In this document: one piece after another, positions 1-64,000 of the stretch | How the letters are laid out: each line of letters starts with the position of its first letter | Numbering within the stretch: position 1 is the stretch's first letter | NCBI GenBank assembly: GCA_010909165.1 | Contig: VJWM01000007.1 | Location: 248,001 to 312,000, forward strand | Reading direction: 5' to 3' | Length of the DNA: 64,000 bases | Source of the DNA: Anthoceros angustus | Lineage: Eukaryota > Plantae > Anthocerotophyta | Made by a program: the position numbers and the translations under genes | Notes under the pieces: generated by a model | What the model saw: the letters and a program-made list of their open reading frames with translations, nothing else | Databases searched by the model: none | Told to the model about the DNA's origin: nothing

Positions 1-434
1 AAGAGACTTTGAACTTTCATCACTCCTAGTGTACTTTATAATCTTGTATATTACATTTCATTGTGTTGGGTGACGAGGTTACAAAAAACAAAGTTCCAAA
101 AATCAATAATGTTCATATAAATCGCAGCCTACTCGCTGTTTCTCGATGACGGTTTATAGCATTGTTAAATTAAGTACAATTCAAAATAAGAGATGTATAA
201 GCTTATAATATAGCAACTCCTGGTTTTGGACATGTTGATGCGAATGCTACTGAGAGAGGAGCAAGATGCGCTAAATATTCAATACCCCCATAGATAGCAT
301 GGTCCGACCAAAACCACTTGAAAACTTAACTGAACTATAACTAGGCATCGTATTGGTGAATAAATGTATTCCTGAGCTTAATGCACAATAACTATTAAGA
401 GATAGCTTGGGCATTTCTGAGAAAGAGCTAATGG

Positions 435-533
435 CAATGCTATTACTCGAGAGAAAGAGAATAGGGTCAATAGTTCATTCCATTAGCCAATGCTCCTCCT
501 CGAGAGAAAAAGAATCGGGTCAATAGTTCATTC
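435..533. repeat. Imperfect ~53-bp direct tandem duplication
   Basis: caatgct..ctcgagagaaa(g/a)agaat(a/c)gggtcaatagttcattc occurs twice back to back. Confidence 0.8.
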
Positions 534-997
534 ACTAGATTGTATAGCGAATTTGATCTTGGGCTGAGAGATCGAACAAGTGCTCTTCGAACCATGCGAG
601 ATATTCACCTATCATACGGTTCACCAACTCGAATTACCTAAATGAAACCCACCTATGACCATGTGCCGCGCTCTGAGTTCTTAAGCTCAAGGTAACAATG
701 GTGGCATACAGCTAGAAAACGTCTCATTAGATCTTCAACAGGATGTGTGAGCATTAGACAAAATGCATGGCAGCACGTGAATAACAAGAAAATAGAACTT
801 AGCTCTAGAGCCCTTATATATATAATATCTAGTGATACATAATAATTTGAAGGTCCCCGGACGCAAAATACCAACTTAGTGGTAGAATTCTTCTTTTTGT
901 AATACATATTGTGAAATAGGTCGACGGTTTCCGAGACCGAATTGTCGCTATATATGTCTGTATACCCACACCCTACAAATACACAAGCCAGAAAGCT

Positions 998-1006
998 AAA
1001 CCCTAA
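998..1006 (+). promoter_or_regulatory. Telo-box (AAACCCTAA) upstream of ribosomal protein gene
   Basis: Exact AAACCCTAA ~130 bp upstream of the RPS17 ATG; telo-boxes are an established feature of plant ribosomal protein promoters. Confidence 0.7.
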
Positions 1007-1133
1007 ACCTAGCGAGGTATTTGTGCAAGCCCCTTCCTTTGTTTCAGGTCTCTCCTGCCCCCGAAGCCCTTGACGTCGTGCTGCCCCGTCTTCTAGCGCA
1101 AGCGGAGCTGTCGGAGCTGCGAATTCTGTGACC

Positions 1134-1925
1134 ATGGTGAGTGCCCTTGCAGCGTCTTTGTGTGGGCTGGTTTGATGCGGTCGCGGACTGAGGGGTGCGT
1201 CTTGTCCAGGGGCGTGTAAGGACCAAGACGGTGAAGAAGGCCTCCAGGGTCATCATCGAGAGGTACTACTCTCGAATGACTCTGGACTTCCAGACGAACA
1301 AGAAGATTGCAGAGGAGGTCGGGATCATCCCGTCCAAGCGTCTTCGGAATAAGATTGCCGGATTCGCTACGGTAAGTGAGCCTGAGATTGGGTGCCGGAG
1401 GTGCCGCTAGGTTTCTGCATACCTAACCCAATCGTTTCTGTCGTCGCAGCACTTGATGAAGCGAATCCAGAGGGGTCCCGTGCGGGGTATCTCCTTGAAG
1501 CTCCAGGAGGAGGAGCGCGAGCGGCGGATGGACTTCGTTCCTGAGGAGTCAGCCATCAAGACCGACCTCATCGAGGTGAGTGATTGGCAGCCGAATCCCG
1601 GCAAAGGAGCAAAAAGGTTGCGTGCGATGTTGAGGTCGGGGTCATCTTTGAGCTCTGACGTGTTGAGCGTATTGTTGCAAGCAGGTCGACAAGGAAACCA
1701 TCGATCTGCTGGCCCATTTGGGCATGCCGGAACTACCCGGTGTCACCCAGCAGGTGCGGCCCTGAGCCTGGGCTCGTGTTTCCTTTGTCTTTGTACGTGC
1801 TGCTCGCGGTCGCTCATGGCGTGGTGCTGTTGCAGGCTTTACCTGCTGCTGGCCAGGGTTTCTTCAAGCCTCAGGGCGGGCAAGGGTTCCAGGGCGGGAA
1901 CTATCAAGGAAACCGCAGGAACTAG
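1134..1925 (+). CDS. RPS17: 40S ribosomal protein S17 (eS17), 5 coding exons: 1134-1136, 1210-1371, 1450-1575, 1685-1753, 1836-1925
   Basis: M|[37 protein letters not shown]...[13 protein letters not shown]|[34 protein letters not shown]; GT-AG introns. Confidence 0.97.
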
Positions 1926-2545
1926 GTTCACGATTCTGCAGCTACCCAAGCCGAGGCCATGGAAGCCAGACGCGAGGGGCTCGGGGTGACGGGAGTGAGA
2001 TAGGCAATGTTCCCAGCTGGCTCACCTGTCGCCCCGTCGGCCCTGAAGTCAAGTCAAATTTTGGTAGCCCTGTGAAGTTGTTAGAAAGAGGCTTTTCAGA
2101 GGCTTTTCTGGGCTTGGGTTGGCCGTCAAATTTATGGTCTCAATTTTGGCATTGAGTTGTTTGATATTTCCTGGTGCGAATGGGGCTTGTTGCTGTCATC
2201 CCTTGGTCGCATAAAAATCCGGTGAGACTGGGTACTGAGGCATCTGCCTTCCATGAATGAGCGTGCAAAGCCAAGAGGTATCGTGCTTCCGACGTTGCGG
2301 CGACGTTAGACATTGTGACAGAATTAGAGATGGCAGAAACCGAGGGGTTAAGGGGGTTTGGACATTAGCGGACGCTGGCGCATGTGACAGACAGACGGTA
2401 AAGCGGGTGGGGTCGGCCATGGCAAATGGGGGGCGTACTTTTGGTGCAGGCGGGGCCCCACGACGTCTGGCACGGCCCCCGTGTCCACTGCGATTCGCGA
2501 TAGCCCATGGTCAGGCTTCCGGCCCCTCCCCTCCCCTCCGAGCCA

Positions 2546-2670
2546 TGTAACGGAACGGAACGTAACGGAACGGGGCGAAACGGGACTCGGCAGGTGGTGA
2601 CCTCGTGCGCCAGGGCCAGGCAGCGCATGATGGCAAACGCCACAGTTCCGCCGTTCCGCCGTTCCGCCCG
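2546..2670. repeat. Short AACGG arrays facing GTTCCGCC arrays (imperfect fold-back, possible MITE remnant)
   Basis: aacggaacggaacgtaacggaacgg ... gttccgccgttccgccgttccgcc. Confidence 0.4.
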
Positions 2671-2933
2671 GAGGCATGGGCATGGGTATCGGCATTTCCC
2701 TCCCTCCTTTTAGCGTCCATGAGAGGAGCGGATGTGCTTTCATATGTGAAGGCCTTTATGGGACTCAGAAAGCATATCTACTCCATAGGTAACAAGCCGC
2801 TATGGGAGAGATACACAAATGCTGTTGGATGCAGAAGAAGGGAAAGGCAAAGGGAAGGCATGTTATGTGTATCCATGTGTGCTATGTCGATGCACGACAG
2901 TGCGTGTGTGAGAGCACCGCTCCCCATCCCCAT

Positions 2934-2977
2934 CCTCGGCCTCGGCCTCGGCCTCTGCCTCTGCCTCTGCCTCTGCC
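2934..2977. repeat. Compound hexanucleotide microsatellite (CCTCGG)n(CCTCTG)n in GC-rich promoter/5' region
   Basis: Directly visible. Confidence 0.85.
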
Positions 2978-4586
2978 ATCCTTCCTTCCTCTTCTGACTC
3001 CTCCTCCCTTCTCCTCTCCTCTGTGCTCCTTCCTCTTGCTGCTCCCCCCTCTCCTCGCTGCTGTGTCGTGCAGCAGCGTGCTCTCTTGCGCTCTCGACCT
3101 GCCCGCCCCGCCCGCCTCCGCTGCGCCTTTGCGTGCCGGCCCGGCCGCACCGCCTGCGCACGCCTCTTGCTCCTCCGCCGCGTGCGCATCCGGCGCCCGG
3201 CAGCCTCTGCACAGGCAGATCAATTGCAGCGCAATTGCGGCCCCTCCTGAATTCCCAGATGCAAGGTATCCAGATCTGAGGCCCCGGCTGCGCTCCCGCT
3301 GCCGCCGGCCCCTGCCCTGCCCGCCCCGCCCCGCCCCGCTCCCCTGCCGCAATTCAATTCCCCCCGCCTCCGCTGCCGAGGTCCCCGCAATTCTGTGCTG
3401 ATTTGCTGCTGGCGTGCCCGGATTCTCACCGCCTCTTGCCACTCCGCTGCTGCCCTTGCCTGCGCTCGCGAATCGGCTCCCCTTCTCCGCTGCGCTGCGT
3501 GCCGTGCTGTGGTGCCCCAGGTTTGCGCCCCGCTCCGCTCCCATCTGCTGTCCTTTGCTCTGCCTCCTGATTCCTGCTGCTTGTTTCATGCTTCCGTTGC
3601 AAATTGCTGGCCCGGGCTGCGGATCCCGTGCTCGGCCGCATGCTGTGGGATATGGATGAATGCAGAGGCACAATTTCCTTCCCGTGCACTTTGCGCTCGC
3701 TTGCTGCCCCCCGCCTGCCACCTCAGATTCACCGTCCCCGCTCCTTCAATTGCCTGCGCAGCTTGTCGGATGGGGAAACTGCCGCAGGATAGACTAATTC
3801 CACCTCTGCCTCCTTGCTCCCGGGGACCCCTTGCCTCGCCTGCTGTTGCCGCAAATTCACCACCCCCGGCACCGGCACCAGCACCGGCACCGCGAATCTT
3901 CCCAAGTACGGATTTGGCCATCGCTGCTAGGTGTGTGCGGCATCGCAATTTGCGAGGAGCACGCTGCTTTAACTCTTTCCTCACCGAATGCTGCCGATGG
4001 CGCTTATGCTCCTCATCTTCTTGCTTAGGATCTGGGAACCAATCTCACCTGCTGCAGCCTAGGGTGGCTACCGGTGCTGTCTTTTCTTGCTTCTCTTGGC
4101 TTACACAGTCGCAAGTGTTGCAGGCGCCAGCGGGAGGAAGTTTAGCTGTAGGGAGGGTGCAGGATCAAGAGTGTTGTACCAATTCAGCCACTGATTCCCG
4201 CCGTCACCCCGGCCTATGGCAATCCAAGCATTCTTCTTCCCTAGCTCTTCCCAGCCACTGCGTAACCAGTTAGGCTCGCACATGCCTTTGGATGTAGTGA
4301 GCTTGTGACTGGTTGTAGGTGCATTGCGATTCCTGTTGCTCTCACCTCAAGTACCTTTCTAGCTGTATCTTGAGTGTGATGTGAACAGCCTTTTCCCCCT
4401 CTCCTTGGAGAATGAGTCTCGATCACGTCCCATCTGTCAGGCCACTCGCACTGAGTATCAAGGACTGCGTGCACCTCAATTCTCTTCTTTGCTGCCGTAC
4501 TTACCTAACACTGTGCAATGTTGGTTGCTTGATTGCAGTTGTCTGACACTTTCAGCTTCCCAGGTGCTGTATGGTGCAGCAACTCC

Positions 4587-6732
4587 ATGGACACTGCAGC
4601 AAGTGGGCCGCTTTGGCAGGCAGCGTCCATTCCCTGGGATCACAGCATCACGGAAAAGCCTAGTGCTGTTGTAATGCAGCCTCCTCAGCGTCAACCACGC
4701 CTCTTGTTTGCAAGTTCAAGCCACAATGGCGAATTCCCCTTGGCTGCCAATCCACAGATAGTGCTACACGTCCTCAGCGAATGTCATCTTGACCCACAGG
4801 ATCTTGGTCGACTCGAGGCAAGTGCTATATGATTTGATACAGCTGCAATGGTTGTTGTCAGATAGATGCCTCGCTGCATAATGATTGACTTTATTGTCCC
4901 TAAGTTTAGAGCGTTACTAGGTCACTTTGTCACCTCATGCTTTGGCCTTGTCATGTCTGCTTTCTCATAAGTCACTCGTGATGCTTGTGTGGTGCAGGCT
5001 ACATGCCAATTCTTCAGGCAACCTGCGAATTTTCTGCCAGATGTCACACTTTCATTGTCTGAGCTTGCTGCACTGGACATGTGCAAGAGGAGAGCGATTT
5101 TCAAGCCTATGACTTCTGAAGACAGGGAAGCTATGAAACAGCAATGTGGCGGCTCATGGAAGTTGGTTCTCAGATTCTTGAAAGCGGGGGAACAGTGCTA
5201 CAGGCGGGAACAGTTCCAAGCCATAGCAGGTCCTGGGCACAGCATTGTCGTGTCAAAATCTGGCTCAGTATACACGTTTGGTAGCAGTAACGCTGGACAA
5301 CTGGGTCATGGAACTGTCGAGGATGAATGGCGCCCTCGATTGGTCAGGTATGTTTCACCAGCTTGCAATGTGGTATAGGATTCAACAAGTGCAGTACCCT
5401 TTCTCACTAGTAACATGGGATCTTGAACCACATTTTTCAGGTCACTTTCAGGCATTCGCATCATCCAGGCTACAGCAGGTGTAGATCGGTCAATGCTAGT
5501 GAGTGACGCAGGCCGTGTTTATGCATTTGGTAAAGACTCCTTTGGGGATCCCGAGTATGGAGGACCAGGTTCCAAGAATGTCAGCACCCCGCAGTTGGTG
5601 GAGTCCTTGAACGGCATCTTTGTGGTCCAAGCAGCAATAGGAAACTTCTTCACAGCTGTGTTATCAAGAGAGGGGAAGGTGTACACATTTTCTTGGGGTT
5701 CAGATGCTAGAGCTGGTCATTCCACTCAACCTGAAGATCAGAAGCCCCAGTTGCTGAAAGGTGCTCTAGAAGATGTGCCTGTGGTGCAGATCTCTGCAGG
5801 CTATTGCTATCTGTTAGCTCTCACATGTCAGCGCAACATCATGTAAGCCTCATAAAAATCTTGAAGCACAGGGAAGATTGCTTGCATTCTCAGAATGTGG
5901 GAAGCAAGACCCTAACGTGTTACCTGTTTTTGGATGCAGGCAAGTGTATTCTGTAGGTTGTGGACTGGGGGGAAAGCTGGGGCATGGAACTAAAACAGAC
6001 GAGAAGTACCCACGTCTAATCGAGCACTTCCAAAACATACAGCTGCAGCCTGTCGGGATTGCTGCAGGGGCGTGGCATGCTGCTGTGGTGGGTCTGGACG
6101 GGCGTGTTTGCACATGGGGGTGGGGTCGATTTGGTTGCCTGGGTCATGGCAATGAGGAGAGCGAGCCCTTGCCCAAGGTTATTGAGAGCCTTGAAGGTGT
6201 GAAAGCTGTCCACGTGGCTACGGGTGATTACACCACATTTGTTGTGGCTGACGATGGGGAGGTATTTTCTTTTGGATGTGGTGATTCCTCGAGTCTTGGA
6301 CATTCTTCCAGTCTTCGCCAGGTGCCAGCCTGTAATGAGGGCCAGGTGAGTTCCGAAATGTCACCTGATAGCCCTCGTATATATGTATCTCCGATGCAGA
6401 TGCCACCAGCCCCCCGAGCTTGTCACGTGCTTGTTTTGCAGGCAGCATCCTTGCTAATGTGGTGTGCAATGTTTGCCCTTGTGCAGCCTGCTGGGCAACA
6501 TGCGCATGTTCATCGTCCAGAAGCGGTGACAGCTCTAAGGCGGCCAGGTGACCGAGTTGTGCAGATTAGCCTGACAAACGCCGGAACGCTGAATGCCCAT
6601 ACGTTTGCACTGACGGAGTTAGGGAAGCTGTATGCCTTCGGGGCTGGGGCCAAAGGGCAGCTTGGCACAGAGCTGCTTGACAACAGCAGCGAGCGGAGCT
6701 CACCGGAGCTTGTGGAGGTGGAGTTGGTATGA
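4587..6732 (+). CDS. RCC1-repeat (UVR8-like) family protein resembling Arabidopsis At3g26100; multi-exon, first internal intron GC-AG (4818-4997)
   Basis: GEFPLAANPQIVLHVLSECHLDPQDLGRLE|ATCQFFRQPANF..., repeated GQLGHG/GKLGHG/GCLGHG RCC1 blades, AAGAWHAAVVG, stop TGA 6732. A possible upstream in-frame micro-exon at 3259-3265. Confidence 0.92.
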
Positions 6733-7085
6733 CAAAAGCAAGCCTCCAAGCGTCCCGATTTGTGTACATACGGTGGCTAACATGTCACATTGGTTAGGCA
6801 GGCCTAAAAGATTGCTCAACACTGAAGCGCCGGGCTGTTGCGGACGTTCTAGCTGTAGGTAGTATAAGGGGTTCCAATTACCGTAACAGGTGTGTATGTA
6901 CAGAGGCGCATTGGCCGCGGCCGCACTCCCATCACACAGTGGAGGAAGATGTCCATCGACTGGCATGTAGAGGAAGAGAGAGGTCAGACAAGACAAGGCC
7001 GGCTTTCAGTCTTAAGTTAAAACGTTGTCACTAATCAGCAAGGAAGAAGAGGAGGCAACAGCCCGACCCGGCACTGGCAGGCTCC

Positions 7086-7135
7086 CGAGTCCGAGTCGGA
7101 GTCGGAGTCCGAGTCCGAGTCCGACTCTCGAGTCC
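7086..7135. repeat. CCGAGT/CGGAGT hexamer array with partial inverted symmetry
   Basis: ccgagtccgagtcggagtcggagtccgagtccgagtccgactctcgagtcc. Confidence 0.7.
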
Positions 7136-7412
7136 GCTTCTTCTTGGTGTTAAGTTGTCGGGACATTTGAATTCGAAAAGGTAAAAGTTTTGGCGGCGCA
7201 ACGCTCCAGCGTCCGATAGGAAAGCGTTATCGGCCGGCGAGGGAGAGCCTACTGCCGTCCCTTTTGGTAGTTAGTAAACTCGGCGTCCGAGTGCGACGCG
7301 ACCTGGAGCGTTGCAAACTCATTACCGGGCGTTCCGGTCTCAGTGGCGTCGACTTGACTGGACACTAGAGTTGGTCAGAGGGTGCGAGGGATCTCCACTG
7401 CAGGGGAAGGCA

Positions 7413-9084
7413 ATGAAGGCCAGTGCTGTCTACTCGCTCATCTCGCTCGCCTTCTTGGCGCTTCTCTTCTTCTCCAAAGACCCCGAGGTGGGACGGTCGC
7501 ACCGCCGCCATGGCCCGGGCCGCCGCCTGGTGGTGCGCACCAAGCTGCTTCCTCCCGGCCGCCACCGAGCTGCAGCCTTCGATCCCATCGTGGCCGAGTA
7601 CGAGCAGCGGCGGGAGGAGCGCTACTGGGAGCAGCACCAGCCCAAGCACGCCATGCCCATGGAGTCGCAGCCGGATCCCTTCGACTCTAACGACCCGGAC
7701 TACTTCGAGGACGAGGACTATCTGAACGACGAGTACCACTTCAATCTCACGCAGCGCCTGCACTCCTTGTTCCCGCTCATCGACACCGATCACGACCACA
7801 CCATCAGCTTGCGGGAGTTGGAGGATTGGCATGTGCAGCAGGGGCTCAAGGCCGCCCGCCATCGCTCCGATCGGGATTTCAAGGCGCACGATGCGGACCA
7901 CGACGGCCGGGTCACCTTCGCCGAGTACCTGCCGGAAGTCACGCAGGAGCAGATCTGTACGGCAGTCTTCTCCGATGCCTTGCCTGCCGTCACGTTCCGT
8001 TCCTGCTGTGCGCTTAGGGCAACGCGCGTTGGTTGCCCCGGGACCCGCTAACACCATTCAGGTCTTGGATGCCAGCGAATAACAGCATGGAGCATGGTAG
8101 CGCAAGATGGTGGAAAGAACAGTTTGATCTTGCAGATGAGGACGGAGATGGAGCACTCAATTCGGCGGAGTATAACAGGTGTGGTGCCGCGTCATCTTGT
8201 TTCCGGTTGCGCAGTGACCGCCCCTGTGTCCTGCCCTGACTCCTCGTTATTGGACTCCGCAGCTTCCTTAACCCCGAAGACAGCAACAACCCTAAGCTAC
8301 GTGTCTGGCTTCGAAAGCAGGAGATTTTGTAAGTTCCCTTGCCCTAACGTACGTCATTTTCGCTGGCTGTTCCAGAAGCAAGCTTGAAGGATGTGTCACG
8401 TCGAGAAAAGAATTGTGTACGGTTTGCAGTATGTACGAGCTCAAGGTGGTTCTTGGTTGTGCTTTTCTGAGTGGTACAGAGACCATGATACGGACAAGGA
8501 TGGCAAGCTAAGTTGGGTGGAGTTTGACAAGAATATGTATGCAACGTTGAGGGATCATGGGAGGGACGAAACTATCGGCTTGACCCATAGAGACCGCACT
8601 CCGGAAGAACGACGACTTCTGGCTTCACGGTCGAAATTCGAAGCCTTGGATGCAAATGGTGATAAGTAAGACCTCCTGTCCTCCCAGCAGCTTTCTTTGT
8701 TCTATCACAGTGTTCGTATTTCCGTCAGGAGGTTTTGTGCTGACAGTTTGCAACTCCCAGCTTTCTTACGGAAGATGAGTTGGAGCCCGTCCTGGATCAG
8801 CTGCACCCAGGGGAATCATTTTACGCTAAGCAGCAGGCAGAGCAGTTGATGCAACAGGTGCGCCATGTCCTGGAATCATGAGAAGCCAGTGCTGGAAACT
8901 GCCTGCAGAGGCTAGTATGTAGAGGTGTTACCATACTCTGATTACCGCTCTTTTCGTTTGTCAGGCTGATGAAAATAGAGATGGCTTTTTGACGGTGGCG
9001 GAGATGGAACGTCATCCATATGCATTCTATAGCACTGTTGTTGATGATGGAGATTATGACTACGCCCACCATGAGCTTCGCTAG
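7413..9084 (+). CDS. Secretory-pathway multi-EF-hand calcium-binding protein (calumenin/reticulocalbin-like), 6 exons
   Basis: Hydrophobic N-terminus MKASAVYSLISLAFLALLFF; EF loops DTDHDHTISLRE, DADHDGRVTFAE, DEDGDGALNSAE, DTDKDGKLSWVE, DENRDGFLTVAE; ends YAHHELR*. Confidence 0.9.
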
Positions 9085-9733
9085 TATTCACCACCAGGTG
9101 ACCCTGAAAGGCTCTCACTCTTTTAGTTGCTAGGAGGAGAACGTCAGTCAGACTGATAATTGACTACTCTGTGCTGACGCTCATCTGCTGCTATTGCAGG
9201 CGAGCAGATTTGTGCCACTGAATGATATGGTGACATAGAATGCGCGAGACCCCAGCAACTTGTGCGTTCAATTTTATCCGCCAAGAATGCAGTTGCGTTA
9301 TGCAGCAGAGAGGTATGTCCCTCGTAATCAGCACAAAAGCATCTGCAATGGGGCTAGCTGTCTTGCAGTTTACCTGATGTTTAATTTGGGGCAGAGCGTG
9401 GACTCTGGTGTTCTCCATACCGGAAAGGGAAAGCACAGCTTTAGATACGTGAAAGCTAACAAAGGGGGTTGACATGGTGGCCGCCAGGGGTGACCTCTCA
9501 ATGTACATGTACTTCCTCGTTCTGAGGATTTTTCCATTGCATTCATGGACGGGTGTAGACGGCATCCGATCCAAAAAGATCATAATGCCTTTTGCAGTCA
9601 ACCAGAACTGCAGAATCGCAGTTAGTTTAGCTAGCGTGCTAGTTAGTTTTCATATATCGATGGCAACAACCCATGCACTTTCTTTAAAATACGCTGGTGA
9701 GCCTACACATTCATGTCAAACATCCCGAATTTT

Positions 9734-10805
9734 TCACACAAATTTGACATACACACGCCCCGAGTTGGAGATCCTAGCAGGGAAGACCTGGCAAGCGAAG
9801 AAATGGTTAGACTAGAGGGACGGGTGGTGGGACAAGAAGCAATAACGAACGCGTAGCACACCTTTGCGTTCTGCTTGGGAGCCTTCTCCTTGAGGGTGCC
9901 TACCACCCACTGCAAAATGCCGTCCTTGGGGCAGTAATCCAAAACCTCCCCGTCCGCCAATCCAAAGTTTGTGTGGCACAAAGGACACTCAAGTCCTACG
10001 GCTCCATTTTCTGACTCACTTACCTGCACACACTCACGGCGGCGTGATGAGCACAGGCTAGACTTTCCTCACAGTGACGATGCTGCTGGAGCCTGAACCT
10101 GAAATCAAGCCTGTTTCTAGGCTACTGTCTTCACCTTGCCTTCAATCATCGGGAATTTGCAGGACGTGCAGTTGGCTTCGATACAGAAAAGAGCAGTGTC
10201 CCTCTTCACCAGCACGTATCTGGCATCCGATTCCCCATGGGCGTGTAACGTATCGGCCAAGAAGCTGCTTACACACTCGACGAATGCAGTGAAACAAAGG
10301 GGGCATTAATACCCTTGATTGTTGTGAATAATTGCCTTGTTCTTCTTCTCTTCTGTGAACTCTTCCGACGTGGATACCTGCACCAAGCAACACCCTCGCT
10401 GAGCTGGGCTAAGCTGGGCTGTATGCAGGCAGGTAGCAGCGCATGGACGGGCATCGGGCCCGGTACCTGCGCCCAGCCCTCGGTCGAATCCTCTCGACCC
10501 TTAATACGAGACTGCAGACCTGCTGCCGCTGCTTTCCTAGCATCCAGACCCCGGCCTTTCTTGGGAGGTCCTTGAGCGCACACCGTTGCTCGAGGTCGTT
10601 CCACGGGCAACGGCCAACACGTTTGCGTTGGCCCTAGCGGCACACCGCTGCACCAGTCACTGGACCAGCAGCCGAGCTGCCAGGACGACCATGTTAAGAA
10701 GGCACCTCTGATGCAATCTGTGCACAACAATGCAGTTCACGACGGAGCTTGGATGAGCACCTGTGAAGCGGAGAAACAGCCCTGGCTCGTCGCAACAGAG
10801 GCCAT
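9734..10805 (-). CDS. Putative plastid-targeted Rieske-fold protein with CxxC...CxxC in place of CxH...CxxH; 6 exons
   Basis: Spliced by eye: MASVATSQGCFSASQ|LGCWSS...RATVCAQG...EGWAQ|VSTSEEFTEEKKNKAIIHNNQG|YVLVKRDTALFCIEANCTSCKFPMIEGK|VSESENGAVGLECPLCHTNFGLADGEVLDYCPKDGILQWVVGTLKEKAPKQNAK|VFPARISNSGRVYVKFV*; all GT-AG junctions phase-compatible. Confidence 0.8.
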
Positions 10806-11048
10806 GACCGTCAACGCGCACGGCTGGGCACGGCAAACAGAGCCTCAAGGATAGCGGCACATCGAGGACAGTAAGGTGGGGCCGCCGCCATACTGGATAG
10901 GAATCCAGCGGCCAGTCGCCCAACAAAGTGGAATAACACCTGCACTTTCTAACTCTCGTCTTTCTTCTAATGTTGTGTGTGAATTTCTATAGTCTTCCGC
11001 AGAGGAGGGAGAAATGCCACCCTCCGGCCATAAGGATGCCATTCCAAC

Positions 11049-12558
<1,510 letters not shown>

Positions 12559-12903
12559 GTCTTCTATCCCGCGACACTGAGCAGCAGAGTTGGCGTTGCC
12601 TCTGATCACATCGGAATCATTGCACGCCGGGGCGCCAACTGCGGTCCCTAAACGTCGTGTTCTGATTCCAGACAGACAATTCCCCGGTGTAGCGATGGTT
12701 ACTGAAAAAGGAAATCAAAACTCCAAAACAGAAAGTCCAGGTGCTTCCAGCTTTCGCCTGAGCCGCGAACGCGCTGTTTTATGCTGGTCCTGCCACCCAA
12801 CACCGTTGCCATTCATGTCATCCACAATTTATATTAACGCTTTTGCGTTCCTTAGTACCAACAGACAGTTACCTCTAGAGCCGCTCCCACATGTTCCGAA
12901 TTA

Positions 12904-13445
12904 CAGTCGGCCCCCCCTAATTGGGAACTCTATATAAATGGGATTCCTCTCTAAATGGGACCTCCCATCCAACTCCTTTTAGTTTACAATGTAATAAATG
13001 GGACTTTTCCCTAAATGATAATTGGGACCTTTTGAAACATACATTCATGTTAGTTTCATCTCCCTAAATAGGATTTTTAATTTTTTTACTAAAAAAAATT
13101 AAAAAAAGAAAGAAAAAAGAATCGATTATTTCAGAGAACAATAGATGTTTAGGTGTGATTGAAGACTCTTAAGCTAAGCTTTTTCCTTTATGATAGGTAG
13201 AGGTTTTTTGATGTTGCTTTGAGAGAGCGCTAGCTTTCAAACAACTATATAAAGAAGTGGTAAAAGTTATTTTTAGTGAAACCTATCAATCAAAATTTAA
13301 AATTTTCTTTTTTTGGGTATTTTTTGATTTTTTGAGTTTATAATATTTTTATTATTTTTAAATAGGGAAAATATAATCGGGACACCTCCCTTAATGGGAC
13401 CTCTAAAGGCACTCCGAACCAGTCCCAATTAGGGGGGGTGGACTG
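12904..13445. mobile_element. Non-autonomous Tc1/mariner (pogo-like) MITE
   Basis: TA|CAGTCGGCCCCCCCTAATTGGGA ... TCCCAATTAGGGGGGGTGGACTG|TA: ~23-bp TIRs, TA TSD, AT-rich core. Confidence 0.88.
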
Positions 13446-13630
13446 TAGTTAGGGAGGTTAGACTGTGCGTACCCAAGTACATACCTTGTTATCAGCAGCA
13501 ACACCACCCTTATAGCACCGCAACACACTTAGGGAACCAGGTGCTTGAACTGCTTTTCACAATCCGCAGTTCGCATCACTCCGCCGTGACGCGTTTAGAA
13601 CGGACAAAGAATTTCTTTGAAGTGTAATAT

Positions 13631-14201
13631 GTTATTGAGGTGAAAAAATGATGGGAAGAGCCATCCTAGAGGGGACAACCAAAGGAGACCCCGAGGGTCG
13701 AGGTGGAGAGGAGCGGGGACAACCAAAGGGGACTCCGAGGGTTGAGGTGGAGAGGAGCAACTAAGCTCCCTACCTAAAGTCACCTACTGCATCCACATAG
13801 CCTGCAAACCACAGAGGTAGAGGAAGATGTGTCACCTACTATCGCCGCCTTGTGGAGGATCAGCGTTGAGAGCACCCGTTGAAAGACAATTGAAACCCGC
13901 TGTCGGAAGTATGCTGTGAAGTACGAGAGGGATAGCCACGCACCTGTGCATATGGTAAGCTTTGGCACAGGACTTGACAAATTTGTCAAAGTCCTCAGCC
14001 ATTGCTCCATAGCTTCTAGTGCAAGCGGAATAAAGAGGTCGCCCTCTTGCATCCTATTTTATTTGCGGACTTTGAAAGCCGCTGGTCCGGCAGCAACCCA
14101 ACCTGGACGGTTAGTGATGACCTGAGGGGAGATGGTGTCACGTGCAAGATTAGTAACCGCCATATCTGCCACTAAAACATGGTCGCCACGGACAAGGTAC
14201 A
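13631..14201 (-). mobile_element. 5'-truncated CRE-clade non-LTR retrotransposon fragment (family A, 3' end with REL endonuclease)
   Basis: FIPLALEAM...LSLSYFTAYFRQRVSIVFQR; 3' UTR nearly identical to that of the element at 61075-63922. Confidence 0.82.
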
Positions 14202-14515
14202 CGTTTCTTTTAAGGAACTTATCAATGTATCGGGTTCGCCATATTGGGTGCCGTTTGCCAATTATAGGTACTTTTAGCTCTATGGGAATTAAAAATATTT
14301 TATATTTAAATTAATAGTTTTTATTAAATGATTATTTTATCCTTAGCGCTGGTCGGTCCAAGCTTTCATAACGGGCAGTTCTGGTTGGGCAACCTAGGTT
14401 TTTGTGTCTCTGTGCGCCTGGCCCGTCTACAAGTGTCAATCCCTTCTTCGATTGTGCTCGCTGCACACCTACTCCTAGGAATTGAGAACCATGAATAAGA
14501 TGGTTAGCATATACA

Positions 14516-14930
14516 ATGGCTACTGATACACCTGCCAGTCTTGCGGATATGGAAAATAATTATGTAGATATTGAAGAAACAGATGAGGACATCGTCTTAG
14601 CCACTCAAGAGCAGCACGCAAAGGCTAAAATAAAGCGAGAGTTGAGTCATCTATGGACACAGGAAGCCATCGTGGTGTTGATAGGGGCTTATTACAAAGT
14701 GCATCTGGTGCTCTTGAAACAGGGCAACTTTGGCACCAAAGCACTGGAGCGAGGTGGCACAAGAGGTGACCAGTAATGTGGTCTTGCAGTTGTCAGTGCC
14801 AGCAGGACGTGTAAAATGAAGATGGAGAACTTGAAGAAACAATTCTGGAAAGAGAAAGAGCGGAAGACTACAATTGGTAACATAATTAAACACAACTTAG
14901 CTACACTTCCACGTCATGGCAAATCTTTGT
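14516..14930 (+). pseudogene. Decayed Myb/SANT-like (trihelix) ORF, probably PIF/Harbinger-derived
   Basis: LWTQEAIVVLIGAY...KHWSEVAQEV...KMENLKKQFWKEKERK across a frameshift and a stop. Confidence 0.6.
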
Positions 14931-15560
14931 GAGAAGAACCCTTTTTTGGGATCGTAGAGGCTTTGGACCTTAATAAGTCACATGCCAACAATAGTGGTTA
15001 AAGTTTTGCTTTCCAGGCTGCACAAAATGCCACACCTGAAGCATCTGGCCGCACTAGTGATTACTAGGAAGCCCCATCACAAGTGAGCCCTCCTAAACAG
15101 ACACCGGAAGCTCACAATTTTGCTGAAGATCAATTTGTTGATTCCTCGAACAAGCCTTGATCACAACACAGCGATCATAAGGTAGACTTTATCCAGGCAA
15201 AGAAGGCGAAGAGGAGAAGGTCTTCGAGTGCTAGATTGAGCAAGGACCTTATTACAAGATTGTCTGCCTTTGCAGAATGTCGAGTGAGACCTGCGTCGAG
15301 TAATAAATCCTCCTCTATCCATCCATCCATCTATATATCTATCTTTTTGACCATGACACATAACCATGAGTCCCTAAGAATTCAATGGTCAAGCATCATT
15401 ATTGGGGTGGATAAGAACTACGATCGAGGGACTTCGAATATTTGAAATTAAAATAAGTATGAAGTCTCATGAAGCTCCAAGGTAGTTGGTCACTTAGTCT
15501 ATCTGCACGATCTAATCTACATCTGTAGCACTCTATGCATAATGCTTGTCAATAACTTAC

Positions 15561-15718
15561 CGAAGAGCTATGACTTCACGACAATAGCGGTGCGGCTTCT
15601 TTACCCCTGCAGTTGTGTGAGCATATTTGCTAGCAATTCTGGCGGGAAAATGTTTTTTTATACCCTCGACAGCGGTGGACTTGCGGGCTATTTTCTTTGC
15701 TTGCTTGGCACGAACCAT
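15561..15718 (-). pseudogene. Orphan divergent histone H3 N-terminal exon
   Basis: MVRAKQAKKIARKST...GVKKPHRYCREVIALR followed by donor GTAAGT; no histone-fold exon seen downstream. Confidence 0.75.
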
Positions 15719-16565
15719 CGTTGTTTCCTTTAAATGCACACCATGTAGTCAAAAGTTAAAAATAAAGGCACATAGTTTTGAATATACAAGTTATTATACA
15801 ACAATCAATTCATAATCTATTGCTATCACAACCAATGACCTCCTACCCTCCTAACTCTTTGGCTTCACAATATTTGTGAAGTGAAACTGAATTGAAAACA
15901 AGTATCGTGATTCAAACTAAGAAAGTAAGATAGCGCTAGTTTCATAATCTCGAGCTTAATGTACATATTTCTACAACTCATATTCTACATGCATTTTTTG
16001 TATGATGATAAAGTACAGTTCTAAATTTGAATATATCACCAATTTATTACTATATTACTAGATAATAATTAGGCATCCACAGATACGGAGAATGATCATG
16101 AACCCTTTCCGTGCGCCGGTGAGTATCAAACCATAGAAATTTAGTGCTGACAACAGTTGAAAACCCAACTTTCAGCTCAAAAACTAGTATTTCAATGGTT
16201 TTTTAATAACAGAATAATTTGTTCTTTTCCTCTAAAACTCCTTGATTCGAAGGACCAAATAAGATTATTTAAGAGTGCAAGAGCAAATTATTCCGCTTGT
16301 AGTCCAGTGCAAAAACAGATCATTTTATTTCTGTCATAGTGCAAGAGCAGTTTATTCCGCTCTAGTCCTGTGCCTTGTCAAAATAAAGTTTAGAATGAGT
16401 TTCATAGATACATACTTACTGTTGGCGTGAATCAGGTATGCCCTTAAGCCCCATTCGCTTCTGCATCTAAATTATTTACAAGCATAATAGAAGAAAATGG
16501 AAAACACCTGAGGCAACTAGGCCGTTGACTATGGCTCTCTAAGAAGCTCTACTTATTTTTCACTA

Positions 16566-16915
16566 TCGTACCCCGAGGGGTGGTTCAACAGGATAATGCC
16601 GAAATAATTATTTTTTGAATAAAAATCAGGTTCAACATAAATATTTATATTTTCAAAATTTCAAAATTTACAAAAAATAATTTTATCAAATTTTAAAATT
16701 TATTAAAATACATAGGTATATATATAAAACTAATGGATATGTATAGACCTCCCATAAATAGGCCCTAAGTTTCCACAAAAACCCTAATTTTCTTGTTTTC
16801 GGCATCATAAACTCATAAATTTTTACTTATTCAACATTTTAAGTATAATAATTTATGGATTTTCAACTTTTATTAATTTTAATTAATTAACGCCGAATCA
16901 CCCCTTGGGGTACGG
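16566..16915. mobile_element. TA-flanked MITE (Tc1/mariner-type, second family)
   Basis: TA|TCGTACCCCGAGGGGTGGTTC ... GAATCACCCCTTGGGGTACGG|TA; very AT-rich interior. Confidence 0.82.
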
Positions 16916-17198
16916 TATTGATCCTTAATAAATAAATTTCGGAATCAATTTCATACATACTTACCTATTGTTGTTTCTAATATTGTTCAGCAGCAAATAA
17001 GTAAGTATGAAACTTCCAAGTGTGTTTGATTAGTTTCATATATATCTACTTGTTCCTTCCGTGAAGCAAGCTTGACCCATGAGCTTGTTCCTCTTCTGCA
17101 TCTACGCTCAAGCACAATAGAAGGAAATGAAAAACACTCAAACAAACTAGGCCGGTGACTACCTTGCCGAGAAACTTTGCTGCCTGCTCTTTGCCAAT

Positions 17199-17342
17199 AA
17201 CCTCGTCCTACAATCCACCATAAAGGGTGCAGTGCTAAAGCTACAACAACCTCGTCCTACTGTCCACCAGGAAGGGTGCAATGCTAAAGCTACAACAACC
17301 TCGTCCTACTATCCACCATGAAGGGTGCAATGTTCAAGCTAC
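17199..17342. repeat. 49-bp tandem repeat x3
   Basis: aacctcgtcctac..tccacca..aagggtgca.tgctaaagctacaac units starting ~17199, 17248, 17297. Confidence 0.9.
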
Positions 17343-17514
17343 GAGATGCCTTGGAGGCCTTTTGCATGGAGAGGTCTTTTGTAGGGAGAGGCCTTTTGTG
17401 GGGAGAGGCACCTCACCGTCAACTTTTTTTTTAGAGAATTCAGAGGCTTTATATAGATATTTCAAAGTATACATCGAAGTCCCACACTGGGAGTGTTAAT
17501 CTAGAGTAACCTTG

Positions 17515-17962
17515 CAAGGCACTAACAACGGGCGCCCCCGCACACTTCATAAATGAGGGCATGATTTATAGTTGAGGATGGGTAGCCAAGGCACTAACAA
17601 CGGACGCCCCCGCACACTTCAGAAACGAGGGCATGATTTATAGTTGAGGATGGGTAGCACCCCATCCAAGTACTGATCTATCACACAGTACGGAGACGAG
17701 GGCATAGTTTATAGCTGAAGATGGATGACACCCCATCCAAGTACTGATTTATCGCACACTACGGAGATGAGGGCATGACTTATAGGCTGAGGCCAGGTAG
17801 CACCCCATCCAAGTACTGATCTATCGCACACTACGGAGACGAGGGCATGATCTATAGCTGAGGATGGGTTGCACCCCATCTAAGTACTGATTTATCGCAC
17901 GCTACAGGGAGGAGGGCATGATTTATAGCTTAGGATGGGTGGCACCCCATACAAGTATTGAT
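17515..17962. repeat. Compound 71-72-bp minisatellite (~6 units)
   Basis: GAGGGCAT recurs at 17555, 17627, 17698, 17769, 17841, 17912. Confidence 0.92.
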
Positions 17963-18395
17963 TTCTTCCAAGATTGCTTGATTGTGGAGATCCAATGAAC
18001 CCATGTACATCCGGATGTCACTTTATGGAAGGACCCTCATTGTCAACTTAGGCAAGACCTAGACATGATTCTTTAACATAGGTACTCCATAGGCAATGTG
18101 GAGGAACTTCCTATATGTCGGCAATGAGATAGAGGCCACCTCCTCTTACTAGTACTTGGGGCTACACATTTACAATAACAAACCCATATGCTAGGAAGAT
18201 CAGAGCTAACCTACTACAGGCTGGTTGAAGCAAGCTATTTGTGCTCGCGGCAGCAGACCTACAGGGCATGCACACGATTTGATTATTTGATGTTGTCCCT
18301 GAGTTAGGACACGCTAGACTCCCAGGGGTGAGTTATCTGCGTGATACCGTGATACCACCTTACTGAATTGAATTGAATGATAGATATAAAATAAT

Positions 18396-18880
18396 GGGGG
18401 AAAGAAGACTCTATTATAAAAAAGAGATGGGAAAAACCCATCCACCCCAAAAACAAAAGGGGAAAAACCCAACGAAGGGCACCATGCCAGGGGAACTAGC
18501 CCCCACGATCACGCATTTCAAAACTACCAACCGCCCGAAGAACTTCGTGGTCAGGTATGTGAAAAGGCCTACTTACCACCGGTGTTGAAGAAGCCGCATC
18601 TCCCGCGCTCGTTGTCGTTCTATACACTGCATTAGCCAACGCTCTTTGCAGAGCTATGGAAACCCTTTGCCGGAAGAAAGCAACAATATAAGAAAGGGGG
18701 AGGCCAACCCCATTTCTGCGGCTATGATAATCCTTGATGCAGGTCTTGACGAACCTAGAGAAATCTTTGCCCATGGCTCTGTGAGTCTCAATGGCAAGGG
18801 GGACAAAGGCGTGGCCGTCCTGCATAGGAAAGTACTTGTGGACCTTAGCCATCGCGCATCCTCCGCCGCCCAACCTGGAG
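18396..18880 (-). mobile_element. Short 5'-truncated CRE-clade retrotransposon (family B) with 13-bp TSD
   Basis: FVPLAIETHRAMGKDF...FFRQRVSIALQRALANA; GATATAAAATAAT at 18383-18395 and 18881-18893. Confidence 0.88.
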
Positions 18881-19311
18881 GATATAAAATAATTCATTTA
18901 CTTATATTATTCCCTATCAAGATGATGTTCAGAATCGTATTACTTTCTGGCCTTTCTATTGCCTATTTACATATGTACCGATCGGTTTTATTCTGTCCAT
19001 GAAGTTTAGAATCGTATTTGAATTGAGACGGCAAACACGGCAGGTGTGGCTGCGTAGTTCTATTTCCCGTCTATGTTTGTAGGATGCTTGCGGCTGTCAC
19101 TCTACATAATTGTTATTTTGCTCTTGACCACGATCTGCTGGCCTTCCTAGGTTTGATGTTCCCGGTCCGTTCCGGTTTCTGTTCTCTTAATATATGTAGG
19201 GTTTATGTGCACAGCTAGCGAGCGCTGGAGGCTTGCACTCTGACCCGCAGGTAAAGGAGGGGCGGGTCCTATCAGTCGATCGGTGGCACGGGTTCGTAGA
19301 TCCTGCCCATC

Positions 19312-22062
19312 ATGCTGTCCGCGGGTGCGAAGCATGTTCGTCGCGTCAAGGTGAGAGCACGGATCCCGCTTCCGGCACGGTCCAGCTGAATGGTTCAGTT
19401 GTTTGGAATGTGCGTACTCATGTGGACATCTTGGAGTGCAGCGCGCAGCGCAAGTCACCAGAGAAATTACGAATAGTGCCATTTTGAGACAGGCCGTGCC
19501 AGCGGTAGTGAAATCTCCTCCGTCTGGAGGGTTGTTGTCATGGTTGCTTGGTGATACTCCCAAGAATGTGTTGCCGCCCTTGTTTGAACCCTTACCAGGG
19601 GTTCGTCTACCAGAGCCGCTGCCTGATGATGTGAAGCCCTCCAAGACCAAAATCACGACGCTTCAGAATGGTCTCAAAATCGCTTCTGAAGAGACTCCGG
19701 TACTTGGGGCCACTGCTCTCCTGGATTACTTCGTTTCTGTTCTCTGGAGTTCTCAGATTTGAAGCTAGTTGTCGGCATGCTGATCCTGCGCCCTTTTCGT
19801 GTAGGGTCCAACTGCGACCATTGGAGTGTATGTGGACAGTGGGTGTGTATATGAGAACCCAACCAATTGTGGAGCTACTCATCTCTTGGAACGAATGGCG
19901 TTCAAGAGCACGAAGAATCGGTCTCATTTTCGTTTGATCCGTGAAGTAGAGGCAATTGGAGGAAATGTGACAGCTTCTGCATCCCGGGAGCAAATGGCGT
20001 ACACCGGTGACACCTTGAAGACATTTTTGCCTGAAATGGTGGAGATCCTTCTGGATACTGTCAGAAATCCTGTCTTCCACGAGTGGGAAGTGAAAGAGCA
20101 GTTGGCCAGAGTGAAAGCTGAGCTTGCTGAAGTGGCAAACAATCCGCATAGCATATTGTTGGAGGCCTTGCATTCAGCTGGGTATTCTGGTGCTCTTGGG
20201 CAAACTCTTTTGGCCCCCGAATCATCTCTGGCGAGGCTGAATGGTGCAATTCTTCAAGAGTTTGTTGCAGTAAGTGGTTTGCAGCTTTAGAAAGGACTGC
20301 CGATTTCTCAGGGCAATTAGCAGGGTAACGCATATCTGTAGGGGTTCATGGGATCTGGTCCTTCGTTCTGTCTTGTCTGCAGGAAAACTTCACAGCCCCA
20401 AGGATTGTGTTGGCAGCGTCAGGTGTTGACCATGAAGATTTGCTGTCTACTGCGAAGCCTCTCATTGAAGATCTGCCTGCAGGCCCTCCGCCATCAGTTC
20501 CAAAATCCAAGTACACGGGTGGAGACTGGCGTCAATCTGTTGAATCCCCGGTCAGTTTTATGAACAGCATGCTCACCGTTGTTGCTCGTATGGTGGGGGG
20601 TGATTATCTTGCTGGATTTCACTATGTGGATCTGTCTTTCACTTGGTTTGTATACTGAGAGAGTAGACCGTTGTGTTTGTGTACTCTAGAAAACGCATGT
20701 TGCATGTGCTTTCGAAGTTCCAGGTGGATGGCGAGATGAGAAGGATTCTGTGACAGTGACAGTATTGCAGGTGATTCTGGTCTTGCTACTGTTTCGATGC
20801 ATGTCACGTCAGCTATTGTCTTTATCAGGACTCTGGTGTGCAGCAGGAGATTTTAATTTGTGGCTTGGTTCCTTATTTCCTTGCGCTGACAGACACTCCT
20901 TGGTGGAGGTGGATCGTTTTCTCCTGGAGGGCCTGGCAAGGGGATGTATTCTCGATTGTGTAAGTTGCGTTCATTCATTTTTGTGAGCAAGCTGGTACGA
21001 AATCCAAGCATCAGTATGGCTGCATGACGTTCTTCCGACATTCATCATCTCGTCTCATGTTGTTGATCATTAGATACCCGAGTACTGAACAAGTATGAGA
21101 AAGTGCAATCCTTCACTGCCTTCAGCAGCATATACAATGAGAGTGGCTTATTTGGAATCCATGGCATTTCGGTAGGTTGCAGTTCACTGTATGACCATCG
21201 GGTTCTGGTGGATGATGGTTGCTGCAGTGGGTCTTTTGTATGGAAAAATGGCTGAGGGATGTTGGAAGTTTTCCCTACACAGCTGTGATGGTTCTTGTTC
21301 AATACATCTGAAGTGATTGTGAGTAATTTCTTCCATGTTGCAGGGTTCTGACTTTGTGCCTAAGCTTGTGGATCTAATTGCTAAGGAGCTGACTGCTGTT
21401 GCCTCACCTGGACAAGGTTGGTCTTCCAAACTGACAAACATTTAAGTGCACCTCTTTTGGATGACACATTGGTCGGCTTCCGGTTTCCTAAGGTCCCAGT
21501 GATTTCCGATTGCAGTGACTGAGTTGGAGCTTCGACGTGCAAAGAACACCACAATCTCAGCTGTGTTGATGAACTTGGAATCACGGGTCGGTTTACCTTT
21601 TCAGTTGAGCACATCAATTTTCTTGCATCGTGGGCTCCTAACTGGGTTACTGGTATCTCAGGTGGTTGCAGCTGAAGATATTGGGCGGCAGATCCTCACT
21701 TATGGCCACAGGTATTGGAGTCAATGCCTTCCCTGACTCTTCCCTTCATGTCTGTCAGATCAGGTGGGGGTGCCTCATTCTGACTTTGTCTCTGAATGGT
21801 TGGTACCCACCCATGGCACAGGAAACCGCCCGCCGAGTTCATTGACGCAGTGAACTCTTTAACTCTCAAAGACATCTCAGCTGTGGCAGAAAAAATCATA
21901 GCGACCCCTTTGACAATGGCTTCTTGGGGTGATGGTGAGACTCTAGTCATGCTACTGGGCTGTGCTTTTCACTACTCGTCACTGTGTGATTCTCACTTGT
22001 GCATGTGCTTTGCAGTTGTTCATGCCCCGGGATATGATTCGGTGTCTCGGCAGTTTTCGTAG
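19312..22062 (+). CDS. MPPA: Mitochondrial processing peptidase alpha subunit, multi-exon
   Basis: [27 protein letters not shown] (degenerate HxxEH), ASREQMAY, glycine-rich loop [39 protein letters not shown]. Confidence 0.96.
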
Positions 22063-22390
22063 TGGAGTGAGGAGGTGATGGATATCGACGCATTTATTGA
22101 TTGTAGGGTCCCCTCATCGGTGGCTACGGGAAGGTGTTTGGTTCAGAGCGTTTTTCTCTGTAACTCAATGTTGCTTGGGAAGCTCGAACTTGGCGCGATA
22201 TTGGCTTTAGCAGCTCCCAAGGACCGGGCGCCGTCCCAATGACGAGAGTATTTGGGTTATGAACGTTGGCGGTCGGGACCTTCAATTTGTCACGGTAGGG
22301 CATTTTAGGCTCGTCCGGTGAGTATTGAAAAAATATGCGACGGCTTCGTCCAAAAATTGAACGTCAGAGTTTTTCATACGTGCCCGTGCG

Positions 22391-23207
22391 TCAGGCCCAA
22401 AACTTGTTCTTCTTGAATATGAGATCCGAGGTCTTCACGCGATCTATCCTGGCAGCTACAATGAAGTCATTCTCCGTCAAGCCTCCTGCCGAACAAGATG
22501 TTAGTCTCGGAGATGAAGCAAGTCGAAGTGGAAGAAACCAGACAAATGTTACAAACTAGACAAATGAAGCCACTGACCGACGGAGTGAGACCACAAACAG
22601 ACTCTGGCTCTGTTGCCCTGTTCAAGATGAAGGTCCGGGTGGTGACCAGCGGCCTCCGCCACCTCAGCTATACGTTCGAACAGCTCAATGCCAGCAGCAA
22701 AACTCTTGAGCTTCCACTCGCACTCGATGCGAAGGCCTCCCTGGTCGGTAAGTCTCCAGGCAACTACCTGCGGAATCCAAGCAGACTCTGAACAAAGGCA
22801 AGCCACATGCTCACGCTCATTCTCACGCTGGAGGTTGGTGAGGAGTGGACCTTGCGAAGTAGAGCTTTGGCCTCGTCCGCGGAGAGAGGCTGCGTGCCTG
22901 GAGCAAGGGGTGTGATGGCGCGGTCGGCGAGGCCCAGGAGGTGCGGCGGAATGAGGATCACATGCTCTGTGCTGGCATTTCCCAACACCTTATCTCCGAA
23001 TCTGCTCTCGATTTCAGAGGATGTTGGATCTCTGGCTCCAACCTCTCCCAAAGGATCCGACGACACGGCCTGTGCCTTGAATCCGCCTTGTGGAAGTCGT
23101 GAACTGGAGATGAGGCCGGGTCGAAGCTTGGCAGGTGGAGTTTGAGATGGCAGCATCGACGCAACCGCAGGGACGGCAACGGTGAGTTGTCTCAGCTGCA
23201 GCGCCAT
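22391..23207 (-). CDS. RAF2: Plastid pterin-4a-carbinolamine dehydratase-like protein (Rubisco accumulation factor 2), 3 exons
   Basis: Transit peptide; GARDP..EIESRFGDKVLGNASTEHVILIP; AEAAGHHPDLHLE; GGLTENDFIVAARIDRVKTSDL..KFWA*. Confidence 0.9.
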
Positions 23208-23506
23208 TGTGCATGGCATCGTTACCTCTATCCTACAAAGTAAGATGCAAAATGGCTTCTCCTTACCCGACCGCGGAGCTATTTCGTGTGGCTTCTAATG
23301 TCGGACATTCGTAGCTAAGTAGCCTCTCAAATGGATTGCTTACCGACTGCATTGCCCGGCGTGCACGTAAGTATGTAAACAGGGCAAAATTCGTCATTTG
23401 AACTCGAGCGTGAGGACTCGACACGGGCAATAGGTGTCGAGTGGTGCCGGAATAACTTTTAATCAATGCTTGCAAGTCACATGAAACTGTAATTTCCTCC
23501 TGTCCA

Positions 23507-26500
23507 TTAGCGGCCCCTTTCGTGGAATAGGCCCAGTTCAGAAGCAACCAGCCGTAGCAGCACCCGCAGAAGCTGTTTCACCCTTCCTTCCCTGCACAAG
23601 GTCGTAACAGGAAAATCAGCCGATACCCAATGTGCCTTGCCCTGCAGAACTTGAGCTGCCTTTAATATCTACCCACCTTGAGGTCACCAGTTCACATAGG
23701 GGTGTGAAAAGTAGGAGCAGATGGGCATGCTCCCAACCCAACTGACGCCTTTGGGCATCCAGAAACCGTGCAGGCGAATATGACGCTCGATGTTGGTCCG
23801 TAGCATTTGAGGTCTCTTCTCGGTGGCTTATTGGTATGTCCACCACCGCAGCCGTCGCAGGGTGAAGGGAGAGACGAGCCAGCTCTTGAAGAACGAATAC
23901 TATCTCATCCAGTCTCATTTGAGGTAATTCGTTGTCCCCTGCATTTGCAAATCAACAGCCATTGGTATATGTCACCGAGAAAATGCAGTAGCACTGTAGC
24001 GAGGCACATCGTGAGCCCTCACACCTAGTGATGCCTCGTCCTTCGAAAACTGCCGCAATACGGAGTCACAACGTGCTATGAGAATTGGCAACGCCACCCT
24101 ACTTACAGCAATGCTTGAAGAGGCTGCGGGAACATCCATCTCAATACTGCCAAGACACAGGGCATGAACCAACTGGTCATCACAGAGCTAGAAAAATATG
24201 CACAAACAGACTACAACTTGAAATATTCCGAAACGAGGAAGTCAGCTATGCTGTTGGGGCTGATGAATCTCGTAAAGTTCACTATCGTTATCTCACCTGC
24301 ATAGGTTGAAGAGCTTTTGCAGGCATAGCAATGAGAATCTTCCACAGTTGGGAGGCAAAAGTGCAAGGCTTGCAACTGATAGAGCTGCTGTTCGTGCGGC
24401 ACACCGATCTATGACTGACACCAGTCGCTCAATAACCTGCGAATAAGGGTAAGGCATGAAGCTCCACTAACTTCAAAAGTTGACACAAGGGTGACACACT
24501 GGAGATGGTGGTGTGAGAGGGCATACCTCAAATGGAGCATCCTGACAGGATTTCAGCGCCTTCTCACACAGCACGTCAAGAATGCTTACTTCAAGCAACT
24601 CGTCAGCTTTCAATACCTCAGGTGCAATGCTCTCACCGGCTGGCAGATTACCAGCACGTCCACATGCACCAATTAAAAATTTCTCGTATACATCCGCAAC
24701 TTCGTTCCAAAATCTCATGCGGCCAGTTGTTGGAAAAGGTCCAGCCTGCACCATACTGTCTCTTGAAGCAGAAACTGGCTGGTTCAATGTGTCTGGCAAC
24801 AGGGCACCTTCAAAGGCGTGATTGAAGGCCTCAACTGCAGTTCTCCAAAGTGGACTGCTTGGCAAATCCCTTCTCGACTCCATGCACCTACAAGCATACT
24901 TTTGGTGAAGAAAGCTCCCTTTAACAAAAACTACAACGTTAACACGAACAGCTACTAAGAAATTCACCATCATACTGGCATTATTCACAGCACTTCTCAT
25001 GAAGCTCAACTCAAAAGACTGCCTAAAGTCACTGACAGGAATTAGAAGGCTATGAAGTTTCGTCATACCGTCCCAGTGCCGCAATCACGTCTGGTAGGAC
25101 AGCAACCTTTGCAGCTGTAGATGCTATCACATAGAGCTGGACCAGGACTGGGACACACTTCTCAGAAAAAGCAGGAGATAATGCATCCGCTGAACTTTCA
25201 CCACTGGATGGACCAGAGGTTGCTGCAGAAGTCTGAGATAGATTTCTGAAAGCTTCGATGGGCTCTCCAAGTTCTGTGGAAGTCTTTCCATTCTCAGTTG
25301 GTGAGCTCTCCGGCACTGGAATTTGTCCTCTCTCAGGAGGAATCAATTTCTTCTCGGGTGTCAGTGACTTTCTTTCTATCATCAGAGACTTCCGGTCAAA
25401 AAAAGAGGCCTTTCTTTCGGGTAGTACAGACTTCCTTTCCGCTAGAGATTTCCTTTCAGAATTTCTAAGAATCTCCCCACCAGGAAGGTAGTAGAGGAGC
25501 TGGCGCAGAAATGCTGGCCACAAGGACATAAGTCTTTCATCCATTGGCTTCAGCAATGGTAGCACTTCCAGAACTGTCCGTTGTACCATCGGGATGCTTC
25601 CCTGATATAACCACAAAGGAAACACAGTCAGCAGTTAGCCGCGGCTGACATCTCAAAGCCTGCAAACTTATTTCATATCAAAGTCGAATTGAAGCCCCAT
25701 CATACCTTGAGAATGGCAGGCTCATCCCCTGAGGTTACAGGACAGCGGATCATCAAATCAACCAAGCTGAGAAGCCGCAGATAGCTGTTTGGGTTGAACA
25801 TGCTGAAAGCATTAGAGTAGAGCTCACCTGCATAATTGATGAATCAACCAGCAAAGTCAGGAGACAACAAGAGTCCTCCCCCATGCATCAAAAGTGGCAC
25901 ATAAGGATTAAATCTTCGCATGAATTCCAACCTAAGTTTTGCACCAGCTCTTGCCGTGCTTTCACAGCCACCCTGCTTTCAAACTTAGCAGCGTTCCGAA
26001 TTACTTGCTCATAGGTTGCAAATGCCGTGTCAAAATAGTACACAGGTAGGGTGCCCTGTGCATACAGACAAGCACATGTCAGTACTATGCAGAAAATAAA
26101 CTCCAATGCCTTCTCGCCAGCACGATCAATTAATCTGGAAGCCAGGATGACCTTGGAAGCATGGCTGAGAACAACACTGTGGAGAGACGTGATGGCTGCC
26201 AGCGCCACCTCCTTGCTCCCTGTGTTGATACTCTCTTGGATAAAAACAAGAAGGGAGTTCCAGCCTAAAACAGAAGGAGAGTGAGTACACTACAGCCATG
26301 GCCGAAACCCTGAAACTCAATAAGCATGCAACAGAATCAATGCGATTACCTTGCTTGAAATTTCCCATGGAATGGAAAAACACAAAAAAGGGTCTTAACA
26401 GGCGACACATTCCACCCAGCACTAGCACCAATGTTTCATCCCATTGCTTCTGGGCTGTATTGCGGCTGTGGAAACAATGAGGAAAGGAGGAAACAAACAA

Positions 26501-29500
26501 CCGTGAGAAATCCAGTAGGTGCTGGGTCAAAGAAATTCCCAATCCCTCCCCAAAAAGTCTTGCTGTGCCATACCTGTGATGGACAAGCATGTGCACGGGC
26601 TTCCCACCTTGCATGCCCAGCTCCTTTCCTTGCCACTCATCCTTGGAAGAAGTAGCTGCCTGCACTTCAATGACATAACGTTTAATGCCTTAAGCAATAA
26701 TACATGTGACACCAGTTAAATATGGTCAGACCATTAATCATTGTACCTTTACAAACACGAGCCAACCAAAAACATACGATTAAATTAAAACCATACCAAG
26801 TGTCGCACTGTATCCAGCAGCGGAAAAACAAGGTTCCACAGACACTGTTGCCAAAGATCCACCGAAAGCTTGTGGCCGTGGCTGCTTATTGATTGGAAGA
26901 GTGTTCTTATTGCTGAATTCCGGACCTGCAAGTTGCAATGTGGCTCAGAAAGTAGAATGCCTGCAGCTACTAGCTGAGTACAGTTTCAGATCAAGACAAA
27001 ACTCAATGAATGACAACAAACCTCTGGCCTGTCATCTGTTCCCAGTCCCTGTATGACACCATAGACTGCTAATAGCATAGCATCACAGTCCATATCAAGC
27101 CTTCTTCCTAACTGTGGAGTTTCATTTTCAACATCCTCCATGGGCTCAGGTCTGCCAGGGCCGACACTACTTAAATCGTGCCCTCTGGGACTTGGCTGTC
27201 GAGTATCTCCATCACTGAGCTTCCCTGCATGGAATCTTAGTCATAACTATGACCACTGCAATATACAGGGAGGTGCACAGGTGGCAGTGAGACATACTTG
27301 AGCCTCTAAGTTCACTTATTTCATAATTAACTCCCCTTGCAAAGAAGTCGGCCGTAGTCCACAGAAGTCCAACGGCAGTCAAGCTGATATTTATATCGAT
27401 CTGCTGTGCACCATAAGCCCCTGCAACTTCGACACATCTGTGGCACATATTCTGTTGGTGGTAGGCAAGAAAGGAGCCAACAAATTGAGACCCTGAAGGA
27501 AGGACCTTACATGTCTAGAGCATGTGCGGGAACTGATAGAAGTCCATCGTTCATAATGAAGCGCACACTCTGGTTATCACCCCACACTCTGATTACCACC
27601 TCTACATCACTCCAATCTCTTGAATTGAGTGAGAAAAAAGCCAGATTTCAAGAAGCAAGATGTGTTATGAAGCTGCCAGCACTCAGACCTGGAAACCAAG
27701 AGGGACGAGCTCCTTCTCTGAACCATTGGCAATGGCTCTGTATCGAAAGAAAAGGATATCAGGGAGTTTTGCAAAACTGAAAAGACCTCTTAGTCCAAAG
27801 AGGACATTGATCAACAGGTCCCATTCCAGGTCCAAAGATGGCACAAGGGCTGGAAGCACAAGGAAAGTCTCGACCTACCTTAGGAGCTCCAGGATACTGG
27901 GCCAGCTATGATACAACTTTTCTCCGTGACGCTGGAAAACAGGAACATGGCCATTAGTTCCAAATGGCTGGAAATATGAGGCTTGGAACAAATCTGCTGC
28001 ATCCTGAACTTGCTCACCTCCAGAACATGAAGCAAAATCTTCAAGGCACCTGAGCGAGTTTCTGCATCTGGAGCAGAGGCATACAATGTTATGAGCGGCA
28101 AAATGACTGCACACTCAAAGGCATCCAACTGAAAGCTGCCTAAGCCCCTCCGGAATGAGGCTGCAGGAGCTCCAGATTGTTCAGTGCCAGGGGTTGGACT
28201 TGCAGCAGCAACTAACTCTTCAGAGGACTGTTTGGCATCCTGTTGGATTCGGTCGCAGTGCAGAACTAAACATATAGATCTGTCCAAGGCATCCAGTGCA
28301 GCAGCTCGCACATGTAGGCTCTCATGCTGCGCCAACTGAATTCATACACAGCTTCTAATGAGAAGTGCATGAAAATGATCAAGAATTGTCATAGACTCAT
28401 TTCTTGCCTCTAGGCAAGCCAGGATTTACAGCATCCACTTACCTCCAAAATATGAGTGGTATACTGGCTCCACAAGTGTTCCGCTCCTACAGCATCAATG
28501 CATCATGAACAAAAGTTTGACCTTAGCATTGAAAAGCAGCAATTTTGCATGGAGATGGGGCTACAAGATCATCTACGTGTCTACTCAGCGAATGTCATAC
28601 AAGCTTAGCTAGAGGACAGACATACTGTGCAGATTGTAAGACAGCGTAGAGGTCATCCTCTCAAGCGCAAACATCTTCAATGGGGCTTGAGAACTTGCTG
28701 CGCTGACAGGGTTCGATACAGTGCTGCTACTTCCAGATGCTGCTGATCCAAGCCCGTTTGTGACTCCAATCAGTGCATTATTTGAAACTATCCGTAGCGC
28801 TGACAGAAGTGCAGATACGGCAGATGTGCTCATCATCGCCGAGCTCTCAAAAAGCTGGGGCAAACAGCCATTTCATCAGTGCTCAAGATGCAGGCACATG
28901 CTATCTCCTGCTCATAAGATGCAGGCACATGTGATCTCACTACACATTAGACTCAGTCACATGCTTCCTCAATAAGTATTTGCAAGGAATAGTACCTGCG
29001 CATCAAGAACTGACAGAATACTAAAGTCACTTGGCTGGTTGCCAGTATCACGACTAGCCTTTGGAACCACTGCAGAAAATTCCTGGAAACCACCTCACCA
29101 CATCACTTCAGTCAAAAGTCACCTTGAGTGCCTCTTGCACAGCTTTAGGCTATTTCATGCCATACTTCACATTATCAGCAAGAACTGCCCAGTCTGATGA
29201 CGATGTGCATGTCTAGAGATCGATTGTGGACTACAAAATCAAAGGAAATCATTATATACCTGAGTGGTTGCATGGGGTGAGTGTATAATGCGGTCTAAGA
29301 TTGCCAGCGTCTCCAGAACCTACAAAACGTGGATAGCCTGCTTCATCAATGCCGTACTGGTATAACAGAACACAGCTTGTCAGCAAGAAATTCATCTCAA
29401 GAAGGACATCAGGAGATCGTTAAGGGACGTACCAGCACCCAAGACGGTCCAAGGACACAATTCAAGCGATGGGATATGTTAAAAAGGGTCCGTAAAGCCT

Positions 29501-32500
29501 GCAGAGCATCAAAGCGATGTGAATTTGACTGCATGAATTTGACTGTTGGTAGCACGATGAGAATACTTCAATGCTGCAGCTTGTAGCTGTAGAATCAAGA
29601 GTTACGCGGGAAAACCTTATGGGTGGATTCCAATCAGAGGTGCATCACCAGGCACCCACATCTAGTAGCCTCCCAATACAGCAAAAGCTCTGGTAAAGCC
29701 TAACTAAGTTTTGCCAAGTGAGAATGAAACCTGAACATTTTTCGAAGAGAGGACAATGACATCTCGCTCAGCAGATTGTTCAATACGTTTATTCCCAGTA
29801 TTACTTCCACCACTGCATGAGAGCAAACGGGCAAACAAAAAAGTGCCTCAGAGTAACATCTCATTCTGGCATTCCAGAGGCAAGTTTATTTCACAGAATG
29901 AAGCCAATTTGCTTCCTCCTTAAAGTTGACACGGAAAGATATGAAAGAAAGCAACGTACCCATGTTTCTCTGGTTCAAACTGCTGGGCCAGCGCGAACTT
30001 GCACAGTGAAGCCAGAAAAGCATCTCGAGCTTCAACGGCTTTAAGAACACCACAAGCCTGCAGCACATGAAGCCCCCAGTTTTGTGTCAGATAAACCATG
30101 CATACATTTCAGCTTGTTCAGTGACTGCAGATATAACAAGGAACAACCAATAAGCCAGACCTGGGTAAAAGCTTGATATCCCTTAAGGATCTCTAGAACA
30201 ATTGCCTCACCGTGTGATCTACAGACAGAGATGACATCATTTGCAAGTTACAAGGAGGAAGACATGACTGAAGTTTCAACCAACATAAAGGAATCCATCT
30301 TCACCTGGAGAGCACAAGAGAAAGTGCATCCAGAAGTGTTATCCAGACAGCATTAACCATAGCATTACAGATATTTGCTAGCTCTCCTCCTTTTGAAGCT
30401 GTTGACTGGGCGGCTGTCAAGTCGTATCTTGGGGAATCCAGCTTTAACAGAACAAAAGTCAGTGCCTCTTGCTTGTAGTACGCTATCTAGGCAGGGACAA
30501 GATTGAAAACTCCTTACATAACGTAACTTTAGTAGTTTAGAGGAAACAAACTGAAATCCCAGGGGCATTGAGCTAATCACCTCACCAGTGTCGATTGCCT
30601 CATCTGTCAAAGTGGCAATCGTGAAAACAACACCCAACAAGCCTTCCACAGCTAATGTTATTGCATGTGCTTCACTTGCAACCATCACAGCAACACCACT
30701 AGCATCATATTCCATGGTCCATTCCTCACCTGCAGCTTCAATTGTGATAGGCCAATTAGATCAGCTGATACGAGGAGGTTAATATCTCCAATCACTGCTT
30801 ATTGCTCATATGCACAAGCCAGTCAGGTTGAAAGGTGGGTCTAAACAAACTAAATGAGAGGACAGATTGTACCCTTTGCTTTACTATTGAACATGCCAGC
30901 CACAGCTGCAAGGGACTCTTCAGCAGACTCTGAGCCCTAATAGTGCAAGCAATCCATGAACATATCAGCCCCCAGTTTTAGCACTGCAAGCTGAAAATAG
31001 AGGCAACCACATATACATCAATAGCTGCAAGTTTGCAACACAGCCCTTAACGGTAAGAATCTATTGCAAGTCATACAAGCAGTAACTTTGCACAAGCTAT
31101 CACCTGGACACTGCATACGACATGGGCCAACACATGCACAATATCGGCAACAATGTTGGTATTCCTTTCGCGCCTATAGAGGTACACATCTGTCAGATTC
31201 TTTCATGTGAACCACACTACATGCACTCTTGCGTTATACCACGTCAGATGATCTGCAGAGCCTGCCAAAACTGTCACTCCCAAATGCCTGAGCATTTGGA
31301 CAAAGAAAGGCCATTTCACTTACATGTCAAAAGTCTGGAAAAGCAGACGTAGCACCCTTGCTTCAACACAAAAACCCTGAAAGAGCGCAAGTCATTTCAC
31401 ACAAAGATCCTAGAGTTACAGAAGCTTGCACTGTCTGGAGACACATACACAACACCCTTGCTACATACCCGCAACACCTCGAGGACCATAATTCGGTGCC
31501 AGAGTGGCAAGTCAAGATCTGCACTTTTGATGAGCATGCTTAGGAAAACCTGCACCATCCATGCATAATCATATTCACACACCAACCACTGTCAAAGGGA
31601 GAAATAACAGCCTGCAAAAGGAGACACATGTACCTCGCACTCAGTGGTCACAATGGAACAATATAACCTTGTCACATTCGACACAGAGCGCAATACCAGG
31701 CGACGATATGCTGGCTCAGATACTTCGCCGTCACCCTGAAAGATCACAACAGTCACAACAATGAGGAATTTCTAGCATTTCCCAATACCATCAAAACCAT
31801 TAAGAGATACACTAATGAAACCTTGCTGGAAAAGAAAAAACATCTGTACATTGGTGCCAGAGCGTAACACTAGCCGACGATAGGCAGGCTCCGACACTTC
31901 TCCATCACCCTAGAAGCACCAGAGCAAGCAACTGGAGTCTCTTGAGGAGACTTGGAAAGCTACGGTTTGTCTAAAGTGAATTCTGGAACAATGGTGAGAC
32001 ATTGATAGGGGCATGCTCCAGCTAACCTCACGAGTTGCACGCAGTGAAGTCATTAGAAGTGAACAGATTTGATGGCGAAGCACCTGAATCAGTAGCAAAG
32101 TGGGCATTAACAACATGCACCGTGAGCAGAAAGAGAAGAGTTTGAGGAGCCTGAGCACCTGCTCATAGGGACCGAGCTTTCTAAAGATGGCCACGTAGTG
32201 TGCGATAACATACCTGCACACAGTCAGAAGACGGTCACAACCTGTGCACTAGAGCATTGAATCCAGGACAGACCACTTCGTTGGCAACATATTCACTCAC
32301 TCGAGCATGTCAAGAGAGAAAGTCCTCTGAAGAGAGGGAACTTGAAGCCAGTTTGCCTACAGACAAAGTTTAGGAGGCGTGTTAGGCTCTGGAGCTCCAA
32401 AGAATAAATACCAAGAAAATTGAACACATCAACGAAGGAGTGTATATTAGGATTGAATGCTACCGGCCCTCCACCAGCTAAAGAAGTGAGATCCTCAAGC

Positions 32501-33872
32501 AAGCGAAGACCTAGTCTTCCTGCTTGTGTGAGACTCTCCCTGGAGACCTGAGTATGTGGGTGTTCGTCAATGACAGTTTCGACAGCTCTGCTTTCACAAA
32601 ACAGAAACCATTGGAAAAGTTACAGAATGCACATCTTTTGACTTGCCCTCGCATTTGAAGTTGGAGGCAACTAGACATGGCTTGGGATGTAAACGTACTT
32701 TGCAGCAATTATGCTCCTACTGACATCTCCTGAAACTGAATTCGACCGAGAATTTCTGCTACTAGTTCCTGGTTTTTGTACTGGAAGTGATTCAGCAGCT
32801 ACAACACGGTCGAAGATTAGTGCCACGGCTTGTCGTAAAGTTGCAGCTGCTGTGCTGTTACAAGACAGAAATTTCATCAACATAGAATCAGCTTGAGTGA
32901 CCCTTGGAAGCTTTGAAATGGACACAATCCAGCTGACCTAATTCTTGGACAGAACTATCTGTCACCAAACCAGTCAGAAGAAACTATACAGAAGGGCTCG
33001 TACATTGCTTGGGAAAGGAGTTGCCACGTGCCTGTGTACACTATCTGCGTTGCGATTGTTTCCAATGAGGCGCAGACAGATTCCTAAAATGATTGCCATA
33101 CTATCCTGCAAAACATAACCGGCTTCAGAAGAGGCAGCAGCAAATGATACGATGTCAATCCTACAGTGCAATCAAACTAAAACAATGATAATGAGCTGAA
33201 GCATGATTTTAGTCAGAGTCACTTGCCTCATCTGTGGGATGCAGTTGAGACTGCAGAATTGTCAAAACGGTCTGCAGTGTCTTCAGCTGCACACTCTCAT
33301 CATTGAGATCCGAGTGCTGGACACAAAAGAGAAGGCGAACCTCAGGTGTATGTTCCCGAAAATGACAAGGTCGATGAGAATGAGTACGTATAGTGTCGTG
33401 AGCCTTGCTTCCAAGGTGACTTACATCTCTGAGAGTCGAGATGATTGCTGGCAAAGCCGTGCTCGAGACAGCATCGTGCGCAATGAGCTTCTGAAGGCAC
33501 GACAAGCCAATTGCACTCAACTTCACATTCTTGGGTTCACAGGCCAGCAAGAATATCTTGAGAACATCATCATTTCGTGCAATTTGGGTTGGGTCGGACA
33601 GTGTTCGGAGCTGCGAGATAGGTTCCCAAGCAAGTTAGCAGGCATGAGTTGTGAGCAGAAAAACATGCACGTTACACACACACACGACATCATCTCCTGA
33701 GCTGAGAAGACGGTCAAATCGAGATTCATGAAGCGCATCCAATGCGGAGGCAATGAGAGTGAAATACTTTGAGGATGGCATGCTCGGCCCCGTCCTTGAC
33801 GGCTGGATACTTGCGCCGTGCTTCGGATGACAGTGCCCGCAAATCGGCCTCCAACACAGCCATGAAAGCCAT
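23507..33872 (-). CDS. MON2: Protein MON2 homolog (Sec7-related ARM scaffold), many short exons
   Basis: MAFMAVLEADLRALSSEARRKYPAVKDGAEHAILK; IGLSCLQKLIAHDA; TAAATLRQAVALIFDRV; SEAHAITLAVEGLLGVVF; DINISLTAVGLLWT; LCELVTSREGRVKQLL..LVASELGL..*. Confidence 0.95.
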
Positions 33873-35331
33873 GATGCCTGACGAGGTCGCCGAATTTGAG
33901 AGCAATGCTGACTATCTTTGTGATGGGGGCGGTGCCATCCTGACCTAGAAGCCTGCAGCTCCTGGAGCTGGTGACGAGAGGGGAGCCCAGCACCTCAATC
34001 GGTGTCAACAGAGTGCTGGCAGCTAGTGAGCCCAAAGAAACGCTGGCATCTGCTTTGCTCAAACCCCAGCACAAGCATCTTGAAGATCCCGCATGAGATG
34101 GACTGATGTTGCGCGATCCCCGAAATAGACTGTCCAGGAGCAGTAGCAGAGCCGATGGGGCGCATTTCGCACTCTCGCAGGCGAGCTGGGGGCCTGAACT
34201 AGTGACAGGCAGGCGTGGCTATGTCCCAATTGGGGCCTGGCCTGGCCTGGCCTGGCCTGCCTAGAGATGTGAGAGAAGCATCATGGAAACAGGGCAGTTT
34301 GCTTGTGGACGATTGGGCGCAATGGGTCACAGACGCCGAAAGCGTGTGCCTGATCGAGGCGACATAGCCTGCTACAGCAGCATGGATCTGGACTTGGGAA
34401 AGACTGTAATTTTTTGACTCGACCGTGTCTCTTGTCCGGTCCGGTTCTCCCCGGGCCGGTCCAGCCCGTTGCCAACCGAGCGAATAATAAAGACCTACCC
34501 GGCTTCATTCGAGAATTGGTGCAAACTATGGCGTTTGATAAGGACTGTGGTGTACGCATACAGTTTCTCTCCTCGTGGCTGGAGATGGAATAGCGCATCT
34601 CGGAATTTTGCGCCGAACTGCGGAGGAAGAAAAGGGCTTGGCTGCGACAGCTGTGAAATCGATGCTATTTGTTCCTTGTTCGCTATTTCATCAGGTTTTC
34701 CACAAAACCGGAGGATCAGGAGCTACAAAGCGATTGCTTGGCGATGCAAAGCCACGGACGGAGACTAGGGCTCCAGTTGCTTCTAGGGTGCTTCTCTGCA
34801 CACACACATAGAAGCTCAGGGTGTTCCACTCATTCCAATTACCACAACGAGCTGCAAGAGAATTGTAACACTTATGTCCACTTTCAGGAGATGGTTGGCC
34901 AAAAAGCTGCTGTGCCTTGAGCATACGGGGTAGAAGTCCAGTGATGTGCCTTAGCTTAATTCGGCTTTAGAGCGGTTGTCGATACCGAACTGCACGAGGA
35001 GATGTAGAACAGTACCTACTAGTAGCACGAACTGCGAATTGTAATCCATCATCGGCTTATGATGCCTTGGTTTCGCCCTGGTCATTATGAGGTGATTTGC
35101 TTGGAACATGGATAGGATTAGGAGAGCTTCACGACGGAATGCAACACAACACAATACGCGATTGTTGTCGACTATCTCCATGGTATGTACATAAAATTTA
35201 CACACTTGAAATCCAATTCGATCCACATTTGCAAAAGCCCAAGCCATCCATATTGTTATGTTCTTAGCTATCACAACTCACTGAAGTCTTTGAAAGCACG
35301 AAGTCTGATGGCTTCGACCAGCGACAGGCGG

Positions 35332-35967
35332 CTACTTGTTCCTTGTACGATACGTGGACTCGTCGATTTCTATTCCCTCGTCCCTCTCCCTTTCCTCTGA
35401 CGATTTCTCCTTGGTACTAAGGCCTCCCTTGCGTCCCATATTCTGGTAGCCCTCTCTCCCCAACTGCTCCCGCCTGGTGTGACCTCCTTTGCATCTCCCT
35501 GCAATCCACAAACAAATCGTCAAATATTCACCAACGGGGTTAACGAGCAGGCAGGTGCGTGAGCCAAGTGGGACTGCAAGTACGCATAAGGATCTCATAC
35601 CTTCTGCCAGGCGCTCCTGCGTTTCCAAAGTCTTGCCGCCAGTTCCCCCCGGGACCACGGTCTCGCCCTTCTCCCTCACCTTCCGATCGAGCTTCCTCCT
35701 CTCCTTCTCAGGTAGGCTCTTGGTAGGAGGAGCGCACTCAGAATCCTCCACTCCGCTCCGTTTGCCTGGCGGAGCGCGCTCTTCAGGTGCTCGCTTATCT
35801 TCCCCTCCTTCCTCTTCCTCCCCCGCGTCCTCTTCCCCTTCCTCCCCTTCCTCCTCCATCTCCTCCTCTACTTCCTCTTGCTCCTCCCGCTTCCGTTCCT
35901 GCTCCTCCTCCTCCTCCTCCTTCTTCCTCGGATCACCTCCCTTGCGCACCGCCTTCTTGGTCGACAT
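35332..35967 (-). CDS. Em / group 1 LEA (LEA_5) protein with long acidic N-terminal extension; intron 35499-35600
   Basis: [23 protein letters not shown]|[29 protein letters not shown]...[15 protein letters not shown]; intron at the usual Em position. Confidence 0.9.
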
Positions 35968-36069
35968 CTCTATATGCACACACAGTCATCGGATGGTGTC
36001 AGTGGCAATCAGAATTCTCATTCCTATATAACTTCCCAAGTCCTTCTGTCAGTTCCTTCACTACCTACC

Positions 36070-38830
36070 TGACGGGAAGCGCTAGCTGCTCTGCCACAGA
36101 TGATCCGATGATCCAACTCTTAAGCGAATGTGGAATGTGTAGTTCCAAGGCCTTCCGTACTTCAGTATTCAAGCTCCGTCGATCCATAAGGCGAATGTTG
36201 AGAAACGAGCTTAAATTTCACAAGGAAGCAAAATCAGCGCTGGCTACCATGGCGGTGGCAAACCACCTCACTGGCTGAAAACTGCAGACATTGCAAGACG
36301 CGCGCCAATGCTGCTCGCTTGCCACGACTGGCGTTCTCATGTCACCTCGATACCAGTCCACCCGCCAGTGCCTAGAGGCTACGCCTCAAGGTGTACCTTT
36401 CGTGCTAAACTGTCTTGTACATACCGATGTACATACATACTCTTTTCATTTTAATAGTAACGTTCTATACCCGAGATGTGTGGCCTCCGCAGCATCAAAC
36501 AAACTCCTCGGTGCAAGATCGAAGAAAACAAGCTGATTCGTTGGCTTTGACTCCTGAGATGCTGGTACCGTCCTGAGCCAAGGCCATGCGCGGTTACAAT
36601 CTTGAAACATTGGAGAGAAGCGGCGCGGAAGGGACACGGATTAGGCTATCCCAGCGCTGAGCGGCATGGAAGTAACCATCGCAGCGTGCGCGGCAGACAT
36701 CGACGAGCTGGTGGAGGCCTTTGCTGAGGTGCCCTGCGTGCTCTGCTCTGCATTTTTCTTGCTGCCGGAACGCGCGATTTGGCCTGCCTGCTTGCCTGCC
36801 ATAGCAGTATGAACCGGGATACAATTCATCCAGCTTTTTCGGCAAGAAATCCGCTGCTGCTTGCTCCTCTCGCGCTCCTTGTGTGACTTGAACCATGTTA
36901 TTCCTCATCACTATCCGATCCTTCGTCATTCTCATTTCCCTCGCCCTAATGTACGCCTATCCCGCTTTTCACTTTCCTGCCCTGCTTTCCGCTCTTCTCA
37001 TCCTCTTCTTCAATTCCATCCTGCCATTGTTTGTGTCTGCATTTCTCTTCCTCTTTGTCAATCCCCTCTTCTTTCTCTTCTCCTGTTTCATTCTTCTTCT
37101 GGCCCTCGCCTCTTCCTACATCTGGTGACTGGAGCTTTGTGAACATGTCCGAAAATGAGATGATGATTCTGGCTTCTGCGCTTTCCTGTTGCTGTCGTTG
37201 CCGCTTTTTCTCACCTCCAACCATTGGACTGTGCATCGTCGCCTGCTAATTTGTTCAGTGTATCATATGCTGGCTCTAGATTGAGGGGACCGGACTCCTT
37301 CAAATGAAGGAGCTATGGAGGGCTCGGAACTTCTCCTTCATCCATGACGCCCGACCGAAGGATATACTGCCGTCGTTTTACATGCAGTGCCTATACTCTG
37401 CTGCGCTGAGTGAGTGGCACTTTTGGAAAGGAGACTTCTGCAAATGTGTTTTTCCAATCCTTACTGATTCCCCTGGGGACTCATCAATGCCCTGTCATGT
37501 CTGGCAGATCATGTTAGCAGCGGAGACGAGTCGGTTTTCGCCAAGGTGGGGGCTGTGTATGTTCTCTACATCCTGTATGAAACACAGTTGTTCCAACCAC
37601 GCTTCAAAATCTATCTATCCTTGGGTAATTCATGACTCCAGGAGTCCAAATATGCATTTGGTCGCAATCAATCGATCATCTCCCACTTTAGCCCATGACA
37701 AGACTTTGTCGGCAGTGCAGAGGACCTGGAAGCCATGCGCAACCTTTTGAAGCAGCTCAAGTTCAGATATTTGGATATGGCCTTGAAGGTGGTGCACAAA
37801 ATGTTTGTCAACAAGGTGTTCCTCTATGGATCAGTGGCCGTGGATCAAAATCGAATTGCTGCTGCCGCTACCAGGCTAGCAGGTGATGTTGCTTCTCGGC
37901 TTGCTCGCACACGCTCAAGGCATTTCTCGCATACCTACTCGAGTATTATTATTTGTCAGATTGCAAGGGAAGGAAGACGTCATCCTCTCTGTGTGCGGGC
38001 CAGCTCAGTGTGGGGGTGGTCCGTGTTTGTTCTCTGGATGCAGGTTGCTGGCTAACGCGTCTCTTCGCCAACATCTCCATGGAAACCTGGTAAGTTGGTA
38101 TGAGCTGTCCGCTTCCCAGGTTTGCTTTCTAAATGGCTTAAGGGAAACTCAGCCTGATTATTTCACTGCACGATTTTGTCTCAGTTGTTGCTGGTTCGTG
38201 CCGCAGGTGGACGAACCTTTGCTAAATACACTTGTGCTACGAACAAAGGCCTACGTTGATGCTCGGCACGAAGTGTGCAGTGGTACTGCTGTTGTCTTCA
38301 CTGAGTTTGTATTAGTAATATTGTTGCCACTTCCTCACTGGAGGTATGATTGATCATCAGGAAATGGGGCTTTGCTTGAAGAGGAGAGAGAGGGTCTCAG
38401 GTCAACAGGTGCAGGATTTGGGGATGTTTTGAAAAAAGAAGTGGACTCGTGGGTTGCTCAAAGGTCTGCAATAACCGAGGAGCATACGGTATGCATTCCC
38501 CATCCTTTGTGCGAGTGGCTGTGATCTTTTTCTTCGGATGTCGTGTGTAAATTAATTTGTCCCGGTGTGCAGCGAATGGAGCCAATGCTGTTGGATAACC
38601 AGGAGCGGGCAAGTCCAAGTTCAAGATTCGGTGGTAATTGCTGCTGGCGGTTGGGTGCAGTTTTTTGTCGGTGGTGTAAACGTCTGTTTCATGGTTGCTT
38701 TGTGCGGTGTTGCAGGTGACGGAGGCCTCGATGGCGGTGGCTTCACTGGGTTCTTAGACGAGGAGGATGAGCCTGACGATGCAGAAGAGAGCGCGTATGC
38801 GGCCGAACTGAATTTACTTTTGGATGAAGT
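36070..38830. pseudogene. Decayed coding-like relics of unidentified gene(s)/TE
   Basis: Long stop-interrupted frames with Cys/His clusters (minus strand, 36.1-37.7 kb) and exon-like fragments (plus strand, 37.7-38.8 kb); no family recognised. Confidence 0.3.
38724..38820 (+). repeat. Left copy of diverged ~100-bp direct repeat bracketing the kinase cassette
   Basis: ggcctcgatggcggtggcttcac...gaggatgag..tgacga.g..gaagagag.gc.tatgcggccga.ctgaattt. Confidence 0.85.
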
Positions 38831-39206
38831 ATGACAGTCACCAGACTAGGTGATTATCAATGCGTGTTTTGTTCTTTGTTCATTTGACTCATTTGACAAA
38901 AGGTAGATACATAGGGAAGATTCTCATCCTAGAGGTCTCACACAAGCGAACCCGGGATGCAGTCGGGAAACAAGATCAAAAAACTAATCAATGATAATAT
39001 TCTAGATGCAATATTCCAGAAAAGTAAATCTACAGCGTAAGAAATCTAGGAGGATTTAGAGAACCCAAGAGAATTTGGGTGCATAAAACTATTGAATATG
39101 AGAACTTCGTAATTAACCCCGGAACGCCTGAGGGTGTTTTGACCCTTCTTCGGCTTCTTTTGTGATGATTGATTAAAAAATAAATTACTTTTATGAACTA
39201 AAAATA

Positions 39207-39249
39207 TTTTCAATTACCATGTGTGACAAGAACACATGGTAATTGAAAA
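39207..39249. other. Perfect 18-bp-stem hairpin 3' of kinase gene
   Basis: TTTTCAATTACCATGTGT-gacaaga-ACACATGGTAATTGAAAA. Confidence 0.9.
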
Positions 39250-39424
39250 CCCTCTATCCATGTTGTCTCTACAAAAGGTTGTGTGTCTCCACGGTGACGA
39301 GGAGGTGCATGGCATTCTAATGATGAGGTGCATGGCATTTTAGTTTTTTTAATTTTCAATGAATAATGGGAAGAAAGTCATGGATGGCAAGACTCCGTTG
39401 ACAGTATTCCCCGTTAAAAAAATA

Positions 39425-40489
39425 TTAATCTATTAATATTGGGTTATTACATTCACCTTCATTTAACTTTCTAATTTCTGTCTTAAAAAGATCTAGTATA
39501 AGTTCTCTAGGATGCTTCACTATCATGTCCATGCCAGTGAACCATGCATGCATCTTTATACCTGGAATAGTAGTACGTAAAGTTGGACTATGGTGTAACA
39601 ATGTAGATAGGAGATGAATACAAGGAGCCGAAAGTTTGTCAATAAGCTGAAGTGCATGCTCGTTAACTCTAAAGACGTTGTCTTGTTGAGTAAATAGATT
39701 ATAGCCAGTTAGCATTTCAAACAAGGTAACTCCGGCAGACCAAATATCGCATGGGGCTCCTTTATACTTCAATTTCAAACGAACCTCAGGAGCCATATAA
39801 ATTTTTGTTCCACAATATTCGTCATACAGCGTACTTGAATCGCCTTTGCAACAAAGTCCGAAGTCTGCAATTTTTAGAACTACCTTTTCATTTAAAAGTA
39901 GATTTCCTGGTTTGATGTCGCGATGAAAAATGCCCTTATCATGACAATATTCCAAACCAAAAATTAATTGACGGAAATAATGTCTAGCAGTGTTTTCATC
40001 CAAGCACCCTTGTTGGGTAGTAAAATGCCACAGAGAATCATTTGACATCAATTCTTGGACTATAAATATTTTTTTGCCCGACATATATGCAGTATGTGTT
40101 TTCACTACATTTGCGTGGTCCAAACCTTTTGCGCAGCCATATTCAAATTCTAACGCATCATTCATATCTTTTTTCTTGACGTTGTGAAATGTCTTAATGG
40201 CTACTGGTTCCTGGGTGACAAGATTGCGTCCAAGCATAACTTGTCCTTGAGCGCCTTTTCCCAATACGGTGTCAGTAAGCTCATATTGGCCAAAGCTCTG
40301 AATCGGGCTCTGAATCGGGCTCTGAATCGGGCTCTGAATCGGGCTCTGAATCGGGCTCTGAATCGGGCTCGACACTTTCAAATATGGAGCTTGCCGGTTG
40401 GCCGTCAGTTGTTGCCGTGTTGTTCTGGAGTTTGCCCGTTGGGTTCTCAACCCACCCGCTGTTGTCGAGCTCGAAGAAAACTTGCCCAT
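39425..40489 (-). CDS. Intronless Ser/Thr protein kinase, CAMK group (SNF1/CIPK-like catalytic domain, no NAF tail), 354 aa
   Basis: LGKGAQGQV, VAIK, HRDIKPGN, DFG, CGTKIYMAPE, DIWSAG all intact in one ORF. Confidence 0.92.
   Translation of the reverse strand: MGKFSSSSTTAGGLRTQRANSRTTRQQLTANRQAPYLKVSSPIQSPIQSPIQSPIQSPIQSPIQSFGQYELTDTVLGKGAQGQVMLGRNLVTQEPVAIKTFHNVKKKDMNDALEFEYGCAKGLDHANVVKTHTAYMSGKKIFIVQELMSNDSLWHFTTQQGCLDENTARHYFRQLIFGLEYCHDKGIFHRDIKPGNLLLNEKVVLKIADFGLCCKGDSSTLYDEYCGTKIYMAPEVRLKLKYKGAPCDIWSAGVTLFEMLTGYNLFTQQDNVFRVNEHALQLIDKLSAPCIHLLSTLLHHSPTLRTTIPGIKMHAWFTGMDMIVKHPRELILDLFKTEIRKLNEGECNNPILID
40295..40370. repeat. Perfect 12-bp coding minisatellite x6 encoding (SPIQ)6
   Basis: (gctctgaatcgg)6. 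Confidence 0.97.
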
Positions 40490-40945
40490 TAGGTTACCAA
40501 TCCACCCGCTACTATCTTGTTAATTGGCTACCGGGATGAGGACGTTTTGTTACGAGTACGTGCAAGAGGCAGGGATAACAAAGGCACTAGTACCAGTGGG
40601 TCAGATAGTCGATAAGGGTTAGGAGTGAATAGGGGCCCCCACTCATTATATAGTCAGGCTCTGAAGATTCATTTTTCGAAATCCAAGGACTGAATGTCCT
40701 TGGGCTGTGGTGAAATGCAATGAAGCCGGCTCGAAGGACAAGGAAACTAGCTCCTTTTTCTTTTGGCAAAAATAATAATAAAACTTCTTCCTTGGTTTTT
40801 GGTAAGGGATAAGAATGCCGGGCCACGGAGTACATAACCAGATAGGCCACAGACCAAGGAAAAAACTCTCCTTGGGCTTTGAAACCATAACATTAATCCT
40901 CATGGATGTCGTGCTGTGGAAACCTTACATCTTATGCCTTTTCTT

Positions 40946-41045
40946 GGCCTCGATGGCGGTGGCTTCACAAGTGTGGGTTCTCAGACTTGAGGATGAGGTT
41001 GACGAAGAGGAAGAGAGAGCTTATGCGGCCGACCTGAATTTGCTT
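40946..41045 (+). repeat. Right copy of diverged ~100-bp direct repeat
   Basis: Aligns with 38724-38820 (both read ..EE.AYAA.LNLL). Confidence 0.85.
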
Positions 41046-41378
41046 CGTTGGTCACCAAACTTGAGTGATTCTCATTTTTGAATGTACATCAGAAGCTGTT
41101 GGCTGGCAGCCAGTCCAAGTCATGGGGCTTGCATGACTTGATAGCGGATACATGACAAGACGGTTTGTTGCGAAGTTCCTTGAAATGGAAGGCTCTTGAT
41201 TTCTGCCACTTGGCGCTGGACGAGGCTGCCAAAAGGCATGCTAACATCCTCCCGGTGAATCCATTTGAGAGCATTCAGCGCTTCCCGCGTCTGCGAGCAG
41301 CGAGCGAATTCTGCGGCGGCAGCGAGTCCGATGGCGATGGTGGCAGGTGTGCGTTCTGTGCGGAGCGGGCAAAATGCC

Positions 41379-43521
41379 ATGGCCGCGCTCTGGCGAGCTA
41401 CATCATGTCGAAGCAGCTGCGTAGCAGCAGGAGCAGCAGGCGGAGCAGCAGCAGATCCGGCGCCTGCAGCAGGAAGCGGCAGCGGCCGCGTTGCATCGAC
41501 ACCGCGCGCTTCCTCTGGATTCCTCAACCGGGAGCTTGCCTTCGCAGCCATCAGCACGGTGGTGGGGGCGGCTGCATTCGCGGCGTGGCAATGGGGGGTG
41601 CGCCTACCCAGCCTCCCCGTCCCACAGTTTGCTCGCTGAAATTGCAACTTGCTGGCTACCTACATTCAGCTGCTTTGCATGCACGCAGACGGCGCCCCAG
41701 CTCAGTTTGTTAGAGGCAGCAGAGCGTTCCGGTACGTCTGTCTTGCTCGTGCTGCTACATGGCAGGTAGCACCTCCCGATCATGACAAGTGAAGCTGCTG
41801 GCTTGCGGCAGCTCTGCATCCGAGCGAGTGGAGGGACTTCAAGTTGGTGCACACTGAAAGAGTTAGTCCCGATACTCGGCTTTACAGGTTAGTGAAGTGG
41901 ATTCGAGGTCGTTACACTCGTCCAATCCAAGACGAGAGTGATGCATCTGAAAGTTGACTACCTACGCAGGTTCGAATTTGACCCCAATGAAAGGCTTGGA
42001 CTCAGCGTTGCATCATGCTTGCTCACCAGGTCAGGGAAGCTTGGCCTCAGTCTGGTTTTTGCTCGACTTTTTGCCTGCAAGTTTCTTAGTTTGTGGCACC
42101 GTGGTGTTCTATTGTCAGAGCTCCAATCGGCACCGGCAAGGATGGAAATCCTTCATTTGTCGTTCGCCCGTAAGTTTCTTAGCTGTTGCTCGAGAGTGAC
42201 TGCTTTGCATGCAAATCGTTACTCCTCCTCCATGTATTGATCTACCTACTGGCTATGTTCAGGTACACTCCTGTCTCGCCTCCAGATTCCAAGGGCTACT
42301 TTGACCTCATTGTGAAGGTCAGTTTGCATGAAATGACCTCCTCTCCTCACACACGGGCTTCTGGGTACTGAGGAACAAGAATGATGATTTGCATGCAGAC
42401 CTATCCTCAAGGTAAAATGAGTCAACACTTTGCTAGCCTTGAAAAGGGCGACACCTTGGAGGTGAAAGGGTGAGGCCAAAGTTCGTGCTTCACCTGATTC
42501 CAGCATATCTCTAGTGACTTCTTGTTCACACAGTTTCCTAGACAACGTGCTCTTCATTCCGAAGTAGGGGATTTCAGCACATATGTTATCGGGTCTTTTC
42601 TGTGTGGCAGGCCTATCCCGAAGCTTCCCTACAGCCCCAACATGAAGAAGCAGATTGGCATGGTGAGCATGATGGAACACCACTTGTCCTTGCCCAGTGG
42701 CATAATGGGAACATAATCAGCTTGCTTTTTTGTTGCAGATCGCTGGCGGAACAGGGATTACCCCTATGAAGCAAATCATTGATGAGATTTTGAAGAATCC
42801 TGACGACAACACGCAGGTCTTTCATGTTGAAGACCTTGATCTGCGTTGCAACTGGTAACCGCTACGCCATCATGGGTTTCCCTTACGCTTGGTGTTGTGT
42901 TTCCCTCAGGTCTTCCTGCTTTATGGGAGTGTATCTCCAGATGACATCTTGCTGAAAGATGAGCTTGATCGTTTAGCCGCCATTCACCCTAACTTCAAGG
43001 TATGCCTAGGCTATATGGAGGCAAATTAGTTTGTGTGACCTCTGGTCTGGGTACTAGTTTTTCACAAACTCCTGTGCTCCGCGAGCCCCTTTGATGCAGG
43101 TTTACTACTATGTGGACAAGGCTGATGATAAGTGGATTGGAGGGAAGGGTTATTTCACTTTGGATGCAATTAAAAAGGGCTTGCCATCTCCAGGAGATGA
43201 TACACTCATCTTGGTACGTCTGATCGTCACGTATTGAACCTACGTCAACTTGCGAGAACGATGATTCGGCTCACTTTTGGATTGGTTTGCAGGTTTGTGG
43301 ACCCCCGGGGATGATGAAGCACGTTTCTGGTGATAAGGCGTCTAACAGATCACAAGGGAAGGTAATCTGGTGAAACGGATTCTGCACGACAGTGTGTCTG
43401 TAAGCGTTGAATCAGCTATGTTTCAACTTCCAACGGCTAAGTTTTGGCGCTGTTGTATGTGAAGTTGTCCGGCCTTTTGGCGGCAGCTGGCTATACCGAA
43501 GACCAGGTGTTCAAGTTCTGA
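41379..43521 (+). CDS. CBR2: NADH-cytochrome b5 reductase, mitochondrial type (CBR2-like), ~13 exons; alternative start 41331
   Basis: VVRP|YTPVS, TYPQGKMSQHF, IAGGTGITPM, VCGPPGMMKHVSGDK, GYTEDQVFKF*. Confidence 0.93.
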
Positions 43522-44449
43522 GTAGCGGATCACTACATTTTTGTTTCAAGAGGTGTAGCCCTAGTTCTTATCAACCCGAGAACGAGGGGACGGGCTGTGT
43601 TCTGGGATGAAATTTGCTGGAAATTGATTGTGTGTCCTTTGGGTACGATTTAATAAAAATGAAGAGTCCAAAATGTATGACTAGCAATCTCCAAGCGGAG
43701 CTTTTTCCTTTCCAACAAGCTATGAAACAATCATTCTAACACGAGGTGAAACTTGTGTGATGATCGAAGAATTGGAGTGCATTCAACGTGTTGTCTTTCC
43801 ATAGAGTCTATGTCACCGTGAGTTTCTTTCTGTCCGTGCACTGTGAGATAGGTTCATTCGGTCGAAGTCATCTACCGTGAGTCAGGTTCATTTGTTCAAA
43901 GTCATCTACCATGAGTCTGCTTCTTTTACCTTGTGAGATTGATTATCAGCAAGCAAGTACGAGAGACCATCACGCTGTAACTACAGAAGACAGATTGAAA
44001 ATTGGAGTTCTTCGGTTTAATGTCGACATCTTTGCCGATTATTCTTATTGAAAGCATGAGCGGATCCATCCAGCTCAGTACGAGGAATCCAACTGTGAAT
44101 CGAATCAGAGTTTTCAAGGTGAAGAACTGCCCGCAAATCGTCTAGATATGTTAGGACCTACTCAAATTGATAGTTCCGGGATGAATCTGCGATTCAGCTA
44201 AGACACTGCATGCAGCAAAATCACAGTCGAGGGATGACAAGGTATCAATAAAGAATGGATCTTACACTGATGTACAGGAATATACAACTCAATTATTGCA
44301 GTTTAAGGATTTTCCTCACAGCACCGTTGTCTATCACCATTTCGACGAGGGTATCCACTGTCCACGATCACGGAACCATACTTTGTGTATCAATACTGGG
44401 ACAGACACTTCAAAGAAGATTCACGTCAGCAACATCCCTGAAGAACTGC

Positions 44450-45556
44450 CTAATCGCTTTGCAAGCCCCTCAAAATCTGGAGCAGCGATAGAAACAGGTT
44501 GATGACGTCCAGATAGAGTGCCACTGATGCCCATATGTACTCGTCAACAGAATAGCGTTTTATCAACTCATCGGTGTCGTACACGATATACCCGGAGAAT
44601 ATTAGAGCGCCCAATCCACCGTATATTGTCTGTGACACAGGCCCCAGGGGGAAGAAGATCTGTACAGAATTACCATAATTAGGGCCCAAAGTTAGCCAGC
44701 TAGCGTCCCTTATGACCTGTTCCAGGACAAGAGCACATAGCCAGGAACATACCTGAATGAAACCGAACAAAATGAGGACCATGAGGCTTGAGAACAACAT
44801 AGGTCCTAGAAAGCTGAAGTCGTAACCCCTCTTAGACGCCCAATACGTGTAGCCGGTGAGAGACACAACTATCGTGGTAGTCAATAACAGTGCCTCAAGT
44901 ACAATCGTCCCTGCGGAGCACATGCAGATATCTCCATCAGACTAACCCCGGTTTCAGACGATACAGCACTACCACGGGACACACCTAAACACAGAGAAGG
45001 GCATAAATCCTAACCTGAAGTGAAAGCACAAGACAGCCCGACACTCAGGCTGATGCACACGGTGAAAATCCCCAACAGCACTAGGTTTACGGGATGCCTC
45101 TGGTGATAGTAATAGAGAGGACATAGCACTGTCACACCAAGGAGCAGACGAATCAGCACCAGCAACACAGGTATACGTCGGCTAACAGGAAGAGCGAAAG
45201 GAGTGAAAGTGCAACATCAGTAAGCGGCCAGCGGCAAGCAACAAGCACCGGCAGCAACAGAAGAGTAGAGACTAGGCCAGCCGGAACTTACTGATGAAAG
45301 AGGACAATGCTACGGCTAGCAAGACGAAAGGGTTGTCCCTGAAGAAGATTTGGATTGGTCTGTAGAAGAAGACAACGGCTCCCACAATTAACGTGAGAGC
45401 GAGCTGCGTGCTCAGTATTCCATACACCTTCCGAATGAGACCCCATCTCAGATTGCTTTCTTCAGGTGAGATGCCCGGGTAAAGCACTGATTGCCCAAAT
45501 CCGCTCTCTATGTCCCCATAGGTCGGCTTGTAGGAGGAATCCACAGATCCATACAT
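44450..45556 (-). CDS. Bax inhibitor-1 family / Lifeguard (LFG)-like membrane protein, 4 exons
   Basis: LRWGLIRKVYGILSTQL, HPVNLVLLGIFT, YDFSFLGPMLF, YIVYDT...DEYIWASVALYLDVINLFL. Confidence 0.95.
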
Positions 45557-46024
45557 GGTTGCAAGCTCCGCGTCGCCAAGGAATGATGAATTTCACGACG
45601 GTCCGTTAGCTGTATGAGTCGTCGATCACAACCTAGCGATGAGAACGAGCGGCGTGTTTGCCAAGCCTAGACGCAAACTTTGGTGCGGTGGGGAAGCTTC
45701 TTGAAGACGAAGTTTCTACACGGGGCAATGAGGCACTTTCTAAAAATCTTATTCGGCAACGCGTAGCTGCCAGCAGAGCAGAGCCTTGTCCTGCGTGGAG
45801 CAGCCTTGCACACGCACGCAAGCCGCCTGGTCGTGGCTTGCGTGCCCGGCCTGGGCCTGTCAACCGTGCCCGCCACGCTCCAGTTTGCCGCGTGCCGCCC
45901 GGTAGATCGACTATTCTCAATCAGTAGCGTTCTGGCTTGCGTCTCGAACTCGCAAGTTCAGGTCCGCCCTTCCTTTCCTCGCGAGCTTGCGACGGCTTCA
46001 GAGCTTGGAGCGAGTCTGGTCGAG

Positions 46025-49008
46025 ATGGCGGTATCCACGTCTCGCATCAATTTGTATGCACTGCGGCAATCTGGCGATGTCCTGCCGAACAGTTATCACA
46101 GGTGCTGCGTCACGGCCAGCCGCAATCAGCTTCCTTTAAAACCTGCACGCCCGCTCGTATTCCCCCTTCGCAAGAAACGTTGCTCGGAAGAAAGCGTGAG
46201 TGTCTGGCTATATCCTGCGTGCTCGAATTCCCTCACACTGCTCTGTCCTTGCGTGCTAGAATTGGCCCAGACTGCGCTCTGATCTCATCTGCCTCCGCGC
46301 ATTCTCAGGGATTTCTTGCAGGCGATGTTCGTCAGGCACCTGCCAGGGAGCTACTCCGTCGCCATGACGAGCTCAAGGTCTTGGCAGGTTCGACTTACTG
46401 GAGCCACGGTTTCGATCCAGAAAGTGGTCCTTCTTTATTTCGTGTCAGCAAGTAGGGGTATGTTGAAACGCAATTGTTCCGGACACGGATGCAGCTGCTG
46501 CACCAGGTTCTGAAGCGAGTTTAGCGGGAGATTCCAAGTCCATGGAGGATTTTACTAGAAACACGGCGACGGGATTTGAACCGGTCATTGATATGCCAGA
46601 GACAGTCGACCAGGCGTCCCGGGTTTCTGAGAAACGTACAGCTACTATTACGTACGCAAGCCTCTGCTCTCTGTTGTGGGGGAGGGGGTGAATTATTGGA
46701 GGGAAGAGCAATTTAGGGTCGGATACACCGTAGCTTTGCACCAAGTACCTTTTTCTGTTCAGGAAGCTGGTAGTGTTCGTTCTTATAGTCAGCAATTTCC
46801 CAAATTGGTGTGCAGGGTTCATGGCGTTGGGAATGACAACGATGTGAGGAGGCGAGTATTATGCTATGCCCTCATATTGCAAACTGCTGGTGCCAGTCCA
46901 GCTCACCACATCTTTTCTTGTTTCTACTCGATGCGCAGGCTAAATGCTCTACTTAGGGAGCTGGAGGGAATTGAAGATGCATGGATCGGACCTTTCATAG
47001 AAGGCGGACTTCGAGGGGGTTCTGTGACGCTGCAGATTGAAGCTCAAAAGAGACTTCCTCTGACGGCTGTTCTGAAGGACATACATGCCTTGGATGATGA
47101 TCTTCTTGTACTACCTTATAAATACAACTCGTGGTCATGGAAGTAAGTCCCTTTGCTTAGTCGTGTAGCGTCTTCTCGTCCGTGGTTGACAGATCTTTGA
47201 CCTTTTGGCATTTAAGGGGTGAGCGTTACATTGCAGAGGTCACAAGATCAAGTTTGCAGTTGCCGGATGTGGGAAACCCATTGTTCTTGTTCATGGTTTC
47301 GGTAGGTCCCTCTTCTCGTCTTTTTAGGAAACTTGGTTATCTGCTTGTAGGCTAATTTAGTCTTGCCAATCATCAGGAGGTAATGCAGGCCACTTTTCAA
47401 GGTTAATTTCATACCTCGCGGACGAGTATAGAGTGTATGCGGTAGATCTGTTGGGTTTCGGGAACTCAGATAAACCCAGTAATGTTGAGTACGGCCCAGA
47501 GCTGTGGGCGGACCTAATCTGTGGTAAGCACTTCTGTCCTGTGCTCCCTGTGGCCTTTTTACCCTCAGCTTTGACCTCTGCCCATAGCTGAGGGTGTTCT
47601 CGGATCTGGGATGGTGGGCTCTCAGACTTTGTGAAAGAGTTTAGCCCAGGGGGTGTAGTGCTGGTTGGGAACTCGATAGGATCGTTGACAGCGCTTGCTG
47701 CTGCTGCAAAAGGTGGCAGGAATGCAATAAGGTATTGCAGCAGCTGGAACTTTTATATTTACAATGCAGATTCGTGCCTGGTGTCGAACAGGATTGCTAG
47801 CAAGATGATACTGTGGCTTGTGGATTTCCCCTGCAGCCTGAGCTATTGATTGCCTGATGTTGCAGGGGGTTGGTACTATTGAACTGTGCGGGTGCTATGA
47901 ATAGAAAAGGCTTGACGCAGGATGATGCTCTGCTCCAATTTCTATCTCCTATATTTGTGGCTGTGGAGTATCTTTTACAACGTCCACGGATAGCCAATTT
48001 CTTGTTTGATAAGTGAGTTTGAGCCATGGCTATTTCCAGGTTTGATGGAACTTCACTTTTTTTCCAAAATCTGGCTTGCATCACAAGAGTCAGCGAGCAA
48101 TATCAGCGGGTGACCCTCACCTGGATTGGTGACGGCCACTGGTTAATACTGATTAGCTGACCTCTTGTAATACAATCATACAATTTTTTTCTGTCTTCCT
48201 TTCTTGCTTTTCTGGCACTCTTGTGTGCATTGCTTCCAGGTCAAGGACTCTAATTTTCTAGTGGCGCAACATCCATGCACTATTTGGCAGGTTCAGAAGT
48301 AAGGAGAATGTGAGGAAGATCCTGCGACAGCAGGCATATTGTAATGAGGCAGCTGTGACCAGCCAACTGGTAGGATGTTGTGAGCACATTCCATGCTCTT
48401 GAGTGGAGAAGTTATTCTATTATCATAGAGAACTTGACTCAAGTACTTTCCGGAGCATGGGAACCTTCTGAGATCAGTGGAAGTGGGAAACGTACTTAGA
48501 CGGCTCAGTGGTGTGTGTCATCAGGTTGACATTCTGCACCACCCATCGACAGATTCTGGAGCTCTCGATGTGTTTGTGAAAGTCTTTACTGGAGAGCCTG
48601 GTATGGTCTTGTGTAGCTGGACCTGTGCAGGAAGGCTAGTGTTCGCTGGTTTTACTACTATGATGATGGATACTATCTTGCCTTGCAGGTCCACGACCCG
48701 AAGTGCTAATGCCGCAAATAGAGGTGCCACTGCTTCTTCTGTGGGGTGAAAAGGATCGGTGGACCCCTCCGAATGGCCCGGTAAGACATTGGTCGTCTGA
48801 GCACTTTGCGGATCTGGAGGACTTGTGTCTCAAACCGTAGAGTTCTGTGCAGGTTGCGAACTACTTCAGGAAGTTAGCTGTCGAACGAGACAACGTGCAG
48901 GTGCATGTGCTTCCGGATGTGGGTCACTGCCCACATGATGACAGGCCAGAACTGGCTGCAGCTCAGATACTTCCTTTTCTTGAAACCGTGAACTGGGACA
49001 ACTTGTGA
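46025..49008 (+). CDS. Putative plastid alpha/beta-hydrolase (pheophytinase-like family) with N-terminal HMA-like domain, multi-exon
   Basis: WKGHKIKFAVAGCGKPIVLVHGFGG, VYAVDLLGFGNSDKP, LVGNSIG nucleophile, LLLWGEKDRWTP, VGHCPHDDRP; stop TGA 49008. Confidence 0.9.
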
Positions 49009-52000
49009 GTTGTTAACAGCTTGCAGGAAACGCAGTTCCATCCTGCAGTGTACTGTAATCATGTAGGATAGAATGTGTATGTTCATAGCTTTGGTGGTAA
49101 GGTCGCGTGGGATTCAGATCTCCTGAAGCACCTAGTCTTTCAAACGGGTGCTCAGAGTGTAAAATTCCGGGCATCGACATTGTTAAGTCACTGATTTAAT
49201 TTAAACGCACTCTTTGGGCTTAGCCTGCGTCCGTATGTATGTACATCTAAAATCAAGCAGATTCAAACAAGAGATTTTTGTGTAGTAGGGAATCCCGTTC
49301 GCAGTAAGTAAGAAGCTACCTACCGCACCGATTATGTCGTGCTCCGAGATCAGGAAAGGACTACCTACAACCGGTGGTCTGAGATGAGGAAAGGACTACC
49401 TACAACTGGTGTCGATGAACTAGGTCTCTTGCGCTGGTTGTTGGTGTGTACATAGCATACTAGTATTAGAGACTATGTAAGAAGTATATAATGGGGGAGA
49501 CTATATGTAGAAAGAAAAGAGAGAGAAAAAACACCATCTACACCGAAAAAAAAAGGGGGTCAACCCAACAGAGGGTTCCAGGCCAAGGGGGACTAACTCC
49601 TACGATTGCTTTTCTCAAAACTACCCACCACCCTAAGAATCTCTTGATCGGGGATAACAAAGGGCCTACCCACCACCGTCACCGAAGAAGCCGCCTCCCT
49701 TTCGCTAGTCGTCGTCCTGTACATCGCATTTGCCAACGCCCTCTGCAAGGCGATGGACACCCGTTGACTAATGAAATACACACTACAAGAAAGGGGGAGA
49801 CCAACCCCATTCTTGCGATCGTGGTAAGCCTTAGCACAGGCCTTGAGGAACTTTGAAAAGTCCCAACCCATGGCCCCGTGAGTCTCGATGGCGAGGTAGA
49901 TAAAAATGTGGCCGTTCTGCATACGAGAGTACTTGTGGACCTTGGCCGTCTCGCAGCCTTCCGCCGCCCAACCCGGGGGTTTGAGGATAACGTGCTCATA
50001 GACATTGTCCCGAGTGGGGTTCGTTACAACCACATCAGCGACAGAAACCTGGTCCCCCGGGTCAAGAAAAGGTCAGCCTTGAGAGACACACCATTGAGCA
50101 AGGTGTAGGGACGCTTCCTTTTGAGAAAAAAGTTGCCCTCCTTGGCCACTGAGAACATGACGTCCGGATGGCATCATGCATAGCAATGTAATGCACGGAG
50201 ACAATAGGGAATGGGCCAGATGGGCCCCAAGGTCATCGAGGGAAGCCGCACAACTGCAAGTAGAGAGAGAATAGGTCAAAGGGTGGACCAGACCTAGGCA
50301 AAAATGCATCGCGGTAGAAAAGGTTCCTGGTACAATGCGGAAAGCCTGGATACTGGGACGAGCCAGAAGCTAGGAACCTCTTCCCTTCCCCGAGCAAGAG
50401 CAAAGCTGAGCACGGGTGGGCCTGGGAATGGAGGAATCACGAAGAAGGCCCAATTACGCCTACTTATAATGCTTCTTTAGGAGCGACTCTTGAAGCTTCC
50501 CCATCCCAACCTCGGGGAGGGAGGAGAAAAGAGGCATTCCTAGCCTCAGAAGGATAAAGATCCTCAGGCTGTCCTTAAGGACGCCCGCAGGGGAAATACC
50601 CCTCCTCAAGCCCCAAGACGAACGCCTCCAAAATGCGCGAGTTCCGAATTAAGAATCGGGAGGCCAGGATGGGGGTAGAGAGGGCCCATCGTTGAATCAG
50701 TTGCTTTCCCTAAAAAAGCAACTGGCACAGAGACCTCCGTGGCAAGTAGACCAATGCCCCCAAAAGCGACGGGAAGGGAAGCCTTCTGCCTGACCAGATC
50801 CCCAGTGGGGCACTCAAAAGTGCCCGGGCTAATGATGTCGCCCAAAGCCTGCAAAATCTCCTTGTCGAAGGCTTCCAGACAGGACAAGAAAGCCGGGGAA
50901 GGAAGTACTCCTGTATGAAAGCTAAGGGCCCCACCGGGACTCCAAAAACCCGGAGCCCCTACGCAGAAAATATATCCCTCTCTGGATACTGAAGAGGAGG
51001 CGGAGCACCCAAAGGCCAGACCTTGCATTTTATGATCTTGACCTTCAAGCCAAGCCAGGAGAGCTCTAAGGAGACAATGCTCTGAAATACGCCATAGTGA
51101 CGAGCACTCCCTTAAAGGGTCACTGCCCACATGATGACAGGCCAGAACTGGCTGCAGCTCAGATACTTCCTTTTCTTGAAACCGTGAACTGGGACAACTT
51201 GTGAGTTGTTAACAGCTTGCAGGAAACGCAGTTCCATCCTGCAGTGTACTGTAATCATGTAGGATAGAATGTGTATGTTCATAGCTTTGGTGGTAAGGTC
51301 GCGTGGGATTCAGATCTCCTGAAGCACCTAGTCTTTCAAACGGGTGCTCAGAGTGTAAAATTCCGGGCATCGACATTGTTAAGTCACTGATTTAATTTAA
51401 ACGCACTCTTTGGGCTTAGCCTGCGTCCGTATGTATGTATGTACATCTAAAATCAAGCAGATTCAAACAAGAGATTTTTGTGTAGTAGGGAATCCGTTCG
51501 CAGTAAGTAAGAAGTTACCTACCGCACCGATTATGTCGTGCCTGAGATCAGGAAAGGACTACCTACAACCGGTGGTCTGAGATGAGGAAAGGACTACCTA
51601 CAACTGGTGTCGATGAACTAGGTCTCTTGCGCTGGTTGTTGGTGTGTACATAGCATACTAGTATTAGAGACTATGTAAGAAGTATATAATGGGGGAGACT
51701 ATATGTAGAAAGAAAAGAGAGAGAAAAAACACCATCTACACCGAAAAAAAAAGGGGGTCAACCCAACAGAGGGTTCCAGGCCAAGGGGGACTAACTCCTA
51801 CGATTGCTTTTCTCAAAACTACCCACCACCCTAAGAATCTCTTGATCGGGGATAACAAAGGGCCTACCCACCACACCGAAGCCGCCTCCTTTCGCTAGTC
51901 GTCCCCAGCATCGTACGCCAACGCCTGCAAGGCGATGGACACCCGTTGACTAATGAAATACACACTACAAGAAAGAGGGAGACCAACCCCATTCTTGCGA

Positions 52001-53254
52001 TCGTGGTAAGCCTTAGCACAGCCTTGAGGAACTTTGAAAAGTCCCAACCCATGGCCCGTGAGTCTCGATGGCGAGGTAGATAAAAATGTGGCCGCTCGCA
52101 TACGAGAGTACTTGTGGACCTTGGCCGCCTCAGCCTTCCGCCGCCAACCCGGGGTTTGAGGATAACGTGCTCATAGACATTGTCCCGAGTGGGGTTCGTT
52201 ACAACCACATCGCCGATGTAAACTGGTCCCCCGGGTCAAGAAAAGGTCAGCCTTGAGAGACACACCATTGAGCAAGGTGTAGGGACGCTTCCTTTTGAGA
52301 AAAAAGTTGCCCTCCTTGGCCACTGAGAACATGACGTCCGGATGGCATCATGCATAGCAATGTGCTGCCCCCAGCGGGACAATAGGACAGCGGGCCAGAT
52401 GGGCCCCAAGGTCATCGAGGGAAGCCGCACAACTGCAAGTAGAGAGAGAATAGGTCAAAGGGTGGACCAGACCTAGGCAAAAATGCATCGCGGTAGAAAA
52501 GGTTCCTGGTACAATGCGGAAAGCCTGGATACTGGGACGAGCTGTGGTTAGGAACCTCTTCCCTTCCCGAGCAAGAGCAAAGCCGGGTGGGCTGGAATGG
52601 AGGAATCACGAAGAAGGCCCACCACGCCTACTTATAATGCTTCTTTAGGAGCGACTCTTGAAGCTTCCCCATCCCAACCTCGGGGAGGGAGGAGAAAAGA
52701 GGCATTCCTAGCCTCGAGGATAAAGATCCTCGGCTGTCCTTAAGGACGCAGGGAAATACCTCCTCCTCAAGCCCCAAGACGAACGCCTCAAAATGCGCGA
52801 GTTCAATTAAGAATCGGGAGGCCGGATGGGGTAGAGAGGGCCCATCGTTGAATCGTTGCTTTCCTAAAAAGCAACCGGGCACAGAGACCTCCGTGGCAAG
52901 TAGACCAATGCCCCCAAAAGCGACGGGAAGGGAAGCCGCCCGACTGATCCCTGGGGCACTCAAAAGTGCCCGGGCTAATGATGTCGCCCAAAGCCTGCAA
53001 AATCTCCTTGTCGAAGGCTTCCAGACAGGACAAGAAAGCCGGGGAAGGAAGTACTCCTGTATGAAAGCTAATTCCCCACCGGACTCAAAACCCGAGCCCC
53101 TACGAAAATATATCCCTCTCTGGATACTGAAGAGGAGGCGGAGCACCCAAAGGCCAGACCTTGCATTTTATGATCTTGACCTTCAAGCCAAGCCAGGAGA
53201 GCTCTAAGGAGACAATGCTCTGAAATACGCCATAGTGACGAGCACTCCCTTAAA
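48921..53254. repeat. Tandem duplication: 48921-51116 repeated as 51117-53254
   Basis: Hydrolase 3' end plus CRE 3' half repeated; junction at shared GGGTCAC. Confidence 0.93.
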
Positions 53255-53378
53255 GGGTCACCCTGCCTTGCGCACGTCACCGGGTCTAGCACATAAACCC
53301 CTCCACCGCAAGCCTTGTTGATAGTAGAGATTGGAGGGGGACCCATAGAAATAGCGGACAAAGGGGAAGAGAGTCGAG
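49490..53378 (-). mobile_element. 5'-truncated CRE-clade retrotransposon (family B), interrupted by the tandem duplication (pieces 49490-51123 and 51688-53378)
   Basis: RT fragments LFPFVRYFYG, RQGDPL, ASLPVAFGGIGL; REL fragments YLAIETHGAMG, QRVSIALQRALANA; candidate TSD TGTAAGAAG at 49476 and 53379. Confidence 0.88.
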
Positions 53379-53425
53379 TGTAAGAAGAAGAAGAATATAT
53401 TAGAGTCCACTTGGACAAAATTTTC

Positions 53426-53590
53426 CATGGTACTTAACAACAGCTCGTACCAAGACCATGGTATGCATGGTACTTAACAACAACTTGTATCATGACCATG
53501 GTATGCCTAAGCTACTTGTACCAAGGGCATCCACTCCCTTTAGGCACCCCATCTAAGGGCATCCACTCCTTTAAGCACCCATCCAAGTAC
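53426..53590. repeat. Two adjacent short tandem duplications (~41 bp x2, ~32 bp x2)
   Basis: catggtacttaacaaca...gaccatggtatg x2; aagggcatccactcc..t.a.gcaccc x2. Confidence 0.75.
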
Positions 53591-53970
53591 CCATCGAAGA
53601 TCGGAATGCTTAATAATGGCGTTCTTATAAATGGTCCAAATGGGTGAAAGCATGTGGACCTAGTGTTGGTTGACTGTGCACTTGGCTGGAGGCGTGTTGG
53701 CCGAAGGAAGAAGGGGCGGCTGGGCCAGCCGTCCCTGCACAACCGTCGTGGAAGGAAGAATAACCGTCACTGTATTCCGTTGAAATGCTCCACATTTCCT
53801 TTACGTGGCAAGCAAGCAAAAGGCTTTGGCTGGAATGACACGGTTAAAGGAAGGAGGAGCACTGCGGAAGGCAGTATGAGGCGTCGCATAAGGAAAGGGC
53901 AGCGGAAGGCAGGGATGATCCGGAGCATAAAGAAGGTGGAGCGGAAGTCAAGTGTGAGCCGTCGGACTGG

Positions 53971-55746
53971 ATGAGCATGTCTGGCAGCGGGGACACCGTA
54001 GAGTGGGAGTGGAGCAGTGATGATAAGCACTGGATTGCCTACAGTGCTTCCTGCAGCTCCGAGATAGAGGCAGCCTATGCTGCCGGCTGCTCCAGTGTGC
54101 CGCTCTGTCTCTCATCGAGTCCATCCACCTCCCACACCATCATCTTCCAGGGGCTCCCGCAGCGACAGGTCCCCTTCTTCCCTCGCCCCTTGCCCTTGCG
54201 CCCACCTCTTGCTCCGCTGCTAGCTTCAGCTGGGGTTGGCTTGTCCGACTTGCTTGTGTGCCTGGTGGGCTCAGGTGAACGTGAGGACGCTGCGGTCCAG
54301 GCCCATAAGGCGGCAAGTGCTGGGCGGTGGCCCTGCTGGCCAGCGGGTGTCGTGGGAGTGGTGGGAGGTGGAGAGAGGGACATGGACGCCTTACGATGCA
54401 GCTCTGGCCTCGCAGATAGAGGCAGCCTGGGCTGAGTGCAGCAGCAGCAGGGCGTGCAACCGACCCAACGGGCCCTCGGGGCTGCTCTTGTGCATCAGGA
54501 ATCACTGGTACACGATCGATTTTGAAACTGATGCTCGGCAGTGCAACAATTCCACCATGTTTTGTAGAGGAGTGCGGAGAAGGGCAGATTCTCAGCCAGC
54601 GGCGCCTGCCGCATCCCGTGCTGCCAGGTTTGCCCTACCTTGGACCCGATCACGGACCTCGCGAGATCAGGCTCCCCCCGCCCAGGCCCAGGCCCAGGCC
54701 ACCCAGGAGAGCCTTCCCGTTCCCGTGCAGCTGGGCCAGGTGAATGGTCCATCCCTTAACGAAGAGTACTTCATTCCCTTCCCTGATTGCAATGAATCCG
54801 ACGACTGCCCAATCTGCATCTCCAGCCTCACTGGAGAGGAGGCAGTGAAGCTTTCCAAGTGCAGGCACGCGTACCACAGATCATGCATCCAGCAGTGGTT
54901 CAGGAGCAAGCCCACTTGCCCTGAGTGTGCCACCCCTCACGGGGTCATATTGGGTACTCAGCCAGCAGGGGAGATGAAAGTGCGATACGTTCCCCGAGAA
55001 AGCGAGGGTGGTCTTTCAGGATATCCTCACAGTGATGTCATCGAGATCAGCTATTACTTTCCCAGTGGAATTCAGGTATGCATCCTAGCCGGAAACAGAG
55101 CTACTCTGATGCAGGTCCCCAGTTCTGCGTGATGGTGCAAGTTGTTTACGCTTCGTGTCGTTGTTGTCGTTCCATGGTGGAGGCAGACGGATGAACACCC
55201 CAATCCAGGCCGGGCATATACGGGAACCAGGAGAGTTGCCTACTTGCCGAGGAGCAAAGACGGGGAGGACATCTTGGAGCTTCTCAGAACAGCATGGCAG
55301 CGAAGGCTACTCTTCACAGTAGGAACATCTGTAACGACTGGACGAGAAAACCAAGTAATGTATGTACAGAACTTCTCAACCTGTGTTCTGGCTCTTACAT
55401 TCTCTTGCTAAAATACAGTAGCCCCATGTGACGGATGTTCCTCAATGACGTTGCTGTGCCTTTGTCTATCTGGCTGTCTCCCCTGAAGCTGGGCTGGGAT
55501 CCATCATAAAACAAGCAAATCTGGAGGAGCAGAGTTTTACGGCTATGTGAGTTACTTCTGCACTCTGGCACTTTTCTCCCGTAGTGATCTTAAAGTTGTC
55601 AGATTGGGTTTCCATTGTTGTGCTTTGCCTTAGGAACAGAACCTGTAGTGGGAACTTACACCCTCTATCCTTGTTTGTAGCCTGACGATACATATTTTGC
55701 TCGAGTCCGAAGTGAGCTGGCAGCAGTCGGTGTAACTTCTTTGTGA
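53971..55746 (+). CDS. Deltex-family E3 ubiquitin ligase: WWE-WWE-RING-DTC, 5 exons
   Basis: WEWSSDDKHWIAYS..EIEAAY; WEWWEVERGTWTPYD..QIEAAW; CPIC..CRHAYHRSC..CPEC RING-H2; GTQPAGEM, HPNPG..AYLP, RLLFTVGTSVTTG, IWAGIHHKT, GY|PD. Confidence 0.93.
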
Positions 55747-56314
55747 GAGGTCCAGCAAAGTTTTGAAATTTTCGGAGGTGCAGCGAAGTATTGAAGTTTT
55801 CACAGCTGGGGTAGAAACGAAGGCAGGGCTTGGAGAACCGCGATTTTGAAGAGGCACCTGGTGTGTCTGTTTGTATATTCTTGAATCTAATTAAGAGCAG
55901 ACGGAACGAGTTTTGTGATGTGCATTTGGGTGTTGGTCCATGTTTCCCTTACCGAGTCACACAAGCAGGCTGACGTCATGAAGTTCTGTCCGACGAGATA
56001 CATAACTTGTGTGTGTGTGTGTTCGTGGGGTCACGTGGTTGTGTCATCCTGAAGCAGGTGGCGCGCAGGCATCACATGCACGCATGTTTTGTTTCCTCCC
56101 TTGTCCGTAGTTTCACGTGCAACATGGTTTCAAGTCTGTGACTAACGCAATCACATCTTGTGACTGAGGTGCGGACGTCATAAAGGGGAAGCTGACCGTG
56201 CCGAGAGTCCCAGACCAAGCCCTACCGTTTTCGCCTATTTGCTGCATCGTAAACGTTTAATCTCACGCCAAGCTAAGCTTCGCCGATTCAGTCCATCCTG
56301 GGTCCATATGGGTA

Positions 56315-56646
56315 CAGGCAGCACCCTCTAATTGGGACCCAATCCCTTTAATTGGAACACCCGAGCTTACTCGCTTGATATAAAGGGGTTTTTGTAATTG
56401 GGATATTTTGTCCCAAGCATTCATCAGTTACCCCTCTCAAGATGGGAAATTATCTATATATTAATTAAAATTAAAATTATTAAAAATAAGTTTATTATCA
56501 TGAAGATTATGCCAAATCCAAATAGGTTCATCGTGCACATCTCAAAACAACTAAATAGCAAACAAAGATTAGTTAATTGGGAACCCCTCTAAATGGGATG
56601 TTAAGCGGTACTTCCAATTGTTCCCGATGATAGGGGGTGGACTCCA
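56315..56646. mobile_element. Degenerate relative of the 12904-13445 MITE
   Basis: TA|CAGGCAGCACCCTCTAATTGGGA ... TTCCCGATGATAGGGGGTGGACT; shared internal CCTCTAAATGGGA motifs. Confidence 0.6.
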
Positions 56647-57640
56647 TAGTGCCCGATCCTCTAGCTCCCAAGTCCCCGTGCGTCTAGCAACTTGCTACAC
56701 CATAACAAAATGATTATGCCCTAATAGGGATGCTCGGTGTACGTACTGTTAGGTAAAGTAACCAATAAACAAGGAACAAAGCCTAGCTCCCATGGCATGC
56801 TTTTGTTGTTATTGGTTCTTTTCACTCTTTGGCCATTGTCATTCTCCAGCTAACAGACCGCATTCAAGATTGTTTGTTCAAACATGTTGTGTCCATCACT
56901 TGAACTGTTCACAGGCTGCTGATCCCGTGTCTTGGCTTGATCTTTTGACTTCCCAGATTGCTAAGGAACACAATGCCCCAATTGTACCAAGTAGAGCCCA
57001 TTATGCAAACCCTGTCCAGATTCTAATCATGGTGAAAAATTATCGTGGCTATCATTCAGAGTTGTTCAAAGCTGCATATTCAGAGGTTGTTGATTTTCCT
57101 TGCACATACAACAACGAGGACAAAAGGATATGACAAGTCCCATCATTTCTTAGGAACTTCATTGAACAGTGCCTGTGTGAAAGCTAACAAGCCTTTGTGT
57201 GCAGTGCTATCCTTAGACTTTCCATAAATACATATTCAATAGTACCTATTTCTCATTGTGTTTGGAACTCGAAAAGCGATGAACTCAAGACCTGCAGTCT
57301 GCCTCATTTCTTTTTGTTGAATAGGTAGTAGCTATGTTAGGTGTCACATTTACGCATATTTACAGTTTCTAGAACGGGATCATATACTCTGTGTGCCATG
57401 AGTATTTCGGTTGAGGTAGGCAGTGATTTTGCATCTTGCAGCGATACGTTTTGAAAAACCATCTCTTAAATGATTTCTTTTTCTTCACAATGTGTCCAAA
57501 ACCGAATACCTCTACGGTAATAAATATTCTCGATTTTTTGAACCCATCCTACAAAAATGGCTTACCCCGTAGACTTTCAAGGACCATGAATAGACTTGAT
57601 GTAGGACTATCAAGGACCATCAATAGTTGTATGGTAAGAT

Positions 57641-57683
57641 CCAATAGACTTCCTACAACATCATGTTGTAGGAAGTCTATTGG
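57641..57683. repeat. Perfect 21-bp inverted repeat, 1-nt spacer
   Basis: CCAATAGACTTCCTACAACAT-c-ATGTTGTAGGAAGTCTATTGG. Confidence 0.95.
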
Positions 57684-58120
57684 GACCCTACATTAGGTAC
57701 CCACTTTTATAATTTTTGTTTTTCAAGTTGCGGCTCTATTGTAAAGCTCATTTGATCGACTAGTTAGTGATCAATGATATGGTACCAGTAAAGAAATGAA
57801 TAGGACAAGGAGAGAGACGAAGATCTGCAGACACACTAGTTAGCTTGCTCTTGGGCAGGGGCTTGGTATGAAAATAGGTGCCTCACAGACTTCCCGTTCT
57901 TCACTGTACTCACAAGGGAATGTCAAATTCATAGGTGTCATTAAGGCAAGCTGCAACGACATGGCAAGAAGGCAATACAGTCAAAATATTATTATGTTCT
58001 AAGAACAGCCAGCCAGTAAGCAATGTAATGGTTCTAACAAGAGTCAGTGTTCACTTTACATGCACAATATGCAACAATAGTTCACAATGTAGAATTGTTA
58101 GTTTTTAGCAGCTCGTTAGT

Positions 58121-58152
58121 AAGCATTCATAGTGCAAGCACTATGAATGCTT
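58121..58152. repeat. Perfect 15-bp inverted repeat, 2-nt spacer
   Basis: AAGCATTCATAGTGC-aa-GCACTATGAATGCTT. Confidence 0.95.
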
Positions 58153-59293
58153 GAATCATCGTGGTGGGACATGATCAGCAAGCAATTGCAAAACGGGACA
58201 GTAGCATTATGAGAACATGATAGCCAACAGCAAGGCCTAGAGCAAGGCTCCAATGTTGTCTTATTTTATTAATCAAGTCCTTTCCTCATTATATCCAGTG
58301 AGATACACTAACCGAGATACTTCCTCAGAGTGCTCAAGAGACATAGTTGCAAGGAGCCTTATAGTCTTTATCTACAACTCAATAGGAAGAATACCTACTT
58401 ATCACAGCACTTGCCTAAGCTTTGGCCTCGAGCCCTACGTAACACCTTTCAAAATATCTTCTTAATTAATAGTAGCATGCCCGTGGCTGGTGCCTGGCCC
58501 CAAATCCCTTGGTCATGAGGCCAGATGGAACTATAACATACTTCATCTGATTCACTCTCACACATCCTTATCACTCACTCATCACTCTCACACAAGTTTG
58601 TATTTAATCCTCACCGCTGATCAGCTACCCCTAGGCCTAAACACATGCTGCTAATGCTCAAACATGACCTTGGAATTCTGTTGAGCAGCGCACACAACTT
58701 GCAAAAGCAAACAGCAAGGACATCTTGTTCGGATCTTGTTCGACTTGTGGAGATTTATCCAGCCTAGGGTTGCCCAACCAATGTGCCTAATTTTGCCTTC
58801 CACGGCCATTCCCACCTTCAGCGTAGGCACGCAGCCGGATCAGGACACAGGAAAGTAGAGCTTTTGGAGTGATGGCATCATGCGCCAGAAACTCCACGGC
58901 TGCAAGGCAGAAAGCCTCCTTGAAGTGCTCCTGAAGTAGCAACAATGCTACACCACGTTGAACGGTAGTGAGATCCGTAGATGCTCCTGCTTCTCATACT
59001 CCTCACCTTTGTGCATGCAGGCAACAACTGCTTCATGGTGTCACTTACGGCGTGTTTAGGGTCTTCACACCCTCGGCTGTTCTGCACAACGACGTCGACC
59101 ATGTCTGGATTGGATATATAGCACAAATATACAAATAGTCGTATGCATTCCCTTCAATGCTGCTACAGAGATGGTCAACCATGTTCATTTACTATTGTTT
59201 AATGAATTGCATGCACTAACGACATAGGCATCATTTCCATTGAAAACAATGGTCGTCCTGTGGGACGAACCCTTCGTCTACCACTGTGGGCCG

Positions 59294-59880
59294 CTAAAAG
59301 ATATAAACTTCTGTACGACACCCTAATTGTGTGCCTTCTTCTGCAGGGTATGGCATTTCAAAGCCCATAAAAAACCCCATTCCGCGTATATTCACGTCAA
59401 GAGCCGCTTCAAATATTATCATGTTCTCTCTAGACATATGGATAGCTAGCTTTGGGAGTCTTTCGTCCTCCATATTTTGCACTTTATTCCTGTTTGTTGG
59501 AGGGCATGGATTTCAAGTGGAAACGCTTCTACATCGACAAGGACATTAGCTTTGCAAGTTTGTGGGCAGACACACGGGTGCCATCTGAGGAAGTCTAGTT
59601 AGCCTTTTTTTTCATTTGCTCTCCACTGGTTGAGGATGCATACACGCCCCCATACTTCAACAGTGGATAAGAGTGTTGAGGCTTGCGAGGTTTAGGCTGA
59701 GGTCGTCAAATTTATTCGTTATCCGAGGAAGAGGACATCTGCCAAGAATGCAACGGATATGCAAGAGGTACAACCAAGGACAAGTGGATGACGAAAAGTC
59801 TTTTTGGTTTGAATGCCCAAGCACTTCAAGAGCCAAGGAAAAAATGCTTTTCGACGGTTTGAAGAAGGCATAAGATATCA
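59294..59880. mobile_element. Decayed LINE (RTE/L2-like) C-terminal fragments in both orientations
   Basis: Plus: LARFRLRSSNL..GRGHLPRMQRICKR..QVDDEKSFWFECP; minus: MEDERLPKLA. Confidence 0.6.
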
Positions 59881-60469
59881 GCAATGCACCAGGTTTTCTT
59901 CTAGGGAAGGTTTTAGTGGCCACGAGGAAGATAGCGGAAGAGGTAAATGACAGATGTAGAAATACCGAAAGGGAATATTTGTACATGTATTCTGAGGAAA
60001 ACTAGTACTCGGATAATAGATATGGCGATCTGCACATATCGATAAAGAAGACAAACGGGACCTCTTCAAAGGCAAGAACACCACTTAGCACTAGCTTGTA
60101 CCGCAGAGCAACCCCCAATACATGAGTCGAAACTCCACGTGTACCCTAACACACAAAGATCTGAATAATTATCTAATTGCATCACGGTGGTAGTAGGTAA
60201 GTCAAATAACACACGATTCCACTCGGCCAATACGTGAACAGTCATAGCCGATTTGAATAACCACATGATTTCACTTGGCGAATGGCTGAACAATCATAGC
60301 CGATTTGAACGACCACATAATTCCACTCGACAAATAGCTGTAGTTAGAGACGTCAATACATGTGGTCAAAGTTTTGGTAGTATATACGATAAGCATAAAT
60401 CTGGGATAATCTATAAAGTAAAAACATAACTTAAGGAGTTAACAATAATATGGTAGTCAATTATCAGAA

Positions 60470-60599
60470 CTAGCAAGTACTCCCAAGTCATCAGGGCCCT
60501 AACTTTTGCCTTAGTTATAGCACTAGTAGGTTGTCTAGCGAGTACTCCCAAGCCATCAGGGCCCTGACTTTTGCCTTAGTTATAGCACTAGTAGGTTGT
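60470..60599. repeat. 65-bp tandem duplication
   Basis: ctagc.agtactcccaag.catcagggccct.acttttgccttagttatagcactagtaggttgt x2. Confidence 0.93.
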
Positions 60600-61074
60600 C
60601 ATGGCATGGATAGATACCCGACTATGTACATAATAAAGTGGTAAACCGTAGGACGCAAAGCTAGGTTGGTTTGATGGATGATGCCAAAGGTATGGCATGA
60701 CATGTGTATGTGGATGTGACTTATGTATGTCATGTGGCATGCAAATGATATATGGCATGTGGCGTGATGAGAGGACATGGACATAAAGATTTGTCCATAG
60801 ATATTTAAATTAACTTTAGATATTAGGATAAATATAAAAAAGGCAAGTGATATTTATAGAATAGATATCTAGAGAATAGAAGGAATCTTTAGCATGCTAT
60901 GGTCAAGATAAAGCAGGAAGATATTGAGATATAAGACTGCCTAAGGCTATGTATGTAGGATCTGTGGATCCATTAAAAGGTTTGCAATGTCTGCCTTGAG
61001 ATAGATTATATTCTTGATAATAAAGAGACAGACATACTTGTGCCGTACATTGTTGTTCTTCCATTGCATTGTGC

Positions 61075-63922
61075 AAAGATAAAGGAAAGATTTTATTGAG
61101 GTGAAAAAACGATGGGAAAAGCCCATCTAGGAGGGGACAACCAAAGAGGACCAGGGGTCGAGGTGAAGAGGAGCAAATAAGCTCCCTACCTAAAGTCACC
61201 CATCGCACCCACAATGTCATATGCGTGAAGAATAAACGGCCCGCAAACCACGGAGGTAGAGGAAGATGCGCCACCCACCGCCGCCGCCTTGTGGAGGATC
61301 GCTGAGAGCGCCTGCTGAAGGGCAATTGAAACCCGCTGTCGGAAGTATGCCGTGAAGTACGAGAGGGACCACGTGTCTACGCATGGTAAGCTTTGGCATG
61401 ACTTGACAAATTTGTCAAAGTCCTCACCATTGCCCCATACGCTTTAGTGAATAAAGAGGTGGCCCGCTTGCATCCCGCAATATTTATGACCTTGAGAGTC
61501 CGCCCAGCAGCCTCAACTCGGACGCTAGTGATGACCGAGCGAGATGGTGTCTCGTGTAGGATCGGTAACCACCACATCCGCCATCAAACCGGTCGCCACG
61601 ACAAGGTACAGTCACCGATTGAACGACCAGACGGAGAGTATACATCCGCTCCCTCCATGCCATGTAGCCGCGAGCGATGGCGAACATGACATCGCTGGAT
61701 GGCGCCGTGAGTGGCAATCGATGACCCCGTAGGGACAACGAGCAAGGTGTACCCGTAATCATCGAGGCGAGCCGCACTGCAAGTAAGGAGCGAAGAAGCC
61801 ACAGTCGAGCAGCAAGACGGAATCGCATCGCAGAGTGAAGGTGGTTGGTGCGATGTGAAAACCCCAGATGCATGGGCGGCCAACAGCCAAGCACCGCGCC
61901 TTCCTGCAACAAGAGCGAGCCGCGCCTTGTGGACCTGGGATGGAGGGGTCCCGGAGGGCGATCGAAAGCCCGCCGAGCCGCTCGAGCGTAGATGCCTCGC
62001 AACCCCTCGAAACCATCAAGAATAAATGTCGAGAAAGGAGGGAAGTCCTTCCGAGCATCCACTGATAACATGTCCCTAGCTTGCCTCAAGGACGTTTGGA
62101 GAGAGAAGGTTCCCTCCTCCACACCTGATACGAGATCCTCCAGAAAGGGCCTGTCATGGAGGATGAACCGAGAAGCCAAAGCAGGCAGAGGGCCCAATCG
62201 CCTGTGAAAGCCGCCGGGAAGAGACCTCCGAGAGTGCACTGTGCCTCCAAATTGCATGTAGGGACGCTTGCCGGGCCGACGCCCATAGGGCACTCAAAAG
62301 CCCCGAGCCTGGATGTCCCCGAGAGTATCCATAATCTTCCTATCAAACCGCCGCAGCCGGGACAAAAGTGTCGGGGATGGAGGCAACGTACGGATGAGGT
62401 AACCAGGGCGCCTAGCAAAACAGGAGGAAAGAATTCCAAAGGCCACATGTGCATCCTCCAAAGAAAGGGAGGTCCTCGACATGGGAGAGGTCCTCAGAGC
62501 CCGTCCAGAAGCTCCCGATGAAGTCGGGAACCAAGGGGACCCCTAGAATCAGAACAGCCGGAGCAATCTCCCAGTGAGATTGCAAAGTAGGTAGAATCCC
62601 GACGGAGACCGACGCTGCACTTGGATGCCTTGACCTTCAAGCCCACCAGAAGCTCATGAGAGAAGAGCTCAAAGGCCTCCTTAACTTTGTCCCTGTGCCC
62701 GAGGATGTGAGAGTCGCCCCACAAGGGAAGACACAACAAGGCTGAGAAGGCGGCCCTAGATAGGGCCCTATAGTGAGCAATGGCGAAGAGAGCACCGCCT
62801 AGGGGGTCGCCTTGCCTGGTACCTGTGGCCGATTCCAAGACAGTAGACAAGAACTCAAGAGACGTCAGGCCGGTAGTAGAGGTTGGAGGACCTCCGTAGA
62901 AGCACCGACAAAAGGTATAAGGCTCCCAACGCCGCCAAGATCCCTAAGCTCCTCAAGATGACGCCCTAGAAATGGTATTGAAGGCGCTCGACATCAACTC
63001 AGAAGACCACCCACCCGGTGGGTATCAAGGCATGCCTTCACTCCAAGCACCATGCACTCACTGAGTGGCAATGCCAAATTGAAGGGGTTGAGGTGTCAAG
63101 AAGAGCGCAATCAAGGGCAATAGTGTGGTGAGTAGTCGCATGAAGGCTTCTCATGAGTGGGCGACGCCTGAGCGTGTGCTTGTCCATAGCGACAAGCCGC
63201 TAGCCGCAAGAACATGGGAAATCCGGTGAGGCGTCTCACCCCGAGCCACCGCAGCGGCCAGAGAAAAGAGCTCTGGGAAGCCGCTAGATGGATCTTCGGG
63301 GAGAAAAAGGTCCCTGAGGTGTTCAAACACCATTCCTGACAACCCGGCAGATGAAAGACGTGGGGTCGTAGAGAGTGCCAGAGCAAAAGCTGCCCGATCC
63401 AGAGAGAAGGGATCCTCCGGGACGTAGTCAGATATGTCCGGGGGGATGGCATCCTTGGGAGCTGGATGGAGGGCACGGAGGGCAACAATGGTCTCCTCGA
63501 GCGGGGCTAGGGAGGGTCAAGAGCCTGGCAACATGAGCATACCACCGCTCGCTCGGCTTGCAACGACGCAGGTTTGTTGCATTACCCGGACTGCTCCAAC
63601 CTGCGGATTCCGCCCGAGCCTTGGCAGCACGCAAAGCCTCCTCCTGGAGGGATGCCCAGTCACCAGCCCGAAAGCGCCGAAGACGGCTAGCAACTTCCCG
63701 ATGCCCAGAAGCCCCACCCCTAGAACACCGAAGGCACCACCGGGGGAGAAGCAGGAGAAGGCACCAAGCTAACTCGTCCTGGGGATCGAGCGCAAGGCGA
63801 TCCAAGGGAAGACGGAACGCCAAACGGGCATCATCATGAAGGTGGCGGGGAAGCCTGCGGAAGATGCGCGGGCATGGAAAGCGGGTTTCAAACATCCCAA
63901 GTATGTGATCCAGCTGACCCCG
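61075..63922 (-). mobile_element. CRE-clade non-LTR retrotransposon (family A), 5'-truncated, frameshifted, with 13-bp TSD
   Basis: RLRRFRAGDWASL, SGMVFEHLRD, GTRQGDPLGGALFAIAH (RT), FARRPGYLIRTLPP, REL region; CATTGCATTGTGC at 61062-61074 and 63923-63935. Confidence 0.92.
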
Positions 63923-64000
63923 CATTGCATTGTGCTGGTTGTTGTAAGTATCTAATGGGAGCTGAGATTGCCATTTCCTACATCTACAGATCCTGCATAG

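Follow-up and report, generated by a model that had tools for sequence, protein, structure and literature searches.

The Rieske fold is, in textbook descriptions, tied to a fixed site in which two cysteines and two histidines hold a [2Fe-2S] cluster, and the departures from this site that we know of are losses of ligands, as in NirD and PSB33. The locus at positions 9,734 to 10,805 of the window (the whole stretch of 64,000 nucleotides that was analysed) raises the question of whether a natural protein has kept the fold and replaced this site by four cysteines, and of what such a site would do. The reading that we favor, with a probability of roughly 0.6, is that the gene encodes a presequence, a basic tail and a Rieske-fold domain in which four cysteines hold a single zinc or iron ion, in a site that would stabilize or regulate the protein.

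The initial annotation had proposed a gene of six exons on the minus strand that could not be recovered from any one open reading frame. This model and its coordinates were reproduced, including the translations of all six exons. No single ORF holds the whole gene, and the largest ORF overlapping it in the right frame covers exon 5 only. The features are as follows (E-values are those of single exon peptides against the family profile; His-1 and His-2 are the positions of the first and second histidine ligands of canonical Rieske proteins).

10761..10805, minus strand: exon 1, holding the first 15 presequence residues, start codon at 10805-10803; the junction 10761/10676 is found in the X1 contig
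10467..10676, minus strand: exon 2, completing the transit-peptide-like presequence (..TVCA) and continuing with the basic tail PPKKGRG..KAAA..GW; E=2.6e-13
10313..10377, minus strand: exon 3, the first predicted strands of the Rieske domain, ..KNKAIIHNNQ, with a split Gly codon at its end
10135..10219, minus strand: exon 4, a predicted strand and putative metal loop 1, ANCTSCKFP; E=3e-17; boundaries as in the L001 contig
10159..10170, minus strand: box 1, C-T-S-C; Cys1 at a Rieske Cys ligand position, Ser at His-1, Cys2 at His-1 +1
9862..10023, minus strand: exon 5, putative metal loop 2, ECPLCH, then a YCPKDG loop peculiar to the family and the helix ILQWVVGTLKEK; E=7e-27
9973..9987, minus strand: box 2, C-P-L-C-H; Cys3 at a Rieske Cys ligand position, Cys4 exactly at His-2
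9931..9933, minus strand: fifth conserved Cys, xCPKD, present in the alignments also in the chlorophyte clade that lacks the other four
9734..9787, minus strand: exon 6, the last two predicted strands, VFPARISNSGRVYVKFV, and the TGA stop

Transcript evidence was taken from contigs of public sequencing runs aligned over positions 9000-11600. The runs were only presumed to be RNA, but there is hardly another explanation for contigs that lack every intron precisely at GT-AG borders. A 5728-nt contig from one run, X1, is 100% identical to the window and removes exactly the five proposed introns, joining 9787/9862, 10023/10135, 10219/10313, 10377/10467 and 10676/10761. All five skipped pieces read CT..AC on the plus strand and hence GT..AG in the sense of the gene; the introns are 74-111 nt long. 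These junctions are also present in contigs from X2 and X23, which belong to two related organisms and are mostly ~90-95% alike, and the splicing that the initial annotation had left to RNA-seq is therefore carried by contigs of three related organisms. At position 9985 the relatives differ by TGT to TGC, a synonymous change in the codon of the Cys that opens box 2. Two small differences in length were observed as well. The intron-1 acceptor in X23 (organism D) lies 3 nt upstream, at 10679, adding one codon in frame, and organisms B, C and D have all lost one codon from the stretch of exon 3 that is rich in Glu and Lys, through a 3-nt deletion in frame at 10340.

The exon structure is further delimited by comparison with a more distant genome and with the family itself. 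A genomic contig of a relative (L001, ~60-70% identical) holds exons 3-6, and exons 4 and 6 match it end to end; therefore at least the boundaries of these two exons are shared. When each exon peptide was searched alone against a profile of 27 family members, the matches were ordered and gapless (exon 2 at 53-91, exon 3 at 92-111, exon 4 at 113-140, exon 5 at 141-194 and exon 6 at 195-210), with E-values from 2e-6 to 7e-27. The ATG at 10805-10803 is the first possible start, since a TGA lies in frame 13 codons upstream, inside the same transcript exon as exon 1. This stop rules out a longer N terminus encoded by the exons that precede the gene in the merged contig. Another frame of exon 2, encoding an Ala/Arg/Ser-rich peptide, was also rejected; the chosen frame agrees with the PPKKGRG tail that the family conserves, and X1 has no junction within exon 2. 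The gene is real, nuclear and transcribed; it belongs to a streptophyte, probably a non-seed land plant, and encodes a protein of ~205 residues.

The X1 contig reaches neighboring genes on both sides, as can be expected of transcript assembly in a compact genome. It extends upstream, with minus-strand introns at 11135/11222, 11281/11358 and 11405/11510 (within 10806-11600). A separate upstream gene ends within ~250 nt of the ATG of the Rieske-like gene, with one ORF ending near 11049, and the two transcripts either overlap or were merged by the assembly. At the other end the contig shows a plus-strand GT..AG intron at 9095-9196, and therefore a convergent plus-strand gene overlaps or abuts the 3' UTR of the Rieske-like gene. 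An ORF of 113 amino acids at 9474-9815 gave no Pfam match. Three other long plus-strand ORFs or exons of the window match RCC1 repeats (5878-6732, Pfam E=3e-39), an EF-hand pair just below the Pfam cutoff (7311-8051) and a peptidase M16 / insulinase domain, likely a subunit of a processing peptidase (19826-20290, Pfam E=4e-38).

When 1.84 billion representative proteins were scanned with exon 5 by HMMER, there were only 24 matches, the full-length ones having 143-241 residues. Cluster look-ups and two profile searches placed members of the family in ferns (Adiantum, Ceratopteris), mosses (Sphagnum, Physcomitrium, Ceratodon), liverworts (Marchantia, Riccia, Calypogeia) and streptophyte algae (Chara braunii, Mesotaenium), and a more distant set in chlorophytes (Chloropicon, Coccomyxa, Pyramimonas, Myrmecia). 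Among the matches of the HMMER scan, the look-ups and the profile searches there was no protein from seed plants, Chlamydomonas or prokaryotes, and no characterized member. Summed over exons, the identity of the window protein is 54-64% to the fern, moss and liverwort members, 44-48% to those of Chara and Mesotaenium, and ~31% to the chlorophyte members. Together with a GC content of roughly 50% and the intron lengths of 74-111 nt, these identities suggest a lineage of non-seed land plants other than those represented among the matches.

The names that these proteins carry are automatic ones: "Rieske-like [2Fe-2S] domain-containing protein", "hypothetical" or "nitrite reductase/ring-hydroxylating ferredoxin subunit". 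In open-access text, a search turned up neither a study of the family nor any description of a natural Rieske-fold protein with four cysteines in the place of its ligands. The family is apparently unstudied, its proteins being already in the databases under such names. A word-index protein search with the exon-5 ORF gave no match, because of length limits and the requirement for exact words, and a search of the ESM Atlas with exon 5 returned only short clusters without names. One chlorophyte-type protein of 355 amino acids from [Myrmecia] bisecta (P0074) is annotated as a fragment of the ribonucleotide reductase large subunit joined to a Rieske_2 domain, and is probably a merge of gene models rather than a real fusion.

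The Rieske fold that the initial annotation had assigned to this protein was assessed on full-length homologs, together with the exon-wise mapping of the window gene, and both agree with the assignment. Six full-length homologs match PF13806 (Rieske_2) with 28.6-50.4 bits, the gathering threshold being 27, and homologs match PF00355 (Rieske) with 23-29 bits against a cutoff of 20.3, one chlorophyte-type member falling short. Exon 5 of the window alone reaches 13.6 bits with Rieske_2 (E=0.066), which is below threshold, and scans of the other single exons against Pfam and NCBIfam gave no match, because the exons are too short alone. Weak local Pfam matches to zinc-ribbon and treble-clef families cover the CPLC region in exon 5 and in homologs. 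A PDB sequence search with exon 5 alone returned zinc-finger-like matches, which were dismissed as chance.

An AlphaFold2 model of a homolog, P0006, computed with the family alignment, places the domain at residues ~78-203 with a pLDDT of ~96. The N-terminal 70 residues are disordered in the model, and its sole helix is only 10 residues long, with no long hydrophobic helix; therefore no membrane anchor is predicted. It agrees with the soluble character first suggested for the protein, in which no transmembrane segment was seen and which ends at the last strand of the domain, in exon 6. Foldseek comparison of the P0006 model with the PDB retrieved the red algal chain 8jng, NirD and Rieske ferredoxins with a probability of 1.00 and target-normalized TM-scores (TMt) of up to 0.86 (2qpz). 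In the ESM Atlas, searches based on shape and on features led to chlorophyte, diatom and cyanobacterial clusters of Rieske and Rieske_2 proteins. On these predictions the protein is a single soluble domain of the Rieske fold.

The presequences of the homologs diverge freely in the alignment, and conservation starts at ..[IV]-x-A / x-x-x-P-P-K-x-G-R-G, where the window protein reads ..TVCA / QGPPKKGRG. The transit-peptide-like N terminus ending in ..TVCA, as initially proposed, thus stops where the conservation of the family begins. Stromal processing sites of the V-x-A type are known, and ..TVCA fits such a site. Neither a twin-arginine signal nor a hydrophobic lumenal signal was evident in the sequence. 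The protein is probably located in the plastid, and the presequence would direct it to the stroma. The basic tail that follows is poorly ordered in the P0006 model and is replaced by KGFGLGTGTQK in chlorophytes; it is probably disordered.

To place the candidate metal ligands, profile-to-PDB alignments made with the whole family and with streptophytes only were compared over 2qpz, 5bok, 2e4p, 8jng and 3gce, and they agree on the streptophyte ligands. Cys1 and Cys3 fall on the two Rieske Cys ligands, Cys4 falls on His-2 and Cys2 falls one residue past His-1, a placement supported by three independent alignments. The initial annotation had read CxxC...CxxC in the place of CxH...CxxH, and the histidine ligands are indeed replaced by cysteines. 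In box 2 Cys4 takes the place of the histidine of the canonical C-x-x-H. In box 1 the residue at His-1 is Ser in the window protein and S, T, A or V across the family, and the additional cysteine comes one position later; a canonical C-x-H is absent. The His that follows Cys4, which is Gln in Mesotaenium, could serve as an alternative ligand. As aligned, the site is made of C-x-x-C and C-P-x-C, two knuckles of the rubredoxin or zinc-ribbon type, and not of C-x-C and C-x-x-C.

This arrangement has an engineered precedent. As described in the review PMC2946596, which cites Iwasaki et al. 2005, the H44I/K45C/H64C variant of ARF, the archaeal Rieske ferredoxin of Sulfolobus solfataricus, has the pattern CxxC..CxxC and forms a rubredoxin-like mononuclear Fe/Zn site. 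The loops that hold the Rieske cluster have themselves been likened to rubredoxin and zinc-ribbon knuckles (PMC2946596). Because the family carries the pattern of this triple mutant naturally, a mononuclear four-cysteine site is preferred over an all-cysteine [2Fe-2S] cluster. The most likely cofactor, by sequence and by analogy with the variant, would be one ion of Zn or Fe bound through four thiolates, and not the Rieske cluster; the sequence is equally compatible with either metal.

Both a mononuclear center and an all-cysteine, low-potential [2Fe-2S] cluster had been offered in the initial annotation, and the ARF variants favor the former. The latter would be housed in a scaffold that evolved around a [2Fe-2S] cluster, and the same review reports that ARF H64C assembles a [2Fe-2S] cluster with 3Cys/1His ligation and that a rubredoxin variant can acquire a [2Fe-2S] cluster (PMC2946596). 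However, in that review cluster assembly fails in H44C and largely fails in the double mutant H44C/H64C, and it is the CxxC..CxxC spacing that leads to the mononuclear site (PMC2946596). The displacement of Cys2 by one residue, moreover, gives the geometry of a knuckle and not the outward reach needed to bind a second iron. An all-cysteine [2Fe-2S] cluster is for these reasons improbable.

The single-metal site would be expected to leave a trace in the conservation of its ligands, a point that the initial annotation had also raised. In a motif census the four cysteines are present in 18 of 18 streptophyte members, as AN-C-T-x-C-[KQ]-F-P and C-P-L-C-[HQ], and essentially none is present in the chlorophyte sister clade. 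In the 16 chlorophyte-type members box 1 has no Cys and reads AN-S-[ST]-A-[FY], and box 2 reads V/T-P-L-D-G. The sole exception is P0076, an unnamed ENA protein of the chlorophyte type on a very long branch, which keeps the first Cys of box 2 (C-P-L-D-G), and this residue may have survived from a metal site of the ancestor. In an unrooted maximum-likelihood tree the states with four and with no cysteines are separated by one branch (support 100/100), and the difference therefore represents a single evolutionary event. As a consequence, the functional evidence lies in the invariance of the cysteines from charophytes to ferns amid varying neighbors, and not in repeated co-variation.

With respect to the polarity of this event, the sequences make it more parsimonious that a metal site was ancestral, rewired in streptophytes and lost in chlorophytes than that four cysteines were gained de novo. 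This scenario is preferred because 8jng has the canonical ligands, because 8jng alone aligns with the C-terminal part of the family, and because P0076 keeps a cysteine in box 2. The chlorophyte clade has two invariant cysteines of its own, in Y-C-T-E-A-N and W-C-P. The Cys at 10185-10183 of the window (F-C-I-E-A-N) matches that of Y-C-T-E-A-N, and most streptophyte members lack it.

The pattern of conservation also bears on whether the cysteines hold a metal at all. CxxC is a classic dithiol motif and, as is generally known, plastid stromal proteins are often regulated by thioredoxin; the pairs could accordingly form a metal-free thiol/disulfide switch, for example as a thioredoxin target, with a fifth conserved Cys nearby. 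Against this, two CxxC pairs, one of them C-P-x-C, on facing loops of the metal-binding subdomain are typical metal knuckles, all four cysteines are invariant together, and the Foldseek comparison of the P0006 model found no thioredoxin-like fold. We consider a switch of this kind very improbable.

If the site holds one metal, its use is still to be asked. Under the favored reading of a stabilizing or regulating site, the C-x-H and C-x-x-H ligands of a Rieske protein would have become C-x-x-C and C-P-x-C holding one metal ion, and this ion would stabilize or regulate the loops of a protein-interaction module of the stroma. The role as an interaction module is favored because the chlorophyte clade keeps the rest of the domain without the four cysteines. 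Such a core role would resemble that of partner-binding modules, since the Rieske-like domains of NirD and PSB33, whose ligands are also altered, serve in this way. To judge from the sequences, then, the core role of the family may not be redox, and a dedicated electron carrier is less likely.

An electron carrier must nevertheless be weighed, because the fold has a redox ancestry and 8jng is part of a photosystem megacomplex; with this descent and this relative, a redox role would fit at least as well as a structural one. In its most specific form, which is a sub-case of the mononuclear reading, the site would be a rubredoxin-type Fe(Cys)4 center and the protein a one-electron carrier with a thylakoid or stromal partner, that is, a natural rubredoxin built on the Rieske fold. 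The fold derives from electron-transfer ferredoxins, the loops that carry the ligands are found, like those of Rieske proteins, at the domain's exposed tip, and the ARF triple mutant, with the same ligand pattern, has a rubredoxin-like Fe(Cys)4 site (PMC2946596). On the other hand, that precedent is itself a mixed Fe/Zn center according to the same source (PMC2946596), and the conservation of the remaining domain in a sister clade that lacks the four ligands speaks against electron transfer as its purpose. The two-knuckle motif pattern of rubredoxin is present in the family, but the Gly that follows each second Cys of the rubredoxin knuckles is absent, being replaced by Lys/Gln and His/Gln. 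The rubredoxin Pfam family gave no match among the homologs at E-values up to 1, and the predicted fold is that of a full Rieske domain. We therefore regard an Fe(Cys)4 carrier as possible but rather unlikely. The same tentative standing is given to the wider scenario built on it, in which non-seed streptophytes would possess a Rieske-fold rubredoxin descended from a plastid Rieske ferredoxin, with an Fe(Cys)4 center serving the photosynthetic apparatus, the site having been lost in chlorophytes and the gene in seed plants.

Should that scenario be true, evolution would have repeated the ligand swap engineered in 2005. For the favored stabilizing or regulating site as well, the significance of the family is that a natural, conserved set of proteins carries a four-cysteine rewiring with the exact spacing that engineers showed to give a mononuclear, rubredoxin-like center, and the kinship of Rieske loops, rubredoxins and zinc ribbons becomes testable on a natural protein. 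The three states, canonical in a red alga, four cysteines in streptophytes and none in chlorophytes, provide a system in which the remodelling and the abandonment of a metal site can be studied. In addition, the analysis draws attention to a protein, unstudied and probably plastidic, of Physcomitrium and Marchantia, model bryophytes in which knock-outs are easy to obtain.

Among known systems, the Rieske-type ferredoxins of ring-hydroxylating dioxygenases (2qpz of naphthalene dioxygenase, BphA3 2e4p, CarAc 1vck) have the same single-domain fold, with TMt values of 0.75-0.86, and profile similarity to the family with E-values down to 7e-6; the two Cys ligands occupy the same positions, and box 2 has the same C-P-L context. 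The family differs from them in the absence of both histidines, His-1 being Ser/Thr/Ala/Val and His-2 being Cys, with the extra Cys at His-1 +1. It also adds the CPKDG loop and a 10-residue helix before the last strands, and its members are eukaryotic proteins that begin with a presequence and a basic tail. NirD, the small subunit of the NAD(P)H nitrite reductase (4aiv, 3c0d, 2jo6), is a strong structural match, and its family, Rieske_2, is the best Pfam family of the homologs. It gave up the Cys2His2 ligands, like the chlorophyte clade, whereas the streptophyte clade has four cysteines in their place. NirD is bacterial and has NirB as its partner; the present family is eukaryotic and nuclear, and its gene neighborhood is uninformative as to a partner.

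PSB33/TEF5 acts at photosystem II; its Rieske-like domain is stromal, has none of the ligands and is anchored by transmembrane segments (PMC12164590). Like the present family, PSB33 (also LIL8/TEF5) belongs to the plastid and to the green lineage, and it is placed under PF13806 in the plant literature. It is set apart by its description, in which metal ligands are missing and one or two transmembrane helices follow at the C terminus, and by its occurrence in seed plants and Chlamydomonas. The members of the family end right after the domain, with no C-terminal extension in the alignment, and were not found in seed plants; PSB33 was absent from the matches of the HMMER scan with exon 5 and of the family profile searches. 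The four invariant cysteines separate the streptophyte clade from a ligand-less domain of the PSB33 kind, a description that the chlorophyte clade would fit.

The best structural match of all (E=8.6e-7) is 8jng, named "methanesulfonate monooxygenase ferredoxin subunit", a chain in the in situ map of the megacomplex (PBS-PSII-PSI-LHC) of Porphyridium purpureum. It comes from an archaeplastid and has a similar length, and among solved chains it alone can be aligned in sequence across the C-terminal segment specific to the family (wCP...G.L...P..V..). As it is ~23% identical to the family and keeps the canonical C-P-H and C-A-Q-H, 8jng can be considered a relative and not an established ortholog. 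The closest likeness in the ligands themselves is to ARF H44I/K45C/H64C, where an identical pattern stands on the same scaffold and the Cys of loop 1 is likewise moved one residue past the His (PMC2946596). That variant is a laboratory construct of an archaeal protein, whereas the streptophyte family, known here from sequence, is natural and conserved.
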